DNA from: Callorhinchus milii
Taxonomy: Eukaryota
Assembly (NCBI RefSeq): GCF_018977255.1
Contig: NW_024704742.1
Coordinates: 91,948,001 to 92,012,000, forward strand
Direction of reading: 5' to 3'
Length of the DNA stretch: 64,000 nucleotides
Part shown: positions 1-64,000 of the stretch, one piece after another
Position numbering within the stretch: the first letter of the stretch is position 1
Layout: each line of letters starts with the position of its first letter
The notes under the pieces: model-generated
The model's database searches: none
What the model was told of the DNA's origin: nothing
Seen by the model: the letters and a program-made list of their open reading frames with translations, nothing else
Program-made: the position numbers and the translations under genes

Positions 1-2642
1 AGAAGCTGGCAGAGCTTAATCTGAGAAAACAATTGTGGCACAGGATGTAACCAAGACAGCGAAGAAACACAGATGCAGAAAAATAGACTGTTTGACTTGT
101 ACAAAACTGGAGGATGCAGTCTAAAATGAACAAACTTCAAGAGAGACTAGAAGAAATGTTTTCTCCCATGGAATAATCAATATGTGAAATAAAACTGTTG
201 TCATACTAGTTTCACTCCTTTAAAAATCAGGGATAAATATCTGGTTGAAGCAATACAGGGCTAAATATGGACCAAGATGTCAAAATATATAACGGGACAA
301 GATTCTCTGTTGCTGGGGCTTAGGGAGGGAGGAAATGGTTTTAGGAGGATTGAGTAGTGAAGATGAATAATTACTTTGGACATTTTCTCCTCAATTCCCT
401 GTGCAGTTCCGGGAGGATTTTTTTTNAATAGATCTTCCTCTCAGGAGACTGAGTGATTGGCAAAGAACCCAAATAGGATAGGATACACCCAAATTGTAGT
501 AGATGGACAGATGGGCTGAATGGTCAGCGTTTGTTCCATATTTTCTTATCACCATTTGATAACATCAGAATTCCAAAGCAAACATATCACTTGTAGGGGC
601 TGACTAAAGATGGAGTAATAAACTCAAAGTGATGGAAGAGTTTTACGTCTATCCTATTTACAAACTGATGATTCATATTCCAGATATTCAATTTCAGTTA
701 CTGTCAAATTCAATTTGCCACACAAGCTTACTCCAAACCGCAGAAAATAAGCATATAAAAAATACCAATTTTGATTATTTCTTGTTCATTCTTTTAACTC
801 AGTGTCACAATACGAGTTGGGTGTTTAAAGCATGCAAGTATGTAGAATGAAAGCGTCTCTCATTTCCACATTTGGATCTCAGAACAGTTGCTCTGTGATT
901 ATGTGCAATAAAAAAATTTGTGGAAGCAATATTTGCATTTTTTTTAAAAATGTGAACCAGAAGACACAATGAATCCTGGAGTAGATTAAGCCATAACACT
1001 GCCAGTTTATACTGGCTTGTGCTCAAATCAGCACAGTATGATATCTACCAGAGGTAGATCTGGTTTAACCCTTTGGCACATTGCGGTTCCTATTAAACAC
1101 ATGTGCCTACCCAAACTTCAGAGTGAATATTGGAGTTGAAAAAGCAGTTGAGTAGGAAAACCATAAAAGACAAATGACAGCTGGAGTTCCATGACAAAAA
1201 AAACCTGAGGTACAGACGAAACGTGTTCAAGCAACCACCACTGTTCAGCAACCAACCCTGTTAACAACTACCCTGTAACAGAAAGACTGCCCGGTTCACA
1301 CACCAACGAATACTTAATCAGAAGTCACCCTTATATAAAGGTCACTCTCTGAGTGGTTGTTGAAGACAAGTATGACTGAAGTTCAGATCATTAAAAAAGT
1401 CTTTAAATGTACTGCTGTTCATGAGCCCAGATAAAGCTGTTGTTTTCCCTGACTGTGATCTCATCCCTTTGTTGAAAATGCTGTTATGCAGGAACCCCTC
1501 GCGCTTGTTGTCACAGAAAACTGAGCAGGAAGAAATTACAGTCATCAAATATCACGACCAACAGCAAGACCAGTCTGGCATCCTACACTCACATGATTTG
1601 CAAATTATTTCTAATGATTTGTTGTTACATATCTAAATGTAAATCTTTTGAGTAGAGCAGTTTGCATGTGCAAGTTGAAGTCTCTCCTATAAAATGTATA
1701 CTATTTACAATAGAGCATTGTGTATAGTCAAGCAGAAGCCTCTACTGTATCATTTGGCACACTATCTACAAGTGGATACACAAGAGGATAGAGCCAGAAT
1801 TAGGAATTTAAAAAGGTAAGCTCTTTTTTGTAAATTATAAAAGATACCTGGAATTTTACTTTAAACAGCACGCCAGGATATAGTTTGAGTCTGGGATCAA
1901 TTACTGAAGGCCTGAAGGAAACATTGTCCTTTATAACTTTGCTGTCTCCCTTTTGAAAGTTAGAACTAAATTTGATCATATCGCACAGAATTGCAAATCA
2001 ATGTTGTTCCCAAAGGAGAAAATTCGTCCAACCTTACACAAAAACACAGCTTGCCTCATAAAGAAACTGCCAACTTCTATGTAACTTTTCAGGATTCAGT
2101 AATCGTAGACAATTAAAATAAATGTTCCAAAATAAGATTACATTCAAAATTTTGTGCAAAAGTATTAGATTTCCCCAGTGGTTAAGTGGGTAAATGCACT
2201 GCATTGTGTGTAATGAATATAGTGTTCCAGCTAATCTCAGCTGGAGTAGAGTTGGAGCACAATTGGCCTCAACATCCCAGGGCTAGGAAAAAAAACTCAC
2301 CCAGGGATTGATGATCAACCTTGTGACCCATGTTGGAAAGTAGTCATTGATGTCAAGCAAAATCTTACACAAAGTACGGTACCTCTTAACAATGCAGCAC
2401 TCCACCGTAATGCATTGAAATGTCTATGAGTTCAGCTTTGATCCTGCTACATGCAATTTCTAAGAGCTCCAGACCTGTTTTTTTTTAATCTTTTTGACTC
2501 AATTCTTTGCCTTCCGGCATTATAAAAGCAGCTGTTTATAAAAAATAAAATACATTTGCCGGCCTGCAGAGCACCTCAAAAGCTGACAAATATTTACGTT
2601 TATGAATTTCTATTAAATTCAAATAAGCCTATATATGTATAC

Positions 2643-2872
2643 CTGATAGTTGAGGCAGATGGTGAAGTCGACGTTGAAGTTGAAGTTTCATCAGATTTTT
2701 CTGTTGGTTTCTCTGCTGTATTTAACTCATTGGAGGTGTTGGTTGGAACAGTTTCGGTAGTTGCAGTGGGGCTTGAGGCTGGGGGAACTGTGGGAGTAGT
2801 GGAGGCAGGCTGTGGTGTTGATGGAGTTGCTGGTTGAGTAGCTGCTGCTTGAACTGATGGACTAGATTTAGG
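2643..2872 (-). CDS. RAD23B: RAD23B coding exon 4 (Ser/Thr/Pro/Ala-rich linker); later exons not found in the window
   Basis: cttag|PKSSPSVQAAATQPATPSTPQPASTTPTVPP...AEKPTEKSDETSTSTSTSPSASTI-AG|gtatac. 230 nt and open, resembling the RAD23B linker (PK...EKPAEK). Confidence 0.9.
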
Positions 2873-2960
2873 CTAAGCAATAAAATACATTAAGTCAGAC
2901 TCGTACAATAATTAGCAAGAAGAAACCGTGGCCAGTGATATATTTTGGAAATCAACCCAC

Positions 2961-3040
2961 CTTTGTGATCATAACTACTACAAATTTTTCCTCATCTATT
3001 TTATACTCTATAATTGGCGTCTCATCGTCAAGGATCTTCC
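2961..3040 (-). CDS. RAD23B: RAD23B coding exon 3 (end of UBL domain)
   Basis: ttttag|(G)KILDDETPIIEYKIDEEKFVVVMITK|gtgggt. 80 nt, phase-compatible with exons 2 and 4. Confidence 0.95.
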
Positions 3041-3499
3041 CTAAAAGGAAAAGAAAAAGGATTGTTAAACTCCAGTTTTCAAGATCTTAACTATGTTTGC
3101 ATCATTTGTAACCACATACAACAATGCAAAAATCCTTGCCTTTGATATAACATTTATTAAGCTAATATGTTTCAAAGTGGATCCTTGTCATAATGTGGTG
3201 TTTCGGATCCATAAAATCCCAACCTATATATGGCAAGGCACCATCGCTGGTTTGACTGTGCATATGCAAAACTAGCCTGCTCACATCTGGTGCTAAAAGA
3301 AAAGATGGCACATTTCTGGGGTTTTCGAATCACGTAATGGAAATTTTAGTGTCCACCTGAACCAGCAGATGATTCCTCAATTTACCCTATTGTCTCCCCG
3401 TATCACATTTGAAGTGTCAGTCTAGATTATGAACCCATTTGTCTTATTATCTAAAATTATTTCCTCAAAATGCAATTTCTCTCAGCAATATACAGTAAA

Positions 3500-3885
3500 G
3501 TCAGCCTGGTGTCTGATACATGCGGAAACCCATCACCATGCTTAAGAGTATCCAAACAAAACTGAGATTTCTGTGCATCCCACCTGCACATGGAAATCCT
3601 AGAGATAGATGTTTGAATGGAATGCATACTCTCTCACTAGAGGGATGCATCCTGCTTACATAATCCAGAAAATATTTGATGCAGGTTGGCAAGAGCCAAG
3701 GTTTAGGGACCCCAGAGTATGCGTTGGGGTATTTCTGGAGTCTAACCAGCTAGAACCACATAGCTTGCCATTGATATTGCTGTCTGGCAAGCTTTCCCAC
3801 CACCTGCAAGGACCACCCTACCCATTAGGGCTTTGGCTTACAGGGTTAACAGGAGGTGAGTCGGATGACTCCTTGCCCCCAGTGA
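3500..3885 (-). repeat. Unclassified interspersed repeat (other copies at ~21705-22040, ~38100-38340 plus 39682-39915, and ~58420-58630)
   Basis: Shared blocks GGAAACCCATCACCATGCTTAAGAGTATCCAAAC, GGGACCCCAGAGT and CAGCTCCTGTTAACC. Strand is given relative to the 38-39 kb copy. Confidence 0.8.
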
Positions 3886-4267
3886 TTGTTATAAACACAA
3901 AAACATGTAGAAATGTAAAGTAACAAGAAGGAATGTTGCAATACTGTACTAGTTAATTTTACATGACAATATTGGCACAAATATTTTGTTTGAATGTACT
4001 GAGAGCTTTAAAGGCACATAAACCCTCATACCTTTTCTCACCAATATAACAATTAAAAAATAATCCTTGAATTTGATATAGCACCTTATCACGTCTTCGA
4101 ATGTCTCAAATGCTTCACAGAATAAAGTGAATTGACTGTATATTTTGTGGGCGAAATGCGGCAGCCAATTGTGCACACTAGTGTCCCACAAACAGAAGAA
4201 AGTTAGAAGAAATTGGTCACTTCAATCCACGACTAACAAATCTAACTTATAGTTGTTCCTAGTGATT

Positions 4268-4625
4268 CCCCTGTAGTATCAATGCCACTTGTCCCACAAG
4301 CAAGAGGACGTGGGTTTGATCCTAACAGGGCAAAACATTGGGCAAGTTTCCTTACTCCACATGCCTCTTTACCTAGCAGTAAGTAGGAACCCAGTGGTTA
4401 GTCGATTGGCAGAGCGCTTTTCCGGGAGTAATAATCACTTCACAAAAAAAAAATTTGGCACTCAATCCACGACTGTTTATGGGACACTCCTGTGTGCAAT
4501 TGGTGGCCGTGTATTGATCCAAAATATACGGTCAATTCACTTTACAGTAATATTCTGTGAATCGCTTTGAGATATCTTGAAGACATGATAAGGTGCTAAA
4601 TCAAATACAAGGATTATTATTATTG
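4268..4625 (+). mobile_element. tRNA-derived SINE, long subfamily (opposed partial copy at ~4059-4232)
   Basis: Same head, core and tail as the 17688, 33330 and 61312 copies. Confidence 0.85.
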
Positions 4626-5586
4626 ATTTAGTGTGAAAGCTATCCGGCTAGCTACCACACACGTACAGTGAATAGGATCCAACTGCAGGTGAAGCACCTC
4701 ACCCTCAACCTTACCAGCTCATCCAAGATCAAACAATTTGAGAAACTGCAGGCAAAAAACACAACCTATTTAGTATAATACAAAATTACATTTGTAAAGC
4801 ACCTCTCACATCAGGAGGATGTCCCAAGGCACTGAACAGTCAGGAATTAGGACCCGAGCCAGAGGGCGCGGAATCAGGGAGGGTGGAGGGTGTAGTAAGT
4901 CAATTTGCAGCAACACTGATTTTCAAAACCAACCGTGGTGTTGGAATTTGAACTGAATTGAAAATTACCAGTTACCTTGATAGTAACACAAATGTATTCT
5001 GGGGCATGTCAGCTTTCTGTAATTGATTTTCCGACTAGGAAAATTGTCTATTGGGCCAATATTGGGACTTTTGGCATATACAAACTGTTTATCTAAAAAC
5101 CTCAGAAAAAAGTTTGGAATCAGCTATTAGTAAAACCTTACCAAAGTCAGAGTCTGCATGCTGCCAAACAAACATAGCGGATTGTGGGATATGCAGTTTG
5201 TATGCAGATAAAGGTATGAGATAGGATATTGATACAAATTGATTGTTATTTGTGTGGTTGAACAGATAAAACCTGTTAATATTGAGCCTAAGCAAAAATA
5301 ATTATTTAAAAATTAGTTTAAGTGTGGTCAAGTAGTTAAAACCTATTAATATTGAGCCTGTGTAATAGTAATTACTTAAAAATGAGTTTAAGAAAGTAGA
5401 CAGTAAAACTCGCATAAGTCATACATCTGCCCAAGTCCTCTTCAAGAGTTTATAAACTATGGAAGTTTTACATGTGTGAGTCATATTAAATGTTATGGTC
5501 CCAAATGATACGACGTATGTGAGGTTTACCGTAGAAGCACTCAACAATGTTGTGATTGATTGGCCATTAACACTAGAATTTAATAC

Positions 5587-5668
5587 CTGCATATATCAAT
5601 TTTTGGCCAGCCACTGGGAATGCATCTTTTCCCTTTTCAGTTTCGATCTTCTCCTTCAACGCTTTCAC
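5587..5668 (-). CDS. RAD23B: RAD23B coding exon 2 (UBL domain)
   Basis: tttag|[28 protein letters not shown]|gtatta. 82 nt, nearly identical to vertebrate RAD23. Confidence 0.96.
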
Positions 5669-6332
5669 CTAAACAAAATGATACACACTTAACTCTAGAT
5701 TTACAAGGTGAGAGCAATTTTCACCTTTCTTTTATTCTAGTACTCAAAAATAAGCACTCAAATTTAGATTTTGAATAGAAAAATCAATGGTTATATATTC
5801 TAATTCATAATATTCATAAATGAGATAACAGCACCTGAAATTGTAAATCTATAACAAAAATCATCTTAAATTAAAGACTTTCTATAACCTGCCTGGCATC
5901 AACTAAAAGTTCTCATTCTTCGTAGTATTATAAAACAAGGAATGGTCAGGACTTTAATCTTATACTGCATTAGAGTCAAACATTGGTATGATAAAACTAA
6001 TGTATCAATAGTTGATCACATCGATAGAATTAGAAAACAAACTATGAATGACAATTAGTAAAACTAGTTATGTAGTTATGTAAATATGGAGAAGGAGGCG
6101 ACTGACATCTTAACTGTGTTTTTTGGAGGGGAAAGAGAAGGAAAAGATGCATACATCAAGGAAATGGGCATCTCAGTGCTGACAATATGAAGACTGGAAC
6201 ACTTTCCTTTTAATACAGTTGGAAGTAGTAGGTAAACAGGTTCCCTCATCCAGATATTGGGACGTCGATTAGTATGCTGAAAGTAAAGTACACCTGCAGC
6301 TGAGCTCTCATTTACACTTTGTTGTGCATTTT

Positions 6333-8765
6333 ACAGAATCATAGAATTATACAACACAGAAAGAGGCCATTCAGCCCATCGTGTCTGTGCCGGCTCTTTG
6401 AAAAGAGCTATCCAAATCAATCCCATTCCCCGCTTTCTTCCCATAGCCCTGCAAACTTGTCCTCCTCAAATAATTATCTACTTCTCTCTTAAAAGTTGTT
6501 ATCGAATTGGCTTCCACCACCCTTTCAGGCAATGCATTCCAGATCCGAACAACTCGCTGTGTGAAAAAATTTCTCCTCACCTCCCCTCTGTTTCTTTTAA
6601 CAACTATTTTAAATCAGTGCCCTCAGGTTACCGACCCACCCACCAGTGGAAACAGTTTCTCCTTGTTCACCCTATCGAATCCCCTCATAATTTTGAAAAC
6701 TTCTATTAAGTCTCATCTTCACCTTCTTTGCCCCAAGGAGAATAATCCTAGTGTCTCCAGCCTCTCCTGATAGCTGAAGTCCCTCATTCCTGGTACCATC
6801 CTGGTAAATCTCCTTTGCACCCTTTCCAATGCCTTGACATTCCTAAAGTGTGGGGCCCACAACTGAACACAGTACTTTAGCTGACCCCGAACCAATGTTT
6901 TATAAAGGTTCATCATAACTTCCTGACTTTTGTATTCTATGCCCCTATTTATAAAGCCTAGTATCCCGTATGCTTTTTTAACAGCTTTATCTACCGTCCT
7001 GCCACCTTCAAAGATTTACTTACATGAACCCCCGGGTCTCTCCGTTCCTTCACCTCCTTTAAGATTCCATCATCCAGCTTATATTGCCTCTCCTCATTCT
7101 TTCTCCCAAAATATTAATAATAATCCTTGCATTTGATATAGCGCTTTTCACGTCGGGAGGACGTCCCAAAGCGCTTCACTGTAAAGTGAATTGACTGTAT
7201 ATTTGTGGGCGAACGCGGCAGCCAATTGCGCACAGCAATGTCCCACGGTCATGGATTGAAAATGACCAATTTATTATTGGTTTTTTTTTAGCGCTATTAT
7301 ACTTCACTTTGGATTTCTCCACATTAAACTTCATCTGCCACATGTCTGCCCATTTTACCAGTTTGTCTATGTCTGTTTGCAGTCTGCTACTATCCTCCTC
7401 ACTGTTTATATTTTTCCTAGCTTAGTATCATCTGCCAACTTGGAAATTGTACTCCTGATACCCAAGTCCAGGTCATTTATATAGATCAAAAACAGCAGTG
7501 GTCCCAATACTGATCCTTGGGGGACACCACTGCACAGGTTCACCACTACTCTCTGCTTTCTGTCTTCCAGCCAGTTCTGTATCCATGCTGCCACTGTCCC
7601 TTTAATACCGTCGGCTTCTATTTTGCTTACAATTATCTTATGTGGCACTTTATCAAACACCTTTTGAAAATCCATATAAATTACATCAACTGCACTACCT
7701 TCATCCACCCTCTCCGTTACTTCATCAAAAACTATCAGGTTTGTTAGACACGATTTGCCTTTAACAAATCCATGTTGGCTGTACCAATTTTTCTAAGTGA
7801 AAATTTATTTTGTCCCAGATTATAGTCTCTAGAAGTTTCCCCATTACTGACGTTAGGCTGACTGGCCTGTAGTTCCAAGGTTTATCCTTCTGTCCCTTTT
7901 TGTACAGGAACATAACATTTGTAACCCTCCAGTCCTCTGGCACCACCCCAGTGTCCAAGGAGGATTGAAAGATTGTGGCCAACATCTCCGTTATTTCCAC
8001 CCTTACTTCCCTCAGTAACCTAGGACCTATCCCGTCCGGACTGGGTGACTTATCTACCTTGAGCACCGTCAATCTTTTTAGTACCTCCACTTGGTTTATT
8101 CTTATCATCCAATTTCTCTACCCTCTCCTCCGATACTGTAGCATTGGCTGCATCCTCATCTTTTGTGAAGACAGATGCAAAGTACTCATTCAGTACATCA
8201 GCCATGCCCTCTGCCTCCACAAGATGATTTCCTTTTTGGTCCCCAATTGGACACACCCTACCTTTGAGCAACCTTTCATTCTTTATATGCTTAATATGCT
8301 AAAATACCTTAGGGTTCCTTTTTATGTTACCCGCTAATCTTTTCTCGTACAATCGCCTTGCCCCTCTTGTTTCCTTTTTCAGTTCTCCTCTGTATTTTCT
8401 GTATTCTATTTGATTATCTTCTGTATTTTGGGACTGACATTTATCACAAGCCTCCTTTTTCTGTTTTAATCCCAATTTCCTTAGTCATCCAGGGAGGTTT
8501 AGATGCCCTAACTTTCCCTTTTGTGGGAATGTATTTGTTCTGTCCCTGAATTATCTCATTCTTGAAGGCTTCCCACTGTTTGTTAGCTGTTTACCTGCCA
8601 ATCTGTCTTTCCAGTCCACCTTGGCTAGGTCCCTTTTTAACTCACTGAAATTAGCCCTCTTCCAGTTGAGTATCTTCACCTTCGATTGCTCCTTAGCCCT
8701 TTCCATAAGTATTCTAAACCTGATGATGTTGTGATCACAGTTGTCCTGATGCTCTCCTGGACCCA
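6333..8765 (-). mobile_element. CR1 LINE, 5'-truncated and decayed, in RAD23B intron 1
   Basis: Frameshifted ORF2 pieces: [70 protein letters not shown]. Ends in a CR1 3' hairpin and ATTCTATG-type tail. Confidence 0.93.
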
Positions 8766-8952
8766 TTTAGTGCATCCACTTAGCTACCTGTCTCTGCTAT
8801 CTCACTGCCTCCACCCACACCTCCTTACACACCTTTGACTTTATCTTTCAGACATTCTGCCCCATTCCGTGTTTCGCGTCTATGTACACACAGGGTATTA
8901 TCTTCAGCACACGGCTACATGTTTACAGGGGCTGTGTGTGTGTTGCACTCAC

Positions 8953-9018
8953 CGGGAGCTCGGGCTCAATCTGGATGTGGAAGGATTGCTGTTGCAGAGT
9001 CTTCACTGTGATCCTCAT
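8953..9018 (-). CDS. RAD23B: RAD23 homolog B, coding exon 1 (start of ubiquitin-like domain)
   Basis: The minus strand reads GGCGAC-ATG then MRITVKTLQQQSFHIQIEPELP, followed by donor GTGAGT. The 66-nt, phase-0 exon matches the RAD23 N-terminus (MQVTLKTLQQQTFKIDIDPEET). Paralog B is assigned from adjacency to ZNF462. Confidence 0.9.
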
Positions 9019-9344
9019 GTCGCCTCCGCTCCCGGCCTCTCACTTGGGTCACTGAGGCATCCGCTGGTTATTCACTATAAACAGTCAGCAATGGTTAATG
9101 AGTTATAACTGATTAGTTAGTCACTTACACCAGGCTTACGCTGACCAATGAGTTATTGCTGGTTAGACACTTAGAGCGAGTCACCAAGTGAAAACAGCAC
9201 TAATAGCAGTCAGTAAGTTTAGTTGTTTAATGTAACAATAATACTTGCATTTGATATAGCGCTTTTCACCTTTTCTAGACGTCTCAAAGCGCTTCACAGG
9301 ACATACCGTACAGCGAATTAACTGTATAACTGTTGAAAGCCGAT

Positions 9345-12300
9345 TAACGCTGGTTACCATGTGAGCGCTCTGGTACCCGGGTGAGTTACTGGGTGAGTGC
9401 TGGTTAGTGCTGGTTACTAGGTGAGCAATGATTACCAAGTGAGAGCAACTGGGTATGAGCCTTCAGCAGCGACCATTGTCTGGATGAGGGTTAGTTACTG
9501 GGTAACACTCGTTGCTGGCTGAGTGCTGGTTGCCTGGTGAGTTCTAGTAATCGGTTGAGTGCTGGTTACCTGGTGAGCCCTGGTGACTGGTTGAGCGCTG
9601 GTTACCTGGTGAGACCTAGTGACTGGCTGAGTGCTGGTTACCTGGTGAGTCTGGTGACTGGTTGAGCGCTGGTTACCTGGTGAGCCCTGGTGACTGGTTG
9701 AGCGCTGGTTACCTGGTGAGACCTAGTGACTGGCTGAGTGCTGGTTACCTGGTGAGTTCTAGTAATCGGTTGAGCGCTGGTTACCTGGTGAGCCCTGGTG
9801 ACTGGTTGAGCGCTGGTTACCTGGTGAGCCCTGGTGACTGGTTGAGCGCTGGTTACCTGGTGAGCCCTAGTGACTGTTTGAGCGCTGGTTACCTGGTGAG
9901 CCCTAGTGACTGGTTGAGCGCTGGTTACCTGGTGAGCCCTGGTGACTGGTTGAGCGCTGGTTACCTGGTGAGTCCTAGTGACCGATTGAGCGCTGGTTAG
10001 CTGGTGAGCCCTAGTGACCAGTTGAGCGCTGGTTACCTGGTGAACTCTGTTGACTGGTTGAGCGCTGGTTACCTGGTGAGTTCTAGTAATCGGTTGAGCG
10101 CTGGTTACCTGGTGAGCCCTGGTGACTGGTTGAGCGCTAGTTACCTGGTGAGCCCAAGTGACCGGCTGAGCGCTGATTACCTGGTGAGCTCTGGTGACTG
10201 GTTGAGCGCTGGTTACCTGGTGAGCCCGAGTGACCGGTTGAGCGCTGGTTACCTGGTGAGCCCTAGTGACTGAATGAGCGCTGGTTACCTGGTGAGCCCT
10301 AGTGACTGGTTGAGCGCTGGTTACCTGGTGAGCCCTAGTGACTGGTTGAGCCCCGGTTACCTGGTGAGCCCGAGTGACTGGTTGAGCGCTGGTTACCTGG
10401 TGAGCCCAAGTGACCGGTTGAGCGCTGGTTACCTGGTGAGCCCTGGTGACTGATTGAGCGCTAGTTACCTGGTGAGCCGAAGTGACCGGCTGAGCGCTGG
10501 TTACCTGGTGAGCTCTGGTGACTGGTTGAGCGCTGGTTACCTGGTGAGCCCTAGTGACTGGTTGAGCGCTGGTTACCTGGTGAACCCTAGTGACAGGTTG
10601 AGAGCTGGCTACATGGTGACCCCTAGTGACTGGTTGAGCGCTGGTTACCTGGTGAGCCCTAGTGACTTTTTGAGCGCTGGTTACCTGGTGAGCCCTAGTG
10701 ACCGGTTGAGCGCTGGTTACCTGGTGAGCCCTAGTGACCGGCTGAGCGCTGGATACCTGGTGATCCCTAGTGACCAGTTGAGCGCTGGTTACCTGGTGAG
10801 CCCTGGTGACCGGTTGAGCACTGGTTACCTGGTGTGCCCTAGTGACCGGTTGAGCGCTGGTTACCTGGTGAGCCCCAGTGACTGGTTGAGTGCTGGTTAC
10901 CTGGTGAGCCCTAGTGACTGGTTGAGCGCTGGTTACCTGGTGAGCCCTAGTGACTGGTTGGGCGCTGGTTACCTGGTGAGCCCTAGTGACTGATTGAGCG
11001 CTGGTTACCTGGTGAGCCCTAGTGACTGGTTGAGCGCTGGTTACCTGGTGAGCCCTAGTGACTGGTTGAGCGCTGGTTACCTGGTGAGCCCTAGTGACTG
11101 GTTGAGCGCTGGTTACCTGGTGAGCCCTAGTGACTGGTTCAGCGCTGGTGACTGGTTGAGCACTGGTTACCTGGTGAGCCCCAGTGACTGGTTGAGCGCT
11201 GTTTACCTGGTGAGCCCCAGTGACTGGCTGAGCGCTGGTTACCTGGTGAGCCCCAGTGACTGGTTGAGCGCCGGTGACTGGTTGAGCGCTGGTTACCTGG
11301 TGAGCCCCAGTGACTGGTTGAGCGCTGGTTACCTGGTGAGCCCCAGTGACTGGTTGAGCGCCGGTGACTGGTTGAGCGCTGGTTACCTGGTGAGCCCCAG
11401 TGACTGGCTGAGCGCTGGTTACCTGGTGAGCCCCAGTGACTGGTTGAGCGCCGGTGACTGGTTGAGCGCTGCTTACCTGGTGAGCCCCAGTGACTGGTTG
11501 AGCGCTGGTTACCTGGTGAGCGCTGGTGACTGGTTGAGTGCTGATTACCTGGTGAGCGCCGGTGACTGGTTGAGCGCTGGTTACCTGGTGAGCCCCAGTG
11601 ACTGGTTGAGCGCTGGTTACCTGGTGAGCCCGAGTGACTGATTGAGCGCTGGTTACCTGGTGAGCCCAAGTGACTGGTTGAGCGCTGGTTACCTGGTGAG
11701 CCCTAGTGACTGGTTGAGCGCTGGTTACCCTGTGAGCCCTAGTGACTGATTGAGCGCTGGTTACCTGGTGAGCCCCAGTGACTGGTTGAGCGCTGGTTAC
11801 CTGGTGAGCCCCAGTGACTGATTGAGCGCTGGTTACCTGGTGAGCCCCAGTGACTGGTTGAGCGCTGGTTACCTGGTGAGCCCTAGTGACTGATGAGCGC
11901 TGGTTACCTGGTGAGCCCTAGTGACTGGTTGAGCGCTGGTTACCTGGTGAGCCCTAGTGACCGGTTGAGCGCTGGTTACCTGGTGAGCCCCAGTGACTGG
12001 TTGAGCGCTGGTTACCTGGTGAGCCCTAGTGACCGGTTGAGCGCTGGTTACCTGGTGAGCCTCAGTGACTGGTTGAGCGCTGGTTACCTGGTGAGCCCTA
12101 GTGACTGGTTGAGCGCTGGTTACCTGGTGAGCCCAGTGACTGATTGAGCGCTGGTTACCTGGTGAGCGCTGGTGACTGGTTGAGCGCTGGTTACCTGGTG
12201 AGCGCTGGTGACTGGTTGAGCGCTGGTTACCTGGTGAGCCCTAGTGACTGGTTGAGCGCTGGTTACCTGGTGAGCCCCAGTGACTGGTTGAGCGCTGGTT

Positions 12301-14612
12301 ACCTGGTGAGCCCCAGTGACTGGTTGAGCGCTGGTTACCTGGTGAGCACTGGTGACTGGTTGAGTGCTGGTTACCTGGTGAGCCCCAGTGACTGATTGAG
12401 CGCTGGTTACCTGGTGAGCCCCAGTGACTGGTTGAGCGCTGGTTACCTGGTGAGCCCCAGTGACTGGTTGAGCGCTGGTTACCTGGTGAGCCCCAGTGAC
12501 TGGTTGAGCGCTGGTTACCTGGTGAGCGCTGGTGACTGGTTGAGCGCTGGTTACCTGGTGAGCCCCAGTGACTGGTTGAGCGCTGGTTACCTGGTGAGCG
12601 CTGGTGACTGGTTGAGCGCTGGTTACCTGGTGAGCGCTGGTGACTGGTTGAGCGCTGGTTACCTGGTGAGCCCCAGTGACTGGTTGAGCGCTGGTGACTG
12701 GTGAGCCCCAGTGACTGATTGAGCCGCTGGTTACCTGGTGAGCCTCAGTGACTGGTTGAGCGCTGGTTACCTGGTGAGCCCTAGTGACTGGTTGAGCGCT
12801 GGTTACCTGGTGAGCCCTAGTGACTGGTTGAGCGCTGGTTACCTGGTGAGCGCTGGTGACTGGTTGAGCGCTGGTTACCTGGTGAGCGCTGGTGACTGGT
12901 TGAGCGCTGGTTACCTGGTGAGCGCTGGTGACTGGTTGAGCGCTGGTTACCTGGTGAGCCCCAGTGACTGGTTGAGCGCTGGTTACCTGGTGAGCGCTGG
13001 TGACTGGTTGAGCGCTGGTTACCTGGTGAGCGCTGGTGACTGGTTGAGCGCTGGTTACCTGGTGAGCCCTAGTGACTGGTTGAGCGCTGGTTACCTGGTG
13101 AGCCCTAGTGACTGGTTGAGCGCTGGTTACCTGGTGAGCGCTGGTGACTGGTTGAGCGCTGGTTACCTGGTGAGCGCTGGTGACTGGTTGAGCGCTGGTT
13201 ACCTGGTGAGCCCCAGTGACTGGTTGAGCGCTGGTTACCTGGTGAGCCCGAGTGACTGATTGAGCGCTGGTTACCTGGTGAGCCCAAGTGACTGGTTGAG
13301 CGCTGGTTACCTGGTGAGCCCTAGTGACTGGTTGAGCGCTGGTTACCCTGTGAGCCCTAGTGACTGATTGAGCGCTGGTTACCTGGTGAGCCCAGTGACT
13401 GGTTGAGCGCTGGTTACCTGGTGAGCCCCAGTGACTGATTGAGCGCTGGTTACCTGGTGAGCCCCAGTGACTGGTTGAGCGCTGGTTACCTGGTGAGCCC
13501 TAATGACTGGTGAGCGCTGGTTACCTGGTGAGCCCTAGTGACTGGTTGAGCGCTGGTTACCTGGTGAGCCCTAGTGACTGGTTGAGCGCTGGTTACCTGG
13601 TGAGCCCAGTGACTGGTTGAGCGCTGGTTACCTGGTGAGCCCTAGTGACCGGTTGAGCGCTGGTTACCTGGTGAGCCCCAGTGACTGGTTGAGCGCTGGT
13701 TACCTGGTGAGCCCTAGTGACTGGTTGAGCGCTGGTTACCTGGTGAGCCCCAGTGACTGATTGAGCGCTGGTTACCTGGTGAGCGCTGGTGACTGGTTGA
13801 GCGCTGGTTACCTGGTGAGCGCTGGTGACTGGTTGAGCGCTGGTTACCTGGTGAGCCCTAGTGACTGGTTGAGCGCTGGTTACCTGGTGAGCCCCAGTGA
13901 CTGGTTGAGCGCTGGTTACCTGGTGAGCCCCAGTGACTGGTTGAGCGCTGGTTACCTGGTGAGCACTGGTGACTGGTTGAGTGCTGGTTACCTGGTGAGC
14001 CCCAGTGACTGGTTGAGCGCTGGTTACCTGGTGAGCCCCAGTGACTGGTTGAGCGCTGGTTACCTGGTGAGCCCCAGTGACTGGTTGAGCGCTGGTTACC
14101 TGGTGAGCGCTGGTGACTGGTTGAGCGCTGGTTACCTGGTGAGCCCCAGTGACTGGTTGAGCGCTGGTTACCTGGTGAGCGCTGGTGACTGGTTGAGCGC
14201 TGGTTACCTGGTGAGCGCTGGTGACTGGTTGAGCGCTGGTTACCTGGTGAGCGCTGGTGACTGGTTGAGCGCTGGTTACCTGGTGAGCGCTGGTGACTGG
14301 TTGAGCGCTGGTTACCTGGTGAGCCCTAGTGACTGGTTGAGCGCTGGTTACCTGGTGAGCCCTAGTGACTGGTTGAGCGCTGGTTACCTGGTGAGCGCTG
14401 GTGACTGGTTGAGCGCTGGTTACCTGGTGAGCGCTGGTGACTGGTTGAGCGCTGGTTACCTGGTGAGCGCTGGTGACTGGTTGAGCGCTGGTTACCTGGT
14501 GAGCGCTGGTGACTGGTTGAGCGCTGGTTACCTGGTGAGCGCTGGTGACTGGTTGAGCGCTGGTTACCTGGTGAGCGCTGGTGACTGGTTGAGCGCTGGT
14601 TACCTGGTGAGC
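9345..14612. repeat. 36-bp minisatellite array, ~140 units, consensus GAGCGCTGGTTACCTGGTGAGC(CCYA/GCTG)GTGACTGGTT, built from two related 18-mers
   Basis: Directly visible. Regular from ~9520 to 14612, with degenerate copies at 9345-9520. Confidence 0.99.
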
Positions 14613-14619
14613 GGCCTGG

Positions 14620-15120
14620 TCGGTCGGTTGGTTGGTGTCTGCACCGAAGAAAACAAGTGGCTGCACATGCGCTGTGAGGCATCTCTCGAGCGGGCTGGTT
14701 GCGCATGCGCACGTGAGCGGAAACGGGTGGGGAGCGAGGTCGCGCTTGCGCATCAGCAGTAGTTTATTTCCGGTGCGGGGGGGGGAAGGGAGGTGACAAA
14801 TAGAGCGCGTGCGCACTGAGAGCGGCTGTCGGTGTGTTCAGCAGGTGACCGTTGTCGGGGCAGCAATGTGGCCGCATTGGGCGGGTTGACGCCCAATCGG
14901 GCGGGTTTTTACCCGCAGTGTGCGTGAAAAACTTCTTTGGGGGCGGATTTTCTTCGGGCGGTGTTTTTTTTTATTAAAAATTGAAACCCCGCAGCAACCG
15001 GTGTGGGTTTTTGTTTCTGCCCCATCACCTCCGCAGTTTCTAAGGCAATGAGCTCAGGCGGTCGCCCTGGTGTTCGGAGTGAGGCCCCGCGTGACCCTGG
15101 GCTGCTTTTGGGCTACTGTT
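14620..15120. promoter_or_regulatory. CpG-island housekeeping-type promoter, probably of RAD23B
   Basis: CpG-dense. Perfect NRF1 palindrome TGCGCATGCGCA at 14700-14711 overlaps E-box CACGTG at 14710-14715. Further NRF1-like sites at ~14663, 14742 and 14805, ETS-like TTTCCGG at ~14767, opposed CCAAT boxes at ~14876 and ~14893, and GGGCGG boxes. Confidence 0.8.
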
Positions 15121-17687
15121 TGGGCTACAGAACTATTTTCGTGTCTGGCGGACGGGGACGGTCACTACAGCAACAACAGCAACATTACCTTCACGTCGGG
15201 AGGACGTCCCGCGGCGCCGGACGCTCGGGGTTTTGGACCCGAGCTGGGGGTCGGGGTGGGGGTCGGGGTCGGGGAGGGTGGGGTCGGGGGGGGTGGGAGG
15301 TGATCGAAGGCAACGATCAAAGAGGAGGGTCTTGAGATGCGTCTCGAAGGCGAGAAGACCCTCCAGTTCTATGCTCCACAGCGTATCCCGTGAAACGCCG
15401 TCGACCTGTTTCCGCGACGTGATAAGCCGCGCTGTGTGTAAAAAGCAAAGGATTATTGTTATTATTACGACAACCACTTACATTTCTAGCGATCGCGCCC
15501 TTCATGCGGGGCAGCGTCTCGGAGCGTTTAATTGCCTTAGACGTGTCGGGGCAATGTTAGCCGTCGGATTTTGTTTGATCAGACTGTGTGACAACACGTC
15601 GCAAACACGTTTCATCGCAAGCGCTCAGAGACCTCATTCATTCTGTTTGAAGGGCGCTACATCTCAATGCAAGTTGTGCCTAAAAGTATTGGTTTGTGGC
15701 TTTCAAGTAGGTTATGTTTTTAAATTTAGACTAAAATACTGTAAGTGGTACTCACTTCCACTGGGTGTCTCGTTGCCTCAGGTCTGATCCTTCGAGATCT
15801 TATACGTGAACTACTTTGTAGCTACAATCTCATCGATTTCACGCCGCAATTCAATTTTTCCCCTTGATTTTAGCTTTGGCGAAATGCCCGTTTGGCTCAT
15901 CGGTAAGACTTGGAGATATAGACATGTTCTGAATCCTGCCAACCAAATCCCTAATGAGTAAGACAGTCGTAAATGGACAAATATTGTGCCGTGTATTAAC
16001 CACTACACAAATGGACAGTAATGAAAGAAGTGTCTTATCATGTTTGAAATGTCTCAAAAATGCTGTACAAGAAATTAGTGTTTGTTTTTATAGGCTCATC
16101 GGCCAAGCTTCCCTTCCAAATCACTGGCGCCTGGGTGTAGATATTGTGTGAGGACGGGCTGGTGCTTGGCTGTGATAATGCCAGTAGATGAACAACTTGC
16201 TCAGCGCACAAATGAAGAACAGATACTTGGAGAATGTTTGGAATCTGTAAATTTGTACGTTAGTTATTATCTCCAGAAGATGAGAAAAGGGAGAGCTCAC
16301 TGGGAATAGATCAATATACACCAACAAAACTGTTCATAGAGTAAAGCTGGATATTGCCAAAGTACTCAGTAATAATAATAATAAGTAAACTTAAAGTTGC
16401 TCTTTACTCTCCCCTTCCACTGATATTCTTTAATATATTTGGTGAAAATACGTTCTCGTATATCTTCACTGAAGCAGGTCTCTGTCTAGGCCAAATGATA
16501 TCTGGAGCGGAAGAGGGGAAGGGGGATGTTTCAAACTTGTTTTCAACAAAACAGTGTTTCCAGTCTGTGCTTTGAAACTGGACCACACATTCTGTTCACA
16601 GTCTGCTGGCAACAATTGTAGTTTCAAGCATGAAATGACCCTGGCTTACTTCGATGGGCAGAAAGGGCTGCCCATCCATAAACAGGCATTTTAATGTCAG
16701 ACATTCTTTTCAGTGCTCATTAATGTTTTGTATAACACCAATCAGAAATGACAGCCTTGATGCTAATGACCATTTAGGTGGTGTTCAGGTTGAATCACAC
16801 TTTCCAGTATATATGGCTTTAACACTGTAGTAAATAAAACCAACCTATATATAGTACTCCCACGACTATTTATTTATCTGTTTTTCTGAATCTGTAAGTG
16901 CTATCTAACCTTGCATGAACCATGATTTGTCCAGATATATAAAATTAGTGTACGTGTAAGTGTCATGCAACTGTGTTTGTGTCATGATTCACCAAGATTT
17001 GTAAACTTTGCAAATGATCTTCATTAAAAGAGAAAACATATCAAAACAAAATCAACAACTTGCATTTATATTGCGCCCTCCACATCAGTCGGCATTTCAG
17101 AGCGCTTAACAATGGGGAGTCCAAGGCCGAGCCGGGGAGGGGGAAGGTGACCGTAGGCGCGGTCAAAGAGGAAGGTCTTCAGGCGCGACCTGAAGATGGG
17201 GAAGGAGGGGGTGAGGTGAAGGGGTTGAGGGAGAGAAAATCAAAGCAGTACTGAAGCACTGTCGAACAATTCAAAAGTTTAGCCAAATATTTCCAAAATG
17301 TCAAATAAAAACTGAACGATGACTGCAGCATTACATTAGACAGAGAAATGCTTAAAACCAAACCAAAAAGTGGAGGGCTTGCAGAGAACATGAAATGAGT
17401 CACTTGAATTAGAGTATCATCTGGGTTCTCTGCATGTAGATAGAACATGATCTAAGGCAGGATGGCTCTGTCGCCTTTGCAGTGGAAGTGTTGGGTGGTC
17501 AGATTAGGTGTCAGCCTGGCTCAGTTGGTAACACTTTCACTTCTGAGTCAGAAGGGTATGGGTTCAAGCATCGTGCCACAACATTACAAGAGGGATGTTG
17601 AGCTCATTAGCGAGCTTGATGCTCCAATTTAGTGCTGGGGGAGCGCTGAATCAACAGAGGTGCTGGCTTTCGGCTTTGAACCAAGGT

Positions 17688-18053
17688 GGAGTCCTGCAGC
17701 GAAGTGGTTAGAGCACTTGCCTCACAAGTAAGAGACCTGGGTTCGATTCCTGGCAGTGCGAAATGTTGGACAAGTCTCCTTACTCCACATGTTTCTGTTT
17801 ACTTAACAGTAAGTAGGAATGCGGTTGTTAGTCAATCAGCGGATCGCTTTTCCAGAGGTAATAATTCCTTTAAAAAATTGTTCACTTCAATCCACGACTG
17901 TTTGTAGGACACTGCTGTGCGTAATTGGCTGCCACGTTTCATCCACAAAATACAGTCAATTTACTTGACAGTAAATTCTGTGAAGCGCTTCGAGACGTCT
18001 CGAAGACATGATAAGGCATGATATCAAATGCAAGAATTATTATTATATTATAT
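17688..18053 (+). mobile_element. tRNA-derived SINE, long subfamily, nested in an older Deu-type SINE (~17505-18215)
   Basis: Full head-to-tail copy flanked by AAGGT at 17683-17687 and 18054-18058. Confidence 0.88.
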
Positions 18054-18227
18054 AAGGTTCTATCAGCCTGTTCAGATGGACATTAAAGATCCTGTAACAT
18101 TATCCCAAAAGAGAAGCTAGTTTCTCTTGGTGTCCTGGCAAACAATACCCAGATTGTTTTTAAAAAATGTCATTCACTCCATGTGCAAATTGACTGCCAT
18201 TGTTTGCTGCTTAAAAATAGAGAGTTA

Positions 18228-19250
18228 CAACAAAAACAACAACAACTTGGATTTATATAGCGCCTTCCACGCTGGACGGCGTCTCAGGGCGCTTCACAGT
18301 AACGGATCCCGGGGCTGAGCCAGGGGGGAGGGCGAGGAAGGTGACCAAAGGTGCGGTCAAAAAGACAGGTCTTCAGCCGAGATCTGAAAATAGGAAGAGA
18401 GGGAGCGAGGCTAAGGGAGTGAGGAAGGGAGTTGGGAGTTCCAGAGCCTCGGGGCGTAGTGGCTGAAGGCACGGCCGCCGAGGGTGGAGCAGAGGACTCG
18501 GGGGACGAGGAGGAGGCCAGACCTGGAGGAGCAAAGGCAACGGGCACTGTTTTGAGGCAAGAGGAGGTCAGAGAGGTCGGGGGGTGCAGAGGAGTGGAGG
18601 GATTTGAAGACAAGGGTGAGGATCTTGAAATCGATCCTCTCTGGGATAGGCTGCCAGTGCAGTCTGGCAAGGACTGGGGTAATCGGAGAGCAGAGTTTCG
18701 TGCGGGTGACAATGCGGGCGGCAGAGTTTTTTATAATCTGGATTTTATGGATGGTAGTGGATGGGAGACCGGGGAGGAGGGCGTTTGAATAGTCCAGCCA
18801 AGAGGTGACAAAGGCATGGACTAGGGTCTCAGCGGCTTTCGGAGAGAGGTGTTGGCCGAGACGGGCGATGCGTCGGAGGTGGAAGAAAGTGGTGCTGGTG
18901 AGGGACCGGATGTGGAGGAGGAAGGATAGTTGGGGGTCGAACCTGATACCTAGGTTGCGTATGGGTTCAGAGAGTTTTAGGGGGAAGTCGGGCAGGTGGA
19001 GGAGGTGAGAACCGTAAGATTTTAGACGTTGACGAGAGCCAAAGAGTATAGCTTCTGTCTTGTCAACGTTCAGCTGAATGAAATTTGTGCTCATCCAGCC
19101 CCTGAGATCTGACAGGCAGCCTGACAGTACATCAGGGGACTGGGGGTCGCAATGAGAGGTGGAAAAATAGAGTTGGGTGTCGTCCGCATACATGTGGAAG
19201 AGGGAACATGTAGATCAGAAAGGGGAGGGGGTCAAGGATGGATCCCTGGA
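18228..19250 (-). mobile_element. L2-clade LINE 3' portion (RT C-terminus)
   Basis: 260-aa ORF with YADDTQLY, LNVDKTE, RNLGIRFD, LVHAFVTSWLDYSNALL, LHWQPIPERIDFK and GGRAFSHYAPRLWN, ending in a (TTG)n tail. Confidence 0.92.
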
Positions 19251-20084
19251 GTACTACATATCAGTTATTACATATTACTGAAAATCTGTAAGACATTATG
19301 GCAAGATGAAGTGTTATTGATTAATAATAATCAAATAGAAGGATTATTATTGCAATGTGGCAAAGGAAAACTGGATTCTAAAAGATGAAGGGTAATTGAC
19401 GGCATTTAACTTTTAAAGGGAATAGAGAGCCCTCTAGTGGAATTTATAATTCAATACAAGGTTACGCAAAATTAAGGAAATAATCCTTGCAGATCCCAGT
19501 TATCCTGGTATATGTTTATTTCCTCTCTTATTTACCCTCTTGTTTGTTCCCCTTTCCTTGCCTCTCTAGAAAGAGATGACCATCCTGAGGTACAATTCCA
19601 TAGGCAGTAATACCTCAATCAAGTAATATTCTTTAAGTTTAAGGCTGTTGGTGGGCTGTTTGACGTGAGGGGCGCTTATATCTGAACCTGATCCTTTCCT
19701 CACCTGATATTCACACACTCTCTAGCAATACTTGCTACATGCTGATCAGATTGATTTTCTTCTCCACCTCTACCCCTAGTCCAAAGGATACATAGGCAAC
19801 TGGAATTAGAAATGGGGTCGTGTGACTTGCCTTGATGCTGAAGATTGGGTCAAGGCCTTTTTGCACATTTTGATACCAGGAAGTTTGGCCACTAACAATG
19901 ACAATCCTTGATTTTGATATAGCGCCTTATTAAGTCTTCGAGACATCTGAGAGCTCTTCATAGAATATACTGTAAAGTGAATCTAGAAGACGTGAAAAGC
20001 ACTATATCAAATGCAAGGATTTTTAATTGACTGTATATTTTGTGGGCGAAACCTGGAGGACAATTGCACAAAACAACAATAACA

Positions 20085-20655
20085 ACAAGATTACATTTGT
20101 ATAGCGCCTTTTATGTCGGGAGGACGTCCCAAGGCACTGGACAGAGTACAGCATTTCAGATCCGAGCTGGGGTTGGGGTGGGGAAGGGAGGGGAGGGGAA
20201 GGGGTTGGCCGATGGCATGGTCGAAGAGGGGGTTCTTGAGGCGGGACTTGAAGGAGGCTAAGGATTAGGCGAGGCGGAGTGACTGGGGGATAGAATTCCA
20301 GAGGTTGGGGGCAGAGTGGCTGAAGGCTCTCCCGCCAATGGTGGGGCGGGTGAGTCGGGGGACGTGGAGCAGGCCGGAGCCGGCTGAGTGGAGGGAGCGG
20401 GCGCGTTGGTAGGGGGTTAGGAGAGGACACGGGCTGCAGAGTTCTGGATTATCTGCAGCCTGTGGAGGGAGGAGTTGGGAAGGCCGACAAGCAGGGCATT
20501 TGCATAGTCGAGCCTGGAGGTGATGAAGGCATGAACAAGAGTTTCAGTGGCCTGAGGGGTGAGGTAGTGGCGGAGTCGGGCGATGTTATAGAGGAGAGGG
20601 AAGGCAGAGCGGGTCATGGCTTGAATGTGTGTCACAAACAGTCGTGGATCGAGTG
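20085..20655 (-). mobile_element. L2-clade LINE 3' fragment
   Basis: LVHAFITSRLDYANALLVGLP...QNSAAR, with a (TTG)n tail. Confidence 0.9.
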
Positions 20656-22764
20656 AACAAATTATTACATTTTTTTTAATAAAAAAGGAGGCAATGTTAC
20701 ATTTTAGGAGATATTGATTAGACAGCAATGGAGCATTTCATCCAGCTTTGGACACCTCGTTCCAGAAAGGTTGTAATAACCACCAGAAAGAGTACATTGA
20801 AAATTCATTAGGAAATTTCCATGTTATAATTATACGGAGAGAATTAAAAAGTCGGAACTGAGAAGGTTGAAATGGGATTAGATAGAGACACGGGAAGACA
20901 GCAGTGGTGACAGTATTCGAGTAGGTAACTCCATTGGAGGAGCCAACATTAGCACAGACATGATATAGCTTTCCCTTTTATAAATATTTTATTATTTTCT
21001 TTTTGAACTAAATGGGCAAAGGACAGATTTTGCTTTTACAAAGGAACCAGGATAATCTAAAATGAGTTTTTATGTAATTTGATGCACCTCAACCATTAAA
21101 CTCCACCATGGAGTTATTGTGTAATATAGGCATTTAAAAATCTATAACAGTTGTTAATGTCACAACAGCAATTGGAAAAAATATAGTTTCTGATGCCTCA
21201 TAGAGTACTGATACAGAAGTATCCCTGTATATATGGAGCAGCATAGGTCCCCAAATTTGAGTTTCACTGAAAACATATTAATGACCTGAGGCCAATTGAA
21301 TAACATTCAGCCCAGAGATCTGTTACTTAATTGGTGTCATGCAGCATTGGACTACAATTTACTCCAACCTTACAAAACTGCCGGAAGATTAGTGTTGGGG
21401 ATGTTACAGCAGCATTAGAGTGTTTTTGAGTCGAACAGAGGACAAAGAGAATAAAAAGTGACTTGTATCGGGGAAAGCAAGTCGATTGATTTGGAAAAAC
21501 ATTATTATGATTATGACACCTTGGGACGTCCTCCCGATGTGAAAGGCGCGCTATAAATATAATTTTGTTGTTGTTGTTAAAGAAATAAAGATACACAGGT
21601 GAGAGACACGCACAATTACTAGTTGTTCCTGCTTTAATTAACAAGCTGAAAAAGTCCATAGCATACAAGGGGATTAGGATTGATGAAGAGTGTATTTTAT
21701 TTTTGGTCAGATAGGTATCTGACACATGTAGAAATCCATTGCCATGCTTAAGAGCCTCCAAACTAAACTACTGAGAGTTTCTTGTATATGTAGTTTCTGT
21801 TTGTTTAGCGTGGCATTTACACTCTCTCCCCAGAGGGATGCACTCTCCTCTCCTACTCTGGAAAGTTTAGGTACATATTAGCAAGACTTGGGGACCCCAC
21901 AGAGTGTGTTGGAGTACTCATGGAGTGGAATCAACTAAAACCATGTAGAATGGCGTTCCCACTGCTTGACCAGCTGGGACCAACCCTCCTGTTAAAACGT
22001 GTATGGTTAACAGATACTGAGTGGGAAGATTCCCTGTCCCAAATGACAGGTCCAATTCCAATTCCTGCTCATAAGTCAGGCTGGATGGTTTGTTATCAAC
22101 AATGATTTGCAAAACTGGCTTAGGAACCAAACTATCAAAAGAGCCACAGAAGATCAGTTTGATTCCAATATTGCATTACCAAGCTCATAACTTTGGAATC
22201 ATCTTATCACCAAAAAGATTCCCCCTTTTTTCCACTCAAGGAGAATAGAAACCCATCACCATGTTTAAGAGTATCCAAACCAGCCTGGACTCCAGGTAAG
22301 GCAGCTGTTATGTCAGGCCTCAGAATTTTTCCAGAAGCTATTTGCTGGACATCTGACTGCAGCCTGGTGGAAGAACTTATGCAGGACAGCTGGAAGATTC
22401 AACTCCAGGTCTGTATCCCTAGTCTTATTTAACATCAACTGCTTAATCCAGGACTTCACGTGAGGGACTTGAGCAAAAAGATATGACAGCCGTAAAGCTG
22501 CTCTCTGCCACCAAGGTAGAGAACGACAGGTCAGTGCAGGCTGCAGCCCCCCTCCCTGCAACCACTTCCCTTTCCTACCATGACACCACCTTACATCCTG
22601 GTCCTGGATTTTGCAAATAGACTAAAACTTTCCACTGCATGCCAGGAGTTTGGAACCATGAAGGAGCATTCTTTTGATACATGTCTTATATTACACAAAC
22701 TCAGCTTGCATTGGATCTTTGCTATGTTTGCATTCAAAAGAGCCATGAACAACCAGAGTGCCAT

Positions 22765-23152
22765 TTGCCCCTTCTACCTCTGTGACCTCCTAACACCCTA
22801 CCCTCCTGCCCGCTCACTCCGCTCAGTGGTCTCTGGTCTGCTTCACGTCCCCCCCACCTCGCCCACCATCATTGGCAGATGGGCCTTCTGCCACTCTACC
22901 CCACTGTGTGGAACTCCATCCCGCAGTCCCTCTGCCTCGCCCCCTCCCTTGCCTCCTGAAAGACCCATCTCAAGACCCTCCTCTTTGACTGTGCTTTTGA
23001 TCACCTTGCTTCCCCCCCCCCTGTCCTCCACCCTCCCCAATCCCAACCCTCAGTTTGGATCTGAAACACTGACTGTCCAGCACCTTGGAATGTCCTCTCA
23101 ACGTGAAAGGTGCTATACAAATGTAATTTTGTTGTTGTTGTTGTTGTTGTTC
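22765..23152 (+). mobile_element. L2-clade LINE 3' fragment (shorter relatives at ~15170-15360, 17050-17230, 24286-24590, 26170-26690, 54825-55150)
   Basis: PARSLRS motif, shared 3' terminus and (TTG)n tail. Confidence 0.85.
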
Positions 23153-23164
23153 TAAGGTCCCAAA

Positions 23165-23620
23165 TGGCAGTGTCTATGAGGATAGGTTGAACAATTTAGG
23201 CCTATATTCTCTAGAGTATAGAAGAATGAGAGGTGATCTTATAGAGACCTATTATTATTAAAGGGCACGACAGAATAGATAGTGGGAGACTGTTTCCCCT
23301 GGTTGGAGAAACTATAATCAGGGGTCACAGTCTTAAAATTAGGGGTAAGCTCTTTCGCACTGAGTTGAGGAAAAACTTCTTCACTCAGAGGGTAGTGAAT
23401 TTATGGAATTCTCTACCCCAAAAGGTTGTAGATGCTCAGTCTTTGAACATATTCAAGGCTGAGATTGATAGATTTCTTGTGGTTAAAAAGGTTAAGGGAT
23501 ATGGGGATAAGGCGGGTAGGTGGAGTTAGAATAGATCAGCCATGATCTTATTGAATGGCGGAGCAGGTTAGAGTTAGAATGGCCTACTTCTGCTCCTAAT
23601 TCTTATGTTCTTATGTTCTA
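23165..23620 (+). mobile_element. CR1 LINE 3' fragment
   Basis: CR1 ORF2 end (...TTCTTCACTCAGAGGGTAGTGAAT...), then GAATGGCCTACTTCTGCTCCTAAT and a (TTCTTATG)n tail. Confidence 0.88.
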
Positions 23621-26600
23621 AGTAAAGTTGGTGTCCATCACAACTCTCACATACTGATATAAATCAACCACTGGGACAAACCTGATTATATTTTCTAAGT
23701 GATATCTTCAAGGTCTCCTCAGAATATACAGTGGAAGAACAATTATACCAAATTGAAATTGATGGAATTATCTCAATTCTTTTCTTTGCTTCACTTGACT
23801 TCTATTCTTTGTCTGATTCTGTTAACTATGTTACTCAATGTGTGGTATAATCACTGGAAACTGTGTGTTCTGACAGTGGGATCCATGTACTTTCAGGTCA
23901 GTGTGTTCTGTGGTCAGTGTAATTTGTGGGATAATGATTACAGTGAGGTAATCTCTGAGGTTGTTACCTGTATAACCAGTGCAATTTGTGTATTGGACCT
24001 TGATCAATGATTGACTTAATGAAGTGATGAAAATGTAAATGAAGTTAGGGATTGATGATTTAGTGCCAGTTCACAAATGTCCCACAAACAGCCAGGAAGT
24101 GAATGACCAATGTTATCCAGGGGTTGTTGGCCAGGACACCGGGAGAAACATCCTTGTTTTTTCGAATAGTGCCATGGGATGTTTAACATCCAACTGAACA
24201 GGCAGATGGGACCTTGGTTTAACTCATCTGAAGGACGGCACCTCCAACATTGCAACACACCCCAGCATTGCACTGGAGTGCCAATCAACAACAACAACTT
24301 GCATTTATATACGCTCCTCACGCAAGGTAACGTCCCAGAGCACTTGACAGTGGTGGAGCACAATGCCGAGCTGGGGGAGGGAAGTGGAGGGAGGGGACCG
24401 TAAGCACAGTTGAAGAGGAAGGTCTTCGGTCATGACCTGCAGATGGGGAAGGAAGGGATAAGGCAGAGGGATAGAGGAAGAGTGTTCCAGAATTTTAGGG
24501 CATTGTGGCTGAAAGCATAGCCGCTGTTGGTGGACAGTAGGGCAGAGGGATATGAAGAAGGCCAGAGCCAGTCGAGGGGAAGCAAGTGAGGCTAACTGTG
24601 AGTTCAAAGTCCTGGTTGGGGCTTGAACCCACAACTCAGGGGTGAAAGTACAACCAATTGCCAGGCTGCCATGAATAAAATAAACAGAAAATATATAAGG
24701 GACAAGGGTTGCAAAAAGCAAAAAAAGCTTAAATTGTATATTTCTTTCTGCAACTTTTATTATTGTGTCTTTCTCACCCATTTTCTCCTTTTTTCTGCTA
24801 TTCTCTCCTGAAGTTGCTTTAATTCCTATTTCATATTTGGATGTCTATAAAACCAGTTGACGTTAAGCTAGGCTTTATTGAGCTGGTGTGTGTGTGTGTG
24901 TGTATATGGGGGTGCATGTGGTCATTACACTTGAGTCCAATTCTGTCCTTGTACAAAATCTAGTTGTTTCTCTCTCCCGGTGTGTTGGCTATCAAACCCT
25001 CAAATAAAATTGATCGCTTAATCCATGAGTGTTTGTGGGACACTGCTTTGCGAAATTGGCTGCTGCATTTCGCCCACAAAATATAGAGTCAACCCACTGA
25101 ACAATATATTCTGTGAAGCCCTTTGAGACAGCACTTTGAAAAGGCATTATATCAAATGCAAGGAATATTATTATTATTATCCACACATAAGCAAACTCAG
25201 CCGTTTCGAGAGTGGGAACCCCGGAATTGACCTGGAACCTTGTGGGCATTTGTAGGCTGAGACTATATAAATCACATTGAGGATTGAATGAACCTGAGAT
25301 TTTCCAAGTCCACATGAAGCAGCTACTCACTCAGAGAACAACTTGTTCATTTTTAATGAAAGTTGTTTTTGCTAGTGGCAAGGTAGAGGTACAAACATAT
25401 GTCAAATGAATGCAAGGATTATTATTAAAGTAAAACGGACAAATCATGCTGATTGTGTGTCAGCTGCAAATAGGAGGTGAAATAAAGTAAGAAAAACAGA
25501 ACGAAAGTTGAGAAATTTGTGCTACCACATAAATAAAGACATTTTCAGGCTCATGCCTTTCTGTGAAACCTACAAATATCTGAGAAGTTACACTTGTTGA
25601 AGAAATCCAGAATTGGCATGTTTCAGTTACCCAGAAATTAAGTATCTACCAGTGCCCTAAAGATATTTTGACCTTTAAGATCTCGCTTCTGTTAGATTCT
25701 GTTTGCACTGTTAGCCTGGCCAGGAATGGTAGGTCAAAGGACCTCTAGTGGCAAATGGTCAGTAAATAACAGAGCAACAAATACACATAAAAATGGTCAT
25801 ACAATTCCCTTTGAGTGTGAAAACACCACTAAGTGGCAGTGCAGAGTAGTTTTATTGTTGTTATGGTTACCATTGCCATAAGATTCAAGTACATCTTTAA
25901 ATATGAAGTGTTTTGCTTGCGAATGAATGTTAACCCATATTATTTAAAAAGACATAGATTTAGAAAGATTTACAATAGCAGTTCTAAAACCTCTTAATTT
26001 AAGCAATGCACACGAATAATTGAAACAGAAACAGTTTGCAGTGGTCTTGCCTGCAAACAAAGCATTGAAATAGACAACGTATGTTTGCGTTCGTCCATGT
26101 TAACTCTCAACAGTAACAGTCATAAAATCTAAATAATGTTGCTGTGCACATGATGCATCACTAGAACAACAGCATGTGTTTATATAGTTCCCTTCATACA
26201 GGGTAACGTCTCGCAGCACTTTACAAAGAAAGACAGGGAGAGGTGATCATAGTTGACAAGGTAGGTTTTGAGGTGGGATTTAAAAACAGACAGAGATGGG
26301 GCAGGATGGAGGAGTGTGTGTGGGGGGGGGGGGGGTGAGTGGGGAGAGGTCCTGAGGTTACAGGGCATAGTATCTGAAAGTTCAGCCACTGGCAGCAGTG
26401 CAGCAAGAAACATATAGCAAGCCGAATTTAATTGAGCAGAGGAGGCGATAGAGGCAGGTGAAACAACAATAATGTGCATTTATATAGCGCCCTTCACACA
26501 GGGAGCAGGAGAGGTAGAGGACAAGGTGAATAGGGGAAGGAGGGTGATCGAAGGCAAGGCATAGAGGAGATCTTGAGACATGTCTTGAAGGAGGCGAGGG

Positions 26601-28699
26601 AGCGAGGCAAAGGGACTGTGGGATGGAGATCCAAAGGTTGGGGACAGAGAAGCTGAAGGCCTGATCGCCGATGGTGGACAGGACCATGAAGGTTGAGGTG
26701 AGAGGAGAGGCAGTGGAGGAGGATAGAGTGGTCAACAATGTATGTTTTGCCTACAAATACACAGTCACTACATCTTAAAGTAAATCCTGTGAAGTGTTTT
26801 GAGACATTATGATGATGTGATATGGCACCATATGGAAGGATTATTATTTATGGTAAATCACTGTCACTTTTCTTACGTATCCTCTGGCTCTTTCCCTCTT
26901 ATTAAATACTTGTTAAATCCTGCTGCTTTGTAAGTAATTACAAAAGATTTTCACTATTGTAATCTCCAGAGCCATGACATTTTTCAAGGTCTCCACTTTA
27001 AAACCAATGCCTTAGAATTTAAGATTGTGCAGAATTTTGGAAAATTCTTTGAATTCAGTCTTAATTTGGAAGTTTTTTTTCAGTTCTTAAAAAGTCAAGT
27101 ATAGTAAATTGGATAATTAGCTTTCAAAAGTGAACTAGATAACTACCTAAAAAAAGGTATATGGGGAAAGGTCAGATAAATGGGACTGAAAGGATTGTTC
27201 TTAAAATAACCAACACAGTCACAATGGGACAAATAGCCTTCTTTTGTGTTGTAAATTTCTATGGTTCTAATTTGGATATTGCAAAAGTCTCTACAATTAC
27301 CAGTAAAATAAATGTCAACCTCTTGAACATGCTATGGGTTTGGAGCAAGCATTGCTGGACGGCATTACCCAGAATGTGGAAGGCAAGCGAGATTTAGTGT
27401 GCTCCATGACAACACGACCAGTGGAAGGAGAATTGAGCTGAATCAATACTTTGTAGTGTGTTTGGTGATATGATACCTGAGCCAGATGGGTCCACAGGGC
27501 ATGTTTAATGATTGACCAATCTGCCTAGTTCATCAATATGACTGGAATGGTAGACATGTCATTGAGGGTTGACTATCCTGCTCCTAGTTACACTGCAAGC
27601 CAATGCTCTATTTGCTAGCATCACTGAATAAACAGCAAATCTGACCACTGGTTTGTAGTGGTAAGATGAATCTCTTTGGCAGGCACATTTCCAGCAAGTC
27701 CTTAATCCACAATTGGATCGCTAATGCCTTTGATTCTGCCAACCATATGCATTCTCCAAATAATGGGAAAGTTGGGTATATCTTTCCTACTCCTCCTCAC
27801 TTCCTCCAGGGGATTATGCATTTAAGAATTCCTGGAACACAGAAAAGCTGTTTCTGTGAGAAGCTGGAACCGAGGATTTTGAGGACAGCAAATGGTTTCT
27901 GTGCGTGTCTGACTCCAGCCTGGTGGAAAAAGTTTACAATGCGTTTCAAATTCTTTGTGAAGGTTCCCCTACTCCATGAATTATGCTTGTTTTAATGCTG
28001 AGGTTGCTTATGATACTGTTTATATGGTCTTAGGTTCTGCGTTGTTCTTGGAGCTTATTTAATTTGGGATATTGTCACACAAAATAATTCAGAGAGCTAA
28101 GATCCAAATCATGACTCTAATACTTCTTTTCAAATAGACAATCTCTATGCAGCCTGGAGGGAGTCCAGTATGCTTTCTGAATGACTTTGAATTGGGTTAA
28201 TCTTGTTTTAGATTCGCTGGAGCCCACATATATATACATATCTTTTCCAATCATCCTTCAAAACAATATCACCTAAGGATGGCTTCCATATTTTCTTTTG
28301 ATGGTGGAACAATGTTTTGATTTGAAGACTAAAGTTCTTCATTTAGTCATGAACATTTAAGTGACTCTCAGTTAACTGCTGCAAAGTGACATCTACCACC
28401 CTTAGCGCATGCTGCACTTGTTGGAACCTAAATAAATATTTATTCAGGAGATTACATTCCAATCACAGCAAACTGTAGGATTTAAAATTAATTCTATAAT
28501 GTAAATCTTTCATTGTAATTGCACCAGTTTTATCTCAGCTGTTGAATGGCATTATTATTCCTCTTTCAGATTCACATTTTAATCAGATGGACATTAGATG
28601 TTGAGGTAGATGAAAACCAAAGAAGATTTTCAATTGAGTTATCTTGTCTTGACACTTTCAGAGGTACAAGCCTCCTTGTATCATGTTCTGGAAGGTTAT

Positions 28700-29000
28700 G
28701 GGTAGGACTGTCGATCTGATTGAGGTTTGTAAAATAATTAAAGGATTCAATAGGGTAGATACAGAGAAATTATTTCCTCTAGTAGGGGAATCCAGAACAA
28801 GGGAGCCTAATTTTAAAATAAAGCTAGGCTATTCAGAAGTGAAATTAGGAGTCATTTTTTACCCAAAGGGTAGTGGAATTCTGGAACTCTCTCCCCCAAA
28901 AGGCTGAGGATGTTGGATCCATTCACATTTTCAAGGCGGAGGTGGATAGATATTTGTTAAGTCGATGTATTAAGGGATATGGGGCAAGGGCCGATAACTG
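28700..29000 (+). mobile_element. CR1 LINE 3' fragment
   Basis: DLIEVCKIIKGFNRVDTEKLFPL and WNSLPQK motifs. Confidence 0.8.
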
Positions 29001-30960
29001 GTTTCTTCAAGGGGGGGGGGGTGATAGTGGCTGTTTTGATTGGGTAGGAACAGTGCCAGATGACAGGGAGAGGTTGATCATGTTGATGAGTAGTGGGGCA
29101 AGGAGGTGCAACTGGGAATTAAGGAGAGGGGTGGGATGGGAGCAGGTAGTGGGCTTCATGAAGGATATCGTGGTGATGATAGAGGAGGGGGTGACAGGTT
29201 CAAAGGTTTGGAAGGAGGGATGGGTGGTGGTCGTAGTGTGTGGGGGGGGGGGGGGGGGTGGAAAATGGGAGGGCAGTGGCAGCTGAGCAGATTCCCTCGA
29301 TTTTGGACTCCAGGAAGTCCAGCATTTCCTCGCAGTAAGAGTTGGAGGAAAGAATCTGCGAGGCGTGGCGGGGAGTGCGGAAGAACTGGTTGGTGGTGGA
29401 GAACAGGAGCGTGGGGTTGCCCTTCGCCTCCAGGATTAACCTGGTATAGAAGGACGATTTGGCTGAGGCGAGAACGGAACAGTAGATTTTGATGTGGTCC
29501 AGCCAGATGTGCCATTGGACCGTTAGGCCGCATTTGAGCCAAGTGTGTTCGGCAGCCCGCACCTGGCCCTTGAGAAAGTGGAGGTGGCTGGTGAACCAGG
29601 GTGAGGATCGGGAATAGTAAGCAGTTCAGGAGGTGAGGGGGGCAAGGATATCAAGTGTGGTGGAGAGGGTGCTATGGAGGAGAGTAAACGCAGAGGATGG
29701 GTTGGTGTGGAAGATGGGCCAGAGGGGGAGGAGTTCAGAGGACTCCAGGGCAGCGGAGAGGGATTGCGGGGAGATCTTCTTCCACGGGTGGTAGGAGATA
29801 GTGGTAGGTTTGGAGGCAGTGTGCAGAGGGATATAGGAGTTGAGGGAGATGAAGTGGTGGTCAGAGATGGCCTTGTCGGTTGGTGATGGTGACATCCAAG
29901 ACGCTGAGGCCCCGGGTGATCACCAGGTCAAGCTGATGGCCATGAACGTGGATAGCAGAGTGGATGTGGAAGGAGAGGTTGAAAGAGAGAAGAGAGGAGA
30001 AGTCTGAGGAGGTGGAGCAAGAGGGGTGAAGTGGAAGTTAAAGTTGCATGGATGATGAGGCGGTCGGAGCAGAGGCAGAGGGAAGCTAGAAGGGTGGCGA
30101 TGTCAGAGATGAAGGTGGAGGAGGATTTTGGGGGCCGGTAAATTAGGAGAATTTTTAGTGAGAGATGGAAGGGATGGCAGATGGTGTTCAAAAGATTGGA
30201 ATGAGCCTACAGAGTAGGGGTATAGGGCAAGTGAAGCCCTGGAGATGAGGGCCATACCACTGCCACGGCAGTTGGAGCGTGGGGCATGGTGGTAGGTGCA
30301 GCCGGGTGGTGTGGCCTCAGTGAGAGGGAAAGTGCCACCTGTTTCCAGTTTCCGTGAGGCCTATAATATCAACGTTCTCATCGAGGATGAGATCATTGAC
30401 GGCCATTGATGTTTTGAAGGCCAATGCAGAGTGGCAGACAGCTGGCAGGGGGATGTGTGGGATGGGAGGGAGTAGTGGATTGGTTGGCAGGGAGGGTAGG
30501 GATGTGGATGAGGGAGGAGAGGTTAGCCCCCGGGGTCTGGGTCCGGGTTGGCTTGCGGCAGTAGTGGGGAATGGGGCAGTTGGTGTGGCTGCTGCTGGAC
30601 AGCCAACGCTGAGTGCCACGATGAGCCCGGCGGAGGATTCCCAGGCTGGAGCAGAGCGAGGCAGTGGGGGGAGTCAAGCAGAGATAGGAGGCGGGGAGGG
30701 CGGAGAGAGAGCAGGACAGAGCGGGAGAGTTGCAGGGAGGAGGGCATTTTGAGGGAGGGCCAGCGTGGGTCAGGGGTGGCAGCCAAGATGCGCACGCTAA
30801 GACGAGAGGCGGCAGATTAGTGGGACATTGTAAGCCTGCAGGAGGCTGTGGGGGCTAGAGGTGGCGCAGAGGGGGGGAGGCGCTCATTGTGGTTAGCAAT
30901 GAGCAGCCTGCAGGGGAAGGACAGGGGAGGGAGACAGACAGAGGATGGGAGGGAGGGACA
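29000..30960 (-). mobile_element. L2-clade LINE 5' portion (APE endonuclease and linker), decayed
   Basis: Frameshifted APE motifs IIGLTET, LLIYRPPK and ISDHHFI, then the linker RAAEHTW...YTRLILEAKGNPTLLFSTTN. Pyrimidine-rich on the coding strand. Confidence 0.85.
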
Positions 30961-33329
30961 CTGGTATCGACATACTGGTATCCAACAATAGGGTGCGTGA
31001 TTGAATATTCAGTGACTCAGGGATTTAGCAACAGAAGGGTACTTTTGGAAACTGCTTTGCTTCAATGCATCAGATGTGGAGCCAACTCTCTAAATAACTC
31101 TGATTAAAATATTTGCGATTATGGAGTTTGATTGCAGTCATCTGGAAAAGGAAGGAGGGATTATTATTTTTGGAGGGATCATTATTAGGTGTGTGGAATA
31201 AGGAAACTTGCCCAAGGTTTCGCCCTCTGCCTGGAATTGAACTCAGGTCTCTCGCTTGCAAAGCGAGTGCTCTAACCACTGAGCTACGGGACTCCATGAG
31301 TAACAAATCATGGACCTGGAAGCAATGATATTTTAACGGAGGTTTCTGCTATGGAGGTAAATAATTATGAATAATTTGGCTCAAACGTGTAGTGCTTATT
31401 AACCAATGGTTAATCACAAATATTCTATCAGCAAAGTAGGCATTCTTGCCTCCGAGGCAAAAGTTGGGGATTGATGCCCCTCATTTGGCACTTTGAACTC
31501 ATGTTGTCTAGGCTGGCCCTCCAGTGGTGGGGGAGCACTGCATTGTCAGAGGTGGCAAAATTAAGATGCCGTCTGCCTGTTTAAGTGGACATTAGAGATT
31601 CCCTGGCACTTTTTGAAAAGTGAAGTGAATTTCTCCCAGTGTCCTGGCCAACAATCCCTCAGATAAAGTTGATCAGTCACTTCATGGCTGTATGTGGAAG
31701 ATTGCTGTGTGCAAATTGGCGTGCCTACAAAATGCACAGTCACTGTACTTAACAGCGTATCCTGTGATACACTTTGAGACATCTCCTCCGATGTAAAATG
31801 CAACGATCATTAAGTTTAAAAAAGACAATGTGGAAAATGACTTCAAGCAAAATAATATGAAGGTCTGCCAGGGGGAACTGAAGAGAATGAGGCAATTTAT
31901 TTTATATTTTAAACTTCCTCAGAGATGGTTATGTTTTGAGATAGACCAGGCAGACAGGGAGGCCCTGAGGCAGAAGACAGCTTAAATATAACCTCAAGGG
32001 CTACTTGCTGGTTACTTAGGTTTGTAGATAAACTAAAAAAGAGTGAAATATCAGCTCACCTTTAACAGCAGCTAAATTAAATTCTTCCCTGAGTTGTCCA
32101 AGGAATTCAAGCCCATCGAGTGAGCTCAAATGAAACTTTACAACAAGGAGTTATGCAGCTGATTTCCCTGACCATTTCAGCATTCATTGTCAGGAACCAT
32201 TTGTCGACTCTAACTTATTCAGGAAAGCAGAATCCATCACAGGACATTCAAAAACAATAAAGGTTACTTGCAAGAAGCACAGAGCTGATGTGGCGCAAAA
32301 AAAGCTATGCATTTAATTCTTATGGGTCTGCAAGGTTATTAGTTTCTCAGTCTACAGAGAGCTCAGTGTCAATTTCAATTTGGGCTGCCGTTTGCAGTTG
32401 ACAGTACTTGTTAGAGCGGTTGTGCTTTTCCTTTATAGAATACAGACCATATCTCAGTTGTTGGCTCATTATGTTCATTTTTTTCGGGGTCATATGTTGG
32501 TGAAAACACAGCATGATACTTATGCCAATTGGTTACACTGCTATCGCCTTATACTGATGCCAGCATCACAGCATTGTAATGTTATCTCATCAGCACTGGG
32601 GCCTCTGTTACACACACAGCCAAAGGTCAAGGATTGTAACTGCAGGAGCATAGGAGATAGCTCTCAGTATAAAATACACCCATGACAATAGAAATTGGTG
32701 AAGGCATTTTTATCATTCGTAAAGCACAGCAATCTAAGTGCTGGAGGCTTTTGATGTTGACTGAATCTAATGCTGATTGAATCTGAATATATAATATGAG
32801 CTCATATCAGCAGTGATTAAAGCAGTCCAAGTCATCACCATTAAACAGAGTTGATACAAATAGGTTGAAGTTAATGTGCTTCATAGATAACTATCGGGGG
32901 GGAAAGGAAGGTGGTTCCTGTGACACCACAGCACGACAAGAAGGGAAATTAAGATCCAAAGAGGATGTTGGTCCACCAAATGTTGTCTCTAACATCTGGA
33001 ACTTCCTCCCTCTATCCCTCCCTTGCCTCCTCTCTATCTATTTTTCTGTCCTGTCTCTTAATGTACTCAGCTCACCATTGTAAAAACATGCAGGACAAAG
33101 TTCTGAAGAGCAAGGACAGGAGCAGTGATAGAAAATATCTTCTATGAAAAAGATCATTTGAGTTCTTAGTCTAGGGCTCACACTCCAGGGCTGCGCTGAT
33201 GAAGTTCTGCATTGTCAGAAGTGCCGTCTTTCAGATGAGACATTAATCCTGTGTCCTGACTGTCTATTATCAGGTGGATGTTAAATATCTTATGGTGCTC
33301 ATCAGAAAGAAAGGTGTCCTGGCCAACAA

Positions 33330-33676
33330 TAGCATGGTGGTTAGAGGACTCGCCTCAGAAGTGAGAGGACCTGAGTTCCGTTCCCGTGCAGGGCAAAACC
33401 TTAGGCAAGTTTCCTTACTCCACACACTCTGTTCACCTCGCAGTAAGTAAGATCCTGCTTGTTAGTCGATTGGTGAATTACTTTCCGGGAGTAATAATCC
33501 CTCAAAAAAAATTGGTCTCTCAATCCACAACTGTTTGTGGAACACTGCTGCACAATTGGGTGCCACATTTCATCCACAAGATACACAGTCAATTCACTTT
33601 ACAGTATATTCTGTTAAGCGCTTTGAGACATCTCAAAGCCCTAAATCAAATGCTAGGATTATTATTATTATTATTA
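33330..33676 (+). mobile_element. tRNA-derived SINE, long subfamily, inserted in an older Deu-type SINE (starting ~33160)
   Basis: Head GGTTAGAGGACTCGCC, core and (TTA)n tail. Confidence 0.85.
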
Positions 33677-35031
33677 AGCAGGTCATTCGTCTAATTTTTG
33701 ACCTTGTATTTGGAAAATGCCAAGTTTACCTACAAAAACCAGTCACCACCCTTGACAATAATTACTGTAAAGTATTAGAGGCTTTTTGCCGTAATGAAGC
33801 ACTATTAAGATGCAAGTTCTTCTTTCGTTTCAACTCCTCCAAAAATCAATTGTAATTATTTGCCCCCTACTCCAAGTCAGTAGTCACTTGAATTTGAGTT
33901 ATATTTCCTGAGAGCTGATAGCAGGATTTCATGTCACTAAGCAGTTTTTAGGTACTTCATAATATTCTTCCAGAAATGTATTCAAATCTTTGCCAAATTT
34001 CTGTCCTCCTTCATTTATTTCTTGGAGATGAATGTGCGCTTGGCCCACACAGAAGTTGGTCTCTTGACAGTATGACCACTTCATTTAAACACAAACAAGA
34101 CCTGCACTCTGCAGTCAAAACTCATCAAAGTCGGCAGTGGAGTCTCGCAGGAATCCCACTGTAATAACACAGTTTAATAGGCGTCAGAGGACACCCGCCC
34201 GGGGACACCTGGACTTGAGACAAAGTGAAGTGGTGTCAGTTGGAGAGAATACACTATGTCAGTGAAGAAAAATGACAAATGCAGCTGTATTAACAAGCCT
34301 GCTACACAAGAAAGTTCAATTTACAGAATATGTCATTCAAATGTGAATGTACTGTAGTTACAGACATGCAGATGTGTCTTAGGGGAGTCAAGTGAGAACA
34401 ACTGTTTGTGTCACGGTGCTATGAAGGATACAGTAGATCCCTCAGTATGAGATCTGTCACCAATGTCACTCAGAGAGGCGGGTGCAGATCTTTGGATGAG
34501 AAAGTCTTCACTGTGCCTGCTGGTCACCAAGTCAGAATTTTTCACCATTCATGACATAGTTCTGCCACTTTTGTTAACTGTACTGAATGACAATAAGGGA
34601 ATTGTGAAATCTCAAAGTGTTTTTTTCTTTCAAATTTCCAGACCTTTTGCTGACCTGCTCAGCCTGAATAATTGATGCTATCTGAGAGCTGCAGGTTTGC
34701 CACAAAGCACAGTGGAATGGCTGAACTTCTCCTATACTGAAGTGGCAATAAAAGTTTAATGTACAGCAACAAGGTGCTGTGGAACTTAAAATTTTGATGC
34801 TCGGCAATGTGCATGGCTCAGAAGCACGGGCAGCTTGTTCAGTGTAGAAGTTGTATGCGGTCGGGGAATGGTGCAGATTGGGCCTGAGAATGAAGGAGTT
34901 TCCATGAGGAAAACAAAATTGGGATGTGTTCAGGGAAGAATACTGTAACGCAGAGAAAAACAGAATTGACTTACTGTTATACTAAGTTTGCTAGAGATAG
35001 CAAAGATGAGAGATTTAATGCAAGGTCATCA

Positions 35032-35350
35032 GTGGAGTCCTGTAGCTCAGTGGTTAGAGCACTCAAGCGAGAGACCTGAGTTCAATTCCAGGCAGGGCGA
35101 AACCTTGGGCAAGTTTCCTTACTCCACACGCCTAATAATAATCCCTCCAAAACCCCAAACAATAATAAATTGGTCATTTTCAATCCACGACTGTTTATGG
35201 GACATTGCTGTGCGCAATTGGCTGCCGCGTTCGCCCACAAATATACAGTCAATTCACTTTACAGTATATTCTGTGAAGCGCTTTGGGACGTCCTCCCGAC
35301 GTGAAAAACGCTATATCAAATGCAAGGATTATTATTATTATTATTATTAC
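35032..35350 (+). mobile_element. Young tRNA-derived SINE, short subfamily
   Basis: A box TAGCTCAGTGG and B box GTTCAATTCC, Deu-domain-like GCTGTGCGCAATTGGCTGCCGCGTT, L2-like 3' end, (TTA)n tail. Confidence 0.9.
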
Positions 35351-36218
35351 TATCATCCAAGGGGACTCTTAAATCTAGTAGTGATGAAGTACGGCCTCAG
35401 CTATTTTTATTATTTTCATTGTTTCGGGTGCAAACTCCTAATTGTCTAATGCCTGGAGACGTCCTCCCGAAGTGAAAGTGTCTATATAAATGCAATTTTT
35501 GTTGTTGTTGTGATTTTGCGTTTCTTTTTAACCACCTTTAAATTTTATTTGCAAACTCCGAGCCACGTTTCAGCAGCTCACTTTTGTCACCAAAAAAACT
35601 AGCCATTAAGCACAATGCCCAAGTGTCTTCCTGAAAGCCCATCTCTGTGTGAAGCAAGCAGTTACACATTCTGTAACGGGAGCGAGCTGGGAAAAACATG
35701 AATGCAAAAGCTGTGAAAGCTGAAAGTTATGAATGCAAAATGGGTTGCAAATACATAGCACACTAATAATAAATAATAATAATCCGTGTATTTGATATGA
35801 TGGGACGTCCTCCTGACGTGAAAGGCGATATACAATTGTAATCTTCTTGTTGTTGTTGATGCCTTATCACGTCATACTGTAAAGTGCGTTGACTGTATTT
35901 TTTTGAGGGGCAAAATGCAACAGCCAATTGTGCACAGCAGTGCCCCCAAACAATCGTGGATTGAGTGACTAAATTATTATGCATTTATTTATTTTTCAAG
36001 GGATTATTACCCCTAGAAAGCGATCTGTGAATCAACTAATAACTGGGCTCCTGGTGAGTGGTACAAACAACCAGTCGGTGTTTGAAAGGGAACAATGGGA
36101 TTTTCAGGTATGATCCTTCAACAGCTGGAGGGTTCTGATTAACAAACCATGCAAAGTGTTTTTCATATAAAAAGATGCCTCAAAGCACTTGACACACACA
36201 GCGATGGACACTGAGCCG

Positions 36219-36530
36219 TAATAATAATCCTTGCACTTGATATAGCACTTTTCACATCTTCTAGACGTCTCAAAGCGCTTCACAGAATAGACTGTAAAGT
36301 GAATTGACCGTATATTTGTGGGCGAAACGCAGCAGCCAATTGCGCGCAGCAGTGTCCCACAAACAGTCATGGATTGAAAATGACCAATTTATTATTGTTT
36401 TGTTTTGGAAGGATTATTATTAGGCGTGTGGAGTAAGGAAACTTGCCCAAGGTTTCGCCCTGCCTGGAATTGAACCCAGGTGTCTCACTTGTAAGGCGAG
36501 TGCTCTAACCACTGAGCTACAGGACGCCAC
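36219..36530 (-). mobile_element. Young tRNA-derived SINE, short subfamily
   Basis: Near reverse complement of 35032-35350. Confidence 0.9.
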
Positions 36531-38339
36531 TAAATTAGAGACTTGAAGAATGTTGACCAAAGGCATAGTTGTAAAAATATTATATTTTTAGGAGGTCCTG
36601 TGAAGGCACTGGCGAGAGGTAGTAAGGTTAAATGGTTCAGGAAGTGGATTCGAGGACAAGGACTTAATGGCTGATGGCTTGTCCACTGTTATGGAGCTAA
36701 TATTTCACATATGAAGTATCATATCTGAAAAATTAAACTGTATGTCTCTTTCAGGCAGTGTTTGGCCTGCTCTGAATTTCCAGCACTTCTTTTATTTCAG
36801 GTGAAAGGCCATCGACATTGGCGGATGGTTGATGAGTCCCACTGGCTGGAGCTGATTTCTTGATCATCCAAGGTTTGCAAGTGCTTCTTCACTGAACATT
36901 TTACAATAGACCTGGAGTAACCTGATACCATTTTTCAAAGGAATTCTGGCTCCACAGCAATACATCTTAAAAACAAAGTAGCTTTGACATATGCCAGCAG
37001 ACAATGGCACCAAACAAAACAAGCATATCCCTTTCATCCATTTTTACTTCAAACCACAATTGAACAGGTTGAAGTACAATAGTAGCATGCACAGAAATTC
37101 ATTTCATTTCCTGAGATCTAAAACCTAGATGAACTGTTTATCAAGCATTGTTTCCTGAGATCATTTTTTGCAGCATCATGCAAATAAGAAGTATGGCATT
37201 TTTTAAATACATCAAGAACCCAAACCTCAGCAGAATCCAACTCATCTTGCTGTGTTAATAAGACTAAAATTCTCTCCATTTCCAATTCGTGGAATTAAGC
37301 ACTTAATTCAAGGCACTTTTACTGTGTGAGGGATTTATAGCAGGTTACAACATTTTATACTGAGTGGAACTTAGATTTACTTATGACCCATTTTGACAGC
37401 AGAAATTTTTCCTGTCCATTGAATGGCTGACTCCATGGTTTCTCTGCCAACTCCTAACTCTTTTTTTCAGGACATTTATCTTCTGTTCCAGCTTCCCCAC
37501 TATGTATGCATATTCTCTCTTTAATGGGAGTTTTGATCCTCGAATGTTCAGTGCCTTTGGGATGTCCTCCCGAAGTGAAAGGAGCTTTACAAATGTAATT
37601 TTGTTAATGTTGTTTTGTCAAACTAATCTATTGAGTATTTTGCAAGGTGGATATTATAAAAATAGAACTATCTGAATGTAAAAATTGGATCCTAATTCAT
37701 GGAAATTTCTTACTAATTTATAATAGATACAAGGGAACCTCATTAAAGCACATCCTCTGGGTTTGATAACTCACAGGCAATACTAGACGTGAGTTATAAT
37801 ATAATGGCTGATCTGTGTCGTCAGGACACCGCTGATGCCACTTACTTCATGCAAGAAATAACGTCGATGATATATCCTGCTTATAACACACACATGTGCG
37901 AAGCACCGGAAGTGGTGTTAGCAGACACATAACAATCTGGAAGTTGGTCACTGGAAAACCAGTTAGTCAGCCCTGGACACTGACTATCCTTCTGGAGTGA
38001 GGAGGTGGTGGGATTTGGAGATAAGCGAGTTCCCCCTGGAATTCAACTGGCCTAAGGTGATATGTTTGGTAACGGAATGTCAGAATCAAGACCACCCTCT
38101 GTGACGGATTCAGTAGTCCAGTTTGCTGATGACACACAGCCAACCTGGTTCATCAACAGGAATTAGAAAGGCAGATAAATCACTGGGGGTAGGGAGTCAT
38201 CCCACTCAGCTCCTGTTAACCTGCAACCCAAAGTCCTAATAGGTAGGGTGGTCCTAGCTGAACAAGCAGCAGGAAAGCTTGCCTGACAGTAATATCAATG
38301 TCAAGCTATGTGATTTTAGCAGGTTAGACTCCAGCAGTC

Positions 38340-39681
38340 AGTAGTGGGGAATCCTCTAGAGACTATAATCCAGGCCAAAATAAATTTTCACTTAGAAAAA
38401 TATGGGTTAATAAAGGACAGCCAACATGGGTTTGTTAAAGACGAATCATGTCTAACAAATCTGATAAGAGTTTTTTGATGAAGTAACAGAGAAGGTGGAT
38501 GGAGTTGATTTTGTTGATATGAATTTTCAAAAGGCATTTGATAAAGTGCCACATATGAGACTTGTAAGCAAAATAGAAGCCCACGGTATTAAAGGGGCAG
38601 TGGCAGCATAGATACAGAACTGGCTGGGAGACAGAAAGCAGAGAGCAGTGGTGAATGTTTTTTCTGCCTGGAGGGAAGCATGCAGTGGTATCCCCCAAAG
38701 GTCAGTATTGGGACCACTGCTGTTTTTGATCTATATAAATGACCTGGACCTGGGTATAGGGAGTGCAATTTCCAAGTTTTCAGATGATACTAAGCTAGGA
38801 AAAATAGTAAACAGTGAGGAGGATAGTAGCAGACTGCAAGGGGACATTGACAGACTGGTAAAATGGGCAAATGAAGTTTAATGTGAGAAATGCAAAATGC
38901 ATTTTGGGAGGAAGAATGAGGAGAGACAACATAAGCTGGATGGTAGAATATTAAAGGGGTGAAAGAACAGAAAGACCTGGGGGTTCATCTAAGTAAATCT
39001 TTGAAAGTGCAAAGCTGTTAGATAAAGCTATTAAAAAGCATAAAGATACTAGGCTATATAAATAGGGGCATAGAATATAAAAGTCAAGAAGTTATGACAA
39101 ACCTTTATAAAACATTGGTTAGGCCTCAGCTAGAGACTGTCTTCAGTTTTGGGCCCCACACTTTATGAAGGATGTCAAGGCATTGGAGAGGGTGCAAAGG
39201 AGATTTACCAGGATGGTACCAGGAATGAGGGACTTCAGTTATCAGGAGAGGCTGGAGACACTAGGATTATTCTCCTTGGAGTAGAGAAGGTTAAGATGAG
39301 ACTTAATAGAAGTTCTCAAAATTATGAGGGGATTCGATAGAGTGAACAAGGAGAAACTATTTCCACTGGCGGGTGGGTTGGTAACCCGAGGACACCGATT
39401 TAAAATAGTTGTTAAGAGGAACAGAGGGGAGGTGAAGAGAAATTTTTTCACACAGCGAGTTGTTTAGATCTGGGATGCATTGCCTGAAAAGGTGGTGGAA
39501 GCTGATTCGATAACAGCATTTAAGAGCGAAATAGATAATTATTTGAGGAGGACAAATTTGCAGGACTACGGGGAGAGCGCGGGGGAATGAGATTGATTTG
39601 GATAGTTCTTTTCAAAGAGCCGGGACAGATACGGTGGGCCGAATGGCCTCCTTCTGTGCTGTATAATTCTAAGATTCTATG
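38340..39681 (+). mobile_element. CR1 LINE, 5'-truncated, same subfamily as 6333-8765
   Basis: [21 protein letters not shown]...FSDDTKL. The 3' part is a near reverse complement of 6340-7780. Tail ATTCTAAGATTCTATG. Confidence 0.93.
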
Positions 39682-42084
39682 AGTACCTCAATGCGCACTC
39701 TGGAGTCCCCAAGTCTTGGCTCTTGCCAACCTGTGCCTAATACTTTCTGGAATTAGTTAAGCAGGATGTGTGCCTCCAGGGAGACAGTGCACATTCCATC
39801 AATCTATCGCTGGGATTTCCATTTGTAGGTGGGATGCATGGTTTGGATAGTCTTAAGCATGGTGGTGGTGTTGTTGTTGATGGGTTTCCGCATGTGTCAG
39901 ACACCCAGCTAACCAATCAAGCAATTAATCAATCAATCATTTAATGTAATATTAAGGCATCTAACAATAATAATTATTTTTGCCTACTGGCATGTAAAGT
40001 TCTTTTCAAAATCCCTGTGAACACAATTCAGGAGCCATGTTGGTATGTTCTGCTGGTAAGTACCTCAGTGTAAACTCATCCTGGATGATGGGCAATCTAT
40101 TAAACTCATTGTTAAAAATTGTATTATATTTGTCATTGCTCAAAATGAACTTCTTCATGTAACCAACATTCTAAGCCTGATATCAAAAGCTATAGTGGTT
40201 GAGATTTTGTGTGTCACATTTTTATTGCAATATACTGCAGTTTGTACCTATATAATTTCTATGCAGCTTTGTGTCAATTTTCTTCTGTTGGAAGCTTGGT
40301 GTAAACTGATTCAGGAATCCATGCCTTTATACACAGAAAGATAATTAACTGGAGGAATGTGAGGACTTAGCACGTTCCCAAAATGAACTGTTGCCAATAT
40401 CTCCCTGCTGTCAAATCCACTTTTCTTCATTTGTTTCATGACTTGGAACAACAGTGGTGGCAGGACAACCCAAAATTCACACTAATGCTTCTTAAAGTTA
40501 GGTGGATTGCTTTATGATACCGTCCACTGTCTTCATTTGATACCTGCTGAAATTAAATAATAACAAACTTCAAAGGACGCATCCTGCCCCCTGGTTGGTA
40601 ATAGTATTGAATTTATGGAATATTTTGCTACCTATCTGCATTGAAACAAGCTTGCAACATTTTATTTTAAGAGACAAACAACTGGAAGCTTCGCTGATGT
40701 CTGTATTAATGTCTGTAATATATCATGCAGCTTGTTTACATACAATTGAGCGTGGTGTGCTTTGACTAATTTATAAAGAATAAGAAAAAAGAGAGGTTTG
40801 ATATGCTCTACTGCCAAGTGAGTGAAAGTCAGAAACCACTTTAAACAGAAATCTGGGGTGAGGCCTAAGTGGTGCCTTGTTCCTGTGCCAAAACAGGTAG
40901 GGAGTCAGGATCCTAAAGCTTCCCAACTGTTCTAGCTCATATCAATACCGTCACTGTGGCTGCTTTCCAAGGATAGAGCTTCACTTTATAACTTAAAAGA
41001 GCCAAAGGTGTGCATAAGCATGGCAAACTGCGTTACCCATCCATGCAGGAGTAAAGGCATAACAAGTGTGCTTGATCTTCCAAAGACCCTTTTGTAAAAT
41101 GTTCCTCATTTATGGGATGGCTGTTTACTGCAGGGAGGAAGGCAGGCACAGCAGCTGCATAAACTAGAACTGGATGTCAAGATAATTTCTACCAAAGGCC
41201 AGAAGTACAATAGATCTTTGGGAATAGCACCCTCAGAGGGGGGATTGATGCTCATGCCAAACAGCAAACACTTACTATTTGCTCAGCTTGTCTGAATGGC
41301 TTCCTTGTTGCACTTGATCTCTTCTTTTCCACAGACAGAAAGTAACAGATAACGCGTCAGATTAGTGTCACCCGTTTGACAGAAATGTTCCCTACATGTA
41401 AGAGCTGTGAGCAGTGTCTCCAACAAGGAGATTAGGTCCGAAAAACAACGAGTGTAACCTTAGTTAGTAACCCTCTCCCATCTGACAAGTGATGCAATAA
41501 CAAGGTGTAACCAGAGGAGACTTTGATGATTATAGCACTCCTATTGTTCCATTGAATAGTCTAGTAGCTGAATGTCTTGGAGTAGAACCCCAAGGGAATT
41601 CTCTGGGGTCACCAGGAGTCTTATTAGACAAAACAATGATTCACAATTACAGGTATAACAGTCATCAGTTACATACAGTAACCCTTTGAGACAGGAGCAC
41701 TTGGTGGAAGCATTTAATGCACAGATACATCAAACAGGAGTTCACTTTGTATGGGTCCAAAATTCACCATTGTAGGCATTTTATTCTTTATCTAGGCAAC
41801 AGTACACCCATGTTCATCCTGACCCTTTTTTGTCAAAGTTCATGCCTGAACATTTTCTTCACTTGTGAATGAAAAAAACATCAATGAGCAAGAACATCGC
41901 ATTTTCCTAACTCTTTATTGTCTGGAAGTGTGTTCACCTCTGAAGAATATAAATCCAAGGGAATGTAAACAATACTAATATGACAAAAAATGGAAAGACT
42001 CCCAAATATCATTTCCAGCAGTGTTGAACTGAGCATCTATCACCCAGCCCCGGGACTCCTATCAGTGTCTGCATTCACTAGCTT

Positions 42085-42497
42085 CCCATCACAGATACAG
42101 TTCAAGATCCTGGTACTCACCTTCAAAGCCCTCTATGGCCTTGCTCCCCTCCTACTTCTGCGACCTCGTAACCCACGACCATCCTGCTAGCTCCCTCTGC
42201 TCAGCAGGCTCCGGCCTGCTCCACGTCCGCCGCCCCACCATTGGCGGGCGAGCCTTCAGCCACTCTGCCTCCACCATCTGGAACTCGATCCCGCAGTCCC
42301 TCCACCTTACCCCCTCCCTTGCCTCCTTCAAGACCAGTCTCAAGACCCTCCTCTTCAATCGATCACCCTCCCCACCCACTGCCCTCCACTGTCGCCGATC
42401 CCGACCCTCAGCTCGGGTCCAAAACACTGACTATCCAGCGCCTTGGGACATCCTCCCGACATGAAAGGCACTATACAAATGTCATTTTGTTGTTGTT
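42085..42497 (+). mobile_element. L2-clade LINE 3' fragment
   Basis: IQFKILVLTFKAL, GGRAFSHSASTIWN, FKTSLKTLLF; TTG tail. Confidence 0.88.
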
Positions 42498-44429
42498 TGG
42501 ACTTGCAGCTTGATTGCTTTGGCATGACTGCTGGCTTGCACTGGCACCTCCGGCCTGGGCTTCATTCCAATGACAGTGTTGCACTGTGTTTACTGCCCAT
42601 TGTAGAACCAAGCTGACTGACGCACTTTCTGATTCTTATGGAAGCAGTAAAAAAGACTGTTGGGCCATCTTCAATCGGTCAACACATCAGTGTAGTCAAC
42701 AAATGTGCACCAGCCAATTCTGAATGTCTTCTCACAGCCCTTACCAGGCACATATATCCGAACAAGGTTCATTGCAGCTTACCTCCAGCCAACTATTCCA
42801 CTGCCAAGAACGTAATTTGCAACCTTTCGGAAAACTTAGAATGAATGTTACGTACAAGCATTGAGACTCTTCTGCAAGTATTGAAATCAATCACTTCAAC
42901 TATCTGCGGATGAGTGGTGAAGCCATTTTAGTATTATTGTATAATACTAATATGCAATAATATATGGACCAGTTGCCATCCTGAACCTTTATTGAATATT
43001 AGTATAATTATACAATACAAAATGGTTTAGTTGTGTTCCTGGGCCCTGAAAGATTTCACACAACTTAGTAACAGTTGCCATATTACTTTCAACTTGCATT
43101 GATGAAACTGGGGAATGTTCAAATAATAGCAAAAAAAGATTGGAACATGAGGACCAATTTGCAAAGATGTTGATTTTTGTTTGGAAAAAAATAAGATAAA
43201 ATTCAAGCCTGAACAATGCTAAGATATAGATAATATGAGCAAGTTATTTAAGATTGACATATAAGCACATAATTAAATAAAAGAAAATTATACAATATAT
43301 ATTGTTTATTATTATAAAATTAAATAAGCATTAAAAAAAAGAAATTGGACTTTTTCCTTTTAATGGAGTGCTTACATGAATTACTCTGAGCTTAAAACAG
43401 TAAATGTTGCATTAATCAATGGCTTAAAATAAAAGCTGCATGTTTATAATGGTTAGGAGCGTAATTGAAGATTAGAGATCAGTTTGGACAGATGATCTAA
43501 TACTCCCAAGGAACACAATGTACTGTTAGGCCCTGACACAAGATCACACAACTTAACATGAGAAGGGGAGAAAGCTGGTGGTGAAATTGATGTATGCCAT
43601 AATCGGAAAAGTACAAAAAGAAACATCTTCGAATGCTTTTTAATTCAACATGTTCATAAGAATTCAATTGTTATTATTCTTTTGGAAAGGTTTTAGAAAT
43701 TGAGTTACTAATTGGAAAAGCCAAACAGACGTATTTGCCTGATCTATTAAATACCCTCATCTCAAATGGTCAACTTTCAATCCTTTTACTACCTCCTCCA
43801 TAATTTCCTGCCCGATTGTTTTATGAATTATTCAATTCACATCCTCCAGAAAAGTTTTTTGGTCATTGCACCTACTAATTAATCATTCAGTATTATTCAT
43901 GATACATTTGTAGATCACTGTGTCAAATGTTTCAGAACAGAAGTTAAAAAAAAACATTGATTTAGGAGCATTTTCTCAAGATAAGAGTAAATAAACTCCT
44001 CATAGTTGCACTCAAAAGAATTGCAGCTTATCAAGACTTGAAAATCCATTATACACTCTGGGGGGTAACATAACAACTTGCATTTATGTAGTGCCTTTCA
44101 CGCGAATGAACATCTTGAAGCACTTAATGATGACAGGAAGAACCGAGCAGAAGTGGTGGGGATGTTATCTCGGATTGTCACCTTATCCTCAGATTGACGT
44201 GAAAGCTATGGTAGTGAATGTCGTGCTTTGCCACTTTTGAGTCATCAAGACTTCACTCTCTTCCGGTACATTTTGCTAGATGCTGGATTATGGCATTAAA
44301 AAGCAAATGTGTCAACTTACTAATGGTATGTCAATGTGTGTGTGTGGTGTGTGTATATATTATATAGAGAAAGAGGGAAAGAAAGCATTTTAGTACTAGG
44401 AAAAACAATCTCCCAAGAAAGTTACAAAT

Positions 44430-46651
44430 TAAAAAGGAGTCATCACTTTTTATTTATCAAGTCAGCAAACAAAATACCAGGAAGTACAGTATTTACAGGT
44501 CATCCTAGAAACTAAACAGCATCATTTAGAAGCTGCGCTATCAAAATAGAGAGGAAGGCCAATCAATCAATTTTGGTAATGTTTACAGAGTTCATGTCCT
44601 CACCCTTACAGTTGGTTTTAAAATTACAAGAGAGACTTCCAACATATGTCTAACAGTCAACTTCAAAGTATTTCAGATAACAAAAATATTTAAAGGAGCT
44701 TCCTAAGCTACAATGTAGACAAAAGGAGGAACACAATATACATGTAATCTGCAATATCCCTGTCTTTTTCACAGAAACTGCTCTGATTTTGTCCCTGTTT
44801 TCAACATGAAAATAGGTGGTTAATGAACTATTTCAAGAAACAGATATTCTTTGCTGTTCTATGAAAGCGTCATTTGTAAAATACCTTGATCACAATACAA
44901 ATGTATCTGATAACGTGAACGTCTGAATCTGGACTGAAACTCTGAACAAATACTTTTTTAAAAAAAAGTAATTCATTCAGCAAGAGGTTTGACAACCCTT
45001 ATAGTTAAAGAGTACACAAAATGTAAACTTGGCAAACAAAACCGAACATATGGAATTTTTTTTTACTCATAAAAGTAGTCTCACTACAACATTGTATGCA
45101 CACCTGGCCGTGGATGTGCAGGAAAAAACTCTACACAGTTTATGAACAGGTATTACTAATACAGAATGAACATTCAGTAAAGATTAATGCTGAGGTACTG
45201 GAAATTATGATCGCTTTTGCACCAAATTATCCTACATTAACAGTAATCATTGTTAGGAACACTTCTAATCTTCTGTACAAACATCAAGTCTTTTTTAAAA
45301 AACATTTTTTTTTAATTTATTTTTAAAAAATTACCACTTGCATTAGTGCACGGAAACAAAAAAAAATGTTTCTTCAGTACAGTAACATTTGTTCAGTACT
45401 GTACAACACTCAGAAAAGTGGTGGTGCTACAAGTAACCTGGATCTGACAGTTTCAGTAATAAGAGCCCGAAGTGAAGTCCTTTATTCAAGATGCTGACCC
45501 CCTGACCACACACGCCCCCCTCACCCCCCCCACCCGGTAACATTATTACCAGGTATCCATAGTGCTGTTCCTATATTTTTGAGCAAATATAGGAGTTGCT
45601 TATACAGGTGTTGCTTTTACATTCCCAGTAATACTTAACTCATGACAAATACATTTGAGGTTATAACTGGGTGGGTAGATTTGGTGGACGGGCTTCGAGC
45701 AGTTATAACCCACAATATACCCACAAGTCAAACTGACTCTTCAAAATGGCTCTTTCACTTGGGACCGAATCAATTGCGCATCTTGAACTCAACAAGTTAT
45801 AGGATACAATATAGCAGCTTGCAAACAATTCCGTCAGAACATAAAACTCACTGAGTCAGAGGTCGCTTGATCATTCAGCTCCCAGGAACCATTTTATATG
45901 CACCAGCAGACTGGTAGCTGTGTTAAGAGTAACATTTGGGGTATTTTTTTTTATTTGGTTTTCAATGCACTTAGTCAAAGTCTATTTTTTAAAAAAAAAG
46001 CACTATGAAACATTCCTTCAATGAATGCCACAGTCGCTATAATGAAGTAGTGACATCCCCACAAGATCATACTTGTTTCTTGATCATACAAGTTTTTAAA
46101 AAAAGAAAACTCACTGGATAAATGATATTCCACAGTATTTTACACAGTTCACTTGAATACATCAAATGAGGGAGGGGAAAAAACCCAAAAGGCTCCCAAA
46201 GGTGGTTCAGTGGGGAATTGCACCACATGGTATGGTACTAAACTATATTAGACCAGGAAGGTCCCAGGTTCAATCCCTGCTGAGTTAGTTGATGTATAAT
46301 TAGCTTCAATATCTCCAGGCTAGAAAGGGGTGACTATCAGCCAAGGTTTCCCTCTCTTGTTTGTTCTCCAGTGACCCTGTTGAGAGAGACTGAATATTGA
46401 GTGAGAGATAGAATTGGGCCCAGTTGTGATGCTTCCCCCTAATACTCTACCAAAATGCACTGTTTTGGCTCGCTCATGAAGAATGGTCAATGGGGAAAGG
46501 TATTGGAAGGCTGCCTGCATCTGCAGAACTGTACCCGAGCAGGAGTCACTGTGTTCAGGAGATGGTAAAGAATTGGAGGCAAGGGAAGGGAATGGGGAAA
46601 GGAGCAAGGACAGAAAAAACTTTTCACAATCTTCAAGTAAACCAGCACAGC
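44430..46651 (-). other. ZNF462: Probable ZNF462 3' UTR (~2.2 kb)
   Basis: AU-rich and poor in young repeats. AATAAA at 44449-44454 (minus) is followed by a U-rich tract, with further AATAAA near 45315 and 45481-45486 and a Pumilio-type TGTAAATA near 44490. The end point is inferred. Confidence 0.6.
46190..46445 (+). mobile_element. Ancient tRNA-type SINE (resembles LmeSINE1-like elements), antisense within the ZNF462 3' UTR; related copy at ~2170-2345
   Basis: GGTTCAGTGGG...AGACCAGGAAGGTCCCAGGTTCAATCCC...CAGTGACCC shares blocks with 2170-2345. The family name is from recall only. Confidence 0.55.
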
Positions 46652-46874
46652 TCAGTCATCATTTTTGGTCTCAGTGTTTGGATCCTGGGGGTCGTCCTTC
46701 ACTACAGCTGTAATGCTTGAGCTGGCTGCTGGGTCTCTTGGAGAAATTCCAGCCACCAACTTGTCATCAGAATCTGTTTGCTTTACAGTTGCTGGAAGCG
46801 CAAAGCTGTCTTCACTGATATTCTCTGCTGCCTGATTCTTTTCATGGTCTTGATGGCTGTTCTCACTTAACGCC
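46652..46874 (-). CDS. ZNF462: ZNF462 terminal coding exon (M-ALSENSHQD...ETKNDD*)
   Basis: atatag|G completes the split Met codon and gives MAL..., as in ZNF462 (HGMALND). Open to TGA at 46652-46654. Confidence 0.85.
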
Positions 46875-47019
46875 CTATATTTGAAAGCAAACATTTTTGG
46901 CTGTGTGAAACTTTGCAATAAAAAGGTAGATTAAGTGTGAATTGTTTTCGTTCATGCTGAGGTGCGGGGAAACGATTGTTTGCTGAGTATTTTTGTTAGC
47001 TGCATTGAACGCCTCTTAC

Positions 47020-47143
47020 ATGCTGTGCCTCTGGATATGACGCTCCCAGTCAGAGCCATGCGCAAACGTGCGACCACAAAATTCGCAGGGGAACCTCTTC
47101 TCATTGTAAACACGGTTTCCACTCCCTGGACATGTCACAATAC
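47020..47143 (-). CDS. ZNF462: ZNF462 penultimate exon (last finger NEKRFPCEFCGRTFAHGSDWERHIQRH)
   Basis: ttgcag|...AGC AT|gtaaga. 124 nt. Confidence 0.93.
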
Positions 47144-47785
47144 CTGCAAGTAAAAAGGATTTTTTTCTTAACCAAAAATAAACCATCAATACAACAATTT
47201 AGACAAACGGACACTAAATGAGGCATTCTGATCGCCTGGTGGAAACCAAACAAAGAATTTAAATAAATATCTTTTGTTACAATAAAGGAAAACTGAATGT
47301 TCGTGCATACACCAGGCTTCTCAGACACTAGCACAGGTTTCATTCTCAGAGTTGGTAAATGAGAGCTTGCATCAAGGACCATTGATTTACCTTTGATGTA
47401 CTGTACATGACAGCATGAAGCTGGAACACACGTCCCATTGCACTGACAACTTAAAGGTTCTCTCTTGCCAAGCACATCTATTCAGGAGGAGTGAAGAAAT
47501 TGCTGACTGTAATTGAAATGGCATGACTCCCACACGCAACATGGTGGTGGGTACTCTTGAGGATAGCGCTAAATTTCCACCGTTTAACTGCCATACACAA
47601 GCTCATCTGTTGCATTCTGAGACACCCGATAGGATTGCTGTTGGCAGGCAACAAGACATGTTTGGTGTCAAAGTAGTTTCTCTTCACAACTCCTCTCTCG
47701 TGGAACACTGAGAGCATGTTACAAAAAACCTCAGGAGGAGTTGTGGAGCAAAAGCTTCCAACAAATCACTCTGAAAAGTACCAAC

Positions 47786-47912
47786 CTCTTTGTTCAACTA
47801 TATTCCCTTTTTCTTCCTCACGGGATTCCTCTTCACTGCTCGAGAACTCCTTCTCTTTCGAGTCCAACTGGTCCAAGTTGACACGACCGACCAATTCAAA
47901 GTTACGAACCAC
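47786..47912 (-). CDS. ZNF462: ZNF462 coding exon (VVRNFELVGRVNLDQLDSKEKEFSSSEEES...)
   Basis: Long pyrimidine tract then ctcag|...|gttggt. 127 nt, with the RNFELVGRVNLDQL motif. Confidence 0.93.
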
Positions 47913-50900
47913 CTGAGGTCGGGGGCCGGGGTGGGGGGGTAGAGGGAGAGAGAGGGGAAGAGGAAAAAAAGAAAGTCAAATTCAGCACATATTTTCATTT
48001 TTATTCACATATAATACTACTAATAATAATTCAGCACCTTGGGACATCCTTCCGACGTGAAAGGCGCTATACAAATGTAATCTTTTTGCTGTACTACTAA
48101 TAATAAAATAATAATACTTCAGAGCAAGCTTCTGAATATATATTTGTTTAAATCTGAGTCTCTTGGGACGTCCTCCTGACGTGAAAGGCGCTTTATAAAT
48201 GGAATCTTGTTGTTGTTGTTGTCGTTCCTTCCCCACCGCCCGCTCCAGGGTTGGGGAAGGGGTGGGTGAGGAATTTGACTGCAATATTAAGATAACCATT
48301 CATCCCAAGATGTCATCTGATTTTGAAGGTGCTTTTAGTTAGTAAAAAAGTGCATTAGTTTCAAATAAATACAGTAGCTCTTTAATTTTTTAAAGGCAAA
48401 CTTTGTGTTAGACATTATTCTTTTATGTTACACCACTGCCAAACATGCACTGTGACAAAACCAATTTTGCAGTAATGTGAGATTTGGCATCAGTAGTAAG
48501 ACCACCTGGTATCAGGGCTCCTCCATCACTAGTGATATGATCCACACCTAAGGAATAATGTCATCATCAAGAAACTGCCTTACAGAGAACTGCACAGCAT
48601 ATTGGCATGCAGCAGTCATTTGTACAAAGTAAGATTCAACAAGCAGCTAACAGGTGAATGACCAATTCTGGAGGATTGTTAGCTCGGGGAAACTCCCATT
48701 GCATTTCAAACAATGTTATAGAAGTTTTAACATCCCCTGAATAACAGGAATGTGATTTAACATCTCATCCAACAACAACAAAATTACATTTGTATAGCGC
48801 CTTTCACATCGGAAAGACGTCCCAAGGCGCTGGAAACAGATTGCACCTGCAAGAATCCAGTAATTCACTATCCTGGTGTTAGCATAGACTGTGAGTGCAA
48901 GTCTCCAACATGGTTCTTGAAACAACTTTTCTGACTCCGAGGCAAAAGTGCTACCAACTGGGCAAGCTGAGAGGATCCCTTTTTGGAAGTAGTACCCGTA
49001 TATAAAAAAAGCTTGTTTTGACCAATAACCTTTCCATAATCAGACATTCCAATATCAGAAGTACATCGACTATAACTTGATCTCACTTTACAGATACAAC
49101 AAGTTCAATGTTAGCTGCATCAAAATGGGAAGAGCTACTTTGTCCAGAATGTAGGAGCCCTATCACACCTCAACATCACTCATCTCTTGACACTTTGTGA
49201 TTGTGCAAAGGATGAATAACCTAAGTTGAACAGCAATGTACAACTGAATGAACCATCATCAAAATGGAGGAATTAACATACTTGGGACATTGCCCTTTAG
49301 AAATCTAAAGCTTGAATCAAAGCCATAAAAATCATGTGTTCCTCTCCCTGCGTGCACCCAAACGCTACTGCCATCCTGTGCACCACCCTTCTGCTTATCA
49401 ATATGAATGGAATGAGGTGGCAGCAGATACCAAATAGTGCACCCAGCGGTTAAATACGCACGACATTAGGATGTTCCAAGTTCACCAGGTCAATCACCCA
49501 ACAGACAGGTAGAACGGAATGGAGCGGGAGAGGTGGGGGGGGCAGCTTTGCAAATAGAAACTGAACCACCCTTCAAAAAAAGTGAGGAAGACAATATCTA
49601 TGGTGAGTAATTCAATATTCTCTCATTCATTCAAATCTGCAAGTACCCTTGAACTACGCCAAAATAGTGAAAGCAGAAGTGATAATCTTTGACATAATAT
49701 GGAGCCTAGCTTTGAGCACAGCAGCGCTAAAGTGCTCGTCATTCTTGAGCTGACAGATCAGGACAATACTGCTTTGTGAAGGCATGCAAATCACCCCAGT
49801 AGATTCTATGCAAAAAGCGACGAAGCAGACCCTTTCATACCGGGCTGTACATGGCCACAGCATGAGACTTTTAAACTTTTCCAGGTGTTTTTTTTCCCCT
49901 AAATAAAAAAAAGGAAAGACAAAATGCATTCTTTAACCCGCCTTACAAAATGTTACTTATTGATGGTGTTCCGAATGTTTTGTCACCAACAACAAAGCAT
50001 CTGCACAAATTGGTGAATGCCTTTGGTTCTCTGTACAAGGATCAGTGTTCCAACAAAATTATACTTCCTTTCGAAGGAAGAAGCGTATCTTGGCTGCTAA
50101 CCTTTTGGCATTGTTATTTTTTGAACTAAGTTAAAAGAGACAAACTTGGGCATACGTGTCAGATGCAGCCTTAGGACTATATCTGAATGACAAACATAAG
50201 GTGGATCTACTTGCCAAAGCATGAAGCATGCACGGCAAAAGACCAAGCAAAGCTACAGAAAAGAAATCCTAAGAAAATAAGAAACTAAAGGATTACAGAC
50301 TGATGATATACAAGACAGGATTGAAATCGCAGGTAGGTGTGACTAGCCATTGATATGGGCTTGTTTCAAGTGCCCTTCAGGAAGCTGGGCAGAACTGGAT
50401 CTTTATTAATTGAATTGCATGCCAGAGGCTAGGGATAGGCTGCAACAGCTGCCATGTAAACCTTTAATGCGCTTGCTGATCTCTCCGAATCAGTAAGTGC
50501 TCAAGTGAGGCTAGCCAGAATGTTACACCCCAGAGGGTTTGCATGTGTCATCCAAACCGTATGATAGACCTTTTCAGAACATTGAGCACAATCTCCACAA
50601 CTGAAAGAGACTTAATTTGATCCCATTAGGCTGGCTTCTCAAGAAGCAAGCTGCCAAATGGAGAGAGGCTGAGGAGCACTGTCTCATACCTGCTGCACTC
50701 ATCATAGGCTTGATAACCAAGTGTTTCATCGGGATTAATATAGTTTTTTTTCCATCAGGATCTTGTGAATGAACTATCCTTGGTATGAGAGAAACAGTAG
50801 AAAGTCAAAAAGAAAATTTGATATGTGTCAAAATCTCAAATAGTTTATCTATTAAACCTGCCCTTGCTCATGGGGCCTGCTGTGATAACTGTATCCATGT

Positions 50901-52670
50901 CAAAAAGTGAGCAGAGAGAATGGCAAGGTTCTGATGACACCAATGTTATAGAAGCCTAGTGAGATACATGCAAAAATGAGTCCCAAATTTGTGCAGTTTT
51001 GCAATCTAGTCGCTACTGTGCAATCAGTTTTGCAATCAGTTCGCCATAACTTGATCAACTGGATTATGGCAATCCCTTCAGGAGCTTTCTGCAACAATAT
51101 AGTGGCTTTGCAATAAGTCTTGTGATACGATTTGTAACATCAGCTACAAACTCTTTGCAGTGTTGACCTCGGTTCTGCTATCCTGTCTTCAAAGCACTTC
51201 ATTGGAGTTGTACAGTCCTGAAGTGGTTTAATAGCAATAATATTTCCCAGAACTATCCAAAAATAGACATCCTGGAAGGGCAGCTACTACTACAAAGTTT
51301 CTCTTAATGTACAAAGCCCAACTTCCTAGTAAGTTCAGAATTAGCTAATTCTTACAGTGTCTTTAGGGTATTTGGATGAACTAAATGATATAGTTGTGAA
51401 GGCTTCAGTCAGAGCAGGCTGGCACAGATAAAACCGTTTTAAATAATCTGGGTGCTGATCTACAGCCATAACAGAAGAACTTTGTATTAGTTTGCAACCT
51501 CCAATTGAGCTTCAAGTATTTTGTCCAAAATGTTGTCAGTGCTCCAGATGTATTTCTCAGCAATATTATTGTGTTGACCTTTGCCTTCTTTGGTCAGCTG
51601 GGCATCTAACACATACGGAAACTCATGACTGTGCTTATAAACAAGGGGGAATTCACATATGCAAACCCACCACGCATAGAAATTTTCCTGTGTCTGGAAT
51701 GAGTGCATACTTTCTCCCTGGAGGGATACATCACTTGTCAGTTCCTGTGAATATTGGGCGCACAGCCATGGTGATAAAATTCATGACTCCCAGATACAGA
51801 AGCGTAGATTGAACTCCCACTTGGAGATAAAATAGCAAGAGTTGATTGCTCCTCCAGATTTTCTTTCTTTAAGGAAACCTTCTCTAACTTGCAGTTTTTT
51901 CATATTTATAAATAATCCTTGTCGAGATGTTTCAAAGTGATTCCCTATGTTTTTGTTCCAGCATCAAGCTGCTTTTTAAATGCGCCCACTGTGCTGGCAT
52001 CACCCTCTATTCCTGGCAACTTGTTCCAGTTGCTGATTAATGTCGCTATAAAGAAAAGCTTTGTGGTGTTTGTCTGAATGTTGCCTGAATGTGGGGTGCA
52101 TTACCACAAATGGTCTTTAAAATATTTTAAAAGGTACAGGGAAAGAGATTGGAGTATATATTCCAGTGAGGGAAACTAGCACTAACATAGATAAGATGCG
52201 CTGAATGGCCAATTCGGCACTATAACATTTCTTGATTTTTTCTAAGCATAATTACAATAAACTCATGATAACTCATCACTCCAAGGGAAAGGGCTCAGTG
52301 ATGAGTTATCCAGAGTGACAACTTAGGCATACGTACAAATACACAAATAAATGCAGCTAGGATAATGACAGCATGATGATTTAAGTGGCAGTGACAAGTT
52401 AAGTCAGCTTCAAGTTACCAGGAGTTTACTCTATATACTTTGAATGAAAAAAACCTAAAAATAAAAACTCACCTGCAATTAAGGCTGTACATTTTTACAC
52501 TTAGTCATCATTACCCTACTGTCACAACTCTGACAGCAATTAACCTGCATTGGTATAGGGAGACAGAACATTACACTCAACAACGGAACTACCAATGGAA
52601 TGGGTTGATGGATGGATTATGGAAAAAAAACGAAAGATGAGGTCTATAGTAAGAGCATCGTTAAAATTAC

Positions 52671-52894
52671 TTTGTGTTCGTCCTGAAGGTGATTCTCAAG
52701 ATCATCTTTTATTCTGCTCTCATAGTAGCACAGTTGGCACTTGAATGGTTTCAGTTCCTTGTGCTTCTCCATGTGTATCTGCAGATTCTCGTCACTGGAG
52801 CATGTGAAGGTGCACTTGTCGCAACGAAACACTATCCCCTGCAAGTGTCGGGAGATCTTGGAACGGCGGACTTCAATGGGGACAACTCTCTCCT
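52671..52894 (-). CDS. ZNF462: ZNF462 coding exon (EERVVPIEV...FRCDKCTFTCSSDENLQIHMEKH...CQLCYY...HLQDEHK)
   Basis: ctgcag|...|gtaatt. 224 nt, two C2H2 fingers. Confidence 0.96.
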
Positions 52895-54075
52895 CTGCAG
52901 AAAGAAAGGCGGTGATCAAGATATGGGGCTGAACAGCTTTGAACTCACTCAATATAATTCAGTGGATACAGAACTAATTTGGTAATATTTCACTAAGAGT
53001 AGATTCCCTGAAGAGAATGGCTGGTGTAAGACTGATATCTTGAATTAGTTTTGCCTGAAGTCAGCAATTAGACACACAAATTACAAAAATGGGAGTGCAA
53101 TAGAGCTCTGTTTACCCACGAGGCAACTATCTGCATGCCCACTTATCTGCAATGGGGTCGGATACGAAATGTCCAATATCCACAAACAATTAATTGAGTG
53201 TGTTTGAAGTTGCCACATTACCAGTACATTGAGAGTAAATTGCACCCCTAGTAATCCCACACGCAACTCTGTGCATACAGATAACATGATTAATTTTGCT
53301 GGCAGCATGAAGGTAAATGTTTATAGTTTTGTACAGTGTAGGGTTAGAGTCAGAGAAAGGGATAAACATGGGTATAGAGATAAAGAAAACCTTAGAGAGA
53401 GACTCAGAAAGAGAGGGAGGGTAGGGTTGGTACAGTGTGTTACTGTTGTGGCAATATAAATCCCGATGGTAGAATTTTTTGAGTTAGCACTACAGCCAAT
53501 TTGTATTTCATCTAATGTAGTTATCTGCACTGTTTTCTTCTTCACAATGAGGCAGATCCCAAATAATGCAGGCAATTCCAATTTGGCTAACTGGTAAACC
53601 TATTGTTGTGAAATGTAGGCAGAAATGTCACAAAATACGCAATGTATTCCTTGTAGACCCACAATCCACTGGAAACTTTATTACATCACCCTACTTCAGA
53701 ATCTGAAGAGGCTCTACATAATAATAATAATCATCCTTACAATTGATATAGCGTTTTATCACGTAGTTAAAATGTGTCAAAGAATATATTGTAAAGTGGA
53801 TTGACTGTATTTTGTGGGCAAAAGCCCGTGAAAGACTGTATTTTGTAATCTGCAGACCAGACCTTACAAAGATTCTTAATAAAATATAAAGCCAACATCT
53901 GACTGGTTGAAAATGATTGAAGATCCTAGGAATGAAAGATGTGAGGCAGTCAGAATGGAAAAACATCCATACAAGTTTTCTGTTCTCTCCAGTCGTGCAG
54001 CATTATCAGTGTTAGTGTTCAGCTTTTAGTACTGCTTTTTGAAGTATCATATATCCTGGCACAAGGATTTCTCAC

Positions 54076-54212
54076 CTCTGTGAAGAACAATATGATCAAT
54101 CATGCTACTTTTGTATTTTGTGTGGTACAGGCAGAGGGGGCAACGGAGATCCTTAGGACCTTCAACAGGAGGAGCTGTGTGACTCCCTTCAACATGCATA
54201 GAAAATGTAGAC
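54076..54212 (-). CDS. ZNF462: ZNF462 coding exon (STFSMHVEGSH...GPKDLRCPLCLYHTKYKSSMIDHIVLHR)
   Basis: ttgcag|...|gtgaga. 137 nt, in frame with neighbours. Not in the ORF track; read manually. Confidence 0.95.
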
Positions 54213-57200
54213 CTGCAAATACATAAGGGAGAGAAAAAAAACGTGTCACTGAGTGTAGACCTCAGAATGAGAGATCTGTCCCTTCATCGCACAGCAACAA
54301 ACTCAAGAGCTATGTGACAGATTGCAGCTTTATATAAATATCTGCGGTCAACAGGAATAGATTTAGACTGGCATGGAGTGTAGATTTTTGCTGAACGTAA
54401 AAGGTTATATTTCAGTAAGAGCTTAGCAATTGATTAAAACCTGCCCCATTTGTGCAGATGGACAATGCAAATTATGTAACCAAATGACCTATTTACATAA
54501 AGTTAAAATTCGCAAATCCATTGATCATGTGGAATTAATCCTCTTAGTTCACACGATGCATCAATTTTTGTTCCAGAACTGATGATTTCTTGTAGAATAA
54601 ATGTAACGTAATTGCATAGAATAAACATGGATCGTAGTCTTCTTCCCTCCTCAATTACAACACTGGGCTGGGGTACAGTACAGAACCTCATCCAAGTCAC
54701 TCGTTTCCACACTAGGCAATGGCTCACTGGGGAATCTCTACGATTTTTTTCCTTTTAAACAAAAAATTGCCGGGATAAAACCCTGGAACCCAAAGTGAAG
54801 TGAAACCTGCAATTTGGTAATGTGTTTCTTGAGTTCAAGATCCTCGTCCTTACCTTTAAATCCCACCCCAGTCTATTCCACCTTTCTCAAACCCTGCTGA
54901 CCCGGCTGCTCACGTTTCACATACCTCGGGCCACCTGCCATACTCTTGGTGGTTGGGCTTTCAGCGTGTCTGCCCCGACTCTCTGGGACTCCATCCCAAA
55001 GTCCCTTTGACTTATCCCTTCCCTCGCCTCCTTGAAGGTCTGCAAGACCTTCCTCTTTGATTGCTCTTTCGCCCACCTCCCCCGGCCAGCGCCTTGAAAC
55101 GTCCTCCCGATGCGATGGGTGCTATTTCATGTAAATTTGTATTGTTTTGTTAATTAGCACCCACACCCCAAATTAAGACACACTGGATTAAGCAGCCTTT
55201 TGATATTTACGTGGTCCCTGGGTGTGCTGTAGTTGGACCCCACAAAACTCTTCTCAACATCTGTTTTTGCTAAACCGAAATATCAGAGTAAATCCCACCG
55301 ACCGAAAATGCACCTGTGTGAAAGGCAGCTGCTGTGTGTGTATGTGGGGGAGTGGGGAAAGGGCGGGAAAGAGCCCAGCCCTGGGATCAGTCAATCTCTT
55401 AATGATCACTAATTCAGTGTTCCAAGATGCTAACTCGCATGACTGGCGCTATGTAAATACAAGTTGCTCTTGAAGTTGCTTATGTAATTTTAATGCGTAT
55501 GTTAATTAGTACCATAGCTGTTAACTTCGCATCAGAATATCCCAATTTGTCACCCAATAAAAGTAATAATCCTGGCCTTGATGTAGCCCCTTATCTGATC
55601 GGGAGGACCCCTGAAAGCACTTCATGGGATTTATTGTAAAGTGGAGTGACTGTGTGTTTGTAGGCAAATGCAGCAGCCAGTTAGCACATAGCAATGTCCT
55701 GCAAACAACCATGAAATGAATGGGCAATTTTATCTTGGGGATCATTGGCCAGGACATGGGAGAATCCTATCAATTACATTTTATGCAAATCAGGAATACA
55801 ATTATCCTAATATATATATATTTTTTGAATGCTTGACTAACGAGTACCATTCACTAAATAGCCTTACCCCACCCCCATCCCACCTTGGGCTTAGAATGGT
55901 TCATCTCAGCCACAGAATAATTTCAAAAATTTCAAAGACACCTGTTCAGGAGTATCCTTTTAAGAAATAACTAACATTTTTAAAGTTATACACCACATTC
56001 TACCAACTTACTTTATTAAAGAGCAATTTTTCAATTATTTTAGCTTCAGGGAATCAGAGACATGCCTGAAAATATCTAATTATCAAGTGCAATTTTATGT
56101 GTCAAAATTATAGGTCAAGCAGATTTCCGAGCGAGGTTGCAATTTAATTCTGTCAATAATTAACCCAGTAACCACCCACTGTACCACATAAATAGGGCCA
56201 AAGAGGAAACATAAATAAAGCTGGGAGGGAAAGAAAAGGCAGCCTGTGTTGCTGCCAGAGGTCAAGCGTTAGAAATTTGGCTCTTTGCCAAATGACATAT
56301 GAAGGCACATGCAAGCACTCCATTACACCCAGTTTACATTGTCAGAACCCAGCATCTGTTAGAATCCACCTCAACACATAGAGTCTAGATGATCCTGAAT
56401 ACCAAATGCATCTGAGCGTGAAGAAACATCCCATCAGGGATAGGAGGTCACACATGGAGGAGTTCAAAGGTGCATCAATGCCAAGGCGACATGAATTGCA
56501 ATCCAGCATTTCAACCCTGCCACAATTTCAATTTTGGACCATTGTCAAAGCAGGTAGCGGATCATCAAATTGCAGGCTGCAGAATTTCTGCAAGCATTAA
56601 GTGGAGAGCTGAAAGATGTATGAAGATCGTAAGTGGAAAAAAAAATCTTAGGCAAAATACACACATGTAAAAGAGGAAATTAATCAACATTTATAATAAA
56701 TGTACTCCTGCGCGCAGAGAATGGCGCACAGCATTTTGTTTCCTTTCTCACTTGCCACTATACCACCATTTAGGATTATTAATGACAACACAAGACATTT
56801 ACCAGGAGCTCAGAGAACATGCGCTCTGCAGGAACAAGGCTGTCGAGAGACCAGCATTGAAGGCACCTGTTAAGAGGCTGCAATATAAAACAGCATTGAT
56901 GCGCTGGAATTGGCAATCGAGTGTACAAATCTGGAGGCTGGATCACACACCTCAGCCTTGCGTCAAAATAAAGTGGAAATAAGCTACATGTGAATGATGG
57001 ATATTTTGGAATTCAAGTAGTTTCCAAAATTTGGTTTGCAATACTGTAAGAGGTGGCGACTAATATTTTTTCTCAACCATAAGAGTGTCTTTATCAGACT
57101 GTAACCAGACATACCAGAGAAAGTGAACATGTCTTGTAGGCCATTTGGTCTATTGCACCTGCTCTGTCCTTTTAATAGCCTAAGGCAACTCTTAACTTTT

Positions 57201-57529
57201 TTTTAAATCATCACCTTCTCATCCTTTCTCCATATCTCTTACTTAACAAGTACCTAGCCATCTCCCTTTAAAAACTCGTGAATCTATTCTGTAATTATAG
57301 CATTCTGGGGGCAAGATTTGTTTTTGTTTTTTAAACTGGCTTTATCTTTAAGCAGCTTAGCAACTTTTTTTCTTTAAAAAGATCATTCAAAACTGCCGAG
57401 AGCTGATGTCAGGGGTTGTCAGCCAGAGGGTACAGAACTGTATGTCCCACAACCACAAACTCAAATCTGGTTTGGCTTCACAAAGGATCTCATTTGCACT
57501 GATCAATCACTGCCCGGCGTTTCTCTTAC

Positions 57530-57791
57530 CTGAACCCAGTAAAAAACGAGCAATCCTTGCACTTGTGCAGCTTCTTCCCACAATGCCGGTCTCGATAGTG
57601 GCGCCTCATGCTTTGAATATATTCAGAGTTAAACTGACAGAATTCACAAGTGAAGTGCCCTTTGGTTACTTGTTCAGCTGGAGCAGCAGGTGATGGCACT
57701 GGCCCAGGGCTGGAGAGGTTCCTTGCCATGGCAGCTGTCTGGTAATGGTTAAGCTGTTGCTGGACGTCCGGTGGCTCCGAATAAGAAGAAT
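57530..57791 (-). CDS. ZNF462: ZNF462 coding exon (DSSYSEPPDVQQQLNHYQ...CEFCQFNSEYIQSMRRHYRDRH...CKDCSFFTGF)
   Basis: Contains the diagnostic ZNF462 motif SSYSEPPDVQQQLNHYQ. atgcag|...|gtaaga, 262 nt. Confidence 0.96.
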
Positions 57792-58769
57792 CTGCATGTG
57801 AAGAACTGTCAGTTACATGCCAACTAGATAAAACGTGAAGCTTTCTTTCACTGGAACAGCGTTTCTCTTTCCCACTAATCTGTGAATAACTATTTAAAAC
57901 TCTGAGGTTTAACTTGCTTTGTACAGTCATTGCTAGTTTTACTGTGGGCGTGCATGTGGACTTATCACCCTATTGTTTGTTGTAGGAAAATAGAAACTTA
58001 GAAATCTACAGCACAGAAGGAGGCCATTTGGCCCATCGAGTCTGCATCCGCTCACACAGCAAGATCAATTTAACCCCACTGCCCCACATTATCCTCATTC
58101 CCCTTCAAGCCCCTCTCTTTCATTTGTGGACTCTAAGAGTTAAATTGCCTCCTTCTGCTCTGTAGATTTCTACGTTGTAAAATAATAACAACTGTGTAAA
58201 GCAAGTCTATGCTTCTGCAAACGTGTCAAAGATTGATGGGAAAGCAAGAAGGCTTTACTGACAATGGCAGAATTTCTATTATAAACACTAGTGGGGGGAG
58301 GGAATAATAAACAAGAACAAATGAGGGTCGAACAACCAACTGGTGATTATGCTCCTTGGGGTTGGGGGGGATGTAAGCCGGGTCTTCTTGGAACTGAACT
58401 GGATCAGTGGCTTCTTTTTGTAGTCCAGTTCCTGAGCCAGGCGGGTCTGCAGTTTTCCAGGGCGCTGATGATGACAGCACAGCACAGCCTGGCTCATCAA
58501 CAGGACCTGGAAGGGCAGAGCAGTCACTGGGGACAGGGAATTATCCTACTCAGCTCCTGTTAACCCTGCAAGCCAAAGCTCTAACCGGTAGAGTGGTCCT
58601 TGCTGGACATTCAGCAGCAAGACTCACTGCACCTAAGCACACACTTTGTTAGTGTTCAAGCAGGAATTAACATTTCCCATCCATTTGGCAAATATCACAA
58701 ATTAGACCCAAACGTCTTCTCCGTTCATTTAATACATTAGGCTCTGGCAGCATCAACCTCCATGGTTGC

Positions 58770-59490
58770 TCACTTCAACTCGCCAAGCCAGTCAGGAACC
58801 TAGGGTGTCTTGTTCAACCCTCAACTGTCTTTTCTTCCTCACATCCAAGCCATGACCCACTCTGCCTCCCCTCACCTCCGTAACATCGCCCAATCCACCA
58901 CTACCTCACCCCTCAGGTCGCTGAAACTCTTGTTCACGCCTTCATCACCTCCAGGCGTCTATGCAAATGCCCTGCTTGTCAGCCTTCCCAATTCCTCCCT
59001 CCACAGGCTGCAGATAATCCAGAACTCTGCAGCCCGTGTCCCCTCCCGGACCAAACTTTGTGACCCCATCTCCCCCACGACTCCATTGGCTCCCTATCCC
59101 TCAGAGGATCCAGTTCAAGATCCTGGTCCTCACCTACAAAGCCCTCCATGGCCTCGCCCCACCTGCCCACTCCCTCCGCTCAGCCGGCTCTGGCCTGCTC
59201 CACGTCCCCTGACCCACCCACCCACCCCACCATTGGCGGGAGAGCCTTCAGCCACTCTGCCTCCAACCTCTGGCATTCCATACCCCAGTCACTCCGCCTC
59301 GCCCCCTCCTTAGCCTCCTTCAAGTCCCGCCTCAAGACCTTCCTCTTTGACCATGCCATCGGCCACCTCCCTTCCCCTCCCCTCTCCCCCCCTGACCACA
59401 GTTCGGGTCTGAAATGCTGTACACTGTCCAGTGCCTTGGGACGACCTCCCGATGTGAAAGACTCTATACAAATGTAATCTTGTTGTTATT
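58770..59490 (+). mobile_element. L2-clade LINE 3' fragment, closely related to 20085-20655
   Basis: YANALLVSLPNSSLHRLQIIQNSAAR, GGRAFSHSASNLW, FKSRLKTFLF; TTGTTG tail. Confidence 0.9.
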
Positions 59491-59499
59491 GTAGCTACA

Positions 59500-59950
59500 T
59501 TAGAATATACAGCACAGAAACAGGCCATTCGGCCCAACTGGTCCATCCCGGTGTGTATGCTCCACATGAGTCTCCTCCTGCCCTTCCTCAACTAAGCCTT
59601 CAAGCATAACCTTCTATTCCTTTCTCCCTCATGTACCTATCTAGTTTCCCCTTAAATACATCTTTGCTATTAGCCTCAACAACTCCTTGTGGTAACATGT
59701 TCCACATTCCCACTACTCTCCGTGTCCTGAAGAAACTTATTCTAACTTACCTATTTGATCTATTTGTGACTATTTTATATGATGCCCCCTGGTTTTGGTC
59801 TCCCCCACAAGTGGAAACATCTTCCCTGTGTCTACCCTGTCAAAACCTTTCATCATTTTAAAGATCTCTATCAGGTCACTGCTTACCCTCTTCTTTTCAA
59901 AAGAGTCCAAGCATGTTCAGCCTTTCCTGATAGATATAACCTCTCAGTTC
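59500..59950 (-). mobile_element. CR1 LINE 3' fragment
   Basis: Begins TAGAATATACAGCACAGAAACAGGCCATTCGGCCC, the reverse complement of a CR1 3' terminus. An older similar piece lies at ~57990-58200. Confidence 0.8.
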
Positions 59951-61311
59951 TTAAAGCTTTAAAATGTGACATTCCTTTACCAGTGATTTGACAATTTCTA
60001 ATGGTGGCCCAATCTGCAATCTCTGACCATCCAGTCATTAAATGACTGATAAATAACACAATCTATCCCAATGTTAACAATAGTGCCAATTTCTTATCCA
60101 AATTCAAATGTTATTTAAACTAAAAAGAGTAGTTCTGGATGAAATAAAGTACTCCAAAAAGAGCCCTTTTATAAAGGAATGCCTCATATTCCCTCCTCAC
60201 CTCAAAATAAATGAGCTAAGAATGAATGGAGAGAACATTTTTTTAAAAAATGTGTCGCAAAATTTGGATGCTGAAGTCCCCACAGAACCAATGAGAAGAA
60301 ACTTATCCCGACTTGACTGAAGTTGGGATCTCTCCACTCTGTGTTCAGAGGATTAATCTGCTGTGCTACCAATATAATTTAGACCAGACATTTCTACAGC
60401 TCAGATGGGATACAGGCAGTTGCAGCTCCAGCTAATGCATTGTAAACACAGACCACACAAATACAACTTGTATTCATATGTTGTTGCCCATCATTTTTCT
60501 CATCTAGACCACATCAAGTTCGCTTATCTTACCCAGACTAATGATTTGGAACGGGAAAAAGAGAGTTGCTACATATAATAGCCAGCGCTGCCTTGCCAGC
60601 ATCCTGTGCTTAAAAAAAGACCGACTTCCAGTTTGCCAGATTATCACTGAGGCCACTTCCTGCGAATTGCATGCCTGCCTGCTATGTATAGAAAGCACTA
60701 CTAAGGGTGCTGCCTGCACCCCTCAAGTGCAGCGGAAGCTCCACTGATGTCACTTAGGCAGAGGTTAACCTGCAGCGATGAAGCAACATCATGAAGCAAT
60801 GTCAACAGTCACCTGACGACCAAGAAGTCGGCTATTTTATCATCACGACAATGGAACCAAGATGGCAACGTTTCCCTTTACTTTGATGTGGTAAACTGTC
60901 CATACAATTTGTTCATTTCTATATCTAGCACTACTGCATTATTGATAACCTGCGGAGGAAAGTCTTGAAACATCGCCAATGCTGGTTTCTGATGAAGGTA
61001 GATGTTTAAGGGCATATGATTCAGAACATGGACAACAGTAACCACTATTCATCGTCAACATTCAGCTATGTTCTATAAAAATCTATGACAAAACATTTAC
61101 TTTTAATTTTTGCACAACACTAATTGCTTTCCTGATCATAAACTCGGTACCGCAGTAAACATTAACAGGCTGGTCGCCCTTTTAATTAGTAATTATTAAT
61201 ATAAATAACTTTAAACTAGAACAATTAGGTTCAGTTCTTTTTGGTGCTCGTTATTCCTTTACAGTTAAAAAGATGTAGTAGTCCTATCACTAGTGAACAT
61301 AAAGTGGGTTT

Positions 61312-61683
61312 ATAATAATCCTTGCATTTGATATAGCGCCTTATCAAGTCGCTGAGACATTTCAAAATGCTTCTCAAAATATACGGCAAAGTAAATTGAC
61401 TATATTTCGTGGGTGAAACAGGGCAGCCAATTGCGCACAGCAGTGTCTCACAAGCAGTGGTGGATTGAGTGACCAAATTATTATTATTTATTTATTTTGA
61501 AGGGATTATTACCCTTGAAAAGCAATCCATCAATCGACTAGCAACCAGGTTCCTACTTACTGCTAGGTAAACAGAGGTGTGTGGAATTAGGAAACTTACC
61601 CAAGGTTTGGTCCTGCCTGGGAATCGAACCCAGGTCCTCTTGCTTTTGAGGCAAGTGGTCAAACCAGTACGCTACAGGACTCT
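61312..61683 (-). mobile_element. tRNA-derived SINE, long subfamily, in a ZNF462 intron
   Basis: Complete reverse-complement copy. Partial copies also at ~7112-7290, 9237-9325, 25000-25180, 31154-31296, 35764-36050 and 55560-55760. Confidence 0.88.
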
Positions 61684-62115
61684 ACGAATTTTATTTAATG
61701 GGGTAGAAGCAAGCACTTGGAGACACAACAGAAACATCAATAACATCTCAACGCCGGGGAAAGAGCTTTGGGACTTCAACTGCATCTCTGGCAGTGATCC
61801 CCATACATGTCACTCTGACCAGCGAGTCCTCAGCTCCAAGTAACCTTGGGTCAGAGCCAAGGTACAAGTGGGTCAGTGGAATATGTACAGACTTCTCTGC
61901 ACATGGTGTAATTTATGTCTCAAGGTGCTTGTTTCAGAGCCAGAAGCAATTTACACTATGCACCCCTCCGACTGTTGAGTGTTATTTCAGCCCCCTCTGA
62001 ATTGTTCATTTAAAAAAACGAGCTTTTCATTCACATCTTTCCGATGCTGATTACAGTTGAAGGCATTTAAAAAGAATACGATTGCATACATCAGAGATAG
62101 CCATGAGAAGCTTAC

Positions 62116-62310
62116 CATCTGATTCCGCTATTTCTTCAGCATGGGTCTCTCTCTGTGGTTCACCGTCTGCAGACGTAGAGGCTGCTGGAGGGTCAGTGTG
62201 CCGTTTGGATACTGGCAGGATGTGGCCATGCACTTTCAGATAATGCTGTTTCAGCTGGCTTACCATCATTGTGGTATGGGAACAGAAGGAACACTTGTAG
62301 CTATGCTCCA
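62116..62310 (-). CDS. ZNF462: ZNF462 internal coding exon (C2H2 finger YKCSFCSHTTMMVSQLKQHYLKVH)
   Basis: accag|...|gtaagc. 195 nt, phase 1-1, matching the ZNF462 C-terminal finger region. Confidence 0.9.
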
Positions 62311-64000
62311 CTGGTAAAACACAACACATTTTGAACATGTTGGCTAAGCTTACCATAATATTCCATTTGAGATTAGTGGACAATTGCAAATGACGAGTGG
62401 TCGGGAGTCAATTCTGCATGTGGCATGGCTATGTGTGATATAGAACAGCCATTTCACTTTTTAAATGCCTTCACATAACTTCATTACCCAATGGCCAAAT
62501 TAAGTGTAAGGTACATCATCATTACACACTGGAAGAAATACAATTTAGAAGTGTAGGTTTCTTTCATCTCTATACTGAAATGATCCTTATTTCTGGAAAA
62601 ATATTGTCAGCTCCTATTGACTCTGTCCCCCAAGACCCAATAGATTTAAATCATGTATTTATTATTACAAAATATCACATTGGACACTCGGGTTCCCCTT
62701 CTCAAGAGTAAATTACTAGCTTAACTATTGATGGATTTACTTTCTTATCCAATTTACAAGTTAATCTTCTATCCACTATAGAATTGACTGATTGACACCT
62801 CAAATGTTACAAAGCTGTAGATGAGTTTAAGAAAACACTCCCAGTCAACTTCACTGTGTTGTCATTTGAGAATCTGCAAGGTTTTATCATGTCTACTATA
62901 AGTTTTGTTGGCCCTATACCTTTAATGAAATGGGGGACAACAATTGCTATAATTTCTTCACAGGTCACCTAAATGGATCAAGAATTCTTCAAGTGTCAGT
63001 GTAAATAACTCAGCTAACTAATCAAGGTCCCTTTTTCCTCTTACAAAGCATGCAGGCAAGCAATAAATAAACTTTGCTGTTCTGTTCTACATCAGGAAAG
63101 TTAGACCATGTTGTTTTTGCTGTTATACGATAGTGAAATGAATGCACAATGTAATAGCTTTATGGGTTTCTCCAGTTTTCCGACCATTAACATTTTTAGA
63201 TTTGGAAATCAATTTTTACTGTGATATATCAAGAGCTCTTTCTAATCTGTTGCCACCGCATCCACAACCTCAAACTCAATCAGGATTCTCATGACCTGAA
63301 TTAACTTATTCCACTGAGAATTCCTTCATCTAGTTTTATATCCGGTACGATACGCACTCTGGACCCATATGCATATCCCATCTAGAGGGGCCAGTGCATT
63401 GCGGCACAGTAAACTCAGTTTTGTGCACATCAAATAAAAAACAGTTGCGTTCTATTTGTTTCCGAAAGCTAGAGAATTTATAGAGAGGGTAAGCACGCAT
63501 GCAATAGAACTTCGGTGTTGCTCTTATGCATTTATTTCTACATGATGAACTATGGCAAACTTAACTCGTGCTATTTTGAGTTAATAACAGGGTGAAACAA
63601 TATCCTCAAATCTCTTTGTGAATCTTTAACACCAAGCTCTACTAAATTTGCTGGTGAAGGGGAAGAAAAAGGGGAACTCAGCCACCCAGTGTCAACATCC
63701 ATTGACACCATTTGGAGTATGTGGACGTTGGACAAGAACAGCGTTGGGCTCGGTTGCAGAGGCCAAAATAAACCTTGTATGCTCTTTGTCAAAACTCATA
63801 CATGCAGATATAGGTCATTGGGCAATGCACCAGAGGAGTCATGCACACATAGGATTCTATCCAAGTAGAAGGAAAAAGGGAGTCGAACAGCATGAAGGGG
63901 GATAAAATTACTTGCATCTGACATAACACCTTTCACAGCAGGAGGATGTCACAAAGCGCTTCACAGGATTTACTGTAAAGTGCAGTGACTGTATATTTTG

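What the first reader, a model, noticed from the sequence alone, without database searches (positions are those of the whole stretch)
9019..14960. A 5-kb minisatellite separates the RAD23B CpG-island promoter from its start codon
Seen: the only clear CpG-island/NRF1 promoter lies ~5.6 kb upstream of the RAD23B ATG, and almost all of the gap is one 36-bp array abutting the promoter. Known: mammalian RAD23B has its ATG in a CpG-island first exon. Inference: the array expanded inside the leader, so it is either a huge repetitive 5' UTR or a new 5'-UTR intron. Its copy number could tune expression of a DNA-repair and proteasome-shuttle gene.
Basis: partly seen in the sequence, partly recalled or inferred. 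Interest (0 to 1): 0.85.

Follow-up and report, generated by a model that had tools for sequence, protein, structure and literature searches.

The report
Minisatellite spliced out of RAD23B leader
In an elephant-shark DNA-repair gene, a 5-kb repeat between the promoter and the start codon is cut out of the RNA at the first of about 130 identical splice signals; this is a known kind of repeat, and here it may have created the intron that it fills.

Summary
A 36-bp array (142 copies, 9515-14612, this locus only) lies between the window's one strong CpG island and the ATG (9018) of a minus-strand RAD23B-like gene. One contig joins island base 14604 to 9074 and removes a 5,529-bp GT-AG intron. Contigs from two more runs stop at the same base with extra letters (3 of 3 RNA-type runs, 2 studies), while a DNA-type run is continuous. 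So the array is intronic, and the leader seen is about 150 nt. The first unit spans the exon-intron boundary, so the donor CAG|GTAACC occurs 127 times and the join seen uses the first. This is the known human F7 IVS7 / amphioxus 'mirage' kind of minisatellite. The scan noted that kind before at three other genes of this genome. There is no coding signal. The intron looks derived: both paralogs keep the ATG inside their CpG islands, and faint repeat traces reach the acceptor. Birth by tandem duplication is therefore possible (about 0.45), but no ortholog could be compared. Copy-number control of expression and the true array length are untested.

The parts
14501..15750 (.). CpG island holding the promoter
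   Evidence: o/e 0.99-1.21, GC 0.50-0.60; RNA leader comes from its edge
14701..14961 (.). Promoter-type motifs just upstream of the RNA 5' ends: NRF1-type 14701, CACGTG 14710, CGGAA 14718 and 14768, CCAAT 14876 and 14893, GC boxes 14879-14956 (labels recalled, function untested)
14604..14696 (-). Non-coding first exon (exon 0); 5' end approximate, taken from contig lengths (14664, 14694, 14696 if colinear)
14598..14606 (-). Splice donor used, CAG|GTAACC, inside the first repeat unit
   Evidence: X1 loose end matches 14606-14635 at 29 of 30 letters, the only hit in the window
9075..14603 (-). 5,529-bp GT-AG 5'-UTR intron
9515..14612 (.). 36-bp minisatellite, about 142 units, each a dimer of two 18-mers (12 of 18 alike) with one donor copy; most uniform at the donor end
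11567..14297 (.). Internal higher-order duplication: 11567-12680 and 13185-14297, offset about 1.62 kb, 20 differences in 1.1 kb
9345..9514 (-). Decayed older units of the same repeat
   Evidence: 0 of 1000 shuffles and 0 of 1000 genomic windows reach the score
9230..9330 (.). High-copy interspersed repeat tail inserted in the intron
   Evidence: about 40 listed matches across the genome; very high contig depth
9075..9228 (-). Rest of the intron with the acceptor TTATAG; faint repeat-like words
8953..9074 (-). First coding exon: 56 nt of UTR, ATG at 9018, 22 codons; a 9-mer of the repeat follows the acceptor at 9070
5587..5668 (-). Second coding exon; joined to the first in RNA
   Evidence: X1 loose end before 8949 is this exon's sequence; ubiquitin-family hit below cut-off

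Best explanation
The array is a minisatellite that spans a splice donor and fills a 5.5-kb intron in the 5' leader of this RAD23B-like gene, and it is spliced out of the RNA seen, at the donor of its first unit. Shown: RNA from the CpG island carries about 60-90 nt of a non-coding exon joined at 14604 to the acceptor at 9074; 126 further identical donors follow in the intron and no join from them was seen. Inferred: the first donor likely wins by the 5'-to-3' selection described for human F7, which would make the mature leader independent of copy number, so the array would be close to neutral. Inferred: it likely keeps growing at the donor end by slippage or unequal exchange. Inferred, about even odds: the intron itself likely began as a tandem duplication of a leader segment holding CAG|GT.
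For:: contigs lie on 8949-9076 in 3 of 3 RNA-type runs (X1 depth 268, X2 24, X4 133; 2 studies) and carry 59, 91 and 89 more letters. X1's printed letters match the unique flank of unit 1, and X1's other end is the next coding exon. None of the three covers 9086-9215, while DNA-type X5 runs straight through. The exon end and the units share the last 10 nt; CAG|GTAACC occurs 127 times. Mismatches rise toward the acceptor end (Spearman -0.52, p 2e-10, 130 full units). There is no synonymous excess in any of six frames. Precedent: PMC1557585 and PMC3087553.
Against: Only X1's joined letters were printed. For X2 and X4 the join to the island is inferred from the same stop and from their small share of island words. 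The runs are 'RNA by guess', although their exon-exon join behaves as RNA. Contigs drop rare forms, so minor use of later donors is not excluded; two known human cases do use the next donors. No reads were laid on the island itself, so the start site is approximate. Neutrality and the selection mechanism were not tested here.
Confidence: 0.8

Rival explanations
1. Origin rival: the intron is older than the repeat. A short leader intron (about 150-200 nt) already existed in this lineage, and only its donor junction was later amplified.
For: Local alignment of 9075-9228 to the array is not significant (100 and 147 of 1000 shuffles reach it). The acceptor lies 3 nt before the point a precise duplication predicts. 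Earlier notes of this scan report junction amplification inside existing introns at three other genes of this genome (not checked here).
Against: Both paralogs have the ATG inside a CpG island. Repeat 9-mers cover 18 bases of 9019-9228, a value that 11 of 5770 background windows reach. The 8-mer profile count is reached by 8 to 42 of 1000 shuffles, depending on threshold.
Confidence: 0.5
2. Array length tunes RAD23B output: more units delay transcription or bind U1 and lower or change splicing, as argued for the human ABCA7 VNTR.
For: 127 donor copies lie directly behind a short first exon. Passages of PMC13747324 say that the ABCA7 VNTR beside a donor can cause aberrant splicing.
Against: No length polymorphism or expression data were available. 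The spliced contig is far deeper than intronic contigs in X1 (268 against 5-10; contig depth is a poor measure). F7 pseudo-donors do not compete. The ABCA7 paper could not correlate splicing with length.
Confidence: 0.15
3. The array is real but shorter than assembled, and the 1.6-kb internal duplication is an assembly error.
For: Two 1.1-kb blocks differ at 20 places, 3 of them single-G indels in G runs. Reads show single-base differences from the window near by (9025 in 4 of 4 runs, an added G at 9503 in 2 of 4).
Against: The other 17 differences are substitutions, 12 of them swaps between unit types, which fits real divergence after duplication. X5 confirms the acceptor-side junction in DNA, and RNA confirms the order of the two exons.
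Confidence: 0.2
4. The array stays in the mRNA as a 5.6-kb repetitive 5' UTR.
For: One X1 contig covers 9273-9560 at depth 9.5.
Against: That depth resembles intron-1 cover (4.9) and fits unspliced RNA or DNA. 0 of 3 RNA-type runs cover 9086-9215, and all three jump at 9076.
Confidence: 0.02
5. The array is a coding exon for a mucin-like repeat (VTRAHQVTSAQP), alone or fused to RAD23B.
For: One minus-strand frame has no stop within the units (0 of 43 distinct variants make one), an ATG at 14753 is in that frame, and the half-unit deletions keep frame.
Against: 11 of 43 variants are synonymous against 0.27 expected (p 0.64). Eight units of 35, 37 or 17 bp break the frame. The ATG lies upstream of the RNA 5' ends seen, and the array is spliced out.
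Confidence: 0.02

Closest known systems
Human F7 IVS7 37-bp VNTR and kin (6-16, CBS, LMNB2, PDGF), Borensztajn et al. 2006, PMC1557585 (abstract and Introduction read)
   Same: The first monomer spans the exon-intron boundary, identical donors are repeated in the intron, and the most upstream donor is used.
   Different: 127 donors here against 5-9 units in F7 and up to about 25 in the other genes listed. Here the intron lies in the 5' UTR directly behind the promoter, and 95% of it is recognisable repeat. Polymorphism is not shown here.
Amphioxus 'mirage' minisatellites (Adh3, globins), PMC3087553 (passages read)
   Same: Tandem copies of an exon-intron boundary that leave normal splicing intact; end units excluded from homogenisation; proposed as a route to new introns.
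   Different: A jawed vertebrate, a non-coding leader and far more copies. Here both ends of one intron may derive from the repeat.
[quoted passage not shown]
   Same: The unit holds AG|GT, the donor comes from the upstream copy, and the spliced RNA reads roughly like one unit.
   Different: The acceptor is offset by 3 nt and only faintly repeat-like, and no outgroup without the intron was seen. PMC2812944 already lists 8 repeat-driven intron changes in human UTRs.
Human ABCA7 intron 18 VNTR, PMC13747324 (passages read)
   Same: A long VNTR directly at a splice donor.
   Different: ABCA7 has population data and reported aberrant splicing; none exists here.

Membership tests
Donor-spanning minisatellite (F7 IVS7 / mirage type) | First unit spans the real exon-intron boundary | tested here: met
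   Join at 14604|14603 inside unit 1; last 10 exon bases equal those of later units
Donor-spanning minisatellite (F7 IVS7 / mirage type) | Identical donor sequence repeated in the intron | tested here: met
   CAG|GTAACC 127 times in 9345-14620
Donor-spanning minisatellite (F7 IVS7 / mirage type) | The most upstream donor is the main one used | tested here: met
   X1 contig continues into the unique flank of unit 1; contigs cannot exclude minor use of later donors
Donor-spanning minisatellite (F7 IVS7 / mirage type) | Copy number varies between alleles | not testable with these tools
   Only assembled short-read contigs were served
Donor-spanning minisatellite (F7 IVS7 / mirage type) | Later donors take over when the first is mutated | not testable with these tools
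   Needs a minigene
Intron gained by tandem genomic duplication | Duplicated unit contains AG|GT and gives the donor from the upstream copy | tested here: met
Intron gained by tandem genomic duplication | Acceptor and following exon bases derive from the last copy | tested here: inconclusive
   Repeat 9-mer at 9070, 3 nt off the predicted place (74 of 5802 background windows as good); alignment across the acceptor reached by 50 and 71 of 1000 shuffles
Intron gained by tandem genomic duplication | Orthologs in outgroups lack the intron | not testable with these tools
   No other chondrichthyan genome is held; the two paralogs have the ATG in a CpG island, but their RNA was not examined; the intronless human leader is recalled
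Protein-coding tandem repeat | Kept in mRNA, open frame under selection | tested here: not met
   Spliced out; 11 of 43 variants synonymous, eight frame-breaking units
RAD23B ortholog | Next to ZNF462 in the same direction | tested here: met
   ZNF462-type exon at 57529-57969, minus strand (hits below cut-off); human neighbourhood from the search listing of PMC8183635 and recall
RAD23B ortholog | Groups with RAD23B in a protein tree | tested here: inconclusive
   Long branch, paired with the C29 paralog at 70% support; 81-84% identical to RAD23B rows against 77-80% to the other group over 185 columns

The most novel reading that the evidence does not exclude
A housekeeping gene gained a new spliceosomal intron in its 5' leader when a segment holding CAG|GT was duplicated in tandem. 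The first copy gave the donor and the last copy decayed into the acceptor, and the array has since grown at its donor end to about 140 units. The start codon was thereby moved 5.6 kb out of its CpG island with the mRNA almost unchanged. That would be a vertebrate intron birth with the whole age gradient still readable.
Probability: 0.45. Interest if true: 0.55.

Novelty: new member of a known kind. Interest (0 to 1): 0.33.

Why it matters
As it stands it is a large natural example of first-donor choice among about 130 identical sites, useful for splice-site-selection minigenes. If the intron was born from the repeat, it would be one of few vertebrate intron gains with a visible mechanism, in a lineage where gains are called rare (start of the abstract of PMC12357937 in the listing). 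It gives no evidence so far for a new way of regulating RAD23B.

Tried and rejected
Coding reading of the array: rejected; the Pfam hits on the open frame are low-complexity and below cut-off. Start site near 9050-9300: no promoter motifs there except one CCAAT, and all RNA-type contigs jump at 9076. Dispersed repeat family: the exact 22-nt core occurs only here; diverged copies were not sought. Local alignment of the acceptor side and of exon 0 to the array: not significant. The 8-mer profile also scored in 14620-14800 at two of four thresholds while exact words did not, so that test is weak. Faster change of the first coding exon after leaving the island: 13 of 21 residues match coelacanth against 18 and 16 for the paralogs, but the whole protein is on a long branch, so I make no claim. 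Tree: one block was dropped by a script error; rerun, still inconclusive. Shark orthologs: none named among the best 120 of 1214 hits or the best 120 of 675. No run was on record as RNA (eight are RNA by guess). No read alignment over the island was obtained, so the exact start and any opposite-strand transcript stay open. Literature: Callorhinchus + RAD23B gave 0 papers; RAD23B + untranslated + first exon + promoter + intron gave 0. PMC3466250 does not mention RAD23 in its main text; its supplements could not be read and may list the cDNA.

Full report
Observation. Tandem Repeats Finder gives a 36-bp array at 9515-14612 with 141.8 copies and 92% matches. Parsed into units it has 130 of 36 bp, six of 35, one of 37, one of 17 and five of 18; each unit is a dimer of two 18-mers alike at 12 of 18 places. 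A 22-nt core has 110 exact matches in the 992-Mb genome, and all 110 lie in this array. The only strong CpG island of the window, 14501-15750, abuts the array. It carries the window's only GCGCATGCGC and several other promoter-type words (labels recalled). The gene is on the minus strand with its ATG at 9018. Its exons match P0001, a protein named RAD23 homolog B-like of Callorhinchus milii whose longest contig has the length of G000:C1. A ZNF462-type exon lies upstream on the same strand. The genome has three RAD23 loci. The protein tree does not settle which is RAD23B, so the name rests on the record and on the neighbour.

What the RNA shows. One search listed 12 runs, none on record as RNA and eight RNA by guess. 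I laid three of those eight (X1, X2, X4; two studies) and one of the four genome-sized runs (X5) on 8800-9560. In 3 of 3 RNA-type runs a contig lies on 8949-9076 and then leaves the genome, with 59, 91 and 89 further letters. The 30 letters printed for X1 match 14606-14635 at 29 places and nothing else in the window within 8 mismatches. The join therefore runs from CAG|GTAACC at 14604 to TTATAG|TGAA at 9074, an intron of 5,529 bp. X1's other loose end is the next coding exon, so these contigs are spliced RNA of this gene. None of the three covers 9086-9215, whereas X5 runs through it. The letters for X2 and X4 were not printed; their join to the island is inferred. Their share of words from 14615-15420 (0.04, X1 0.08) is near the 0.03-0.07 that the short exon alone would give. 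If colinear, the contigs begin at 14664-14696, just downstream of the NRF1-type word, and the leader is about 150 nt. Contigs cannot fix a start site, and no reads were laid on the island itself.

What it is. The donor lies inside the first repeat unit: the last 10 exon bases and the first intron bases are what the array repeats, and CAG|GTAACC occurs 127 times. The X1 join uses the first, recognisable by its unique flank. This is the arrangement described for human F7 intron 7 and four other human genes, in which the most upstream donor is used (in two genes also the next ones). PMC1557585 explains this by 5'-to-3' selection (abstract and Introduction read). Amphioxus 'mirages' are the same kind (PMC3087553, passages). 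I was led to the F7 paper and the mirage name by earlier notes of this scan on MRPS18C, DCTN1 and SCRG1 in this genome; I read the papers but did not check those loci.

How it grew. Units are most uniform at the donor end and most changed toward the acceptor (Spearman -0.52, p 2e-10, 130 full units, four hypervariable columns left out). Clearly decayed units continue to about 9345 (0 of 1000 shuffles). A block of about 1.1 kb recurs 1.62 kb further on with 20 differences, which fits unequal exchange but could be an assembly error. Array and decayed units make up 95% of the intron; the rest is a high-copy repeat tail and about 155 bases before the acceptor.

Is the intron new? For: both paralogs have the ATG inside a CpG island (250 bp upstream: GC 0.68 and 0.64, o/e 1.57 and 0.84), while this gene's ATG is outside (GC 0.42, o/e 0.64). 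Human RAD23B having its ATG in the first exon is recalled, not checked. Two 9-mers of the repeat lie at 9165 and 9070, the second just after the acceptor; 11 of 5770 background windows reach that cover (k=8: 21 of 5770; k=7: 36 of 5770), and a profile count is reached by 8-42 of 1000 shuffles. Against: local alignment of that stretch is not significant, the region was chosen after looking, the acceptor is 3 nt off the place that a precise duplication predicts, and junction amplification inside old introns seems to recur in this genome (unchecked). Intron gain by tandem duplication of an AGGT-holding segment, often imprecise, is an accepted mechanism (PMC3443670, section read; PMC4974935, abstract; PMC2812944, passages). 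I put it at about 0.45 here; no shark ortholog could be read.

Other readings. One minus-strand frame of the units is free of stops, but 11 of 43 distinct variants are synonymous against 0.27 expected, eight units break the frame, and the array is spliced out. A retained 5.6-kb UTR is not seen. Tuning by copy number has a human parallel in ABCA7 (PMC13747324, passages), but no polymorphism or expression data exist here, and F7 pseudo-donors do not compete.

Verdict. The feature is real, and the gene structure is now supported by RNA. It is a new, unusually long member of a known kind of minisatellite. Two literature searches found no paper on this locus; database transcript models, which I could not see, may already show the non-coding exon (cDNA-type accessions). 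The interest lies in the possible intron birth, which a comparison across chimaeras and sharks would decide.

Noticed in passing
window 14682, 14668 and 9060 (minus strand): The spliced leader has three upstream ATGs, giving short frames of 34, 23 and 3 codons that all stop before the main ATG; two are in frame with it. The shortest contig begins downstream of the first two.
   Followed up: partly
window 9025, 9503, 8912: Reads differ from the window: 9025 T>A in 4 of 4 runs, an added G at 9503 (2 of 4) and at 8912 (2 of 4), so the assembly may hold small errors here.
   Followed up: no
whole gene, P0001: This RAD23 is fast-evolving: its best listed relatives are about 56-63% identical over the full length, and no shark protein is named among the best 120; long branch in the tree.
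   Followed up: partly
G000:C1, C21, C29 (L004, L003, L005): Three RAD23 genes in this genome; the C21 copy shares residues with the fish 'rad23ab'-type proteins.
   Followed up: partly
window 15860-15910 and about 16080-16100, plus strand: Exon-like pieces (acceptor, short body, GTAAG donor) seen by eye downstream of the island, which might belong to an opposite-strand transcript.
   Followed up: no
window 9515-14612, plus strand: Each unit also reads as a strong donor on the plus strand (CTG|GTGAG, 134 times).
   Followed up: no
L013:4066-4584: The C29 paralog has a 57-bp minisatellite (9 copies) at the start of its first intron, about 55 bp behind the donor.
   Followed up: no
window about 15170-15400: A CpG-rich piece inside the island resembles by eye the interspersed repeat ends at about 17050 and 20080.
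   Followed up: no
window about 6400-8780: Broken LINE-like reverse-transcriptase remnant in the first coding intron, recognised by eye from translated frames.
   Followed up: no

Follow-up and report, generated by a model that had tools for sequence, protein, structure and literature searches.

Minisatellites whose first unit lies over an exon–intron boundary have been described in human F7, IFI6, CBS and ABCA7 and as the 'mirages' of amphioxus. According to the available text of Borensztajn et al. 2006 (PMC1557585), the 37-bp VNTR of F7 IVS7 has 5–9 units and only its first donor is used. The same text reports exclusive use of the first donor for the LMNB2 and PDGF (intron-4) minisatellites, and the use of two further donors besides the first in IFI6 (6-16) and CBS IVS13. 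ABCA7 carries in intron 18 a 25-bp VNTR of about 12–427 units, for which the available sections of De Roeck et al. 2018 (PMC5954066) describe retention of one unit and, depending on array length, skipping of the following exon. In amphioxus, the 'mirage' minisatellites of Adh3 and of the globins BflGb6/9 are proposed, in the accessible part of PMC3087553, as a route to new introns. The accessible part of PMC10078293 holds nothing on boundary-spanning repeats.

Here we describe an array of this class in a RAD23B-like DNA-repair gene of Callorhinchus milii (elephant shark), on the minus strand of the 64,000-nt stretch analysed (the window). It is a head-to-tail array of a 36-nt unit, within the 10–100 bp unit size of exon–intron-boundary minisatellites. 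The first unit starts about 9 nt within the first exon (at 14612) and so covers the exon–intron boundary. The class itself is published; the locus was not found in the searched literature, as far as its accessible text goes.

Comparison with known arrays

The locus resembles F7 IVS7 in that the first monomer covers the boundary and an identical donor is repeated every 36–37 nt. In both, splicing is seen from the most upstream donor alone, and RNA structure does not explain it. F7 differs, in the available text, by its 5–9 units in an internal coding intron, whereas about 142 units fill the first 5'-UTR intron of a cartilaginous fish here. IFI6, CBS IVS13, LMNB2 and PDGF intron-4 share the donor repeated in an intronic minisatellite (10–26 units there, in the same partial source); however, two extra donors are used in IFI6 and CBS, and none is seen here at contig sensitivity. 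In ABCA7, as far as its accessible description goes, the unit also carries the exon's donor GT, the array is kilobase-sized and canonical splicing proceeds from the first donor. However, the ABCA7 unit starts at the GT, its first copy has no exon bases, and the retention of one unit and exon skipping shown there have no counterpart here. ABCA7 can also exceed the RAD23B-like array in units, reaching about 427; hence the present array is a large example and no record. The 'mirages' likewise are tandem exon–intron boundary copies that leave normal splicing undisturbed, with boundary units escaping homogenisation. Unlike the 3–6 units of amphioxus BflGb6 given in the available text, far more copies are present here, and in a vertebrate.

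The gene and its probable promoter

Features below are on the minus strand unless stated otherwise. The non-coding first exon is placed at 14604..14694 from RNA contigs, with its 3' end shown and its 5' end reaching about 14694 or further; this extent presumes that the remaining contig letters track the genome. The second exon (8953..9074, by tblastn of P0001) holds 56 nt of UTR, the ATG at 9018 and RAD23B-like codons 1–22, and its junction to the exon at 5668 is present in 4/4 RNA runs. Two coding exons of the ubiquitin-like domain follow at 5587..5668 and 2961..3040 (protein/domain comparison), and one at 2643..2872, whose 76 aa are identical to the C. milii RAD23 homolog B-like protein (P0001). 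A zinc-finger frame at 57529–57966 gave only below-cut-off ZNF462-type Pfam matches (E 3e-4 and 0.028) and, in the Atlas, only generic C2H2 clusters; the presumed RAD23B orthology thus rests on best hits rather than on synteny or a tree.

An unstranded CpG island at 14613..15650 (CpG o/e 0.93–1.44, GC 0.50–0.63) is the likely promoter, as judged from composition and motifs. NRF1-like, ETS-like, E-box, CCAAT and GC-box motifs occur at 14701–14956, and none of them at 8950–9515.

The 36-nt array and its donors

Tandem Repeats Finder places the minisatellite at 9515..14612 (period 36, 141.8 copies, 92% matches). A 27-nt unit pattern with ≤3 mismatches has 134 matches, compared with 0 in 100 shuffles. 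The unit consists of two 18-nt halves that are alike at 14/18 positions. The array is most uniform at the promoter end, with 0.05 mismatches per unit there and 1.33 at the opposite end. A block of 39 units appears a second time 44 units further along (score 11; in 200 shuffles of the unit order the score never exceeded 5), and this internal duplication, read from one haplotype, points to array turnover. Beyond the regular array lies its decayed tail (9341..9514), where array-type 6-mers number 22 (background mean 1.6; 0/658 background tiles as high). The intron also contains an interspersed-repeat piece (9230..9335) with 12 further copies elsewhere in the window (72–88% identity) and very high multi-copy depth in the runs; its class is presumably SINE/LINE-tail-like.

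The 5' splice site consensus is MAG|GTRAGT. There are 127 exact matches to CAGGTAACC on the minus strand of 8901–14720 and 127 to CTGGTGAGC on its plus strand, spread over about 139–142 units. The preliminary description had placed both motifs in each unit; they are present en masse, but the exact form is limited to these 127 copies. The 127 exact CAG|GTAACC sites comprise the authentic first donor and 126 further copies downstream. In line with the proposed closeness to the consensus, both motifs agree with it at 7/9 positions, and their U1 duplex energies (−8.0 and −8.1 kcal/mol) fall within the range of the gene's four coding-exon donors (−7.2 to −10.5). Outside the array, 59/3079 minus-strand GT sites are equally good, a density of about 1 per kb; of 3000 shuffled units, 0.9% hold such a site. 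The plus-strand motif arises because the donor core is near-palindromic: 8/11 positions of TCACC-A-GGTAA are self-complementary by eye. Across 126 full-length units, each of the donor positions −3 to +6 shows 0–3 variants, and many positions outside the donor show none. Selection on the donor positions is therefore not seen in the sequence, a weak test, since the variants are non-independent.

Splicing from the first donor

The donor and the acceptor predicted in the preliminary description are both real and used in RNA. The authentic 5' splice site CAG|GTAACC (14598..14606) lies in the first repeat unit. A non-coding first exon has indeed had its donor tandemly amplified, with 126 exact copies following the used one. 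The last exonic base is 14604, the GT is at 14603–14602, the AG at 9076–9075, and the next exon runs from 9074, with the ATG 56 nt on at 9018, all as had been proposed. The intron removed is a GT–AG 5'-UTR intron of 5,529 nt (9075..14603). Its acceptor region (9075..9104) ends in TTTATAG and has 9 T at −24 to −5, similar to the 10–12 of the gene's other acceptors and in contrast to the 2–3 before array CAGs.

The junction 14604 to 9074, the very read-out by which the preliminary description had asked to be judged, is carried by one high-depth contig in each of 2/4 RNA runs (X9 and X10). This unbroken contig spans 8949–9076 and then 14606 onward, with a depth of 267.8 in X9 and 132.6 in X10. 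The contigs extend past 9076 by 59 letters (X9) and 89 letters (X10). The first 30 of these equal 14606–14635, a 30-mer unique within the window; X10 is exact and X9 deviates in a short ACCA/ACCG run. The depth of the bin 9064–9091 (X9 124.3; X10 61.6) is that of the first-donor contig alone, which explains all depth at 9064–9076 in both runs.

X9 and X10 show no contig from an internal donor and no unspliced path through the first donor, at a sensitivity at which contigs drop rare forms. Internal donors predict 41 different 30-letter loose ends, and none of these is among the 18 listed of 38 loose ends; 20 loose ends and 1689 contig pieces lie beyond those listed. Minor use of the next donors (2–3) may thus occur and is compatible with the contig data.

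The contigs come from 4 of 10 candidate runs and were compared over 8700–9510, a stretch that ends before the array. These 10 runs hold 0.71 of the words of the exon–intron–exon stretch and 4 others hold 1.00. None is recorded as RNA: the RNA status is a software guess, backed by the exon–exon junctions. X9 and X10 belong to the same study. Contigs of X6 and X2 end at 9024 and are uninformative for the junction, and 9092–9203 is uncovered in all four runs, with no bearing either way.

Proposed explanation and its alternatives

We consider it probable, with good confidence, that the array is an intronic minisatellite with its first unit over the end of the non-coding first exon, that splicing from the first donor to the 9075 acceptor removes it whole, and that the other donors are likely bystanders losing by position. 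Direct observation covers the repeat, both splice sites and the junction from the first donor. A short exon-end/intron-start segment would have been duplicated and then expanded via ordinary tandem-repeat turnover. RNA structure as the cause of first-donor choice was rejected: the predicted accessibility of the first donor ranks 61 of 127. Its sequence context is shared as well, by 82/127 donors over −9 to +23 and by 25/127 over −9 to +27. Position hence distinguishes the first donor. As in human F7 IVS7, it presumably wins by being the most upstream and nearest to the cap rather than by sequence or RNA fold. The array would be tolerated since it is spliced out, probably with no selected function; slight use of donors 2–3 is conceivable, as in IFI6, CBS and ABCA7.

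The preliminary description had instead expected donor choice along the array, with 5' UTRs laddered in 36-nt steps. By computation, each step of such a ladder would add 12 codons to one upstream ORF (34, 46, 58 ... aa for donors 1, 2, 3), with the RAD23B protein unchanged. The 126 identical downstream donors of normal strength favour it, as does the use of near-proximal pseudo-donors in IFI6, CBS and ABCA7. However, X9 and X10 each show a single unbroken first-donor contig that holds all depth at 9064–9076, with no other contig there, and a substantial ladder is improbable. We give similarly little credence to the array being kept by the promoter as a dense U1 snRNP landing pad that raises transcription or blocks premature cleavage. 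U1 does boost transcription and protect transcripts against premature cleavage, and the first of the 127 sense-direction donor 9-mers lies some 100 nt from the putative start site; the donor positions, however, bear no sign of selection in the weak test above. Recursive splicing, in which the intron is removed stepwise and each CAG|GT serves as acceptor and then as donor, would yield the same final mRNA and is indistinguishable from one-step removal by mRNA junctions. Splicing at the AG|GT of every unit would regenerate an identical donor. We regard this reading as very improbable: the array AG|GT lacks the polypyrimidine tract of recursive splice sites, array CAGs having 2–3 T in the 20 upstream bases (4 units checked) vs 9–12 in 4 true acceptors, and a further AG lies just 8–15 nt upstream of them.

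Least credible of all is that the array codes for a mucin-like protein of (AHQVTSAQPVTR)n repeats, read from the minus strand, despite open stretches of 414, 459 and 759 codons. The array is spliced out, and its reading frame is interrupted by 1-nt indels; one of these is common to both copies of the duplicated block and is thus no sequencing error. No relative at E≤0.001 was found among 8000 candidates of 204–650 aa. The best 150 of 541 matches among 1.84 billion representatives are repeat proteins, 17–57% identical. The 6 C. milii cluster members have lengths of 306–378 aa. Pfam matches of the frame were below the cut-off and compositional. A coding role was dropped on these grounds: removal by splicing, the broken frame and the lack of a close protein relative. 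The notothenioid antifreeze glycoprotein, in which a short intron–exon junction segment was amplified and became coding sequence, had been offered as precedent. It shares with our locus the amplified short segment at an intron–exon junction, but there the repeat is coding, kept in mRNA and translated, and here it is intronic and spliced out with a broken frame. The analogy fails for this reason, and the F7 IVS7 type, as far as the accessible text of PMC1557585 describes it, fits instead.

Did the repeat make the intron?

Compatible with first-donor use is a further possibility, which we consider unlikely though well above the alternatives just weighed: that the repeat made the intron. Growth of the repeat in an ancestral first exon with UTR and ATG would have given the donor (the first unit), and the decayed repeat end would have given or neighboured the acceptor. 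In human RAD23B, the ATG is in exon 1, at a CpG island. Repeat or decayed repeat makes up most of the intron (9341–14603 of 9075–14603), and the donor derives from a duplicated AG|GT unit. The unit 9-mer TAACCAGCG appears again 4 nt past the acceptor, in the ATG exon (6/1732 background tiles match as long), and 9019–9229 holds 8 array 6-mers (8/542 background tiles as high). The route itself has been modelled, in the accessible parts of PMC3087553 and PMC3443670, as 'mirage' or tandem-duplication intron gain. However, the sequence around the acceptor is weakly similar to the array, and this similarity was chosen after looking: its local alignments are matched by 9, 33 and 3 of 510 background tiles, and the score of the intron end alone (9075–9229) is reached by 82/738. 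The acceptor, TAG|TGAA in T-rich sequence, has no unit CAG|G and lies 440 nt past the regular array. In the literature searched, nothing was found on RAD23B 5' structure. If the repeat did make the intron, a new non-coding exon was split off and the ATG moved 5.5 kb from the CpG island, which would be a vertebrate instance of the 'mirage' route.

Implications

The locus illustrates a known rule on a large natural scale: of 127 identical donors in series, the mRNA seen uses the first. With it, the positional preference of the F7 type reaches a first non-coding exon, in a cartilaginous fish. Many donor copies are alike in sequence and predicted fold, which makes the array well suited to experiments on cap-proximal or first-come donor choice. 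Its importance would rise with evidence from relatives that the intron was created by the repeat, or with a genome-wide survey in which chimaeras prove enriched for splice-site-seeded arrays.

Splicing of the 5′-UTR intron

In the contigs of sequencing runs X9 and X10, the most upstream donor of the array (first donor, 14604/14603) is joined to the acceptor at 9075–9076 with the junction 14604 to 9074, which excises 5,529 nt. The acceptor proposed in the preliminary description is thus in use. Ten runs containing the exonic share of a stretch downstream were guessed to be RNA, and four of them were compared with 8700–9510. In all four the ATG exon is joined to the exon at 5668 (the loose ends, contig letters beyond the matched stretch, equal window 5635–5664), hence these runs contain spliced RNA. 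A single contig covers 8949–9076 in X9 (depth 267.8) and X10 (depth 132.6), two samples of one study, and extends beyond 9076 by 59 and 89 letters, respectively. The 30 listed extension letters correspond to 14606–14635, a 30-mer unique in the window, with X9 deviating within a short simple repeat. The contigs of X6 and X2 end at 9024, short of the junction, and the first-donor evidence is that of X9 and X10.

Relative to the window, both contigs carry T>A (plus strand) at 9025, and that of X9 deviates at 14613–14635 in a short ACCA/ACCG stretch at the exon 1 end; these differences are either alleles or assembly errors. With a transcript start at or beyond 14694, the spliced 5′ UTR would have three upstream ATGs (14682, 14668 and 9060; minus strand), whose reading frames of 34, 23 and 3 codons all terminate before the main ATG.

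Gene and surroundings

The RAD23B-like coding exons lie on the minus strand at 9018–8953 (ATG exon), 5668–5587, 3040–2961 and 2872–2643, the last matching P0001, the RAD23 homolog B-like protein of Callorhinchus milii, at 100% identity along 76 aa. Those named top matches of P0001 that specify the paralogue (best 120 of 2600) are RAD23B of bony vertebrates. Compared over the full length, P0001 (2643–9018, minus strand) reaches only ~56–63% identity with its best matches. The named entries among the 120 best include no further cartilaginous-fish protein (8000 candidates scored). The C. milii protein may be unusually diverged.

The CpG island at about 14613–15650 carries promoter-type motifs, which are absent near the ATG exon. 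Its portion at 14700–15650 stretches ~1 kb away from the gene and might drive plus-strand transcription as well. Between array and acceptor lie a decayed array tail (9341–9514) and an interspersed-repeat piece (9230–9335). The intron after the ATG exon holds a decayed LINE-like element (6290–8790, minus strand; reverse-transcriptase-like frame 7406–7792), presumably of the CR1 class. A zinc-finger reading frame at 57529–57966 (minus strand) has weak ZNF462-type Pfam matches, below the cut-off; in human, ZNF462 is located upstream of RAD23B.

Organization of the array

The tandem array occupies 9515–14612 with a period of 36 and 141.8 copies; a 27-nt unit pattern has 134 matches versus 0 in 100 shuffles. 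Each unit consists of two related 18-mers, alike at 14 of 18 positions. Exact CAGGTAACC on the minus strand and exact CTGGTGAGC on the plus strand occur 127 times each, and both match the donor consensus at 7 of 9 positions, which bears out the earlier reading of donor-like motifs on both strands. The core TCACC-A-GGTAA is near-palindromic by eye, so the plus-strand motif is its other face and needs no separate explanation. U1 pairing of the minus-strand site is −8.0 kcal/mol, within the span of −7.2 to −10.5 shown by four donors of coding exons in this gene. Among the 3079 GT sites outside the array, 59 are equally good (~1 per kb).

A block of 39 units has a second copy 44 units (~1.6 kb) away, a recurrence exceeding all 200 shuffles; the blocks, 14612–13247 and 13031–11629, have rare variants and a 1-nt deletion in common. 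Unit divergence is minimal at the promoter end and maximal at the far end. Given this duplication and gradient, the array looks like the product of ordinary tandem-repeat turnover. Donor positions are no more constant than many other unit positions and thus give no sign of selection on donors, a weak test because the units share descent.

Donor choice and alternative readings

We suggest that the choice among the array copies is set by position, the use of the first donor itself being observed. From −9 to +23, 82 of the 127 donors are identical to the first, whose predicted accessibility is average (rank 61 of 127). Cap-dependent U1 recruitment would, for a first exon, push the same way, favouring the most upstream donor. 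In human F7 minigenes, identical downstream donors are functional, yet lose to the most upstream one, and this preference persists with up to 12 units and after downstream strengthening short of a perfect match (PMC1557585).

The preliminary description expected 5′ UTRs laddered in 36-nt steps from donor choice along the array. A substantial ladder is improbable, being contradicted by the single first-donor contig at the junction in X9 and X10, rare forms excepted. Internal donors have only 6–10 exon-side letters in common with the first donor, so their use would give distinguishable loose ends, none of which is among the 18 of 38 listed. Depth in the bin 9064–9091 (124.3 in X9, 61.6 in X10) is exactly what that one contig yields, hence there is no second contig there. 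The evidence consists of contigs, in which rare RNA forms drop out; among them no unspliced branch occurs at the first donor, though the gene's next donor retains one that amounts to 1.8% and 6.8% of the depth over the exon. It is similarly improbable that the array serves as a putative U1 landing pad. Stepwise removal via AG/GT units, whose mRNA would look identical to that of one-step removal, is very improbable, as the array CAGs have no T-rich tract. Long open stretches favour a protein-coding array, which we nevertheless regard as barely credible: the array is spliced out, and its frame is disrupted by the indel common to both duplicated blocks. Close protein relatives were not found: among 8000 candidates of 204–650 aa none reaches E ≤ 0.001, and in a search of 1.84 billion representatives the best 150 of 541 matches are repeat proteins with 17–57% identity.

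Creation of the intron by the repeat is unlikely, with evidence on both sides. Nearly the whole intron is repeat sequence, a 9-nt unit piece recurs inside the ATG exon (9070–9062, minus strand) 4 nt past the acceptor (a match as long occurs in 6 of 1732 background tiles), and in human RAD23B the ATG is located in exon 1. However, the unit resemblance around the acceptor is weak and was spotted only after the fact, and the acceptor itself is no copy of the unit.

Relation to known minisatellites

The antifreeze-glycoprotein gene, previously offered as precedent, does not serve as one: its repeat is coding, whereas the C. milii array is intronic and spliced out. The array behaves like, and on the features testable here is to be placed among, minisatellites whose first unit spans an exon–intron boundary: F7, IFI6, CBS, LMNB2 and PDGF (PMC1557585), ABCA7 with about 12–427 units (PMC5954066) and amphioxus mirages (PMC3087553). 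Of the earlier interpretation, the tandemly amplified donor of a non-coding first exon and the use of the 9075 acceptor are supported, and a substantial 36-nt ladder is not supported. The C. milii array is a further case of this already known class; if donors 2, 3 and so on were used, one upstream ORF would, by computation, gain 12 codons per donor, with the protein unchanged.
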